A stretch of 57,583 nucleotides of DNA, the filler included, from Squatina squatina (taxonomy: Eukaryota): NCBI GenBank assembly GCA_031763465.1. It is 3 parts of 3 records of this genome, joined end to end, with 100 filler letters (N's around TTAATTAATTAA, not from the genome) between each part and the next. Parts side by side here need not be neighbours in the genome. Positions count along the whole stretch, not along the records: positions 1 to 16,714 come from JARFOE010000192.1; 2 more parts are not named here. One strand, written 5' to 3'. Below are positions 1 through 57,583 of this stretch, one piece after another. The notes beneath the pieces were generated by a model that ran no database searches, was not told the DNA's origin, and saw only the letters and a list, made by a program, of their open reading frames with translations. Position numbers and translations under genes: made by a program. Position 1 is the first letter of the stretch. Each line of letters opens with the position of its first letter.

Positions 1-1379
1 GTGTGGTTTTAACTATTTCAGTGCCAGTTGCGCTAACCTGAGGATTAAAGAACCCTGTCATCCAGAACTGGTTTGGTCGTCCATCAAAAATCCAGGTGTG
101 GAATTGCTGATTTCTTTCGAGCAGCTCTGTAAACCAGAACCCGAGAGTAGCAGATTCCCAGGAAATTTTGAACCACAGCTTTGGAATCCGGGCATCATAC
201 ATGTTATCAAGGGCATCTCTCAGGTCCTCAGACATTATAATCGTTCCTAAATTTAAAAAAAAACAATTGGCTTCATAAAACAAGGCAGTGACCGTGCTTT
301 TAGTTCTCACATAAAAAAAGGAGCTGAAGAAATTGTTCAATGACCATGTTTTGAAAAAGTAATTTTCTTACAGCCAGTTTCTCAAAAGATGTTTACTNNN
401 NNNNNNNCATCTATAAACTACCATAATTGATGGTAACATCCAAACGGCAAACTGGCCATGTAAGGCTTATTAATAGCAACGTGCTGTATTTTGCCTCCAT
501 CTTTAAAGAATCTCATTGTTCTGAAGCCTTAATTTCCTCTCCAACAAACACTCATTTAAAGGAATGGTTACATTTCATGAACACAAACTACTAATCGAAG
601 TCTGCTGGGTAGCAGATATAAACCAGTTCAAATTCATACCAATTTAAATTTATTCTGAACTTAGACCAATTTCAACCACTTCAGACTCCAATACAATTNN
701 NNNNNNNNNNNNNNNNNNNNNNNNNNNNNNNNNNNNNNNNNNNNNNNNNNNNNNNNNNNNNNNNNNNNNNNNNNNNNNNNNNNNNNNNNNNNNNNNNNGC
801 GCATTATCAGCACGGTGGGAGTCAGAGAGCCACTAGTACAGGTCTTAGTCTAATATAAAAGCAGCTTAAATTCACTTACTAATCTCCCGACTTGCTGGAG
901 ATGCATCACTAACTTTGTGCATTAGTAAGCTCAGATAAGGAAGATAAAGATTCCCATGGCCCAAATATTTGCATTCTGCAGGGTTCAAGCTCAAATTTTG
1001 AAAGGTCACTATTTAGAAAAAACTGGGATAAGGATTACAAACTCAGAGATCAGATAACAGCTAGTCAGACACAGAGAACCTCTCACCTCCCATTCAGATA
1101 TCCAGAAATCAAGATATGCATGGTTCCCCCATTCATACAGTCAGAGCCCAGAAGAAGGCTACATACATGCAAATCATTCATAGATCATGTAAACAGTAAG
1201 GACTTTGTACCCAGTGTCCATTTGTTCATGTTTGTTGGCAAAACAAATTCAGCAGGCATTTAAAACATTACATGTAGTGTAATGGTTATGGTAGTGGATT
1301 ATCATTCTGGAGTAGGTCTTTAGTTCAAAACCCTCCATGGCAAATTGTGAAATTGCAGCAAACATAGATTCAGAAGGGG

Positions 1380-2200
1380 AAGATCCTGCCTGATAAACTA
1401 CCTGAAGGTTTTTGTGGAAGTAATCTCCGAAGCCTATGAGAAGCCCTAAAACGTGGTGTGCTTAGACTTCCATTAAGACCTTGACAAAGTTCTACACAAA
1501 AAGTTGCTATTTAAACATAACATGTTAGAATTCAAGAAAACCCATGGGAATGCATCAGAAATTGGTCGACACTAGGAAGCAGCGAGTACTTGATATGGAA
1601 GCAATATCAAGGTCAGATGAAGGAGGGAAATGATGAGTGAAATTCCTCAGGGAATTGTGTGGGGAACCCTACTGTTACTAATTTTATTGAAGCTGAATGC
1701 AAACAGATCAAACCTGGAGGTGAACCAAACTGTAGTGCTGTCGCTGGAACACACTTTGACTAATACATATAGTTAAGAGACAGGGGAAGAAATTCAAGCC
1801 CAGGAGATAGTGCAGCCACAAGACTAAATCCACTAGAGAGTTATGAGGAAAGAAACTGGGGCTTTTCAGTCTTGAGAGGAGGTAACTGAGTGGTGTCCTG
1901 ACAGAGGTACATAAGATAGTAAACGGTACAGTACAAAAAAAGTAAATCCAAAACTCTATTTCAAACTAATCCGTGACAGTAGGACCAGATGACAGGTCCA
2001 AACTATTAAAAAAAACAAATTTTGGACTGATGTTGGAATAGTCTTCTTTGCACAAAGAGTAAATAATACATGAAATAAATTTCCAGCTATACATAAAAAA
2101 CAAAAACCATGGAGTCATTTAAGAAACAGATACTGTGAAGATTGTAAGATTTTCTTTCTAGGTGAATGAGCTAAGATGAACGGAATGGCCTTCCTCATCC
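1380..2200 (+). mobile_element. Degenerate CR1-type LINE, RT and 3' region fragment
   Basis: Decayed CR1 RT motifs (tgcctgataaactacctgaagg...gtgtgcttagacttcc...gacaaagttctacac; cctcagggaattgtg) followed by a CR1-like 3' end (gaacggaatggccttcctc). Boundaries approximate. Confidence 0.6.
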
Positions 2201-2326
2201 GTATCTATCCTGTGAATTGTCACATGTTAATTTCAACTTCATGCTATAGTAGTNNNNNNNNNNAGTGAATTTTGATTATTTTACCTCAAAATAAAAGCTG
2301 AAAATCTGAGGTCATTAGTGTTTTAC

Positions 2327-2518
2327 CTCATGCGGAATATAGTCTGGTGGTAGCTTTTCCAGCATCTCATTTGCAAGGCGTTGTACAGTGCTTTCTCTGG
2401 TCTCTCCTTCGCCACCACCACCACTGTCCTTAGGTTGGATGTTGACTATTGTGTTAAGGGTCTCATTTGCCATATTAGTCTGATAAGTTATATCTGCGTT
2501 TGAATGAAGCCCAAATAC
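2327..2518 (-). CDS. Axonemal dynein heavy chain (DNAH5/DNAH8 family) exon, C-terminal region
   Basis: 192-bp exon with ag/gt ends: [64 protein letters not shown]. The VFGLH.NADI and IQPKDS motifs are typical of dynein. Confidence 0.9.
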
Positions 2519-3632
2519 CTATAAAAATAAAATATTCTAAATACATATTTGTGTTCTGTTACATATTTTCAAAAAGTAAATCTCAGTTTTTCCCATTAAT
2601 GTTAAAACACAGTAATTAAGATTATGTGACCAGTTTTTATACAATTTATTCTCTATATGTTGGATTAATTCTGTAATGAATGGTATACAATTTCAACCAT
2701 GATGAAATACCCAAAGGTGAAGCTAAAAGAGATCTAGACATTTCAAGTAACTCAGTACTCAACATGTTCAATGTATTAAGTCACTGTTGAGCAACAGGCA
2801 CTAACGCAAACATAATACTGAACTATCAAACCAAAATAGTAGATTATGGGATAGCCGGCCACCCAATAGTCCCGATGGGAAGCCAGGTCTATTTTATGGA
2901 CTGGGCCTCATTACCACTTGGCTAGTGGGTGGAAGGTGNNNNNNNNNNCAGCAATATCAGACAGCCTGGACGGTCTCCAGGCCGGAGGAAGGTGTGTCTG
3001 TTGAGGGGGGAGGGAGGACCCAGAGCAACAGCAACTGGTATTCTGAAGCGCGGAGGAGCACTGGGCAGAGTGTGTGCTGTACATGCTCTGCCTGGTATCA
3101 TCTGGTGGTCCAGCTAAAGAGGAGCCAACAGGCAAGTCTGTGTTTATTTTTGCAGGGTTGGATCTATTTCTGGTTATTGAGATGCAAGACAGATATTTAA
3201 GCTCTGGAATCAGTGCAGAGAAGAGCAATAAGACTGATCCCTAGTGGCAGAGAATTGATGATCTGAGGAAGAACTGGGGAAACTTGAGCTTTCAGTCTGA
3301 AAAGGGTGAGACGAAGAGATGACCTTATAAAGGTATGTAAGTAAAAAGTGTAGAAAAGGTACATCTGGAAAGTAATTTTTGACAGTAGGACAGGGGGAAC
3401 ACAATGACAACAACAATAACTTGTATTTATATAGTGCCTTTAATGTAGTGAAACGTCCCAAGGCACTTCACNNNNNNNNNNNNNNNNNNNNNNNNNNNNN
3501 NNNNNNNNNNNNNNNNNNNNNNNNNNNNNNNNNNNNNNNNNNNNNNNNNNNNNNNNNNNNNNNNNNNNNNNGAAGTTATGGTGGGAGAGCGGGAGCAGCT
3601 CCAAGGAAATTCCCGGCCAACTTCTGTCTTAC

Positions 3633-3900
3633 CTTGAGGGGGCTCATTGGTAAATTTAATAGATGACTGTAATAAGTTGATGGGAAACTTCGGATGGACC
3701 TCTGTTGTGATCCAGGTCCGACATTCATCATGCATAGATTCTGTTGTGGTGACAGTATCTAAAAGTTCGTCCATGAAATTCAATCCCAGGTGGCAGTTCT
3801 GTAAAAGAAGCCAGCCACCATCCTGCATACTCTGAGTCAGCAAACGCCGTGCATGAATCTCCTGACCCTGGCCCATGGATATGGCACGGCAGGGAACATT
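3633..3900 (-). CDS. Dynein heavy chain exon (AAA6 region)
   Basis: 268-bp exon: [21 protein letters not shown]...[13 protein letters not shown]...[27 protein letters not shown], with canonical splice sites. Confidence 0.93.
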
Positions 3901-5018
3901 CTGAAGGAACATAAAAAACAAAGCACATCTATTTGTATTTGGAGCAATATAAAATTGGCTCATGCGATATTCAGCTTACACCTATGTACCTTGAACCATA
4001 ACTTAACTACCAATCACATTATTTATCCAACATCAAACAGTAACAAAAGCATTATATGCCAATTATTTATGATTTTAACTTGCAAAATCATGCATTCCAC
4101 TTAGCTATATTTAAAATATGCTAACTTAGATCAACACAGTAGACTTATTTAAGCTACAGAAATATAATTTAATAATTTATTTAGCAGACTAAATTGTCAC
4201 ATACTTTGAAGACTTCATAAATTGCTTTGCATCTTCCCATAAAAAAGATTAATCAGTTGCATAATTAGCAATCAAGTAAGTAAAACTCAATATTTAGCAT
4301 TAGAGAGGTACATTTGTTTTAATAAAAATATTTCTGTTTTACCACATCGCAACTTTAAGGTTTAGCTTTTAACGGTTGTCATTAGCAAAGGTCTATTGAT
4401 GACTAGGTGGTGCGGCAGGTTAAAAGCAGTTCCAACCCCGAGTCAAGAGGGTATTGGTGTAGTACACAAAACTATCCACAGTTTTACACAGCTTGGCACT
4501 AAATTGTCAATCTCACTAAAATAGACCACAAGGGAAGTCTAGTNNNNNNNNNNNNNNNNNNNNNNNNNNNNNNNNNNNNNNNNNNNNNNNNNNNNNNNNN
4601 NNNNNNNNNNNNNNNNNNNNNNNNNNNNNNNNNNNNNNNNNNNCCCTTTGTCAATACATTCAGTAATTTCCTCAAAGAATTCAATTAACCTAGTCAAGTA
4701 TGACCTATTGTTTACAAATACATGTTTCTTATAAAATATACAGTCTCATTTTGTTTAAAAATGGCTAATTCATTCACATCTGGTATTGTATGGTTTCTCA
4801 GTGAATTCCACTGCACATAGACTTAGTGAGTTATACACTGCCAATATCGGAGAGCAATAAAACCTGTGTTTATGATAGATGAGCAATTATCTTATATATT
4901 AGAACTGATCATTTATGCACTGAACCCATTCATATGTGTCAATGCAAAATTAAGAAAATGAGTACAATGACAATGCAAAAAATTGCTGCACTTAAGTCTC
5001 CTTTATTTTGTTATGTAC

Positions 5019-5183
5019 CTTGGTCTTGGCCAAACGTTCAATATTTTCTGTAGGATCAGAGCCCATGGAAAGGAAGCACACCAAAGGTGTTCGATTATCA
5101 CTTTCTACCCACATTGCCTCCATTTCTAGAATAACCCCTTCTGCATATTTTGGTCCAAGTGACTCAGCAATGTAATGACGAGC
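5019..5183 (-). CDS. Dynein heavy chain exon
   Basis: 165-bp exon [55 protein letters not shown]. Phase 0 joins the 3633-3900 exon. Confidence 0.92.
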
Positions 5184-5981
5184 CTGGAAAAAGCAAGAGT
5201 ATTCAGAAATATGGACACTGTCAAATGTACCACAGAGCATTATAAGAAAACTGGTTATTAGACAAAAAAAAATCTACAGGAACAGGTCAACAATACTGGA
5301 AAACATTTGGAAAAACATTTGCAACAAAAGAAACAAATAGAAAATAATTCAGAACCAAAAGTCAACAATGCAAAACTAGTTAGCTGCACTGAAATAAATT
5401 TTTCATGAAGGAAATTGACCTAAATAATCTGCTCATAGATCAATTTTTCATAGATTTTATAGGTCCCATTCCCTCATAAGATACTTTCCATGTTCAACAG
5501 TTGAGAATGTAATACTTATGTCATGACATGACTAAACCAAGCCACAGAAGAAAAATTACTACCTGCACTTGTCAATCAACTGATTGACCTGAAACTCTTA
5601 GTAAGTAGACAGACAATACTTGATCATAATTTAAAGTCTGGAATATCTTTTTTTTTGTAATTTGTATTGTTGTTTGTGTACTTTAACTGGTTATGCTTCA
5701 GAGGGTCCTATTAAAATATGTTACCTGCCATCTTCAAATATGCAACAAATAACAATAAAATGGTGAACAGATGTAGTGTAAAAATAATTTTGTTCCTCAT
5801 TTGCAAAAGAATTATCTGTTGGGTTAGTCAAAAATCCTCCTTCTTCTTAGGCAGCCCCTCGAGGTCGAGGATGACTCGCTTNNNNNNNNNNNNNNNNNNN
5901 NNNNNNNNNNNNNNNNNNNNNNNNNNNNNNNNNNNNNNNNNNNNNNNNNNNNNNNNNNNNNNNNNNNNNNNNNNNNNNNNN

Positions 5982-6885
5982 TGGACGACGGGAAGGGAGG
6001 AGGTAAAAGGTCAGGTGTTGCATCTCCCGTGCTCGCACAGGAAGGTGCCGTGGAAAAGGGAGTGGGCATTGGAGTGATAAAGTGGACTAGGGTGTCCCAG
6101 AGGGAACAGTCCCTTCTGAATGCTGAAAAGGGAGGAGAAGATGTGTTTGATGATGGGATCACACTAGAGGTGGCAGAAATGGCAGGGGATGATCTGTTGA
6201 ATGTGGAGGCTGGTGGAGTGGAAGGTAAGAACAAAAGGAGAGGAAGAGGTGAGAGCAGAAGAACATGAAATGGAACGGGCAGGGTTGAGGGCCCTGTCAA
6301 TGATGGTTGAAGAAGAAGGAAGACATATCTGAAGCACTGGCATGGAAGGTGGCATCATCAGAGCAAATGTGGTGGAGATGGAGAAACTGAGAGAATGGAA
6401 TAGATTCCAAACGGGGTGAGAGGAAATGTAGTCAAGGTAGCTGTGGGAGTCAGTGGGCCTTTTGTGGATATTGGTCAAGAGCTTATCCCCAGGAATGGAG
6501 ACAGGGAAGTCGAGGAAGGGAAGGGAAGAATCAGATATAGACCATGTGAAAGTGAGGGAAGGGTGAAAACTGGAATCAAAGTTGCTGAAATTTTCCAGTT
6601 CGGGGTGAGAGCGGGAAGCAGCACCAACACAGNNNNNNNNNNAAGGAATATTCCACATATCCTACATAAAAGCAGGCATAGCTAGCACCCATATGGATTC
6701 CCATAGCAACACCTTTAATTTGGAGGAAGTGAGTGGACTCAAAGGAGAAGTTGTTCAATGTGAAAATAAGTTCAGCCAAGGGTGGTGGTGGAAGGGGACT
6801 GGTTGGGCCTTTGTTCAAGGAAGAAGCGGAGAACACTCAGGCCATCCTGGTTGGGGGATGAAGGTGTAGAGGGATTGGACATCCT
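5982..6885 (-). mobile_element. Penelope-like retroelement, decayed RT ORF (5'-truncated)
   Basis: ORF fragments FTLNNFSFESTHFLQIKGVAMG, FHPSLTFTWSISDSSLPFLD, KRPTDSHSYLDY.SSHP and AFRRDCSLWDTLVH are characteristic of Penelope/Poseidon RT and thumb. Frameshifted. Confidence 0.8.
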
Positions 6886-7111
6886 CGTCCCTTTTGTCAT
6901 TTAATCTCTTCTGCCTTCCACTCTATCACAGACCTTCCTTTTTGTTNNNNNNNNNNTTTCCTCCCCTCCCCCTTTTCCTGCCTCTTGTTACATCTCTGTT
7001 ACATCTCTAACTTTTTCCAGTTCTGACGAAAGATCATTGACCTGAAATGTTTCTTTCTCCACAGATGCTCCCTGACCTGCTGAGTATTTCCAGAATTTTT
7101 TGTTTTATTTC
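6886..7111 (+). mobile_element. Penelope terminal repeat, inverted relative to the adjacent ORF, with a hammerhead-like core
   Basis: ccagttCTGACGAaagatcattgacctGAAAtgtt...ccacagatgctccctgacctgctgagtatttccag. Related copies at ~12690-12770, 27950-28075, 31985-32090 and 37255-37475. Confidence 0.7.
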
Positions 7112-9061
7112 CTACATCACAAGTGTTCATTTCACCTCAAGGTGCATAAAGGTTTCTAACTGGAAGCTACAGAATCCAATGCCCTTTGGCAAGTTACTGT
7201 GATCTTAATGCTGGAGCTTGGTATCAAAGCTCTACAGTCACTGTATTGCATGCTGAACAATAAGATGAAAGAAGGTATTGGCTGGCAGCAGAAAAAAACA
7301 ATATTTGGACAAAATTTGCATAACATTGCAAAGTGTTGTTGTTCAACCCTCATACCTGAGTTGTGCCAATCCATTTTTCTAACTATCTTTTTAGCTCCTC
7401 CGTTATCTCTCTACCTTTGTACACGGCCCGATTAAATCCCTCTAGGAACGATACAATCGTTTGTGTTCTCACTTTTAAAAGCAAGGCCTTGCCATTGCTA
7501 CAGCAATTGTCCACTCAACTTTTTTCTAATGCAATCTTAGTGTCCCTGAACTTTTTTTCATGCCATCCTAGCTTCCCAAATTCTGGCTTTAGTTACCTTC
7601 CCTACTCTTTATTCGTCCCTGCTTTCTGAATTGAAACTCTTTTCGAAATAGTGGAATCCTTTATACCCACCTGAGAGGGCAGTTTAACATCTCATCCGCG
7701 AGACAGCATCTCCAACAGTGCAGCACTCCACTAGCTTCAGAACTGAGACCTCTCATTGATTTTTCTACCAATCTTCTCCCCTCCCTTGCTCCTCTTCTGA
7801 AACTCCTTTCTGGCATACCCTTAGATGGTTTGCTACCTCATCCAAAAGCCATTCTTCATGCATGAGCTTAAACAGTGGCAGGCTATTCAACTGCAATGGG
7901 TATCACAGCTGAGCCCGATTCTGTCCTCACCTGACAGTCACATATACACGCTTACAAAAGGGGTAGCTAGATAGTAATCAGAGGCGAAACCCTGGCCGAT
8001 TTTCCCTCCGTTAATCCATCGACACTGAGCCACCACAACTGATGCCCTTGCTGGGATCAGCTTCATGAGAACAGCTTCATGGATCAAAGCTGCCACTTGC
8101 CTGGTCTGTATNNNNNNNNNNNNNNNNNNNNNNNNNNNNNNNNNNNNNNNNNNNNNNNNNNNNNNNNNNNNNNNNNNNNNNNNNNNNNNNNNNNNNNNNN
8201 NNNNNNNNNNNCCACCGAAGGCCTGCACATTGAGATTTTAGGCAGGTCTCAATTTAGACAGCCAGCACACCCATGCAAAACCAGGAGGGCCCGAATTAAT
8301 ATATTAAAATGAGTGTCTTATGATGTTGATAGGACCCAAATACCATTTTCTTGTCAATCAGTGCTGCCACTGCTGTTTCTTTCACCTGCCCACAACCCAT
8401 GGGTGATTCAGGTCAGGAGATGGACATTTGCTGTGCCACTGAAAGGTGCAGTCAGGTAATGCTGAAAGCATGTCTGACAATGACTTTTAAACCTTATAAT
8501 TTCCCTTAAGTTCAACTCATTGCTGCCACTTCAATCTGCTGCTCTGTTGACACTCCCTGATCTTTTCTGTCTTCCTACATTAGATAAGAGTACTAATGGA
8601 AACGGAGAAAAAGAGAGTAAATGGAGTTGAGGTACAGATTGATCATGGCTTAGCAGAATAGTGGATCAGGTTCGAGGGGCTGAATGATGTACTTTTTTCC
8701 TCCCCTTTAAGCTGCTGCTACAGACCCACTTCAGACTCTATCCTTCCAGATTTCCCACCCTCTCAAACGGTGAGCTTTCTAGAAGCACCACAATTAAACC
8801 GCAATTAGCACTCAGGTCTGATCACGAAAGTCAATCAGGCTTCCTGCCAAAATCATCAGGCAGGCGAAGCCCAGTGCTCATCCAATGTGCACCAGAAACA
8901 AAAATTCACCCCATTTTATTTTCAACCTACCCCAAATTAGTTTTTTGAAGTCTTAAAATCCTGCTACGGACCAAGCAACAATGGATAGATGTCACTGGAT
9001 TTGAAAGAAACTCTATAGGTCTATAGTCAGACACAGGATAATTTTGCCAATTCCTTTTTAC

Positions 9062-9232
9062 CTCTTCAGCTGTTATCTTAGTGACCTGGAGTACTTCAAT
9101 CAATGATTCATCCTCCACCAGAGAGCCTTCTGTACTGGTTAGACGAAATAGCAAGCTATCTTCCAATTCCTGCATTCTCCGTTTGTTGGAAGTAACCTCT
9201 TCCATCAGTTGCACTCTCTCTGCTTCCAACTC
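9062..9232 (-). CDS. Dynein heavy chain exon (post-AAA5 coiled coil)
   Basis: 171-bp exon [57 protein letters not shown] with ag/gt ends. Confidence 0.92.
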
Positions 9233-9764
9233 CTAGTGTACAACCACAACAAACAAATGTGTTAATATTATGGAATTCTTGACAACGTGGTTTCCCACCC
9301 ACAGAAACAAATTGCTCCCCTCCTCTCCTGCAAGTGCTGACTAATGCTAGAATATGTTTCCCTGAAGAATCCTATCATTGCCTCATGTTCACACATNNNN
9401 NNNNNNNNNNNNNNNNNNNNNNNNNNNNNNNNNNNNNNNNNNNNNNNNNNNNNNNNNNNNNNNNNNNNNNNNNNNNNNNNNNNNNNNNNNNNNNNNCAAA
9501 AAATAAAAATTGGATGAAAAAAACATTGATGGGCCTGAAATTATCCAATTATGTGGCAAGTATAATAACTTGATATGTCCAATATAAAAAGATTAATCAA
9601 TATCTTGAAAAGAATTGTAAGCACTGCAGTATACAATTTTTTTTTGTCTCTTGTTCATTTTAAATATATTTGTTGTTACTGACAGTCTTATTTCACATAA
9701 ATGTTACTTTATATAAACAGCTGCTTTTCTATTGCTTCTTTCTTTGTCGCTTGACTTTACCTAC

Positions 9765-9947
9765 CTGCTTCTCAATGAGGATGACTCGACCAAGAAGCTG
9801 GTCTTCAAGTCCTCTCATTGTGACAGTAAAGTCAATAATGGCGGTTTTAGCACTGATCTCAGGAGTGTAAGCAGGATTCGCCAACTTGGTGGTGGTATAC
9901 AAGGTAAATCCCAACATCAGATCGATTTCTTTGTCACCGACTTTTAC
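9765..9947 (-). CDS. Dynein heavy chain exon (AAA5)
   Basis: 183-bp exon [61 protein letters not shown]. Confidence 0.93.
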
Positions 9948-10434
9948 CTAACATGAAAGAAATGGGAGCAATATGTTTATTTCTTCTCATTCATTTGTTT
10001 ACATTTGTTGTAAATTTGAAATGCAAAAGAACAAATGTTCTGTAAAAGTAGTCCCTGGCTTTGGTGTGTCCACTTATTCGGGATCTGAAATTATTTAGAT
10101 GGTTTTACACCACATTTTTGTTTGACTTTTGTGAAAATATAATGTGCAATAGCAACATAGTACTGAACATAGTACAATTTGAAGAAAAAGAAATGTTTCA
10201 ATCCAATTAATAAAGGATACGGCTTGGCAGGTTGATTATAGTCTGAAGAATTAAAATATAAGAGCTAGGTCTGTCCATCATCCAGCTTGTGCTCAATTTG
10301 GAAAAACAGTACATGCGCAGTCCACTATTAGTCTTGAATACCACCACAACATTCTCATTTTGTAATTTATACCTGATTTGCCCAACACTAGTTTTGGGTA
10401 TAGTCCATAATCATTGCCAGTGGTTGAATTCAGT

Positions 10435-11603
10435 GCCCCTGAAATTGCGGTCCCTACGGGTGCGTACGAAGTGCGCACACACCCATACGGACCCCACAAG
10501 TTTCGGGTTTAGGGATGCACTGTGCATGCCCCTAAACTCGAAAGTTGCGATCTGTCAAGATTTCTCTTGATGGATCCGCTGCATCCGAATCTAAAGGGCC
10601 TCCTCTGGCGGGGAGTTGGGCTATTTGCCCAACTCCTGCCCAGCGAAAGTCCTTTATTTTCTTACGACTGAAAAAGCAGGCGTAAAGGCCTGCTTTTTCA
10701 GCCACAACACTTTTAAAACACAAAAAAATATTTTTTTCAGAAATTTAAATATTTAACATCAGTCACTTTAAAATATACAAATTTATTTNNNNNNNNNNNN
10801 NNNNNNNNNNNNNNNNNNNNNNNNNNNNNNNNNNNNNNNNNNNNNNNNNNNNNNNNNNNNNNNNNNNNNNNNNNNNNNNNNNNNNNNNNNNNNNNNNNNN
10901 NNNNNNNNNNNNNNNNNNNNNNNNNNNNNNNNNNNNNNNNNNNNNNNNNNNNNNNNNNNNNNNNNNNNNNNNNNNNNNNNNNNNNNNNNNNNNNNNNNNN
11001 NNNNNNNNNNNNNNNNNNNNNNNNNNNNNNNNNNNNNNNNNNNNNNNNNNNNNNNNNNNNNNNNNNNNNNNNNNNNNNNNNNNNNNNNNNNNNNNNNNNN
11101 NNNNNNNNNNNNNNNNNNNNNNNNNNNNNNNNNNNNNNNNNNNNNNNNNNNNNNNNNNNNNNNNNNNNNNNNNNNNNNNNNNNNNNNNNNNNNNNNNNNN
11201 NNNNNNNNNNNNACTATGCAAATTTATTTTCCAAAAAATTAATTTTCGGTTATAAATAATTAATTAAATTCTTTTGGGATTCATTTTACAAGTGTAATTT
11301 TTAAAAAATTTACTTTGAGTGTTTTTGGGGGTGGGTATCCCCATTCACACTAATGACAAATCCGAATGTACGGAACTCATCATTAGTATGAATGGGAATA
11401 CACTTACCTTGATTGGTTGGGCCCACCCACGTGATCCTATCTACGTCTGTGAACCGCATACATAGAGAGGATGCGTGGGCCTCTACACTGGCCTTCGCAT
11501 TTAGGCCTGGAACGACAAATGTGCAAAACTCCTGGACCCAAGTAATTTCATAGCATTTTTAATGGTTGGAGCCTTCCGCCCGCTCCGAAGGAATTTCAGG
11601 GGC
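10435..11603. mobile_element. Non-autonomous TIR element (PIF/Harbinger-type MITE), internal gap
   Basis: Perfect inverted ends TGCCCCTGAAATT (10434-10446) and AATTTCAGGGGCA (11592-11604). Flanks are AGT and AAT if the TIR starts at G. Multiple internal hairpins. 424-N gap inside. Confidence 0.8.
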
Positions 11604-11779
11604 AATATGTCAACGTTGCATCACAATGCTATTCTCAGTCAAGCTTAACTTCCATTGAAAAAAAATCAGCTTTCATTATTTGAATGAGGTGTGATTATAT
11701 GTCTATCAATATAAAAATCCTACTCTGAGTAAACATTAATTTCTTCAAAACGCATCATTATTTTCAAAACTGATCTTAC

Positions 11780-11935
11780 TTTAAAAGTTGATCCTGATTT
11801 AATAAAGTTCTTCTCCAACACATTGTCAAGAGCAGGATCCAACTCCTCTCCTACATCCTCCATGAGCAGAGGGCGTCCCAAAGACAGACAGTCCTCTAGA
11901 TGGGTCCTGAAGTACTTATGATTTAATGATGTTAT
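11780..11935 (-). CDS. Dynein heavy chain exon (AAA5)
   Basis: 156-bp exon [52 protein letters not shown]. Joins the 9765-9947 exon in frame. Confidence 0.93.
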
Positions 11936-13943
11936 CTACAGACACAAAATTAAATTATTCAGTTAACTCAGTGAAAACCATCAGGTGAAATTAATCAGAA
12001 ATGAAAGCTGTAACTTTTCTCTTGTTTCAGCAAATAGTTTAAAAAACACAAAAAATATTTCTGAATATATGGCTGAGGATAAACACTGCCTGTGCAGGCT
12101 CGCTTGAAGCAAGCTCCCGCGGGCTACATTTTTCAACTTCACGTCAATTTGTGTGACACCTTCAAGAGGTAACCAAANNNNNNNNNNCATTTGTACATGG
12201 ACATTCAATGTGATTTCATGGAGCCCATTTTTACAGGCTTTAAATTGATAAATGCAAAGGAACTGAATGCAAAAGTCTGATGAATTTAATAGTTCATTTC
12301 CTTGAAAGTGAATCATAGAATTGTACAGCACAGATGGAGGCCATTCGGCCCATCATTCCTGTGCCAAAGATGGTACAATTTTATTAAGTATTTGTTGGGG
12401 CTATTAAAGTATCTGTTATTGCATACAAACTCGAAAGACACATTCTCAGAAAAGTTAACACAGAAGTAGAATTTAGTATTCATTACATAGGATTACATAG
12501 GATTTATGACACAAAAAACAAGCCATTTGACCCAGCCAGTCCATGCCGGCGTTTATGCTCCACTCGAGCCTCCTCCTGTCTTTTCTCATNNNNNNNNNNN
12601 NNNNNNNNNNNNNNNNNNNNNNNNNNNNNNNNNNNNNNNNNNNNNNNNNNNNNNNNNNNNNNNNNNNNNNNNNNNNNNNNNNNNNNNNNGTCATCGGCCC
12701 GAAACGTTGACTTTTTTTCTCCACAGATGCTGCCTGACCTGCTGAGTTTTTCCAGCATTTTTTGTTTGTAAACTAGAACTCTTGTTTGCAAATAGGAGCC
12801 AGGACATCTCCAGATTCCCACAATTCACCCAACTGCATGATAATATAATTTCAACAGTTTACCATCTAATAAAACTGAAAATTTCCCCGGTGTACAGGAT
12901 GCTTAGGAAGTCAATTTTCTGCTATTCTGTCCTCCCAATTGTTTCCATTTATTTCCCAACTTATCTCTTCACCCAGCTGTTTCTGCAAAGTCCACAGCTG
13001 ATTATCTGTCTTTTTAATTGTCTTCTCCTTCATTGACTAATTTCCTGTCCTCCCGGCTGACTTCCTCAGTTCTCCCTTTTGTTTCCTCTATGACTCTGAA
13101 CAATCCTACCCTGGCTGCAATAACAAAGGAAAGTTAGAAAGACAGAATACAAGAAAAGATTATATGAAACTGCACAGGAAAGTCAAATACAAGGGGAAAA
13201 AAAGTTACAGAATGCAGGAAGCGAAGGACAAAAATGCAAAGTGAAGAAGAAAATAACAGACAGATTAAAGATAACAATGGTTTTAAATCTGCTTGCCCTT
13301 TTTCTCTTCACATCCTGCCTGGTACTTTCAGGATACTTATTATAAACTGTCCTACACATTTATGAATCAAAATGTGAGGACAGCTCTTCGGGGATGGTTT
13401 ACCATTTTGCAGATCTCACGGCATGTGGTTAGGGCTCAGGAATGAAACAGCCTACCTCATCAGTGCCACAAACAATGGGTCTTGTTAATCTTCACCATTA
13501 TTATTCATTCCTATGAATCTTCTCCCATCATCTGCTAATGGGCCCATTAGACCAATTTGTTGGTTTGTTGGGAAAACCATTAGTCCCCTCTGCCCAGGGA
13601 CTATTTTTAAACATTTAAGCATGCTAATTTTGAATTATTCTACTTCTCAAAATGTACCTGTTTTTCCAAGACATTACAGGCTCAATGGGCTAGATTTTCA
13701 ACTTGATGCCTGGGCGTATAAAACATAATTGAAGATCAGCCACCCATTGTTTATTTCCATTGAAATCGATGGAAATGAAAATCGGTTGGTTTCTATAATG
13801 GACAGCCAATCATCTACCCCTATGCTTTGAATACTTTCACTTCAATTATTTCGCAAATTAATGCTAATGCAACCAGAAACTTAGATTATATAATTGATTT
13901 TGATAAAATAGGAGAATATTTAAATTTCTAGAAGTTCACTTAC

Positions 13944-14120
13944 ATCACTGTATGGAATTTTGTTGGTGCTCATCGCCTCCTTCCACATCTGGAGCAGAAG
14001 GTTCCGGTATTCTTGGTTAAATGGGCCAGAGAAAGAGAGGAACCCAGTGGCTAACAATACATCGCCCACCAATCGAGTAATCTGATCCTGGAAAAGTGTA
14101 CTGCTTTCTGTCCACCGAAT
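13944..14120 (-). CDS. Dynein heavy chain exon (end of stalk)
   Basis: 177-bp exon [59 protein letters not shown] with gtaagt donor. Confidence 0.92.
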
Positions 14121-14383
14121 CTGAGGGTTTTTTCAAAGAAAAGACTTCAAAATGGTTTCAGAGAGTTGTTTCCCCATCTATAATTTACATTTTTAGCTCC
14201 CAAGGCTTTTTCTATTTCTTGAGTTCTAAATTTTGTTTACCTCTAGTAGCAGCATTGACAGATGCCTTTACTTCAGTAAATGCCAATGTTTTATATAAGT
14301 TCCTGAAAAAAGTTAGAGACATTGGAGAGGATTTTAACTGCCAGTGAGCTTCCACTGGTTTCAGCCAGTCTGCCAGTCATCAT

Positions 14384-14513
14384 AACATAGAAACATAGAA
14401 AATAGGAGCAGGAGTTGGCCATTCAGCCCTTCGAGCCCACTCTGCCATTCAATATGATCATGGCTGATCATCCAAATTCAGTACCCTGTTCCTGCTTTCT
14501 CCCCATATCCCTT
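14384..14513 (-). mobile_element. CR1 LINE 3' tail
   Basis: aacatagaaacatagaaaataggagcaggag...ggccattcagcccttcgagcc. A near-identical copy lies at ~37698-37843. Both run into gaps. Confidence 0.7.
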
Positions 14514-14613
14514 NNNNNNNNNNNNNNNNNNNNNNNNNNNNNNNNNNNNNNNNNNNNNNNNNNNNNNNNNNNNNNNNNNNNNNNNNNNNNNNNNNNNNNN
14601 NNNNNNNNNNNNN

Positions 14614-15260
14614 CATCCAGTCACGCGACGACCGCTGCACGCTGGCCTGCGACCCGACTCTGCGTCGCTGGCGAGACGCCTCTTGAATTGGAGGTTAGCT
14701 CACCGGTGAGGCCCCAGGCCTTGGCAAAGGCAGCGTTTTACGTTGCCAAGGCCGCTTAAAAGCGTAGTGACAGGGCCACCGGCCGGCATGTTTTTGCATC
14801 GAGCGACTTCATCGTCGGCCGATGTCTGGCAGCCGATCGGCCGCCATCGCCACTATCCACACTTGCTGGCACGCTCGCTGGCGTGCCGCAATATTCAGGC
14901 CCCAAACCTGGCTCTGTGGTGATCCAGCGACCTTTGTCAAGCCTCCATGGCCTCAGCCAGCGGCCCTCCCCTTTAAGGCAGGTCACGGGGCTGCGGCTGA
15001 CGCATGCGCGGTGGCCTCGACAGTGAGGCGCGAGCCACGCTGCTGATGCAACCTCGCACTCCCGCTGCATTGGCCGGCTCAATGTGGGGTCAGCACCATG
15101 GCAACACTTCTTTAGCATTGCCACGTTGTGCTAACCCGGAATTGTGACTAAGAGCCCAATTCCGGGTCAGGGACCTTCACTGCTGGCGCGACGCCCCCGT
15201 GGCGAGGGATCCCCAAATGCAGACCCCCGTTTGGGCACTGTCCAATTGGGTCCCCCTGGA
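14614..15260. mobile_element. GC/CpG-rich non-autonomous DNA-transposon-like element (partial)
   Basis: CpG-rich island in an AT-rich intron. Hairpin CCCGGAATTG...CAATTCCGGG at ~15135-15167. Composition resembles the 23814-24457 element. Confidence 0.45.
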
Positions 15261-15444
15261 ATCAGTTCAAATAGCCACCCTCTCAGTTGCAGGTGGAGTA
15301 TGGTGTATGGGACCTAGATTATAAAAGGAGGTTGCCAGATATGTAATATATCAAGTTCAAAACTTTAACTAAATGCAAATTGCAATAATTTATAACTGAA
15401 AACACTTCACACACACAAGAGGCTAGAAATGATTGGCTGGTTAC

Positions 15445-15557
15445 CTTTTGGAATGTCAGCAACATGTTAAGAAATGAAGAGTTGTTCATCAGCTTTGAAG
15501 CTTCAGCCCATGAAGGTTTCACACAAGGTCGGTCTGAATCAAGTGTTACAAGATCTA
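15445..15557 (-). CDS. Dynein heavy chain exon (stalk/MTBD), 5' part lost in gap
   Basis: DLVTLDSDRPCVKPSWAEASKLMNNSSFLNMLLTFQK followed by a gtaac donor. Confidence 0.85.
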
Positions 15558-16235
15558 NNNNNNNNNNNNNNNNNNNNNNNNNNNNNNNNNNNNNNNNNNN
15601 NNNNNNNNNNNNNNNNNNNNNNNNNNNNNNNNNNNNNNNNNNNNNNNNNNNNNNNNNGCAATGGTCAGTATTTAGACCATTGGATCCTTCCAGGCCTACA
15701 CCAGAGTGCCAAATTACACTCACTTTTACCTTCATGAAATGACAGAGAGGGGTTCACTGCAGCATGCATCAGCCACTTATCTACAGACCCACTTTCATGC
15801 CTACATGTTAACTTTTCCTTCTTTTCCAGCCTTGCCTGTCATTTCTTCCTCCCATTCAATTTTCTCAAAGGCTACCAATTTTTCCTGCACATTTTTCAGC
15901 CTTTAAAAAGGCTCACAGATTTTTCATTACCAATGCAGCCACTTCTCTTAAAGTAACCTCCTTCTCTTCAAAATGGAGGTGCAAGCTCCTATATAAGCTC
16001 AAAGAACATATTTAAATTGTATACCTGAGCAAAATTACAGGAGAGGTCAGCTCCCCATTGTCCCAGCATGTGCTGGAGCCCATATGCATTGTGGTCACCA
16101 TGGCAGTTACATGAATGATCACAATAGCAACTATATAAAGACCACAAAAGTGAGAAAATTGACAGTTATTAAATAAAGGCCTGCTGTTATAATGAGGTAG
16201 TTGCAGCACAAGTAAACAGTTGTTCGGATACAAAC

Positions 16236-16516
16236 CTGTAAAGCTGCTTCCGCTTCTTCTAATGCAGGCTTAGCTGCTTCCAGCTTTGTTTCGGCTACAA
16301 CTTTGTCAGCTGCAATTTCGTCTACAATGACCTGAGCTTTGTCTTTTACTTTTTGAACCTGCGTTTTAACAATTTCAGCAGCCTGGGCCTTTAAAGTCAC
16401 TTCCTGCAGAACTTCATCGGCTTTTTTTGAAGCAACTGCCAAGTCTTTTTCCTTAATCACTAGTTCTTTGGATAGCTCATTTACTGACACCTCGGCTTCC
16501 ATTAGCTTTGCCAGAC
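16236..16516 (-). CDS. Dynein heavy chain exon (stalk coiled coil 1)
   Basis: 281-bp exon (G)[36 protein letters not shown]...[17 protein letters not shown]. Confidence 0.93.
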
Positions 16517-16714
16517 CTGTACAGAAGGGTGACAAGCATTTAAGAGGAAACAAGAATGAGTTTTGCTAAAAGTAAAATGACAACCAACTCAAAACATTAA
16601 AAGAAAATAATACTTCTTTAAGACCTAAATTAACAGCTGAATCATGAAGTAAAAGGACTCAAAAAGTAAAATGTTGAAACATTCACAATAGTGACATGCA
16701 TTATATACCCTTCT

Positions 16715-16814
16715 NNNNNNNNNNNNNNNNNNNNNNNNNNNNNNNNNNNNNNNNNNNNTTAATTAATTAANNNNNNNNNNNNNNNNNNNNNNNNNNNNNN
16801 NNNNNNNNNNNNNN
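16715..16814. other. Artificial scaffold-joining spacer
   Basis: Exactly 44 N + TTAATTAATTAA (stop codons in all six frames) + 44 N = 100 bp. Gene content changes across it. Confidence 0.95.
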
Positions 16815-16995
16815 TTAAGGAGCATCTTAAAGCAGGAGAGAGAGGCAGAAAGGTTTCGGGGGGGGAAATTCCAGAGCTTAGGGCCTAGGCAGCTGAAGGC
16901 CGTCAGTGGTGGAACGATTAAAATCGGGGATGCTCAAGAGGCCAGAATTGGTGGAGCACAGAGATCTCGGAGGGTTGTAGAGCTGGAGGAGGAGA
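16815..16995 (-). mobile_element. L2/CR1-group LINE 3' region fragment
   Basis: ttaaggagcatcttaaagcaggagagagagg...ttccagagcttagggcctaggcagctgaaggc. Same family as 36577-36865 and 38569-38810. Confidence 0.65.
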
Positions 16996-18694
16996 AAGCA
17001 GAACTACACTGAGGCTCACAGCATAGGGCTAAAAGAGTTTAAAATGGATGAGGGAGTAGAGATTAAATGACGCCAAGTTCGGGCTCTGAAAATCTTGTAG
17101 ATTATAGGAAGAAGGGTGGCTGAGGGAGACATGGAGGTCCGCAGTTCTGGACAAGAATGAGTTACAGAAGGAGATGATGCCATAAATCTTGATTTCAATG
17201 TAAGTGAAGCTGAGAAAGTAGGAAGAACAAGCTCATTGTATTTGGAGCCTGGGAGAAATGTTTAGAGGAGCAGTGACCAAAGAAGTATTGACAAAGTCAG
17301 GAGATATAAGGAAGGTTGTGTGAAGGAGAGGTTAGAGGTTTGTATGAGAGGAAGACTCGCCTATCAAATGAGAAACTTTCCTTTTAACCTGATTTGGACT
17401 TGGACTGCAAGAGAGATACCACAAGAATCCCCGCATAGGGGAGTATTATCTGAGTCCTAGATGGACTTTGGGTTTATGGAGCAATAGTGTTCAAATGTTT
17501 CTCTGGGACATCTCCTAAAAATAATTGCAGAAAACATCTATAATTAGTATACAAAAATAACATGTCAGTAAGTCAACAAAAAAATCCTGAAATCTGATGA
17601 CCTATTGAGCTAAGTCTGAAGATGTTGGAATCCCATCGAGAGATCCGGTTTGATAACGTGATTATAAATTCAATTCAGTGCTCCCTTGATAAATCTTCGG
17701 ATTCGGCAGTGCCATGAGTCCCAAGAGGATGGATGAAAAATTGTGGCGATAAGGTTAGTGTACAGATCGCAGTGTATGTTGCCTGACTGAACAGTGCAAG
17801 AGCTGAGTGAAGGAACATGATCTGATATTTGCATATGGGAGTCATCTAATGACACTTAACTGAACCTCTGACATTATAAACTTCAGACGCTGAGATTAAT
17901 AAAACTGTTGAACCATGAATTTTGCATACTGATCATTTTTGTACTACTTCGCTTATGTTTATTGTAAAACATGTAGAATTAATAAGATTAAAGATCAAAC
18001 ATCTTTTTAAATGGAGTTTAAAAGAAAATCGGTGTTGGAATGACAAAGCTCTGCAGGTGGCGCTGTTGAGCAACAACTCCAGCTATCCACTCCCAGAGCA
18101 GCAACAGCCGTTGCCAAGTTACTAGTTATTTGCAATTTTTAAAAAGATAAGTTAACTTGATGTACAAATTAATTGTTAAAACATAGTAGCCAAATCTAAG
18201 GGTTTTCAGCAAATAGCTGAACCATTTACTAGAAGTTTGTTGTTCGTGTCTTTAAGATTTAAAAAGCAACACAAATTAATGACTACTTTCCCAAATCGGT
18301 ATGTTTCAGCCTCAGGTCATGCACAGAGACAGACACGCAATAAGTCTGGATTGTTTCTTACTGTGTACACCACACTAAGAACACGGTCAGTCATGGAGGG
18401 AAGGCACAGTTACAGCTCTCTCTACCAACTTCACCTCAATAGGGCAGACCTGGTATGGGAATACGAAGGCCTATATCCATTTTTCTTTTATGGAGCTTTT
18501 TAACACACTGTGATTTGTTGATTTGTATAAATACCTTAATTTGATTTCTCTCTATTGATGCACTCACCGTATATAAAGCAATTATCAAACATTTCCCTGG
18601 AACAATGTCACATATTCTTTACCCTTACATGCAACCTGTTCAGAAATTCTGCCAATTCTCACTATTATTGAAGCAGAGCCTCTCTGCTCCTCTT

Positions 18695-18848
18695 CCACTG
18701 GCTCTGCTCTCAGGCCTCCTCTCACTGTGCTCTTTATTCTACTCCCGGTCCCACTCCAGTCTCGCCGAGGTCCGCTGGCTCTGCTCTCAGGCCTCCTCTC
18801 GCCGTGCTCTTTATTCTGCTCCCACTGCCGCCCCAGCCTCGCCCAGGT
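18695..18848. repeat. Two-copy 77-bp tandem duplication
   Basis: ccactggctctgctctcaggcctcctctcactgtgctctttattct... is repeated from 18772 with scattered substitutions. Confidence 0.85.
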
Positions 18849-19350
18849 GGTTTCTCAATTTAAAAGCTCTACTTAACATTATACATCTGCACAAACATAC
18901 ATCTGTACAAAATAACAGAATATAGTAAAATCAATACATGTCCATTAGATTACAGAAGATTTATGATGAAGAACTTTTAAAGCTGATAAAAGTCTGTTTT
19001 TACTCTATTTTGGAGCCGTTTGTCATTGTGTGTCACAACTGTGGCTCTGTATTTTATAGATCCATTCTCTTTTTACCAGAGATGGAATTGAACTTGAAAG
19101 CTATCTTGTTGATTACATAATGGAGATCTTAAGCATTGCACTTCTGATGAGTGCTTATGGTCAGTGGGTGCTATTTGCATCCATTACACTGGCTTTGTTT
19201 TCACTTTAGAAACACATCACTTACCACTGCCCCACGTCCCCACCTACCCCCCCCACAAAAGTATTACAATTTGTATACTGGCACAAAAGTTATCACGGGC
19301 AATGAATTCTCACTCACTCTCTGATATTGTATGTAGCTTTAGTTTCCCCC

Positions 19351-19746
19351 ATGTTGATATTTTGTTTGAACTTTTCCCAGATCCACAAGTCTGGAAAGCT
19401 TGTTATCTGCAAAGTGTGCAGGAAGCCATTCACCGGCATTGCAGCTAAAATTGTACAACATGATGGCAAGTGCTATGGGCTGTGCAATAACTGTGCGTGT
19501 CTGATGAACTCTGGTCATGACGATGAGCCTATTGACCTGGATGCGCAGCCGGACCAGGATCTGGAATTTCAGGAAAGTGACAAAGAATCTGGATGGATAT
19601 CCACAGAACCAGATGTGGAGACAGAGATCCTGAGCTCAGGGGGAGAAGGTCCGGGAAGCAACGAAGTTCATGCAGTACAAGAAATCCTGGACGATGCAGA
19701 TGAAAAAGTCCAAGTTTATGATAAAATTGAGAACAATAATGACTGA
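19351..19746 (+). CDS. Unassigned ORF or terminal exon: C2HC (BED-like) zinc finger plus acidic tail
   Basis: Open 131 codons with CKVCRKPFTGIAAKIVQHDGKC, a further CNNC and a D/E-rich C-terminus. An in-frame acceptor (cttttcccag|) at 19380 is an alternative start. Confidence 0.45.
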   Translation: MLIFCLNFSQIHKSGKLVICKVCRKPFTGIAAKIVQHDGKCYGLCNNCACLMNSGHDDEPIDLDAQPDQDLEFQESDKESGWISTEPDVETEILSSGGEGPGSNEVHAVQEILDDADEKVQVYDKIENNND

Positions 19747-21499
19747 GTAAACAAATTCTGTGCCAAAACTTTTTTTTTTTTTTAAAAGGAAGAAAAAATC
19801 TGATAATTATTGAGGGGTTCTTGATGCACGTTCCACCATTCGGTACCTTACTTTGCCCCTTAAAATTGTCGCAGTTGCTTCTCATTCCTATTTAATGGTT
19901 GAGGGGGTGTTAATTCGTCTTCAAAATGTCCAGTTACTGTTTATTGTTTTTGGCTGTTCCATGATGGATATCGTAAATATGTTTTTTTAAACTACAAGGG
20001 ATTCAGTCCTACAGTGGAGAACCTCTTGGTCAGTTTTTGTTTGTTAAAGAGAAAATTGATCTACAGGATTTGATCTGAAGAAATCTCTCTTGGTTTCCTT
20101 CATGCTGTCACTTGGTAAGCTGTCCTGTATGGTATTGTCTGTATGCTGAAGCTATTCAGCATCAACTTTTTATACTCAAAGTGGTCTTTGTTAACAGCCA
20201 GATGCCACTAAACCAAACATGGACAAATACAAAGCCCATGTTTTTGGCTTGTTTTAGAAATGTAAGAATCTGTGGAGAGAGAAAGGGACATTTGACTGTC
20301 ACACTAATTCCAACTAGTGAAGTGGTGCTGCGGGCAGCTCCAATTTGCTTATCCATCATTCAGACGTCAGGTATGAACTCCAAATAGCTGGAGTAAGAAC
20401 AATCCTAATTGTTTTGCTTATTATTGTTGCCAAATCGCCTTTTTTCAGCATACTCTCTCCACCAGGAGCAGGTATAGTTCACTTTGCCTGAAACCATATT
20501 GTTTGCTTTTTGGTCACGTAAAGTATAGGAAATTAACATCCTGCTTCATCATCTACTTTTGCTCTTCAGTTTGCTGAAGTAAATAATCTTCATTCTCTTA
20601 GGCTGATTGATCTTTAGTTAAGGAATCTTCTTTGTTGCTCTCACATTAAGATATCCGGAAGTTTGTGAAATGTCCTGGGGCTTGGACTCCTTGCAATGCA
20701 AAATTGTAGTACTCACACACACAAAACAACAACTTGCATTTAGATACAAGGTAAAACTAATATTCGGTTTAGCTGATTAACTCACTCTACAGAGACCATC
20801 ATTGACTGATTTATTACCACTGCCCACAATCCCTCTTCGTGGTCCAGGGTTATCAAGGTATTATCAGCCATCCTGCCACCAGCTTCAGGTCCACATGCAG
20901 AACATTACTAGAAATGGTCTCTCTGACTGCATATCTATGCTTCAAATTTTACTGCACATAGCGCACCAGTATACAATATCGACCCACTCACTGGATGCCT
21001 TCCATGACCATAGAACATAGAACATAGAAAATACAGCACATAACAGGCCCTTCGGCCCACGATGTTGTGCCGACCCTTTGTCCCAGATCAGAAAACAAAT
21101 TAATCTACACCCGCCATACCACTATCCATGCACCTGTCTAATAGCCGCTTGNNNNNNNNNNNNNNNNNNNNNNNNNNNNNNNNNNNNNNNNNNNNNNNNN
21201 NNNNNNNNNNNNNNNNNNNNNNNNNNNNNNNNNNNNNNNNNNNNNNNNNNNTACCCCGGCCACACCGGACCCACCGAGGTAGGTGAAATCGCGGCCGGAG
21301 TGCGTGCTCAAGACTTCCCAAACCTGCACTCCCACCAGATATGGCTCTACAACAGGAACCTGCATTTGGAAAATCATTCCCAAAAAGTCTGCCCAGACTT
21401 GACACAACCAATAGTATCTGTAGAGTCTGGACCTTGACCTTGATATTAGCGAGCATAGTTTTTTTTTAGAAAGGTACTGAAAGTTGGTTCCATGAACTT

Positions 21500-23220
21500 T
21501 CACTCATTAAGCATCTGTGTCCAGGCCAGTCCGTGGTGGGCGATGTCGGTGGCAGGTCCAGACCCTGCTGCTGGCTCCATCACAGCCTCTGAAATGAATT
21601 TCCCCTGATAGGGCTTGATAAGTCCGCCCAGCAGCCAATTAGAGGAAGCGGGTCTGGTGATGTCATTCGATGACGCGCCATCAGCCGGTTTCCTTAAAGT
21701 GACGATGGGCTACTTTATTTTGACATTTGTGCTGTCAGTGTTCTACAGCATTGGAATGCTGCAAAGAGGTGCAGGGCTGCACCCCAGGCTCTCCAATGTC
21801 TCCCTCCATGCGCTTATGGAGGGAGTCAGAGCATGCAAAGAGGTCCTCTTCCCTTCCTGTGGGCGGAAGACACCTCCCTAGGAGATCAACAAAGCCTGGT
21901 TGCACATTGCACAGGAGGGCACAAGCAGGGATGTGGTCAGGAGGACCTAAGTGCAGTGCTGCAAACCTTTAAATGATCTCAGTAGATCACGAAACGTTAT
22001 TGCAAAGCCACACTTAGCCTCATCCTGCCTCTCATCACATCCCCATCACTCTGCCTTCCCTTCCCTACTCCTGCACATCCTTACTCACACCAACTTACCT
22101 TGCACCTCTACCCATCCCTCTCTCTCTATCTACATTATCACATCCCCATCTCACTAGTCACCCCTCACACTCACCTTCAACCGAGTGCAAGCATACCAAC
22201 TAACAACACACAAGGTTAAGCACTTGGATGTTTTTACCAATGTTTATACGCAGCTTCTGTTAATGTGGTGTCAAACATAGATATCTTTATTTTCAACATT
22301 TTGCCTTCTTAGACAGACTTGAGTACACCATGGAAGTGGCTTAGTGAGTTGCAATGAATGGTGAGGCATAAGGGTATCCCTCGCAACGGTGATGAGTGTG
22401 AAACAAATGGCTTGGACATTGTAGGGATGCTTTATGGTGCTGGTGCCAACCTGGCGCATCATGTACAGAGTCAACTGAAGTAAATCTGGCCATGGTGAGC
22501 CCATCCCTGACCACCTGGGCAACAATGTGGTCAGGTGCTGATGCCCTGTGTCCTGTACAGCATCAGGTGATTGTGGAGAAGGTTGGTGTTGTTGGTGCTG
22601 CCAGTGTGCCTGATGATGCTGGTATTGGGGCTGATTGTGGTGGGACTCTGAGGACCAAAGTGAGATTTTTTCAGGGGCACCGATGCTGATGGAATAGATG
22701 GCAGGTGAGGTTAAGATCTGTCAGTAGTAAGAGAGGTTGTTCCAAGGAGATGACAGTGGATAGAGAGTTTACTCCAAACGCTTCCAACCTGCATAAAGCT
22801 CAACTGTGTCTTCCAAATCCTGAAAGCTCCAGCTTCTAAGATTGGAAAGTCAACAGCTGTGAAATGATAGCTTTTATACCACATATGTAGCTGTGAATTA
22901 TTCAGAAGAATAGATACTTTGTACACCTGACCAACTTACCTGATGTGGTCCCCGAGGACTGTGAAACTCATGAAAAAGCTGAATAAATGGTAAACAGAGG
23001 GCAAAATGCTCTTTAATTGGCTTTTAACTAGTTCTGAATGATGTAAATTGGTTCCCCTGCCGCTTGGTGTCGGGGCTGTTATGCGCTGACAGACCCAACA
23101 CGTGGGAGACTTGCGTGGAGGCAGATTGACAGCAGGCTCCCAACCCATTGTCAATCATTTCTATTTTGACACTTGACCCTCCTCCAATCTCGCTCGCCCA
23201 GCGCTCGTAAAATTCCGGCC
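21500..23220 (+). mobile_element. Decayed PIF/Harbinger transposon with Myb/SANT-like ORF remnant
   Basis: ~21780-21990 reads PRLSNVSLHALMEGVRACKEVLFPSCGRKTPP*EINKAWLHIAQEGTSRDVVRRT*VQCCKPLNDL, a Myb/SANT-like domain with two in-frame stops. Right end is AAAATTCCGGCC (23209-23220). Left boundary uncertain. Confidence 0.7.
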
Positions 23221-23813
23221 AGGGTGTACGCACAGGCCGATGGCATTCACTTCAGACTCCATTCACTTCTATGCCTTTACCAGGTAGACTTAAGAGTATT
23301 TCAAACCCTATAGGTGTCTGGTTCCACTATTTGCTTTACAGCTGGGATCATCAGTTTGAGTGGCATCTGAGGGCAGGGGAGAGAGAAGGGGTGTGTCAGA
23401 TATTCGGAGAATTTTTCAGACAGAGTTCATTTTAAAATTGACCAGAATAACGTGTTGCACCATCTCAATTGAAAGGTCGCCATGTTGGCCCCAGTAAGTA
23501 AACTTGTCTGGCAATTATATATTGTGATGTTAGTGTGTGAAAGCATCAAATTCAGTTTTTTTCAAATGGCTTAACAACTCGGCTAAGATAGCAGACAAAA
23601 TAATTTCAGACAAATAATATGGTGTTTGCACAATAATATTTTAGAGCATCATTTCCTTATGGATACTGTGATATGAATTTCTTGCAATTCCTTTTTGTTA
23701 GTTGTTAACACCATCCAGGGTAGACTTCAACTGATGACACTGACCTCACAGTGTCATTAATAATATCATTACAAACAAAGTGAACACCTTTTGCGTCTAT
23801 AAAGGGATATATC

Positions 23814-24457
23814 GGGGGAGAAATTCATCGAGTTTGCACCTCCTGTTACCATCCCCAGGGGGCGCTAACGACCTTTCGCCCGGCGAGGCAACACTAACGA
23901 CTCCTGCGAAATTCTGCGGGAATTCGGCGGTAGCAACAACTGCCAGCACCCCACTCCGCTGTGCCAGCAATGACATCATCACCGTGCGCAGCGACCCGTT
24001 TTCACCCCGGAGTGAAAATTTGGCAGCGCTCCCTGATGCTGCGCCGGGCGATGTCAGCGCCACGCCGCTCGCAGGACAAAATTTAAAGGGGAGGTGACGC
24101 TCGGGGGGAAAGAAATTGGCTGACTTACCGGTCGCAGCTTGCTGCATGTTGGATCGTGGGTTCCGTGCTCTGATCTTGCAGCCCAGCACTCCGCTTGAGT
24201 GTCGGGCTGATGCCACAGCACCCCTTTCCCCGGTGGACCAGGTAGGGATCCGCAGAGTCAGCAACCTTCCATTTAATGAAGGAGACGGCCCTTTCTATGT
24301 GCGTCTCACCACATAGCACTGCGACCCTCTCCGATTGCTTCTGCCCCGCTCCACTTGCTCTTGGCGATAACTCGAATTTAGGTCGCCTGGTGCAGGAAAT
24401 TCCGCCTCACGACTGTTACCACCCTCAAACGGGGCTCTACACAATTCTTCACCCCCC
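23814..24457. mobile_element. GC-rich MITE-like element with Harbinger-type ends
   Basis: Starts GGGGGAGAAATT and ends AATTCTTCACCCCCC (imperfect inverted ends). CpG-rich interior with sharp boundaries. Confidence 0.6.
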
Positions 24458-24635
24458 ACTTCCCGCCCCCCAGTAGAAGGTGCAGTAAAGTTGGTTACGG
24501 TGCTATAGTTCCGTACAATTGAATTTCCAGCACATTCAATGGTCAGATCCATTTTAAAGACTGTGTTTGTCATTGGTAAATAGGATCTGTTTTTACATAG
24601 TCACATTCTGGGAATCTTGTTTTTTCCACTGACAG

Positions 24636-24741
24636 GTATAAACCAGATATAATCTGGTCAGATGGAGACTGGGAAACAACAGATCACTACTGGAATTCCA
24701 CTGGATTTCTGGCCTGGCTTTACAATGATAGCCCCGTCAAG
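24636..24741 (+). CDS. FUCA1: Alpha-L-fucosidase 1 exon 4 (GH29 nucleophile WSD motif)
   Basis: 106-bp exon [35 protein letters not shown] with ag/gt ends. Confidence 0.92.
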
Positions 24742-25395
24742 GTACTTAGTAGCAATAGTCACAAGATCATTAAGCAAGGCCATTCGGTTATCTCACTTTT
24801 AATTTGATAATCTATTTAAGATCAGGCTTGCTTAGCTGAACTTGTTCATTTTATCCCGCATTATATCTTTTACAGCTGTCACACTTGTGTGGCACTGAAG
24901 TGTTGGTGAATAACTCCCCCTCCCTCCCAGCATCTATTTGCTTTGACTTTAGCTGTGATAAAGTTATGTATTTGGCTTGTGGTCTTGGGAGTTTCTGACT
25001 TCATGTTAAACTCGATCATTCTGCGGTCGCTGTCCCCCCCGGTAAAACCGCCGTCTTGTGTACATTTTCTGGGTCATTTGCAAATACCAGCATAAGGTGA
25101 GAACTGCCTCTTGTGGCTGTCTTGGTGCACTGGGTCATGGAGCAGACATGCATTGCATTTAGCGACTCTGGCTTGAAATTGTTTGGGTTTTCCAAAGTTT
25201 GTAGTAAGTTGACGGAAGTGTCCCATTAAAATTACTTTCCTGTTCTCTCTCATACCCTGTCTATCTCTTTGTACAGCAAATTGGCCTCGTACCTATGCTG
25301 ACTTGGTTGTCTGTAGAATACCCTTTCTGTTTACTTGGATTTATTTTGCATTAGAGATGTCCATTTTGTAGCTTTCTATCTCTTACAGAATCAAT

Positions 25396-25705
25396 GGCCC
25401 TGAAATTGCGATCTCCCCGGGTGGGAATGATGTTCTCACGCACCCGGGGAGACATTGCATAAGCCGGTTATGGGGCTGTTCATCGTAAGCCCACATTACC
25501 GGCATTTGTGATCTGTCCAGAAGCTTTTGGACAGATCCAAGGCTGAGGCTGCGAAGCCCATCCCCAGCACTGAGCTTTGCGATATTTTTGAATTAATTGC
25601 GCTGGGGATCTCTTCAAATCTTTTAAGCATGGTAAAACCTAGTGTATCTGCTTGGTTTTACCATCGTAAGAAATGTTAAAAAATTTTAATTCCAAAAAAA
25701 TTAAT
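25396..25705 (+). mobile_element. Left arm of a hairpin-rich Harbinger-type MITE
   Basis: aat|GGCCCTGAAATTG followed by serial hairpins. Reverse-complement homologue at 52563-52709. Confidence 0.75.
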
Positions 25706-25830
25706 TGTGCTGTGCACAAATTGGCTGTCACGTTTCTTACATTACAGCAGTGACTACATGTCATTGGCTGTAAAGCACTTTGTGACGTCTTGAGGTTGTG
25801 AAAGGCACTGAATAAATCTAAGTTCTTTTA
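25706..25830 (+). mobile_element. Deu-domain SINE 3' portion
   Basis: gctgtgcacaaattggctg...cattggctgtaaagcactttg...gtgaaaggcactgaataaat matches the 3' part of the 28610-29012 copy. Confidence 0.75.
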
Positions 25831-25843
25831 TTTCTGTTGCTAG

Positions 25844-26044
25844 GATACTGTGGTAACCAATGATCGCTGGGGAGCTGGCTGTCCCTGTAAACATGGCGGC
25901 TTCTTCAACTGTGCAGACAAATACAGCCCAACCAAGCTGCAAAACCACAAGTGGGAGATGTGCACCTCGGTCGACACACGGTCATGGGGATATCGCAGAA
26001 ACATGCAGCTGAGTGACTTGATGGATCTGCCATCCATAATCCAT
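25844..26044 (+). CDS. FUCA1: Alpha-L-fucosidase 1 exon 5
   Basis: 201-bp exon [74 protein letters not shown] matches FUCA1 rather than FUCA2. Confidence 0.92.
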
Positions 26045-26867
26045 GTACGTGCTTCTGGTTAATCGATGGTGAACATCACTAGGTTGAAAATAAATCCAGG
26101 TGAAGGTGCACTGGACTTCTGGTCTGAGCTTGGCTTGCCAACAAGTGGATCAGAGAGTTTATCTAATGAGTAGCTGCGCCTTTCAGATTAGGAAGGTTCC
26201 CGGTCTGAATCCCAGTCTGTGCTGAGATGTTACAATAGGCCTGAATGTTTCTGAATTTGGGAAGGGTGCTTCTGATTACCAGCAAGCGGCCTATGCTGAG
26301 AGTGCATGGATGCTGGGTTCAGCTACCGATAAATTGCTTGCTGTTACTCCATACCACCACTCGCACATGAATATTAGGGTTTTGAAAGCGCCTGCAAGGA
26401 ACTGACCCCTTTAAACGAAAAGGGGAGAAAATTGGCAACTTGTAACAGTCAGCAGCAAAAATCTATTTAAAGGGGGATCATTTATGTGGAAGAGGTGTCT
26501 GACAAACCATTTATTTTTTATTTAGGGAGAGAAGAGGCGTAAGAGATAAATTTAGCATTTTCATCACACAAGTGATAGCATGATGTGTTTTGGCATGATT
26601 TACGTCAATGTTTATGGGTTTTGCAAATAAATGGAAAAATGTTTGCCACTTTTTGTGAAGGTGCTGACATATGGAATCATGTGGAATTAGAGCTATTGAG
26701 CAAAAATGAGATGATGTAGACAATGGCAATGTGGTGAATTCTCTGAAGGTGTTTGGTGTTGTGAAAAAGACTGTATGTGCCATTGCTGTTATGATGCCAA
26801 GGATTAAAACGGGAACTATGGATAATGTGGACAGTAGCTCTAAATCTCTTTGTTCTTTTTCTGACAG

Positions 26868-27058
26868 ACTTTGCTGGACACAGTCTCTTATGGAGGCAAC
26901 TTACTGCTCAACATTGGTCCGACCAAAGATGGCACTATCCCTCTCATTTTCCAAGAAAGGTTGCGTGGCATGGGACAATGGCTACGTGTTAATGGTGAAG
27001 CAATATATGCATCGAAACCATGGCGAGTTCAGAAGGAGAACTCTACTAACATAATATG
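26868..27058 (+). CDS. FUCA1: Alpha-L-fucosidase 1 exon 6
   Basis: 191-bp exon [63 protein letters not shown](W). Confidence 0.92.
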
Positions 27059-27554
27059 GTAATGCCTATCAGGGCTAAATATAGCACAACTGTTTCTTTT
27101 CCCTTCACTTCATTGCACCATTCTTCAGACTTAACTTCACTTTGGCTTTGTGCTTAAAAACAAAGCGAGAAATATAAAAGAACTTGCATTTCTTTGACAC
27201 TGCTGATATGCAGTGGGAGCCATTGGCAAAGAGTAGATACTAAGCAGAAGGGGGAAAGAGAAAAAGCGAGGATGGGGATCAGAAAGGGGAAGCTCTGTTA
27301 ATAAAGGATGAGATCAGTACAACAGGGAGAAAGGATCTTGGCTCAGAAGATCAAGATGTAGAATCAGTTTGGGTNNNNNNNNNNNNNNNNNNNNNNNNNN
27401 NNNNNNNNNNNNNNNNNNNNNNNNNNNNNNNNNNNNNNNNNNNNNNNNNNNNNNNNNNNNNNNNNNNNNNNNNNCCTTCTCAAGGGCAACTAGGGATGGG
27501 CAATAAATGCTGGCCTTGCCAGTGATGCCCACATCCCAGGAATGAATTTTTAAA

Positions 27555-27890
27555 AAGTCTCGATGTAACAAAGTCATGGATGAGGGTTTCAGCAGCAGAT
27601 GAACTGAGGCAGGGTTGGAAATCGGCGATGTTACAGAGGTGGAAGTAGGTGGTCTTGGTGATGGAGAGTATATGGCGTAAGAAGCTCATCTCGGGGTCAA
27701 ATGGGATGCCAAGGTTGCAAACCATCTGGTGCTGGCTGAGACAGTGGCCAGAGAGAGGGATGGAGACGGTGGCTAGGGAACGGAGTTTGTGACGGGGAGC
27801 GAAGTCAATGGCTTCTGTCTTCCCAATATTTAATTGTAGGAAATTTCTGCTCATCCAATACAAGCAGAGTGACAATTCAGAGGCACTGGA
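27555..27890 (-). mobile_element. L2-type LINE RT fragment
   Basis: WMSRNFLQLNIGKTEAI...NLGIPFDPEMSF..HILSITKTTYFHL.NIA...LSSSAAETLIHDFVTSRL. A plus-strand CR1 3' tail abuts it at 27475-27555. Confidence 0.8.
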
Positions 27891-28609
27891 TTCCAACATT
27901 GACCAATGCAAGTATTTATTGTCAAATAAACCTTAATTTTACATTACTACAAAAGCAAAATACTGTGGATGCCGGAAATCTGAAATGAAAACAGAAAATG
28001 GAAGAGAGAGAAATAGAGTTAATGTTTCAGGTCGATGGCGCTCCACAGATGCTGCCTGACCTGCTGAGTATTCTTGCTTCATTTTACATTGTTCAATACA
28101 GAAAAAAGGAAATTTAACTTTCACAGAAATAACAGGTGATAAAGGACAGAATTGGTTGAAGAGGAATGTTCCGTGGTGGGAGTGTCCTTTTAATGTAAAG
28201 TACTCTCCATGTAATTTATTTTTAAGAAGTTACTTCACCAAAAGAAAATACACCCAAAGCTACTGGGCATATTTAAGGTTGTGTCACTGTGTATTGTGCT
28301 CACAATGCAGGATCATAAACAGGTACAGTGATTATGTTGGCAAAAATGTCTTTGTCATTGTGCACTGATGGGTTCGTGTGCACTCAGATTTATAGGAACA
28401 GGAGTAGGTTCTTCGGCCCCTTGAGTCCCCTCCACCATTCAATAAGATCATGGCTCACAGGAGAACTATATTCATCTACATTGCAATGTGAATCTGAATG
28501 TTATAAAGGAAAATCTGTCCACTAACCATCATCCCTGACACTGAAGGTTTCTACACTTCTGAAGATTTTCTGTTTCTTTGAATGCATTTTTATGGCATCA
28601 GTATATGTC

Positions 28610-29012
28610 AGTGGCTCAGCTGGTAGCACCTTGCCTCGGAGTCAGAAGACTGGAGTGCAGTACTGAGGGAGTGCTGCACTGTTGGAGGTGCCATCTTTCG
28701 GATAAGACGTTAAACCGAGGCTCCATCTACACCCTCGGGTGGACATAAAAGATCCCATGGCACTATTTCGAAGAAGAACAGGGGAGTTATCCCCAGTGCC
28801 CTGGCCAATATTTATCCCTCAACCAACATCCGAGAAACAGATTATCTGGTCATTATCACATTGCTGTTTGTGGGAGCTTGCTGTGCACAAATTGGCTGCC
28901 ATATTTCCTGTATTACAATAGTGACGACAAATCAAAAGTACTTCATTGGCTGTAAAGCTCTTTGGGTCGTCTGGTAGTTTTGAAAGGTGCTATATAAATG
29001 CAAATCTTTTTA
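28610..29012 (+). mobile_element. tRNA-derived Deu-domain SINE (SacSINE1-like), near full length
   Basis: tRNA-like head gtggctcagctggtagcac, core gttaaaccgaggc...aaagatcccatggcactatttcgaagaag, tail tgtaaagctctttggg...gaaaggtgctatataaatgcaa. Confidence 0.8.
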
Positions 29013-29735
29013 TTTGATTAAAAGTTGAAAACCTTCCATGATAGAATGATCTTAAACATTCTCAAATGCACGAATGATAGTTAGATTTTCATATATAAAT
29101 CAGGACTATAGGGTGTGGTTTCTATGCTTGGGATATCGATTGGTTAGACTGATTTTAGTTGTTAATGTCCATTTTTACGTTCTGGCATGCGTTGATGAGA
29201 TTGGCAGGGAATTTGGATGTAATTAGACAGCGGTTAAATCGGCGTGGGAATGGGCGTAATTTGAAGTGGGATTTCGGGGTCCCGCAATAGATTTGAGAAA
29301 GATGTCTCATACACATCAATTTAATTGGGCAACCAGTCCATCTTAAAAAGGGGCAGTGTCTTCATGAGGGGAATTTCTGAGAAAACGTTTACTTTGGGTT
29401 TGTGAAACACGCAAGACAATTCTGGTATGACGTATAAGTGACATCATTTAGGATGAAAACAACACCTGAATCGATTTCCCATTCTGTGGTGAAGACATTG
29501 CCACTTTAAGGCTAATTCCTGTCCAACGATCATAATTTGCTGCAACCGCTCAAGGACGACAGGAATCGCTGTGAAAAGAATAGTTAAGTCTGGAGGGAGT
29601 GTAGTCATACCAGGAGCTTGGAAATAAACAAGGAAATTATACTTACAAAATTGCAATATTTGCAAGCTGAATCTTTAAGGGTTACAAAACGCGAGACCAT
29701 TTCCGCCTTGTTACAAGTCGTGCCAGTTGTAGATC

Positions 29736-30091
29736 ATGGGATTGACCGGTTTTGTGAGTGTTATTTGTCTTGTTGGTTGTTTATGGCCTGGGGTTGCCCC
29801 CGATCGCCGCTACCAGCCGAACTGGACGAGTCTGGACAGCAGACCCTTGCCCCCCTGGTACGACGAGAGTAAATTTGGGATTTTCATTCACTGGGGCGTC
29901 TTTTCCGTGCCCAGCTTCGGCACCGAGTGGTTCTGGTGGGACTGGGAAGGTTCGCATCAACCCCAGTGTGTAGAGTTTATGAAAAAGAACTACCCACCGG
30001 GCTTCACCTACAGCCAGTTCGCTCCAGCATTCACCGCGGAGTTCTTCGATCCGAATCAGTGGGCAGAGTTGATCCACGACTCCGGAGCCAG
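29736..30091 (+). CDS. FUCA1: Alpha-L-fucosidase 1 exon 1 (signal peptide and GH29 N-terminus)
   Basis: [68 protein letters not shown]...SGA(R). The phase-2 donor matches exon 2. Confidence 0.93.
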
Positions 30092-30124
30092 GTACAAGAT
30101 GAAGCGCTTTCAAAAACCCAGCAA

Positions 30125-30657
30125 GACTGGCGGATATTGCAAAACAGAGTGATCAATGAAATGGACGCTGTAATATCGCTGTTAAATACCCCATTTAAAG
30201 TTGGACCTTGTTGGATTCGGCGTAACTGGGGTTTTAACAGCGTACTGACGGCTGAACAAATGTTATGATCCTGAAAAACTAATTTTATGGAGTGCCAGGT
30301 TTCTCCATAATGATGAAAAGTACAATTTTTAAGAAATTATATATTTTTAAGTTTGTTCATATTTATTTCAGGTTTACCTTCTCCTCAAGTGAGAGCCCCA
30401 ACATTTGTTTTGCTAATTTAAAAAGACTGAATAAAAGCTATTTTTTTCACTTCCAGGTTTGCTGTTTGTGAGAATTCTGCATTGTAATTGGCTGCTTCGG
30501 CAGTTTGTTGTCTTCACAACAGCACGATAGAATCCCCACTGTACTGCACTGATCTCAATTGCTTGTCGAGAAAGGCAAACTTCTCGCCACAGAGATCGCA
30601 AGATCGTTGTGGGCAGTTCTTTGAGGGGCCTTTGCTGCTGATCGCAAATTCCAGGCC
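30125..30657. mobile_element. Hairpin-rich MITE-like element in FUCA1 intron 1
   Basis: Right end AAATTCCAGGCC|aat. Internal stems GCTGTTAAATACCCCA...TGGGGTTTTAACAGC and TTATGGAG...CTCCATAA. Left end degenerate. Confidence 0.55.
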
Positions 30658-33051
30658 AATGTTTACTAAGCTGTGTTTATAGAGTGACAAACATCAAAAT
30701 AAATCACAGTTTTAAACCAAGAAGAGTGTTTGCCACTCTGATTAGTAACTCTTGGCGCACCAGCAGTTTATTTTTTATTTGTTGTTTGTGGGCAATACTT
30801 GATATGGGTTGCCAACTCTGGTTGGAGGCATTCCTGGAGATTTGATCACATGATGTTCAGACCACATGACACTGAGCCATGTGACATCTGACGACATGAC
30901 ATGATGACCTAATATCAGCTGACAGCAGGGATGGGGCAAGTGAAATTAGTGCTGCGCAAGAGGCCAGAATTGGAGGAGCGCTGGGATCTTGGAGGTTGCA
31001 GAGATAGAGAGGGCGGAGGCCATAGAGGGATTTGAACACGAGAATGAGAATTGTAAATCTGAGGCATTTTTCACATCGTCCTAAAATCAGCTCCGCACTA
31101 ACATTTCCCTGGGCTCAGACTCAATAAAGAAGAGTTTTCATAGAATTATAGAAATTACAGCACAAGAGGAGACTATTTGATCCCCATTACCTGTGCTGGC
31201 GCGCTCTCCTGTAACCCCATCCACCGCCAGATCCTTTTATATTCCTCCTTTGCAAATATTTATCCCATTCCCTTTTAAATGACTGCCTAGTCTGCCTCAA
31301 TACCCACTTGTGGTGAAACATCTCATAGTCTAATAGCCCTGAGTTCAAGAACCTTCCTTTTCTCCATGGTTCTTCCAGTAGGAATCCTCGGTCTCAATCT
31401 TTATTTACCCACAGTAAGGGACCTAGGTTTCACTTTCCCCTTTACTGGCTGCTCCACTCTCAGTGCCACTCCCACTCACCACATTGTTGCGACTGTATTT
31501 AATCTCCATGCTCAACCTGTTCCCCAGTGTAGCTCTCTGGCCCCACTCAAGCCTCAATTCCCCTGACCTCCCTGACCCCCTGCTGCCCCCCTTCCCTTTT
31601 CATCTCCTGAATCTCTGGCCACCAGTCTCTCTTCCCTGAGCCCCTATTCCACAGTCTTCTCTTTCTCCCCCCCCCACCCCGACTCCTGAAGCATGATCCG
31701 CGAGGCCTCCCCCCACCTTCCGACTCCCAACTCCTGAGGACCCCCTGTACCCTGGGCTGTGAGGACCCGGCAGATCCATGTTCCATTACGGAGACTCCTG
31801 GCTTGCAGGCTTGTTTGGCGTCAAGTGCCTTTTTAACTTTATTAACTTTTTTGTTTTTAGATTTATTCCCTTTACCGGTATTGTACCCTTCTTGTCCACT
31901 GTAATAAAAAAACTGAAGCAAATTGGCAAGAATTCTTCAAGAAATGAATCAGAGCTATACCACAATAGCGATAGAGGTAAAAACTGGAAACCTGAAATAT
32001 AAACAGAAAATGCTGGGAACACACAGGCTCGTCACCTTCTGAAAACAGAATAGGCAGATCAGTGTTCTGGCAGAGATCTGTCATCCAAATCGAAGCACTT
32101 TTGATCTCTCATCCCAGCAAATTGAGTTTGTATTCCCACATGCTTCATCCCGAATGAGGTTTGTACTCTCTCAAATCCCCCTGTCTGGGTTCATTACTGG
32201 ATCGTGGAGTGAAATGTATTGATGATGGTGGATGTGTGGAGCAACCACAGGAAAATACTCCTTAAGGGGTTCTGATGTTCTAAATGAAATTAATGCATCT
32301 GAACCCAGATATGAGGTAACAGTATTTTGTTTGAAATTCATTATTTTTCTATATTGTTAAAAATGCCCAATTGATGTATGGAAGATCACCTCACTTTTCA
32401 AGTCTCACCTTGATGGTCTATTTAGTTGATGTGTCTGTAACGTCCTCACTGAAACATTACATTTGTGACATAGTCACTGCAAGATTGATTGATTTTAATC
32501 CGTAATGGATTATAGGCTGATAGCAGTCTTTGAGGTGAGAATTAGCTGTTCCCACATCCCCAGTGAGGGACGGCTGTATTCTATGAACAGAGTCCCCTGT
32601 TATTGCTGCTGTTTGTAGTTCCTGAAATAACCCCCAAAATCACATTAAACCTGTACGTTGGCTTCATGCTTCCTGCAGATTTATTGCTGTGCATTATGTG
32701 TGTGTATTTCTTAATGTCACTTGTGTGGCCTCAGAAAATATATTGGTGGGAAGAAAATCTTTACAATGCTTCTGATATAATAATAGTACAATAACATTTC
32801 CACAGAACTTACTCCAATTTATGGAACCTTTTTTTAAAAGCCAGACACAAAACTTGAATTGAATTAAAGAGTTGATCAAGTGCAATGTATTTTTAAAAAA
32901 AAACTTTTTTTCTTCTCATAAAGCTGAACTGACTTTGAAATGACTTAGAAATAATCGAGATCTATCCAGGGGTGTCGGGGACATTGATATTGAATGTTTG
33001 TAACCCAGTTTAATTCCCAACAGCTTGCGTTCCTGTGGTTTGTGATTTCAG

Positions 33052-33186
33052 GTATGTGGTGCTGACAACCAAACACCATGAAGGATTCACAAACTGGAGA
33101 TCGCCTGTGTCCTGGAACTGGAACTCAGTTGACACGGGTCCTCATCGAGATCTGGTGGGTGATCTGGCGGCTGCAGTTCGAAAAAG
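33052..33186 (+). CDS. FUCA1: Alpha-L-fucosidase 1 exon 2
   Basis: 135-bp exon [44 protein letters not shown](R). [14 protein letters not shown] is FUCA1-type. Confidence 0.93.
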
Positions 33187-35784
33187 GTTTGTGCTTAATT
33201 TTATGCATTTAGGGGAATTTACAATGTCTTTACAATCACATTCATGCATTTGGACAATTGAAACCCATGGTAAACCCATGGTAAACCCGCAGAACGTGGA
33301 CAGACTGGTACTGAAATGTGACTTCCTGAGCCAGTGCAGGGATTGTTCAATAACGTCTTCACAAAAGTTTAATACCAAAACTAGAAATACGCTGGGAATT
33401 AGCATCTTGCTACAATGTGTTTAGACTTTCCTGTGCCCTGCAACTATTCAGGCACTTCCAGCTTCCTTGTCTGAAAACAAACTTTCTGATGATACGATTT
33501 TCTCTTTCTGGTTTTTACAGAAATATTAAATAAAACAACAGCAATTAAGGATTTGACATTCATAAACCTAACACCTCTATTTTATTTTCAGTGACATATT
33601 CTAAATTCAACAGGAAAATCCCCAAATTGGTGGTGAGAGCTGAAGTGAAACTTGCTGATAAAGTTGCCAAAAGTACAGTATTTCCGTTTATAGCTTTTGA
33701 AGCTTCAGACGGCAGATACATGTCATTAGTTAAGGGCTGATCTGTGCCTAAAAGGGGGGATGGCTGAGAGAAGCTGTTAACGTTTAGCTGAGGGGTTTCA
33801 AAATGGCTGCTGCTAGGCTGGCTGTTCCATAAGGATGAAGTGACCAGATGTCCCAATTTTAAGGAATAGGACATAAGAAATAGGAGCAGGAATATGCCAC
33901 TCGGCCTCTCGAGCCTGCTCATTCAGCAAATGTCCCAGTGTCCCGACAATTACCTGAAAATTGCTGAAATGTCCTTTCGCACCCAAATCTCCAACAAGTT
34001 CCCCAGGCTCCATTACTTGGTGCATTTTGGCCCACCCAAGTACAATAAAAATGTTTCACCGAGGTATCTTCATTCCTTTCCTCCATCAGCCTCTGCACTG
34101 AGCGACTTCTCATCCTTGGTGAGTTCAATCTTCGTCTCAATTCATCATGCTCTCACTCCTCGGAGTTCACTACCCTCCTATCCTCCCTTAATCTCTCACT
34201 CCATTGGCACTCCGCAATGCATATTCACGGCCATCCCCTTAAATCTTGCCGTCTCTCGTGGCTTCGCTACTCCCATCCTGTCAAACGCAGATAAGGCTAT
34301 CTCTGAGTACTTTGTTGTGTCACTCTCCACCCACATTCCCCTGTTCCCCCACCGCCCCTCCCCAACCCTCCTTCCTTCTGTGTCTGCCCTTGGAAAAAAC
34401 TCTCTCCCAACTTACTTACAACTGCACTGACAAAATCCCAACTATCCATTCTTTGGCCCTCCATTCACCACAACATTTTTGCAGCTATCGATCTGCTCAA
34501 CCATGCCAACACCACCACCCCAGCCCCCCTGCCCCCGCAAATTAGCTAATACAAAGCTGGCTAATGCTAGTTTGACTTCAGGAAGCATAATTCAATGGAA
34601 GGAAGGTTATCATGAAAGTTATAATTCATTGTGACTTATACAAATTGCATTAAGTAGCATTAATTCAATAACAACTGTGCAGAGAAATAATTTATCAAAT
34701 CCAGTCAACACAATGCACTAAAGCTCTAGGACACAACAATAAAATACATTTGGATGTTCATACTCCATGAGCATAATGAACACAAGTGATCAATGAAAGC
34801 CTGTCTCATAAGTGGAAGAACATGAGTAACACACAGTTACATGTTACATGTGGCACATTATAGTCAATTACCATCACCTCAGCTGAGTCCAGCTATCTAA
34901 CCACAGGCTAGATACTGAACTCAGGAGCTTCGTGATCTGTTTGGCTCAGCTATGAATACCTTAACCAGCTGAGCCATGGAGGAGGTAGAAAGACACTTCC
35001 AACAAATATGTAATATATACAGGTCAGGCACAGAACTTTCCAACAGTGATCTTCAGGCTGTTTCTTGACAAACTTGCAGAAGTGGCATCATCATTATGAA
35101 CCCTGTGTGAACATTTTCGTACTTCCATGATAAGAGTACATTGGCTGTCACCATTGTGATTGACCAGTGTCAGACCCAGGATAGAATAACATGATCCTGC
35201 AAAGTGTCTGCTATGTGGTGTTGGAAAGAAAGTGCTTTCAAAGCTGTATCTGATCTCCGTGGAGGAGGGGGAATAAAGTGCTCAAGTTTCACTCCCATGA
35301 TTAATATCATTTGNNNNNNNNNNNNNNNNNNNNNNNNNNNNNNNNNNNNNNNNNNNNNNNNNNNNNNNNNNNNNNNNNNNNNNNNNNNNNNNNNNNNNNN
35401 NNNNNNNNNNNNNTTACCCATGCTGTACTCAGCCTGCGACTGGTTGATGATACTCCACTCCTTAGCTCTGATATCTGTCGCTTTTAAAAAAAAAACAATG
35501 TACTCCGTGAAAAATAAATTTTATTTTAGCTAAAAGATGAGAGCATCTGTCAGTGGCTCTGAAGGTCAGAATGTTCTGAAGGCGCCTGTTGTATCCCACC
35601 ATTCAAAGCATTGTCAGAGCAAATACTCCACAGTCACAATAATGGCCGTGAGATTTGTATTTAACTCCTCATTCTTTTTTCTTTATTTTGAGTGAATACG
35701 GGGATGGAATTATATTTTTAAAATAGAGGATGATATTTACACTATTGTGCTTTACCATGTCTGCTTTAACCTTTATCTGTTCAG

Positions 35785-35969
35785 GTAAACGTATGTCGAT
35801 TCACCGAGGCTGACTGCCTTAGTCTCAAGCAGACAGTACCAGGATATGCTAAAGTGGGAGAAATTGCCTGAGGGCAGCGATAACATTACTCTGCTGGTAA
35901 ACCTGAAAGAAGGAGCCAGCATGATGCAATCTTCTAACTCTCACTCAGAAATGAATTTATCTGATGATA
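35785..35969 (+). other. Putative exon, possibly a GPCR (cannabinoid receptor-like) N-terminal coding exon
   Basis: Acceptor ctttatctgttcag| and donor gata|gtaagt. ATG at 35846 opens MLKWEKLPEGSDNITLLVNLKEGASMMQSSNSHSEMNLSDD with two N-glycosylation sequons. Identity speculative. Confidence 0.3.
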
Positions 35970-36576
35970 GTAAGTACACTGAAAAATAATTATTGAGAAG
36001 GAATTTCTTTCTGAATTTGTATTTTCCTATCCATTTTTCGACATTTTTTTTTGTTCTTCATTGATCCCACTCCACTGTTTAAATTTAATCTTGAGGCTCC
36101 CAAATAATCTAAAAGCAGAATCTGACCCCATGGATTTTGAATTTTATTCTTCTATTTTAAGAGTGTATTGTCTTATGAGATAAATACTATTTGGGATTAC
36201 TTCAGGGTATCCAAAAAGGCAGCGGTTGTTGCAGTAATAATACTTTTGAATAGGTTAATAACATACCATTCTTTAAACCATTAATTATATTGGATTACAT
36301 GCTCATTGTGATATTCAGAATGCCTGAACTGGCTCTGTGCAGTTTCTGTTATGCCAAGTTCTTCTCGAAAATGATATGGCTTCCCATATCCCACTTCTCA
36401 GTGAGGCATTGCGCAAGGCTGTGTGCATGCTGGGAACTCACTGAATTACCAACAAATATTACACACTAATAAGACTCTTGGCCATCTGTAAAGATGGTGT
36501 TTGTGACCTTTCCCTCTGCTGGCATTCATTTCAAGGAATTGAATGGGATGACATTTTCTGCTTACTGTCTTTACTA

Positions 36577-36865
36577 CAACAACAACAACAACTTGTATTT
36601 ATATAGCACCTTTAATGTGGTTAAAAATGTCCCAAAGTGCTTCACAGGAGCATTATCAGACAAAATTTGATGCCGAGCCACAGAAAGGGATATTAGGGCA
36701 GGTGACCAAAAGCTTGGTCGAAGAGGTAGGTTATAAGGAGTGACTTAAAGGAGGATAAAGAAGGAGAGAGGCGGAGAGGTTTAGGGAGGTAGTTCTAGAG
36801 TTTAGGGCCTTGGCAGCTGACAACATGGCCATCAATGGTGGGACGATGAAATTCGGGGATGCATT
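36577..36865 (-). mobile_element. L2-group LINE 3' end with (CAA)n tail
   Basis: caacaacaacaacaacttgtatttatatagcacctttaatgt...cccaaagtgcttcacaggag. A similar tail lies at ~3410-3471. Confidence 0.75.
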
Positions 36866-37519
36866 CCTCGGTTATCATCCACCTACTTATGTATTTCTGA
36901 GAATTCAAGTCCTTGTCACCCTAATTGTCTCAAATAGTCAATATCCTGCTATGAACTGAGTAGTGTAAATTGGGAATATTCCAATGCAAAACTTTAAAAT
37001 TGAATGGAATAAGAATTATTTCATTCTATTGCACAGAAATACTTGCTTTGTTTGTGATTATTTTATTGCTCAGCTGAGAAAATTAAACATTGTGCCAATA
37101 TACCTTGGTCACCACTTCCTCAGCAATGTGCTTTGACTTCAGGAAGTAGAAAATGCAGCAGCCTCGACCAATGCCAGCAAACTGAGGCAGGAGACAATTG
37201 TGACTTGCTTGATTGGGAGAGTTAGTGGTGCTAGAACATTCTTAATTAATATAAACCGAAAGTAAAATATTGCAGGTGCTGGAAATCTGAAGCAAACGCA
37301 GAAAATGCTGGAAACACACGGTCAACTGAGGAGAGAACAGATTAGTCGCCATTTTGGGTATGCGCCTCCCAGTAGAACAGAAGTGTCTGATGAAGATACC
37401 CAGAATGTTAACTGTTCTTTCCACAGATGCTGCCTGACATGCTGAGCGCTTCCAACACTTTCTGTTTTTGTCTTCTTTATCACTGCAGGGTGGGCTGGGA
37501 GAGGAAAATATTCCGTCTG

Positions 37520-38375
37520 ATACAGGGGACACAGTTTCAGGATACGGGGTAGGCCATTTAGGCCTGGGATTTGGAGAAATTTCTTCACCCAGAGTGTGGT
37601 GAACCTGTGGAATTCTCCACCACAGAAGGCTGTGGAGGCCAAATCATTGAATATATTCAAGAAGGAGATAGATAGATTTCTAGATACTAAAGGCGTCAAC
37701 ATAGAAACATAGCAACATAGAAAATAGGAACAGGAGTAGGCCATCCAGCCCTTCGAGCCTGCTCCACCATTCAATATGATCATGGCTGATCATCCAAATT
37801 CAGTACCCTGTTCCTGTTTTCTCCCCATATCCCTTGATCTCTTNNNNNNNNNNNNNNNNNNNNNNNNNNNNNNNNNNNNNNNNNNNNNNNNNNNNNNNNN
37901 NNNNNNNNNNNNNNNNNNNNNNNNNNNNNNNNNNNNNNNNNNNAGGTTTAGAGTAGTTAAGGAAAAGGTCATGCTACAATCAAATGTAAAATTACTTAGC
38001 TGGAGGTGGGCTAACTTCAGTGAGTTGAAAAGCGATCTGGCCCAAGTGGATTGGAATCAAAGATTGATCGGTAAAACATGAATTGAACAATGGGAGGACT
38101 TCAAGGAGGAGATGGTTCGGGGACAAGGGGGAAGGAAGGGCATCCGAAGCTCGAGCTCCCGAGATAACTAAAGATACAGAGGTTAAAATGAGACAGATAC
38201 AGGAGGCTTATGACAAGTGTCATGTTCGTAATACAGTCGAGAACCAAGCTGAATATTAAAGGTACAGAGAAGATCTAAATAAGGGAATAAAAGAGGCAAA
38301 GAGAGAGTATGAGAATAGATTCGCAGCTAACATAAAAGGGAATTCAAAAGTCTTTTATAAACACATAAATAGTGA
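37520..38375. mobile_element. Cluster of CR1 LINE fragments spanning a gap
   Basis: CR1 3' ORF end (ttcttcacccagagtgtggtgaacctgtggaattctc), an inverted CR1 tail (~37698-37843) and an ORF2 internal piece (37944-38375). Confidence 0.7.
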
Positions 38376-38568
38376 ACAGAGTGATTATCTGCATGAACAT
38401 TTTTGTGTCCTTCTGCGTATGCGCGCCGTGGGCTCGCCCCCTTTTCGAGCATGCACACTCGATCCAGTNNNNNNNNNNNNNNNNNNNNNNNNNNNNNNNN
38501 NNNNNNNNNNNNNNNNNNNNNNNNNNNNNNNNNNNNNNNNNNNNNNNNNNNNNNNNNNNNNNNNNNNN

Positions 38569-38810
38569 CGTGCCTTCAGCTGCTGAGGCCCTAAGCTCTG
38601 GAATTCCCTCCCTAAACCTCTCTGCTTCTCTACCTCTCTTTCCTCCTTTAAGACGCTCCTTAAAGCCTACCTCTTGACCAAGCTTTTGGTCACCTGCCCT
38701 AATTTCTCCTAATAAGGCTTGGTGTCAAATTTTCTTCACTCCTGTGAAGCACTTTGGGACATTTTACTATGTTAAATGTGCCATTTAAATACAAGTTGTT
38801 GTGGTTGTTG
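38569..38810 (+). mobile_element. L2-group LINE 3' end
   Basis: gccttcagctgctgaggccctaagctctggaattccctccctaaacc...gtgaagcactttgggacattttactatgttaaa...gttgttg. Confidence 0.75.
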
Positions 38811-38950
38811 ATCCATTTAGAACTCTTTAATTAGTTGCCACAATAGGTGGGACTTCTGGGAGAGGGGATGCCATTCTGCCTCTAAAAGTTAACATGGCGG
38901 AACAGACACCCATTCTCTCCTCCAGTTGTATTTCTTACTGATGTCAGAAA

Positions 38951-39101
38951 GGGGCAGAAATTCACCCCAAGTTTCTGCCACTGCAGTTCCCCTGGAATAA
39001 TGTCCCCGAAAGGTGTATGCTTCAGTTATAGGTTGGTAGGCTTTTACTGGTTCAGGGCAAACTGTGCAGACCATCAGAAATAAGTCCAGAAAATTCCACC
39101 C
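38951..39101. mobile_element. Short (~150 bp) MITE with Harbinger-type ends
   Basis: GGGGCAGAAATT...AAATTCCACCC imperfect inverted termini. Confidence 0.45.
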
Positions 39102-39584
39102 ATGATTTCATTGTGTAAAATGTTTCCAGTGCAGGTTTGTTCAGCATTTTAGCCGCAGGCTGATTCTAATATCAGTACTGAGGTATGTTAATCTGTGGGG
39201 GTTGGGTGGGGGACTGGAGGGAGAACCTAGAGCTGCTGCCAGACCTTGTCAGATTAGCTGTAAATGCGCATGTATGGAAGATGAAGCATTTAACAAATGG
39301 ATTCTCTTATTTACAATGACAAAATAATGAGCAAAGGCACACACATCTACAATGATTAAAGCAAACTGTTACAGACAGTAACATCCTGTTGTCTGTTCTA
39401 ATAGGGCATCAGCATTGGTTTACAAAGGATTTCATTTTAGCAGCTCAGTTCACACATTCTTCTCCAGGCTGAAGCAGTTCCCAAGTAGCATCCCTTTGGA
39501 AAATTTGTCCTGCTTTTAGTAATCCCCAAACTGCTGCTGTTAGCACAGTCAGGATAGATATCCATCTCTAATTCCCTTTATTGA

Positions 39585-39900
39585 TGTTGTGCCTCAAGGA
39601 TCTGTGCTGGGGCCTTTCCTTTTGTTTTTCATTTATATGAATGATTCTAACATAGGAATAAGAGGAATTACATTGAAATTGTTAATACTAAATTAGGGGA
39701 CATGGTAAACTGAGAAGAATGGGAGGAGATTGCACGAAGATGATAGGCAGAATGGCAGATTGGGCAAACGGGTGGCTGATGCAGTTCAATGCAGAAAATT
39801 CAGGAGGACATTTTTTGGGGAAAAAGAATATTCAAAGTAAGAATATTGTAAGTGGTAAGATTCTTAACAGAGTGAAGGAATGGAGAGATTTAGGTCATCC
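39585..39900 (+). mobile_element. CR1 LINE RT fragment
   Basis: VPQGSVLGP.LF..Y.ND and WA..WLMQFN motifs, decayed. Confidence 0.7.
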
Positions 39901-40786
39901 TCATGGGGCTTATCTGTAAGAGGACATTGCTGCTGTCAGCTTCTTCCAACCATTATGGTTCAGGCTTCTCACTTGTGCCTCATCGGCAGTAAGGCCCATG
40001 CTGTGAGGGAGCACTTTTATGTTGTCATCCCATCTTGTTCTACATCTGCCCCGTGGCCTCTTCCATGTTGTTGGTGGCTTAGATTTAGGGATGCAGATAT
40101 ATAGATCATGGCTGGTTGGACTGCAGGTAAGAGGAAATAAAAATAGGAAGTGGAATTCTGGATTTAATACATAGATATATTGAATGTGAAGGTCATGGGG
40201 CAACTTATACACACTGTGATCCTCATCCACCCCTCCTCCGCTTTAAACATCAGGTTTTAATAAATTGCAAAACAATGCTTGCATTTCTTTCATTGTTGAA
40301 ATGCCTTGGTTATGATGGGTCATGAGTTCCTTTTCATTATCAGCAGGTCATGTCTTTTCTCACATGCAATAGCCACTGTGTATGGAGCAATATCCTTTTA
40401 TATTATGAGAACTATACCAACTTTGAAATTTCAAAGTATTCAGGTTAAACAGGAAGCTGTGGACAGAGAGGCCAATTTGCAATTTATGCAAACAAGCACC
40501 AAGTCTGAATGAAGAGCAACAACTCAGCCTGTGTGTCTTTAACCAATAATGGGTATCATTGCAGCTTGGCATGTTACAGTGTGCAGGGTGATCTTTTTTA
40601 TTGGATAACTTTTTTTTAACAATTAATTTTGTAAGTCAGATACATATATGTATAAACAGACAGGCACAACATGAGCAATATTTTCACTAGGCTTGTGTTT
40701 TATACATCTAACAGCTGAATAGTTTGAGATGATTATCAATAGCCACTGTTCCAGTTTACAACAGCATTATCTTCATATTCAGAAAA

Positions 40787-41375
40787 TAGAGTTCCTCAGG
40801 GCAGTGTCCTCAGCCCAACCATTTTCAGCTGCTTCATCAATGACCTTCATAAGGTCAGAAGTGGGGATGTTCGCTGATGACTGCACAGTGTTCAGTGCCA
40901 TTGGCAACTCCTCAGATAATGAANNNNNNNNNNNNNNNNNNNNNNNNNNNNNNNNNNNNNNNNNNNNNNNNNNNNNNNNNNNNNNNNNNNNNNNNNNNNN
41001 NNNNNNNNNNNNNNNNNNNNNNNGTGTTAGTCCATCTGTGTTTTTTCTTGCATCTCTTTCGAGTTGATACAACTGAGTGTCTTGGTAGGCCACTTCAGAG
41101 GGAAGTTAAGATTTGACGTTGACGTGCGACTGAAGTCATGTATAGGCCAGACTAGGTATGGAGGCTGGTTTCCTTTCCTAAAGGACATTAGTGAAGGTGT
41201 TGGGTTTTTATGACAATCCGACAGCTTCATGGTCACATTTTACTGCTGCTAGATTTTTATTTACAGATTATTTTTAAACTGAATTCAAATTCTCAAACTG
41301 CCATGGTGGGATTTGAACTCACATTCTCTGGATTATTAGTCCAGTAACATAACCACTAAGCGACCATATCCATTT
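40787..41375. mobile_element. CR1-type LINE fragments
   Basis: gagttcctcagggcagtgtcctcagcccaaccattttcagctgcttcatcaatgacc...FADDCTVF. A reverse-oriented repeat end follows the gap. Confidence 0.6.
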
Positions 41376-41816
41376 GAATGCCCCAAGAGTCTACGTCTCC
41401 TTGTTTACCAAATTATTTCAGATATTGATCACGCATTTCATTAAAGAAGTTCCTTCTGGAATGCTAATTATTTTAAAGGACTAGTGTGACCCCAGTAAAA
41501 TATTGCTCTTTCAATCTAAAATCTCATTTTCTGGAAGACCATGAAAGATGATGAGAATATCTTTGGAAAATGCAGCCAGAATTTCTGAATTCTTTGTAGA
41601 TTAACTGTAGCTTGCAAATACTGGAGACCTTCTCCACAACTATCTGGAAGCAGGACAGAAACCATATTGTAGCACAGAATGTCATACAGAAAGGGCATAT
41701 TGTTTCTCTATTCCCANNNNNNNNNNNNNNNNNNNNNNNNNNNNNNNNNNNNNNNNNNNNNNNNNNNNNNNNNNNNNNNNNNNNNNNNNNNNNNNNNNNN
41801 NNNNNNNNNNNNNNNN

Positions 41817-42076
41817 TTTGAAAAGCGAAAGCTGCGAGTGGCTGAGGGAGAAGCGCCACACGGACAGGGCGGTTTCATTCCGCCGATCCGGAGCTTTTAC
41901 TTTTTTAAAAAAGGAAAAATAAAATTAAAAAAAACCTACATTTTCTTTTAAGAAGCCGAAGCGCGGAGGTCGGCGGGCCGCGGAGCTAGCGGACGGACGG
42001 ACGTTGCCTTTCCTGCCCTCCCTTGTCTGAGTTCGGAAGCCCAGGCGGTTATTTGGCGAGCGGGTGTTGGTGGATC
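41817..42076 (+). promoter_or_regulatory. CpG-rich 5' UTR / proximal promoter of akirin
   Basis: Dense CpG immediately upstream of the akirin ATG in otherwise CpG-poor DNA. Confidence 0.55.
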
Positions 42077-42272
42077 ATGGCGTGTGGAGCCACACTCAAG
42101 CGGAGCGTCGAGTTTGACGCGCTGCTCAACCCTCAGTCTCAGTCCCCCAAGAGGAGGCGGTGTATGCCTTTAACAGGGCCCGGCACTGGGGCACCTTCGC
42201 CCCAGAAGTACCTGAAAACGGAGCCGGCGGCCTTTGGCGGAGAGAGCTCGTCAGCACAGAGGCTCACCCCAG
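42077..42272 (+). CDS. AKIRIN1: Akirin-1 coding exon 1
   Basis: [32 protein letters not shown]...[25 protein letters not shown] with the KRRRC NLS and a phase-1 donor ag|gtaat. Confidence 0.85.
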
Positions 42273-42450
42273 GTAATCTAACAGGGGAGGGGAGAGGGTG
42301 GCAGGGCAATGGCACAGCCAGACAATGGCAATAAATGCCGGGATTATTATNNNNNNNNNNNNNNNNNNNNNNNNNNNNNNNNNNNNNNNNNNNNNNNNNN
42401 NNNNNNNNNNNNNNNNNNNNNNNNNNNNNNNNNNNNNNNNNNNNNNNNNN

Positions 42451-42504
42451 CTTCCCCGCCCTCGCTTTCCCCTCTTCTCTTCCCCGCCCTCGCTTTCCCC
42501 TCTT
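42451..42504. repeat. 28-bp pyrimidine-rich minisatellite at a gap edge
   Basis: cttccccgccctcgctttcccctcttct, about two copies, truncated by the upstream gap. Confidence 0.7.
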
Positions 42505-43471
42505 CGCTTTATCCTCTTCGCCTGCTCATGGGTAACCTCCTGGTTCTTGGAATTTCTCACAAATCAGCTGCTGATGCAAAACTACGAACAAAGATTCTGA
42601 ACTGCAGGAGACCCAACATTTATGAGGTGAATCCCATAACATTTGTCGAAGTTATGTCATATGAAGTTGCATGGTCAAAACATCAAGTGATCAATCTTCC
42701 AGGAATTCCTCAGAGAGTTGGCAACCCTACTCCACCAGCATGTCAGATACTGATGAACTGCTAATGATCTCCTCCCCATGCCCAGCACTTCGAACATATA
42801 GCAGCTGCAGCATACAGAGGGAGGGGGTCCCACACAGGCACTCCAGCACATCAATCCCCTCTGCCATTTGACTGGCATCTCCCACACCCTCCGACCCTAC
42901 AGCAGCCACCTCGCCCTGTGCACAATCCCAGGATCAAGGCATTCCTCCCTCAATGGAAAGGGTCCCCAGGATGCAAAGAACCAGTAAATCCAACCAACAA
43001 AAAAATAGAATTGAAATCAAATCCGCAATGGCAGGGCTTCAGAATTGGGCACAATCCCAGGTGAGGGTGAAAATAGAAGGAACGCTGTAAGATATACAGC
43101 CAATCCTGGGATAATTGGCTCATCTGGTTTATTGTACATAAGTATCCATTTTGAAAATGACACCTGATACAAGTCCTTTGGTGTCTCTAATTTACAGGTT
43201 TAACTACATTTAACTGGAACAATAATATTTAATTCTACTTTTAAAATTGTTGCCAGTAATAGGACAGGTCATAGCATATACCAGGGTTGCTATAGTTAAT
43301 GCAGAACCATATTTAAGTATAGAATGGTTTATTTTAGAAATATTATTTGCAGTATACCCTCGCTGTGTATTTGGATATGAAATTTGTGATTTAGGGCAAA
43401 GAATTTTGGACTGGTGACTATATTGAGTTTTTTCTCCCTTAATTTTACTTCCTGTCTTTTTTAAATTGCAG

Positions 43472-43615
43472 AACAGATATTTCAGAACATCAAGCAAGAA
43501 TATAGCCGTTTCCAATGGAGGAGACAGTTAGAAGGAAGTTTTAATCAAAGCGAGACAAACAGTTCTGCTGAGGGATCATCTAACACTTTGTTACTAAATG
43601 CGCCAAGTTCACCAG
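43472..43615 (+). CDS. AKIRIN1: Akirin-1 coding exon 2
   Basis: 144-bp phase 1-1 exon (E)QIFQNIKQEYSRFQWRRQLEGSFNQSETNSSAEGSSNTLLLNAPSSP(G). EQIFQNIKQEYSR and APSSPG are AKIRIN1-type. Confidence 0.87.
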
Positions 43616-44201
43616 GTAAGCAAGATATCGAAATATGTTTCAGAAATCTGCACCAGTATTTTTGCTAGTCTAAGTCCAACTAAGTTTTGTAACTTTTAGT
43701 TATGTAATAGATTGAGCATTTACACTAGACCAATAGGTTGTGGGGATCAGGGCTTCCTATTTGCAACTGAAATTCCAGCCATGTGTGTTTTCCAGTCTCG
43801 TAGTCTTAGATTTGTGCTATGCTAGTGAAAGTTTCACAATTTCAAACCATATGACAGTTGAGAGGCAGTGAGTCAGAGGATGGAGAATTACTTGGCCTGC
43901 CTCCCACCAAGCCTTCGATCATTAGTAGAAATAAATATCTGAAGCTTTACTGTCCCTTTTTCACATCAATGCACATGTATTCAGAGAATGACAAACCTAA
44001 AACAAATTATTTTGGATGCAGCCACAAATGGGGGGGAAAAACGCTTTTGAATATTTAACTAAGTAAAGCCAAGGCAGCACTGGAAGCTCCAGTAATAAAG
44101 CATTTCATGCTGTTGAATGCCATCCAAGTTGAAGCCAGGCTTTACTTGTAATCCAAACACCATTGCCTCTAGTTTGTGAATTATCTGTTCTTTGCCATTC
44201 C

Positions 44202-44301
44202 NNNNNNNNNNNNNNNNNNNNNNNNNNNNNNNNNNNNNNNNNNNNTTAATTAATTAANNNNNNNNNNNNNNNNNNNNNNNNNNNNNNNNNNNNNNNNNNN
44301 N
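44202..44301. other. Artificial scaffold-joining spacer
   Basis: 44 N + TTAATTAATTAA (44246-44257) + 44 N, identical to 16715-16814. Confidence 0.95.
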
Positions 44302-46460
44302 GGACCTGCCTGAATGTATCTTACAACTTTTTTCTGTGTGAAGATAATAAATTAGATTGATCCTTGGGGATTTTAATCAAAACTTCTTATCACAGTAACG
44401 GTTCTCTAGGATTGTCATGGATGAAACTTGGATACACTAATTTGCCAGATTATGCTGAATGCCAGTTACCAAACATAAAATATTCACGACTGTATGAATA
44501 AATCACACAAAGCTCACTGGAAATTAGTTTGAATAAAGTCATTATTGGGATACTTGAAAAAATATAAAATTGTGGTGAAGTGTTTCAGTGCTGTGCAGAG
44601 TTAAAGGTACTCTGGAACATTTAAACAGATATTCAGGTAATAGGGGTGATTTCACAACAAACCTACCTTAAAATCATATTCCCATGTGCCTCTGTTCTAT
44701 TGGTGAAGAAGCATAAAGACTCAATCATTTCAAATGTTATCACTCTCCTGGTCAGAGACTGTCCTCTCTACAAATCCTAAGCCCACCAGAGCTTAGTACA
44801 TGTCGTATTAATTAAATTATACTCACCAGAAGCAATGACTTTGGTATTTGTTTAACTTTTCACAATAATAGCAAATAATTTCATAATGACCCCAAACCCT
44901 CTCTAGGGACTCACTCAGTGTAAGGTAATTACCTAGTCATGCAATCAATGTGTTATTCAAGATGCTGCCCTTAAATTGATTCAGCCATATGCTTTCCTAA
45001 ATGTTTTGTAGTCAACATTCACTTTCGGAACGCTGGNNNNNNNNNNGGCGTACCCTTGTGCAGATTTAAATCGAAAATGAGCACAGTTTCACTGTCTCAG
45101 ATTCCACTCAAGTGATCATCTGTACCAATTAAAACAAATCAACCTAGCTCAAATATGTAAGCTTCAAAATTTGAAAACAAAAGATTCTGACTATGAGCAT
45201 GTTAACCAAAGGATAAATGACAGTGATTGGTAGGTTGCCCAAGTGGAAATGACAGACTGACAGTAGCTGCACTGACCATGCGTTGTGAGTAAGATATTTA
45301 ATTCCTGAGTGCTTTTCTGTACATTTGTAAGGTTAAATAAAATATGTTGACAGTTTTGAGCTAAGTTTATGAAGCAGTTGGTTGGCTACCAGTAATAATT
45401 TTGAGATTGTTGCTGTCACATCTCTGTGACTGAAGTTACTGCTGAAGGCGCAGTGCCTATTTGGCAGATGTAGCCTCCATCTTATAATGTAATGGGCTTT
45501 GGAAATCAAATCAGTCTGTTGACTGTTGTTCTGAGAAACAGTGAATGGAAATATTTTTCCTATGAATTAAACTCTCATCTATCATTCTTGAAAAAGTATT
45601 TCCAGCAATCAGTTTTACGATTTGTTTTCTGAGAATTTTATTTTAAAATGTATTTACAATGATTTGAGAGCACATATCAACAGTGGACATTTGCAAAGGT
45701 TAAATCACATTTGTCCCAACAGTTGCACTTGTGGCTTGGTGAAGACAACACACCAAGGGGACAAGCCACAAGTTAACCCAAAATGCCTGGTGCATAAAGA
45801 CTAATTTACTTATGGCCCAATAGCGTAGGTCCGACAAACTATGATGATTAAATAGTAGTTACATTTTTTCTTGGTAAGTTAATTTGTATTTTATCACCTT
45901 TGTATCCCATGCATCATTCTCCCAGATGAAAGGAAGGCTAAATAATGTCTTCACAGGCCTTTGCCAATGCCGCATTACTTCTGGTTGCCAGGTTTACTAC
46001 AATGACCCGTCATTTGATTTCCCCCTTCTATCCAATTTGAACCAGTTTTCCATTTGATCCCATAGTCTCAATGAAATATTCAAGTGATTTCCATTTTTTT
46101 AATTCAATATTCATCTACCCTTTTTGTTAGAAAAAAAGTTAGAAAAATCTGATTAGTAAAAATGACTGAGGTTATNNNNNNNNNNNNNNNNNNNNNNNNN
46201 NNNNNNNNNNNNNNNNNNNNNNNNNNNNNNNNNNNNNNNNNNNNNNNNNNNNNNNNNNNNNNNNNNNNNNNNNNNGCTAGGCCCCAACAAATTGCCTGGC
46301 GCAGCAGTTACCGGCAGAAAACTGGTGAGCGGCAAGTATCGAATTGGCCGCCCTTAGTGTTTTGCCCGAATTCACATAATTTTTTAAAAATCTTTATTTA
46401 TTACCAGAAACAAGTTAATAATGATTACCAAGGAGAATGAAAAATCCTAAAGATTCCTAC

Positions 46461-46600
46461 CTCACCAAGTAAGTAGTAATGCCTTGGGATTTGGGAGTCA
46501 GGATAAATATTTTCCAAGTACCATGAGAAGGATTTACACTTCAGTCTTTCTCGAAGACCTCTTCTGGCTGACACATCCCCATAATCCACTTTAACAACAC
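46461..46600 (-). CDS. GALNT13: Polypeptide GalNAc-transferase 13 exon
   Basis: 140-bp exon (G)[46 protein letters not shown]. Confidence 0.88.
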
Positions 46601-48150
46601 CTGGAAGTACAAAGACACAGATTGTATACATTTACTGGTGTTGGTTTAAAACGTATTACTATAATGGAAAGCAAATCTGTGTCCTATGACTATAACCTGT
46701 TATTAGGAAGAAATACACAAAACCCGTCAAGTTAGGGAGGAATAAAATGAAATGGAAACTTTAGTTTGAGACTAGTGGATCCACAGGACAAAAAATACAA
46801 AGATACAGAGAAATAAAAAGCAGATGTCCCCATTTGCAATGAGCTGGTACTGAACTTTAAATTGCTGTTAGGATTGACATCTAGAATTCTAAAAGCTCTG
46901 CAGTGTAATTCCATCCAGCTGAAGGCGGGATGCATTTAAAAAGTTCTTCGCAGGCAGTAGACATTGAGCCTCTAATGGCAGCTTTATGACAGGGANNNNN
47001 NNNNNNNNNNNNNNNNNNNNNNNNNNNNNNNNNNNNNNNNNNNNNNNNNNNNNNNNNNNNNNNNNNNNNNNNNNNNNNNNNNNNNNNNNNNNNNNACAAG
47101 TTTTACCTCAGTAAAGGTTTTGAAATTTGTCATCTCATTTAAAGAAATGAATGGAAGAAAAGCTACTGGGAACAAAGTGCTTGGAGGAAAACAAAGATAT
47201 CTCATCAGTACAATGAGCTGCAGTACTGATGCATCTGAGGAAATTGGACACACTGCACATGCTCAGACTGTACAATCCAAAGCCAGCTTGCCGTATCACA
47301 GCTTTGGATAAAAATATCAAGAAGAAAGTCTAGGCTTTTGGGAGAGACTGAAGCCTTCAACTAAAATTTTTAATGAACACATAAATCTAATTGATCAATT
47401 TAATAATATGATTGTGAAATTTATTTTAATTAAACCCTTATTTTGGACATTAGAAATTTCCGTTACGAGGGAAAGAAAAGCAATGTAAGAAAAAGTTCAG
47501 AAAGCTTTTTGAATTATTTGTGCAAATTCAGTGAACAGATTGTACACTCCTGAGGTAATATACCTTTACAATAAAATAGCAGCTATTGTGCGTAACACAA
47601 TGTGACACATTTAACTTTGAAAATACTTTTCATAGTGTGACAGGTACTGCATGTACTTATGAGTTTCTACTGAGACACACCTTACATACCAAATTGAATG
47701 TAAAAAAGTTTGCTAATGGATCTCCAGCAGCATTGCTATCATATGCAACATATAGTGCCAGAGCTGCCATGTTAGACTTGTTTATTCTGATGCTTCCTTT
47801 TAAATATTTTTGGAATTCAACTTCTAACTGAATGTGGCTTTAATGACAACAGTAAGATCATAGTCATGCAGTATCAGTGCCAACATATATTGACAGTAGT
47901 TAAGAGTGACTTACTAGTTTAAAAAAACATCAGTTTCCTTAGCAGATATGTCTGCTATACACATCCATTATTGAGTATTACACATCCGTTATTGAGTATT
48001 TTACCCCAAAATTGTATGCAAAATAATTTAAATTGCATGTGAGATATTACCCAGAATATAAATTTCCAAGTATGTTTTTCAAAGTTATTAGCCAAAGAAA
48101 GGACTGCATTTTGACAGAAATATTAGTGGTAAGATAAACCATTTACTCAC

Positions 48151-48268
48151 CCTAAAAGACATCTCCAGGTTCTCTCCACCCCAAATATCCATCCCTGCGT
48201 CATATGTTCCAATTTCTTCAAAATAATCCCTGTCAATGGAAAACAAGCCCCCTGCCATGGTAGGTGTC
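48151..48268 (-). CDS. GALNT13: GALNT13 exon (Gal/GalNAc-T motif)
   Basis: 118-bp exon [43 protein letters not shown] and LEMS favour GALNT13 over GALNT1. Confidence 0.9.
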
Positions 48269-48776
48269 CTAAAGGAAAGGCGAGAAGTCACATTTAATCC
48301 CGGTACAGACAACTGGAATTCATGGTAAATAGACTAGTTTAGTGATCAAAATATTTGTGAAGTCTCTCAAAGAAACACTGGGTAATTTAAATTGCTGGAG
48401 CAGATGTTTTTACTTCGATGAGGTATACCGATACTTAGAAATCTATCTCAACAGCAAGGAAAACGTTTTTTTCTGAATTGGGAATATTGGTTGAATTTAC
48501 ATTACTGTGTGATTTAAGAGTTATCAATACTAGTGGAGAATTCACTAATGGCAAAAGAAACATTTTAATACCCGGTGATACGACTATTATATATCCTGGT
48601 GATAAGGATAAATGTATACAAACCATGTACTTTGGTTGACTTAGTAACTATTATGCCAAAATATTGCATCGCCAAGAAGGAAATCTGAACTAAAAATCTC
48701 ATCCTCACTTCATTGTGCACTTGTTCTGCACCTGGAGCACGTGAATAATTCATTACTCACAGGGACTGAAAATATA

Positions 48777-49900
48777 GGCCGAGAAATTCAATCGTACCTG
48801 AAAATTGGTGGGCATGGGGGCCAGGGCTACGTGAAATTGGTGCTGGGGCCTCATTACAAGCACTGTTTATTGACTGCATGCGTGTTTGGGGGTGCGGAAG
48901 AGATCAGGCTTCTCTGACGCCACTTGAAGGCAGTCAACACCTCTTAAAGGGCAGGTGCACTTTGGCTGCAGACAACAGGGAAACTTGAAAGAATGGCTGG
49001 AAGAGGTCCAGACAGGATACTCAGATCCTCTAATGCTGCGTTGGAGGCCCTAATCCAGGTGGTGAATAAGAGGAGGGTGATCCTGTTGGAAAGCCCTCCA
49101 GGCAACAACTCCGCAGCCAGTGGAAGAGGTTGCTGAGGAGGTTAAGGCCAGGTCAATGCCACTTCAGGAAGAGGTGGTCAGCCTTCCTGAAGAGGCACCA
49201 TCACTCGATCTGGCCCCAGACTAGCATCGTGCGTAATTTAGAGGCTAGGCTAGAAGATGGATCTTCTCGTAGTGAATCACCGGCTGCAAGTGTGCAGGAG
49301 TTAGGGTAGGGGGATATGACACCATAGGTGCCAGCTTGCCAGAGGGCAAGATCACATATGAGCTCTGCTGCAAAGGACTCAGATGCTCACTTTGAAGGCT
49401 CAGGCTGCTGAAGAAGGCCGATATGCATACACTAGGAAAGGCTAGGAGCACTAGATAGTCTGCGAGTGAGCTTGGGTGTAACGCTCACGAGCTCAGGGGA
49501 GTCCAGCTCCAACTTAAATTGGGGCTTCGTGCAGAGCATGGAGACCATTCTGTCCAACCTAGAATGAGTAGCCAGTTCCATGAACATGAACCTGGTGTCC
49601 AACATGATGGAGCTTAGGGGGGCTGGAAAATACATGGTAGGGGTGGAGGACGCACTTCTGAGGGCATAGCTGCATCATTTAAATCTGAGCTGCTCTTAAG
49701 GCAAAATGAGCAAGCTAAAGGAAAAGCTCAAAGGAACAAATAAAATTCTTCTGACTGTAAAAAGGCACAGGAGGGATGCCATAATGCACTAGGACCATGT
49801 GGAAGGTGGAGGCACAGGCATTGCGAAGCAACTCTCTAACAGAAAAAAGTACAAAAAGATGTTTAATGATCTCACATGGTCAGCAAGGGTAAGTGTGATG
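48777..49900 (+). mobile_element. Decayed Harbinger-type element(s) with Myb/SANT-like remnants
   Basis: Left end GGCCGAGAAATT, remnant SNAALEALIQVVNKRRVIL (~49030-49085) and KKMFNDLTWSAR|gtaagt (~49853-49895). Confidence 0.55.
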
Positions 49901-50596
49901 ACAGCAAGCTGCCATTATTCTATTGTAGACACGTTACAGACCAAAGACTGATAGTAACACTAAAAGTGCAGTCGCATACATAAGGGTAGAACCATATGAA
50001 GTAGATACACTGTAGAGACTCCCCCACATGGAAGAAGTCATTTATATGGCTGTAGAGTCTCATACAGCCAATAGCGTATTTTGAAGTGTAGACACTATTG
50101 TAATGTATGCAATGGCAGCAGCCAATTTAAGCATAGCGAGNNNNNNNNNNNNNNNNNNNNNNNNNNNNNNNNNNNNNNNNNNNNNNNNNNNNNNNNNNNN
50201 NNNNNNNNNNNNNNNNNNNNNNNNNNNNNNNNNNNNNNNNGCTCATTCCATTTGACTATATGTAGTGCTTCTGATTCCAAGACAAAACTTCTATTCAACA
50301 GAAATATGGGAACGGGCAAGCCAGGCTGGGAAGTAGCTCCTTAATACCTCAAGGTAATAAGTCAGTCAATCATTCAAAGAGTACATTTAAAAAGGGCTTT
50401 ACTCTTCACTCAAACATGGCAAAAATATTTTAAAAAACTTTTCAATCATCGAAAAGAACTAGGGCATGAAATTGGGATTGGCAGCCCTCATTGTTTGGGC
50501 ACCATTGGTGCCGTTTGGCATCCAATGCGCGCACAAATTTCTGTTGTGAATTTTGAAGTTGGGGTGTAGACTGCTTCATCCTCCTCCTGTACTCAC

Positions 50597-50767
50597 CTAA
50601 CGGATATTGTTCTGTCCCCTTTTCTGCGGTCCATCTCTCTCTGTGGGACAGGATACCAACGGAAGTTCAATTTCCAATTAAAGCCACCATATGTCATATC
50701 CGACCCAGCCATGTATTCAAACGTATCGTCACTAATTACGTCTATAATTGGGCAAACCACAGTTTTT
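50597..50767 (-). CDS. GALNT13: GALNT13 exon
   Basis: 171-bp exon [56 protein letters not shown](R). Confidence 0.9.
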
Positions 50768-50844
50768 CTGCGTAAGAAAAGAAACTTTTATTAAAGGCAA
50801 AGGTTTAACCCTTCTTACAACATGGTTTACTCACAATATGTCAT

Positions 50845-51157
50845 CTGTGGTTCACAGGGTAACACTCTTGCCTCTGAGTCAGAGTCAGAAGGTTGTGGGT
50901 TTAAGTGCCACTCCACGGACCTGAACACATAATCTAGACTGACACTCCAGCGCCACACTGAGGGAGTGCTGCAGTGTCGGAGGTGCCATCTTTCAGATGA
51001 GACGTTAAACCGAGGCCCAGTCTGCCCCCTCGGGTGGATGCAGAAGATCCCACGAGAATATTTAGAAGCCCTGGTGGCCTTGGCCAATAATTATCGCTCA
51101 ACCAACATCACTGAAACACATTATCTGGTCATTATCACATTGCTGTTTATGGAATCT
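50845..51157 (+). mobile_element. Deu-domain SINE copy
   Basis: Head ctgtggttcacagggtaacactcttgcctctgagtcag...gttaaaccgaggccc...gatcccac, homologous to the 28610 copy. Confidence 0.75.
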
Positions 51158-51966
51158 NNNNNNNNNNNNNNNNNNNNNNNNNNNNNNNNNNNNNNNNNNN
51201 NNNNNNNNNNNNNNNNNNNNNNNNNNNNNNNNNNNNNNNNNNNNNNNNNNNNNNNNNCATTAGCAAGTGGCACAAAATCCAGATGGTACAATAAGCCTTT
51301 AATCACACCTGCCAACATTAAATCTAGACTTCCTTAAATTAGCTTCTGCCCTCTGCATGGCACTTAGCATGGGGACCCATATAGAGCAGGCATAAACATG
51401 AATCAGTGACAATAATGGGAAATGGGACATACGATATTGCCTCACTAATATGAACATAGAAATGAGCAGATGCTTCTGAGAGCCATCAGAAAGGATGGTG
51501 GAAAATGGGGCAGCACTAAAGTGGGCAGAGATCCAGCATTACAGATCACTAACCCATTTGGAGTTGTTGTTTGTTCAGTTAGCACCACAAAATCTGTTCT
51601 GCTAGCTAGCAGAAAACCTATGTTAACCCGGCATGCATCATTATAACCATGAGATAAACTGAAGCAAATTAGATTCAATAAAGCACACACAGGGTTGATC
51701 ACTTTGCATGGTTGTCAAATTTTCATCCTAACCAAAGTTCAGCCAAGAGGGGAGCAAATGCTGATCTGTGTCCAATGCACACCGCAAATACCATCCTTCG
51801 CCTTTAATTAGCATCCAAAAGGGCTCAAATATAATAGGCTAAATAATAAGCTATCTGTCATATGAAGCTGACTTCAAATATTGAACTAAAATAGAAAATT
51901 TGTTTCCTTGTTACAATGATATTCTCATGACAATATTTACTGTTATGTAAAGGAAATTGATTTTAC

Positions 51967-52133
51967 CTCTTTCACTGTCATCGTCCACAAGGATGATCTC
52001 TGCAAGTACCTTTTTGGGTGAACGAATAAGTACACTGTGAATCGTACGAAGCAACGTGCTCCAGGCCTCATTATGAAAAACAATGACAACGCTTGTGTCT
52101 GGAAGATTATCTTGGTAGACTTTTGTCTTGCAT
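51967..52133 (-). CDS. GALNT13: GALNT13 exon (GT1 motif start)
   Basis: 167-bp exon [55 protein letters not shown]. Confidence 0.9.
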
Positions 52134-52562
52134 CTGTATGGAAAATGGAAAATAAAATTGTTATGAACTTTTGCTCATTTGGAAGAAAAATTATTTTGTA
52201 CAGAACCATGTCGTTCAAAGCATAGTAATTAGGCAACAGTCTAGTTTCAGGAACCTGAACAATTCAGGCTGTCTTCAAATTTTGTTAACACCCTTTGTAC
52301 CGTTTGTTAGTTTATGGAAGAAACATGCTTCCCATGCCTAATATTAAGATGAAAACATTCACTGCTGTTAAATGAACAAAGACAACTTATGTCGTGATTT
52401 CACTTTGGAGAGCTTCACGATATTTCTGGCAATCTTTTACATCCAAAATAGCCTTTGGCTGCNNNNNNNNNNNNNNNNNNNNNNNNNNNNNNNNNNNNNN
52501 NNNNNNNNNNNNNNNNNNNNNNNNNNNNNNNNNNNNNNNNNNNNNNNNNNNNNNNNNNNNNN

Positions 52563-52709
52563 CATTGGATCTGTCCAGAAATTTCAGGACAGATCGTAAA
52601 TGTCGGTTATGCGGGCTTACGATGTGTAGCCCCATAACCGGCTTTTGCAATGTCTCCCCGGGTGTGTGGGAACATCGTTCCCACCCGGGGAGATCACAAT
52701 TTCAGGGCC
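52563..52709 (-). mobile_element. Terminal arm of a hairpin-rich Harbinger-type MITE (same subfamily as 25396)
   Basis: The reverse complement reads att|GGCCCTGAAATTGTGATCTCCCCGGGTGGGAACGATGTTCCCACACACCCGGGGAGA..., colinear with 25396-25540. Confidence 0.8.
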
Positions 52710-54473
52710 AATAATTTCTAGGCTGAACTTACACTGAGCATTTGTTAATGGTTCATCACCCCGATTCTCTACACCGTGGGGTCTTTGGAGGGAGATTATA
52801 AGGGCGCTTTTAATGACTTTTGGTCCCAGTTCCCCAGGTTCAAAGCTCAGGGATAGGAGCAGAGACTCATTTTTCCAGGTTTCTGCACATTTTACATATA
52901 CGCAGAATTTCTGGGGCTTCTCGAAGAGGTTGGGATGCTTCAGTGGATGCAGGCCCATTGCAATCATTCAAATGAGGTGCCTCATTTTCTGGTGCCCAAA
53001 AACCATGGTGCTGTGGCCTACCCCCAAACTCCCATTGACCTAAGGCAGGCCAAGGACTTGAGAGTGAATATATTTTATTCAATTGCTACTCTCCCCTCCC
53101 CAGGATGTTGAAGTCAAATCAGAACCTTCTGGTTGCCGATCTCCATTGGCCACCCAAAAGTCCCAAACACTGAGGCCCAACATACAGCTTCAAGCCACAG
53201 ATGCTAGCAACTGCATTTGACTCTCACTCTCACCAGTGCTAGGCCATGTCGGAAGGCAGGCTAACACTATTGGTGCTCCTGGGTCATGTAAATCGCCCAA
53301 AATCGGAAATCCCGGTGCTCCTGGCCTTGGGCAGAAATATTGCTGGGGCAAGGGAGGGCACAGGAAAATTTGCTCTTAATGTTTCTAATGGGGAATCCTT
53401 ATTACAGAAATGGGCTTGAATGAAAACTAAGCAAAATTCAAAACCTGTGAATATTTGAATCAGTAGTCAAAGATACGTCAGTTTATATAGCATTTAACTT
53501 GACCTAAAAATGTGTCACTTTAGTATTCACCATCAGTTATGAGAAGGTGCTTCAGATGATGCATTCTGGTATCACTTCTTAAGTAATGACCTAGTTAACG
53601 AACGAGTCCACCATACGAGTTATTTTACATATTTGACTGGAAATAATTACTGAACTCATTTTACACAATAAATTGTTAATTTCATTTTTATTGCATACAC
53701 TTAATAAAATAGTACTTAATTACACTACAATAGGAAAATTAGGATTAATATAAAGCAGCCCACTCTCTATTTGCTTTTGAAACAACTCAATGCTTTGGAA
53801 GTCTCCAAAATTAGAAATTATCAGCATTAACCATAGGCTAGATTTGGCAGTTCTACTGAATTTTAGACAGTTAACAAAATATTTAGCACACTCAGCACAA
53901 AAATGACATGCCTAAACAATTCTTCATATGAATTAAACAATTGGAAAATCATACAATTGTGAAGTATTCTGTTGATGCATTGTAAATGACTGTACAATTC
54001 AATTAAAATCCCTGAATATTTCAATCACAACAGATGGAACCTGCCTATCACACAGACAAAAGGAAAACGGCAACTATTTCCCAATTCGACTCTAGACAGA
54101 AAATCCTAGCTTTGATGGCACCATGATTGAAAGATCTCCCACTGTGCATGTTGGAAAAGTAATTGCGCTGATTTCAGTTAAAATATCTGTGCTGTGGGAG
54201 ATTTAAATTAAAAAATGGATACAAGTAAGGATTACTTAATGCTTTTAGAAGGAGTTGAATTCCTGGTGGGCGAAGCTTTGTATACTTTAGGTCACCAGAT
54301 CACCAGATGCCTGTGAACATCTATTGAAACCTATAGAGAAAACATCAACAAGCACCATTACTCTGTAGGACTGNNNNNNNNNNNNNNNNNNNNNNNNNNN
54401 NNNNNNNNNNNNNNNNNNNNNNNNNNNNNNNNNNNNNNNNNNNNNNNNNNNNNNNNNNNNNNNNNNNNNNNNN

Positions 54474-54715
54474 ATGTCAAGCGCAGACACTCTCACCTCA
54501 CCTCTGGAATTCAGCTCTTTCATCCATGTTTGGACCAAGGCTGTTATGAGGTCTGAAGCCGAGTGGTCCTGGTCGAACCCAAACTGAGCATCGGTGAGCA
54601 GGTTATTGGTGAGTAAGTGCTGCTTGATTGCACTGTTGGCAAATCCTTCCATCACCTTGCTGATAATTGAGAGTAGGTTGATCGGACGGTAATTGGCCGG
54701 TTTAGATTTGTCCCT
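54474..54715 (-). mobile_element. CR1 LINE RT fragment
   Basis: DKSKPANYRPINLLSIISKVME...LLTDAQFGF...SASDLITALVQTW...EVRVSALD. Confidence 0.85.
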
Positions 54716-55597
54716 AGCAGAGACCGAGATCCACAAGTCTGTGAGCTTTCTACAGCTTCAGGGATCTTCTGTCCCATTTCCATCTTCAGTGCTGGTGACC
54801 TCCTCTTGATGGCAGGGATCCTGCCATGAACCAGTCCTATATGCCAAATGATCCCGACTCAGGATGATATGTCAGGCCCGGACATATACTCATATATAAA
54901 TCACTGACTTTGGAAAGGATGGAATTACTCTTCCTAAATTCAATGGCTTCCACCTTCCCATGTGCCCTTGTAATTATGCATTGCATTTCAAAATGCACAG
55001 TTTGCCAGGATCTAAGTGGAAGTGCTTGTCTTAAGATCAATACGAAAGGCATGAAAGGCTTGCTTTGACTAGGAAATGCAGTGTTCTCAAAATATGTGTC
55101 CTTTATTTCAAAGGAATTGAATAGTATTGCTTGACTTTAGCCCTCATATTTTCAGTTCAGCTAATCATATTTCTATATGGTGCTGAGAAAGAATTCCATA
55201 TGTTTTGCTTCTGTGTGAATTTATTTCTTGTAATAAATTTGACTGGTAGAGTAAGCTGAATTGTATGGTTTGGCAATGTGTTGTTTATTCACCTATCAAA
55301 GAGGACAGAAGCACTTTGTGGGCTACCCATGTGAAACACCATTGCCGAATATTTCATTAAAAAAAATTATTAATCCTGATGCACATTAATTTATCACTCT
55401 ATGAATAAGGTTAGAAGATTCCTATTAAAGGAAACACAGTTCTGCAGAGGGAAGCTGATTTTGATGTAAACATGAATGGCGTACATTTGGGGAGAGCCCA
55501 AATTATAACAGAAGATATAATCTGATTTGTGTTGTTGGCCATAGATCATTTGTTTCTTAACAGGAAGACAATACATTCAAAGTCAGAATCGACTTAC

Positions 55598-55766
55598 CCT
55601 TCCAATCTCACATCTGGCAGAGTTCTATTAAATGCAATGATGTCACTGGCCCTGAGATTAAACTGGTTGATTTTGAACAAGTCCCTCATTTTCTCCTGAT
55701 CTTCCTTAGGAATAATGACTGCCTTTCCCATCTCACCTGGACCTTCTTGTGCTCTAGACATGACAG
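55598..55766 (-). CDS. GALNT13: GALNT13 second coding exon (stem region)
   Basis: 169-bp exon (A)[55 protein letters not shown](G). Confidence 0.9.
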
Positions 55767-56587
55767 CTGGAATATAGAAACAATGTTATAGAATGGAATA
55801 CAGAATATAAACCGACATAACAATATCAACTCATTTTATTCAATCCAAAATATACTAAACTTTATTTGAAAAAATCCCATCAAACATCATTCCATATTTT
55901 TCATAGGATACTACATATATTTCACATCACTTGCAATTCATAACGAGACAGTAAAAATCTTAACTTCAGCAAAAACGTTGCACTGCAGGACATACTGCTT
56001 ACTTGATTTGCAAGGCCATTACAAGTGGGAACATGCCATGAATTAAAGATTCATGAGAACACCTGCCCACTGACTCCCACAGCTACCTAGAGTACATTTC
56101 CTCCCNNNNNNNNNNNNNNNNNNNNNNNNNNNNNNNNNNNNNNNNNNNNNNNNNNNNNNNNNNNNNNNNNNNNNNNNNNNNNNNNNNNNNNNNNNNNNNN
56201 NNNNNAGAATTAGTAAAATGGGCTTGTGCTTTCAAAGCCAAGCTTTTGATATCTAGTTTATATTGTAGAAATTTGCAGATGACTCACTCAGAACCTGGAC
56301 TGTGCAATCCAAAACTGGTAACCCTACTCCACACTTTTATCAAGCATTTTCTTTCTTTTCGCAATCAGACACTGGCTCTTTAACAATAAAGTTACTGGAA
56401 TTTTTGTAACAGTTGTCACCTCCTCTGCATCCCCAGCTATTTAGAATGCAGTATTCAGGTGTCAACCATGGCTCTAAGTTTTCAGCAATCACCACTGTGT
56501 TGAGACTAGTGCATGCTCAGATGCTTTTAAGTTGCAATTGTGACTTTTAAACAGCTACACTTATGCAAGCCGTGTCATGAAGGTATC

Positions 56588-56852
56588 AGCCGTGGCTCAG
56601 TGGGCAGCACTCTCACCTCTGAATCAGAAAGTTGTGGGTGAAAGTACTTCTCCCACTTGAGCACAAAATCTAAGCTGGCATTGTCGAAGGTGCAGTCTTT
56701 TGGATGAGGCTTTAGACCGAGGTCCCTGTCTGCCTTCTCAGGTGGATGTAAAAGGTCCCATGGCACTATTTTGAAGAAGAGCAGAGGAGTACTCCCCAAT
56801 ATCCAGGCCGATATTTAAGCCCTCAAACAACATCACTAAAAAAAACAGATTA
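56588..56852 (+). mobile_element. Deu-domain SINE copy (3'-truncated)
   Basis: agccgtggctcagtgggcagcactctcacctctgaatcag...ggtcccatggcactattttgaagaagagcag. Confidence 0.75.
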
Positions 56853-57083
56853 TCCCTCCTCCTTCAGAATGGTTTCCCCCAAACAGGTGTAATAACCAGA
56901 GCAAAGCAAACATTGTCTTCACTGGCTTCCACTTGGGTCGAGCAAACGCCGAGCTGCAAAGCACACTTCATTATCTGAATGAAAGCAACGGTAACTGCTC
57001 GCTGCCCTTTCCGAGCCTGTGTTCACATCCAGAGTCGGGGGATCGCCACTTCAGGCATTTGGATTGGTGAGTGCACCGGCTGA

Positions 57084-57464
<381 letters not shown>

Positions 57465-57583
57465 TAGCGACCACCAAAAGTCATGGTAGCGTTTCCGATT
57501 CCTGAGAACGGCTTTGCCATTAACTCCAGTCGGCGTGCCCTGCACTAACCCCAGAGAAATGAAGGGACCTTGGTGTACATGTC

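Follow-up and report, generated by a model that had tools for sequence, protein, structure and literature searches.

The window analyzed here, a 57,583-nucleotide stretch made of joined parts of the Squatina squatina genome (assembly GCA_031763465.1), holds a complete non-coding element of ~770 bp that has TIRs of 18 bp and a 3-bp target, AWT. It also contains two incomplete copies of a related type, and the features of all three are collected in Table 1; the copies at 10435 and 25396 are on different contigs (C192 and C203). An exon matching Pfam AAA_9 (dynein heavy chain) lies beside the complete element, at 9801 to 9947 on the minus strand, and the element probably sits in an intron of a dynein heavy chain gene.

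Table 1. Features of the element at 10435 and of related copies, in window coordinates
Feature	Position	Strand	Remarks
Complete subfamily-A non-autonomous element	10435..11603	+	Consensus 770 bp; assembly gap 10789-11212 inside
Left target triplet AGT	10432..10434	+	Middle base differs from right triplet AAT
Left TIR, ~18 bp	10435..10452	+	
H1	10447..10497	.	3' arm bulges of 4 nt and 2 nt; both sides change in 8/21 pairs
H2	10500..10544	.	Pairs 73-103 and 75-101 each in three Watson-Crick forms across subfamilies
Invariant box TTGCGATCTGTC and H3 (10549-10576)	10545..10576	.	Outer stem fixed, loop free
H4 (core 10612-10636)	10593..10656	.	In all subfamilies; inner part rebuilt in B and C
H5	10660..10709	.	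22-bp perfect stem in A consensus; 14 bp intact in 10435 copy
H6, long central palindrome	11340..11396	.	Arms largely rewritten between subfamilies
Minus-strand splice-donor-like, CCAAT-like, and E-box-like motifs	11403..11434	.	Putative; labels from consensus motifs
H7	11426..11482	.	Only in E, A, and D
H8 (decayed in 10435 copy) and right TIR	11563..11603	-	
Right target triplet AAT	11604..11606	+	
Subfamily-B copy, truncated, left 310 bp only	25396..25705	+	
Subfamily-B copy, left end up to assembly gap	52565..52709	-	

Subfamilies, hairpin array, and invariant boxes

A search of the 1.5-Gb genome for AWT followed by the 12-bp TIR core yielded 4,852 exact hits, with sister families counted in, compared to 2 for a control. 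Copies were fetched by similarity and by pattern and are mostly best hits to a query, which biases the samples toward well-preserved copies. From these we derived five subfamily consensuses, based on 86 copies for A (the 10435 type), 114 for B (the 25396 type), 64 for C, 63 for D, and 31 loci for E. The consensuses are 749 to 775 bp long, with pairwise identities of 52 to 85% and a longest ATG ORF of 44 to 95 aa. Their TIRs match at 17 or 18 of 18 bases in A to D and at 12 of 18 in E, and the repeat, previously given as 12 bp, has a real length of ~18 bp. Copies diverge from their subfamilies by a median of 6.5 to 8.8% at non-CpG sites, and over 735 aligned bases the 10435 copy matches the A consensus at 91%. 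A covariance model search of 100 sources (912 kb) found no architecture beyond subfamily E. At six loci, we observed further families that have the TIR core and the AWT flank without the A-E interior.

The stems named in the preliminary description were found in place in the copies at 10435, 25396, and 52.6 kb, with 14 perfect outer pairs in H5 (10668 to 10701), 10 in the H4 core, 12 at 25412 to 25452, and 11 at 25629 to 25664. H3 and H5 do start at +114 and +233 from the TIR in both the 10435 and the 25396 copies. Compared to dinucleotide shuffles, folding gave z = -9.0 for 10435 to 10720 (DNA parameters) and z = -7.6 for 25396 to 25680 (RNA parameters), and 0 of 200 shuffles folded as well as the real left arms. 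The five hairpins first described are all present, but the set was incomplete, with more in the middle (H6 and H7) and at the right end (H8). Similarly, the stems said to differ strongly between 10435 and 25396 have real differences, but these were overstated, since the two consensuses are 70% identical over positions 13 to 141 and 59% identical over the whole element.

Each of the five subfamilies carries H1 to H5 within the left 285 nt, then an AT-rich spacer, H6, and, at the terminus, H8; H4 and the base of H1 are only loosely conserved. Positions 1 to 141 align without gaps in A to D at 69 to 95% identity, and the H1 loop of subfamily E is shorter by 2 nt. For one spacer, there are 928 matches in the genome at the normal length and 21 at +1. 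Exact matches to H3 together with its constant 12-nt spacer number 2,332 genome-wide, compared to 0 for a control, and the loops vary freely among them. Between consensuses, we counted 8 gap runs in the 195 nt of the AT-rich middle and 8 in the first 285 nt; since indels are also few in the AT-rich middle, constraint on length is not confined to the stems, which counts against the reading set out below, that DNA-level geometry is under selection. Frequent deletions of H5 in subfamily C were set aside because both C queries lacked part of H5.

Several short boxes are invariant in all five subfamilies, namely, ACGC (position 43), CGCAA (61), TTGCGATCTGTC (111), and GACAGATC (135), then TTAC, GCGTA, and TAAG around H5, and ATTGG (568), AGGTA (698), and TCGGAGGC/CTCCGA in H8. 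The earlier view that shape rather than sequence is conserved holds insofar as shape and spacing are kept, but sequence is conserved as well, in several boxes of 4 to 8 nt and in a 12-nt box that precedes H3 and extends into it. In the left arm, 95 of 190 paired sites and 23 of 83 unpaired sites are invariant. In B and C, TTGCGA occurs as a box at positions 11, 60, and 111, ~50 bp apart and with its orientation alternating, so that the middle box can pair with either neighbor. The boxes are candidate sites for a DNA-binding partner; in Harbinger3_DR, a Myb-like protein reportedly binds short sequence-specific subterminal palindromes. It could be argued that the stems never fold and are inverted double-stranded sites for a dimeric DNA-binding protein, co-evolving with it. 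The alternating boxes and the covariation of TIR positions 13 to 18 between the two ends agree with this explanation, but stems of 14 to 33 bp are longer than the usual binding site and single pairs take three Watson-Crick forms, and we consider it improbable.

CCAAT-like and E-box-like motifs, bordered by splice-donor-like motifs on opposite strands, were observed at 11403 to 11434 and at ~11535 to 11546, the labels at 11403 to 11434 following what we take to be the consensus forms of these motifs. The invariant AGGTA near +698 is directed outward at the right end. Judging from these motifs, the element possibly retains a bidirectional promoter.

Paired changes between and within subfamilies

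The compensatory examples noted earlier in H1 are real subfamily differences. Across the consensuses, 15 of 34 changed pairs are compensated in A-E (permutation mean, 3.0), 7 of 15 in A-D (0.75), and 7 of 17 in B-C (0.77), and 0 of 5,000 permutations reached the observed compensation in any of these sets, although five related subfamilies provide few independent events and the permutation test ignores the tree. These totals cover H1 to H3, H5, H6, and H8; H4 and H7, which are weaker, were left out. Thus, the covariation across subfamily consensuses on which the preliminary description turned is significant by permutation, and the alignment shows a conserved register. CpG decay does not account for the changes, many of which are transversions. 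The compensated share is only 41 to 47% of changed pairs, which counts against selection on DNA-level geometry, as does the incomplete retention of H4, H7, and the base of H1 across the subfamilies.

Among 34 real copies (52 pairs), the covariation score was 0.281, versus 0.158 in shuffles and at most 0.101 with partners slid, and changes on both sides filled 163 cells versus 72 in shuffles, while pair-count measures were not above shuffles (18 versus 19.5). Because of these pair counts, and because cells count related sequences repeatedly, the consensuses were compared as well.

The compensated share falls from more than 40% between lineages to ~2% after insertion (P = 1e-14, A-D plus B-C). 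For the inserted copies, non-CpG pairs were counted with subfamily-diagnostic sites removed, and we found 2,840 one-sided and 125 two-sided changes; 67 of these 2,965 changed pairs were compensated, versus 36 in a re-pairing control; the excess reaches significance in B alone. In A and D, stem decay keeps roughly the pace of unpaired sites, and in B and C it is somewhat slower. Since compensation is near absent in inserted copies, pairing is kept in the multiplying lineage and not after insertion. The small excess over the control indicates that neutral arm copying exists, which also counts against the DNA-geometry reading. With rRNA-like compensation between lineages and almost none in inserted copies, pairing either matters or is regenerated during amplification, and both possibilities have a bearing on the way MITEs become so numerous.

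A structured RNA, one of the forms of constraint proposed in the preliminary description, is not supported, with no G-U preference, no strand energy bias, and no Rfam match. In the comparison of G-U with A-C mismatches suggested there, the 1x1 stem mismatches on the plus strand, folded without G-U pairs, were 4 G·T, 8 A·C, and 12 other (P = 0.39). In the left arm, neither strand folds consistently better, and over the full length of the element, the minus strand folds as well as the plus strand or slightly better. Rfam gave no match over the element; its only match in the window is tRNA-like, at 41305 to 41364 on the minus strand (30 bits, threshold 29), and is probably a SINE head. Shared minor states lean to plus-strand G·T, in a model that allows G-U on that strand only. 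A transcript leader or small-RNA precursor under selection would be in keeping with the strong local folding and covariation, with the conserved promoter-like and splice-donor-like motifs at about +560 to +700, and with the several shared plus-strand G·T states. However, half of the stem mismatches are non-wobble and A·C exceeds G·T, the element has neither an Rfam match nor a strand that folds consistently better, and non-coding cut-and-paste elements are not copied through RNA, so that selection on an RNA has, in our judgment, a slim chance of being correct. The mismatch counts, the lack of an Rfam match, and the lack of a strand advantage point instead to a constraint at the level of DNA.

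Read by eye, matching indels are present in both arms of H5 (A versus D) and of H6 (D versus E), and most of H6 has been rewritten between A/D/E and B/C. Template switching is described as creating and maintaining stems, with matching indels as its signature (PMC8794818). The preliminary description had named template switching as a process that could undo its reading; the matching indels in both arms make it probably the source of the paired changes, but by itself it leaves the fixed spacing and the scarcity of compensation in inserted copies unexplained. Mismatched intermediates are also present as shared states, for example, T·G at 17-57 and A·G in H3.

With confidence a little above even, we favor the reading that the pairing and register of the end arrays are kept by selection on DNA-level geometry for mobilization, with arm-to-arm copying. 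Some paired changes would come from such copying (template switching) and others step by step by way of mismatched intermediates, and only variants that keep boxes, spacing, and pairing would go on multiplying, probably because a putative transposase and its DNA-binding partner read the boxes on ends extruded as hairpins or cruciforms. The persistence of bulges, spacing, and boxes argues that selection sorts the changes that copying supplies. Alternatively, the palindromes may maintain themselves without function, with an arm rewritten by template switching at replication or at the gap repair by which cut-and-paste elements multiply, and a register that reflects common descent; lineages passing through many such cycles would remain paired. 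This is what the indels matched between arms and the block-wise rewriting of H5 and H6, the lack of strand bias, and the small compensation excess in inserted copies would lead one to expect, and the mechanism is known (PMC8794818). However, bulges and single mismatches persist next to compensated pairs, the lengths of H1 to H3 are fixed over 30% divergence, compensation is ~20-fold rarer in inserted copies than between consensuses, and mismatched intermediates such as those at 17-57 and in H3 are shared; we regard maintenance without function as unlikely, if far from negligible.

Target triplets and donor bases

The flank consensus is AY-AWT-RT. A 3-bp duplication fits 10 of 11 paralogous empty sites, with 1 ambiguous (11 were informative among 87 queries), and these sites ruled out models with no duplication or with a 2-bp duplication. 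Among 98 full-length copies, the duplication is perfect in only 22, far below the prediction from 3 to 5% decay per TIR position, and the middle base matches in 44 (shuffled, 34.9). In ~5 of 18 informative copies, judged by eye, the flanks do not continue the same host repeat. Since mismatched flanks mean that rearrangement or mis-assembly contributes, we dropped the idea that carry-over from the donor wholly explains the low duplication identity. In the five full-length copies concerned, such flanks may have come about through adjacent deletions, inter-copy recombination, or mis-assembly.

The case for carry-over is drawn entirely from a host-repeat test. One site in an abundant host repeat is an insertion hot spot, with at least 73 and at least 69 element junctions on its two sides. 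The middle base is switched (to the opposite of A/T) at 18 of 142 hot-spot junctions compared to 26 of 4,165 empty sites (P = 4e-16), or at 6 of 73 and 12 of 69 junctions by side (counted by hand from the full lists). All 6 switched junctions on the first side have a full ATT, while among switched empty sites there are 18 with ATC versus 5 with ATT. The switched base fits ligation of a donor overhang; it may also have come from gene conversion between element ends or from assembly error. Excision of mPing is described as staggered and as leaving overhangs derived from the duplication (PMC4561436, PMC11254759), and the switched base, controlled from within one genome, is genomic evidence in favor of the staggered-cut model put forward for mPing. 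On such a model, excision would make staggered cuts through the 3-bp duplication, and the triplet from the donor would sometimes be ligated at the new site.

In two pairs of loci (L304/L388 and L192/L059), similar flanks have an element junction at the same base. L304 and L388 show opposite ends of the element (left versus right), which suggests an inversion between TIRs or an independent insertion.

A bolder proposal, which we hold to be possible but doubtful, is that this is a vertebrate PHIS transposon whose transposition complex needs a fixed-spacing train of extruded hairpins or cruciforms and which joins donor overhangs to its new site. The general view of DDE cut-and-paste transposases is that they read double-stranded end sequence. 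If the proposal were true, a DDE cut-and-paste element would have ends that are read by structure, and there would be a testable route by which MITEs outcompete autonomous partners.

Classification and relation to known elements

In 30 transposase loci and 120 kb around six hits of this fragmented assembly, we found no natural link between an autonomous partner and the element ends, so the filing of the 10435 element, which is Harbinger/Pangu-like, stops at PHIS-type MITE. DDE_Tnp_4 is abundant in the genome (150 scored among 32,675 candidates), and the fetched hits lacked element ends. Transposase pieces beside A and D ends were rejected as nested elements or as lying across an abrupt junction inside H6. 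The locus with a TIR and a transposase at L102, also one of the further families, spans an assembly gap, and a second copy was not found; the TIR-like end at L172 is the stop region of a transposase. A Helitron or Helentron, which has no target duplication and a single subterminal hairpin, was ruled out by the 3-bp duplication and the true TIRs.

At five loci, an A or D copy has another Harbinger-like element nested in its AT-rich middle, in most cases following TTA. Four of the nested elements are at one spot near +320, two have transposase remnants downstream, and their ends fold (several with z of about -2 to -4).

The element is of a known kind; its multi-hairpin end architecture was not found described in the papers searched, repeat libraries aside, where an entry may well exist. 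Its repeated short subterminal boxes presumably liken it to the Myb sites of Harbinger3_DR, and we take crocodilian Chompy and zebrafish Angel to be comparable foldable MITEs. We know of no covarying multi-hairpin register in Harbinger3_DR, Chompy, or Angel.

Strict PIF/Harbinger elements have a TWA duplication and an autonomous partner with a DDE transposase and a Myb/SANT ORF, while Pangu has an ANT duplication, TIRs of 11 to 40 bp that begin with AG or GG, and a transposase of its own clade with a second ORF that lacks known motifs (PMC4482050). The flanks here are AWT, which is not the TWA of strict PIF/Harbinger (Han 2015) and is the dominant subset of ANT, and the TIRs are within 11 to 40 bp and begin with GG. 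Thus, the element resembles Pangu in its ANT-type 3-bp duplication and in a TIR that starts with GG, but the 15 genomes listed for Pangu include no vertebrate, and the word "hairpin" does not occur in the main text of that paper (PMC4482050). The compensatory changes and matching indels resemble those produced by arm copying in template switching at RNA hairpins, which was described for rRNA and microRNA loci in a main text where "transpos" does not occur (PMC8794818), whereas the stems here are without an RNA signature. Like rice mPing and other Tourist or PIF/Harbinger elements, the element is short and non-coding, with TIRs, a 3-bp duplication, and excision that would be staggered (PMC4561436, PMC11254759). 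It differs from mPing, as far as the latter is described there, in its AWT rather than TWA target and in its seven to eight covarying subterminal hairpins. In addition, carried-over triplets of mPing were seen at Cas9-cut sites (PMC4561436, PMC11254759), while here the putative donor base is found at ordinary insertions.
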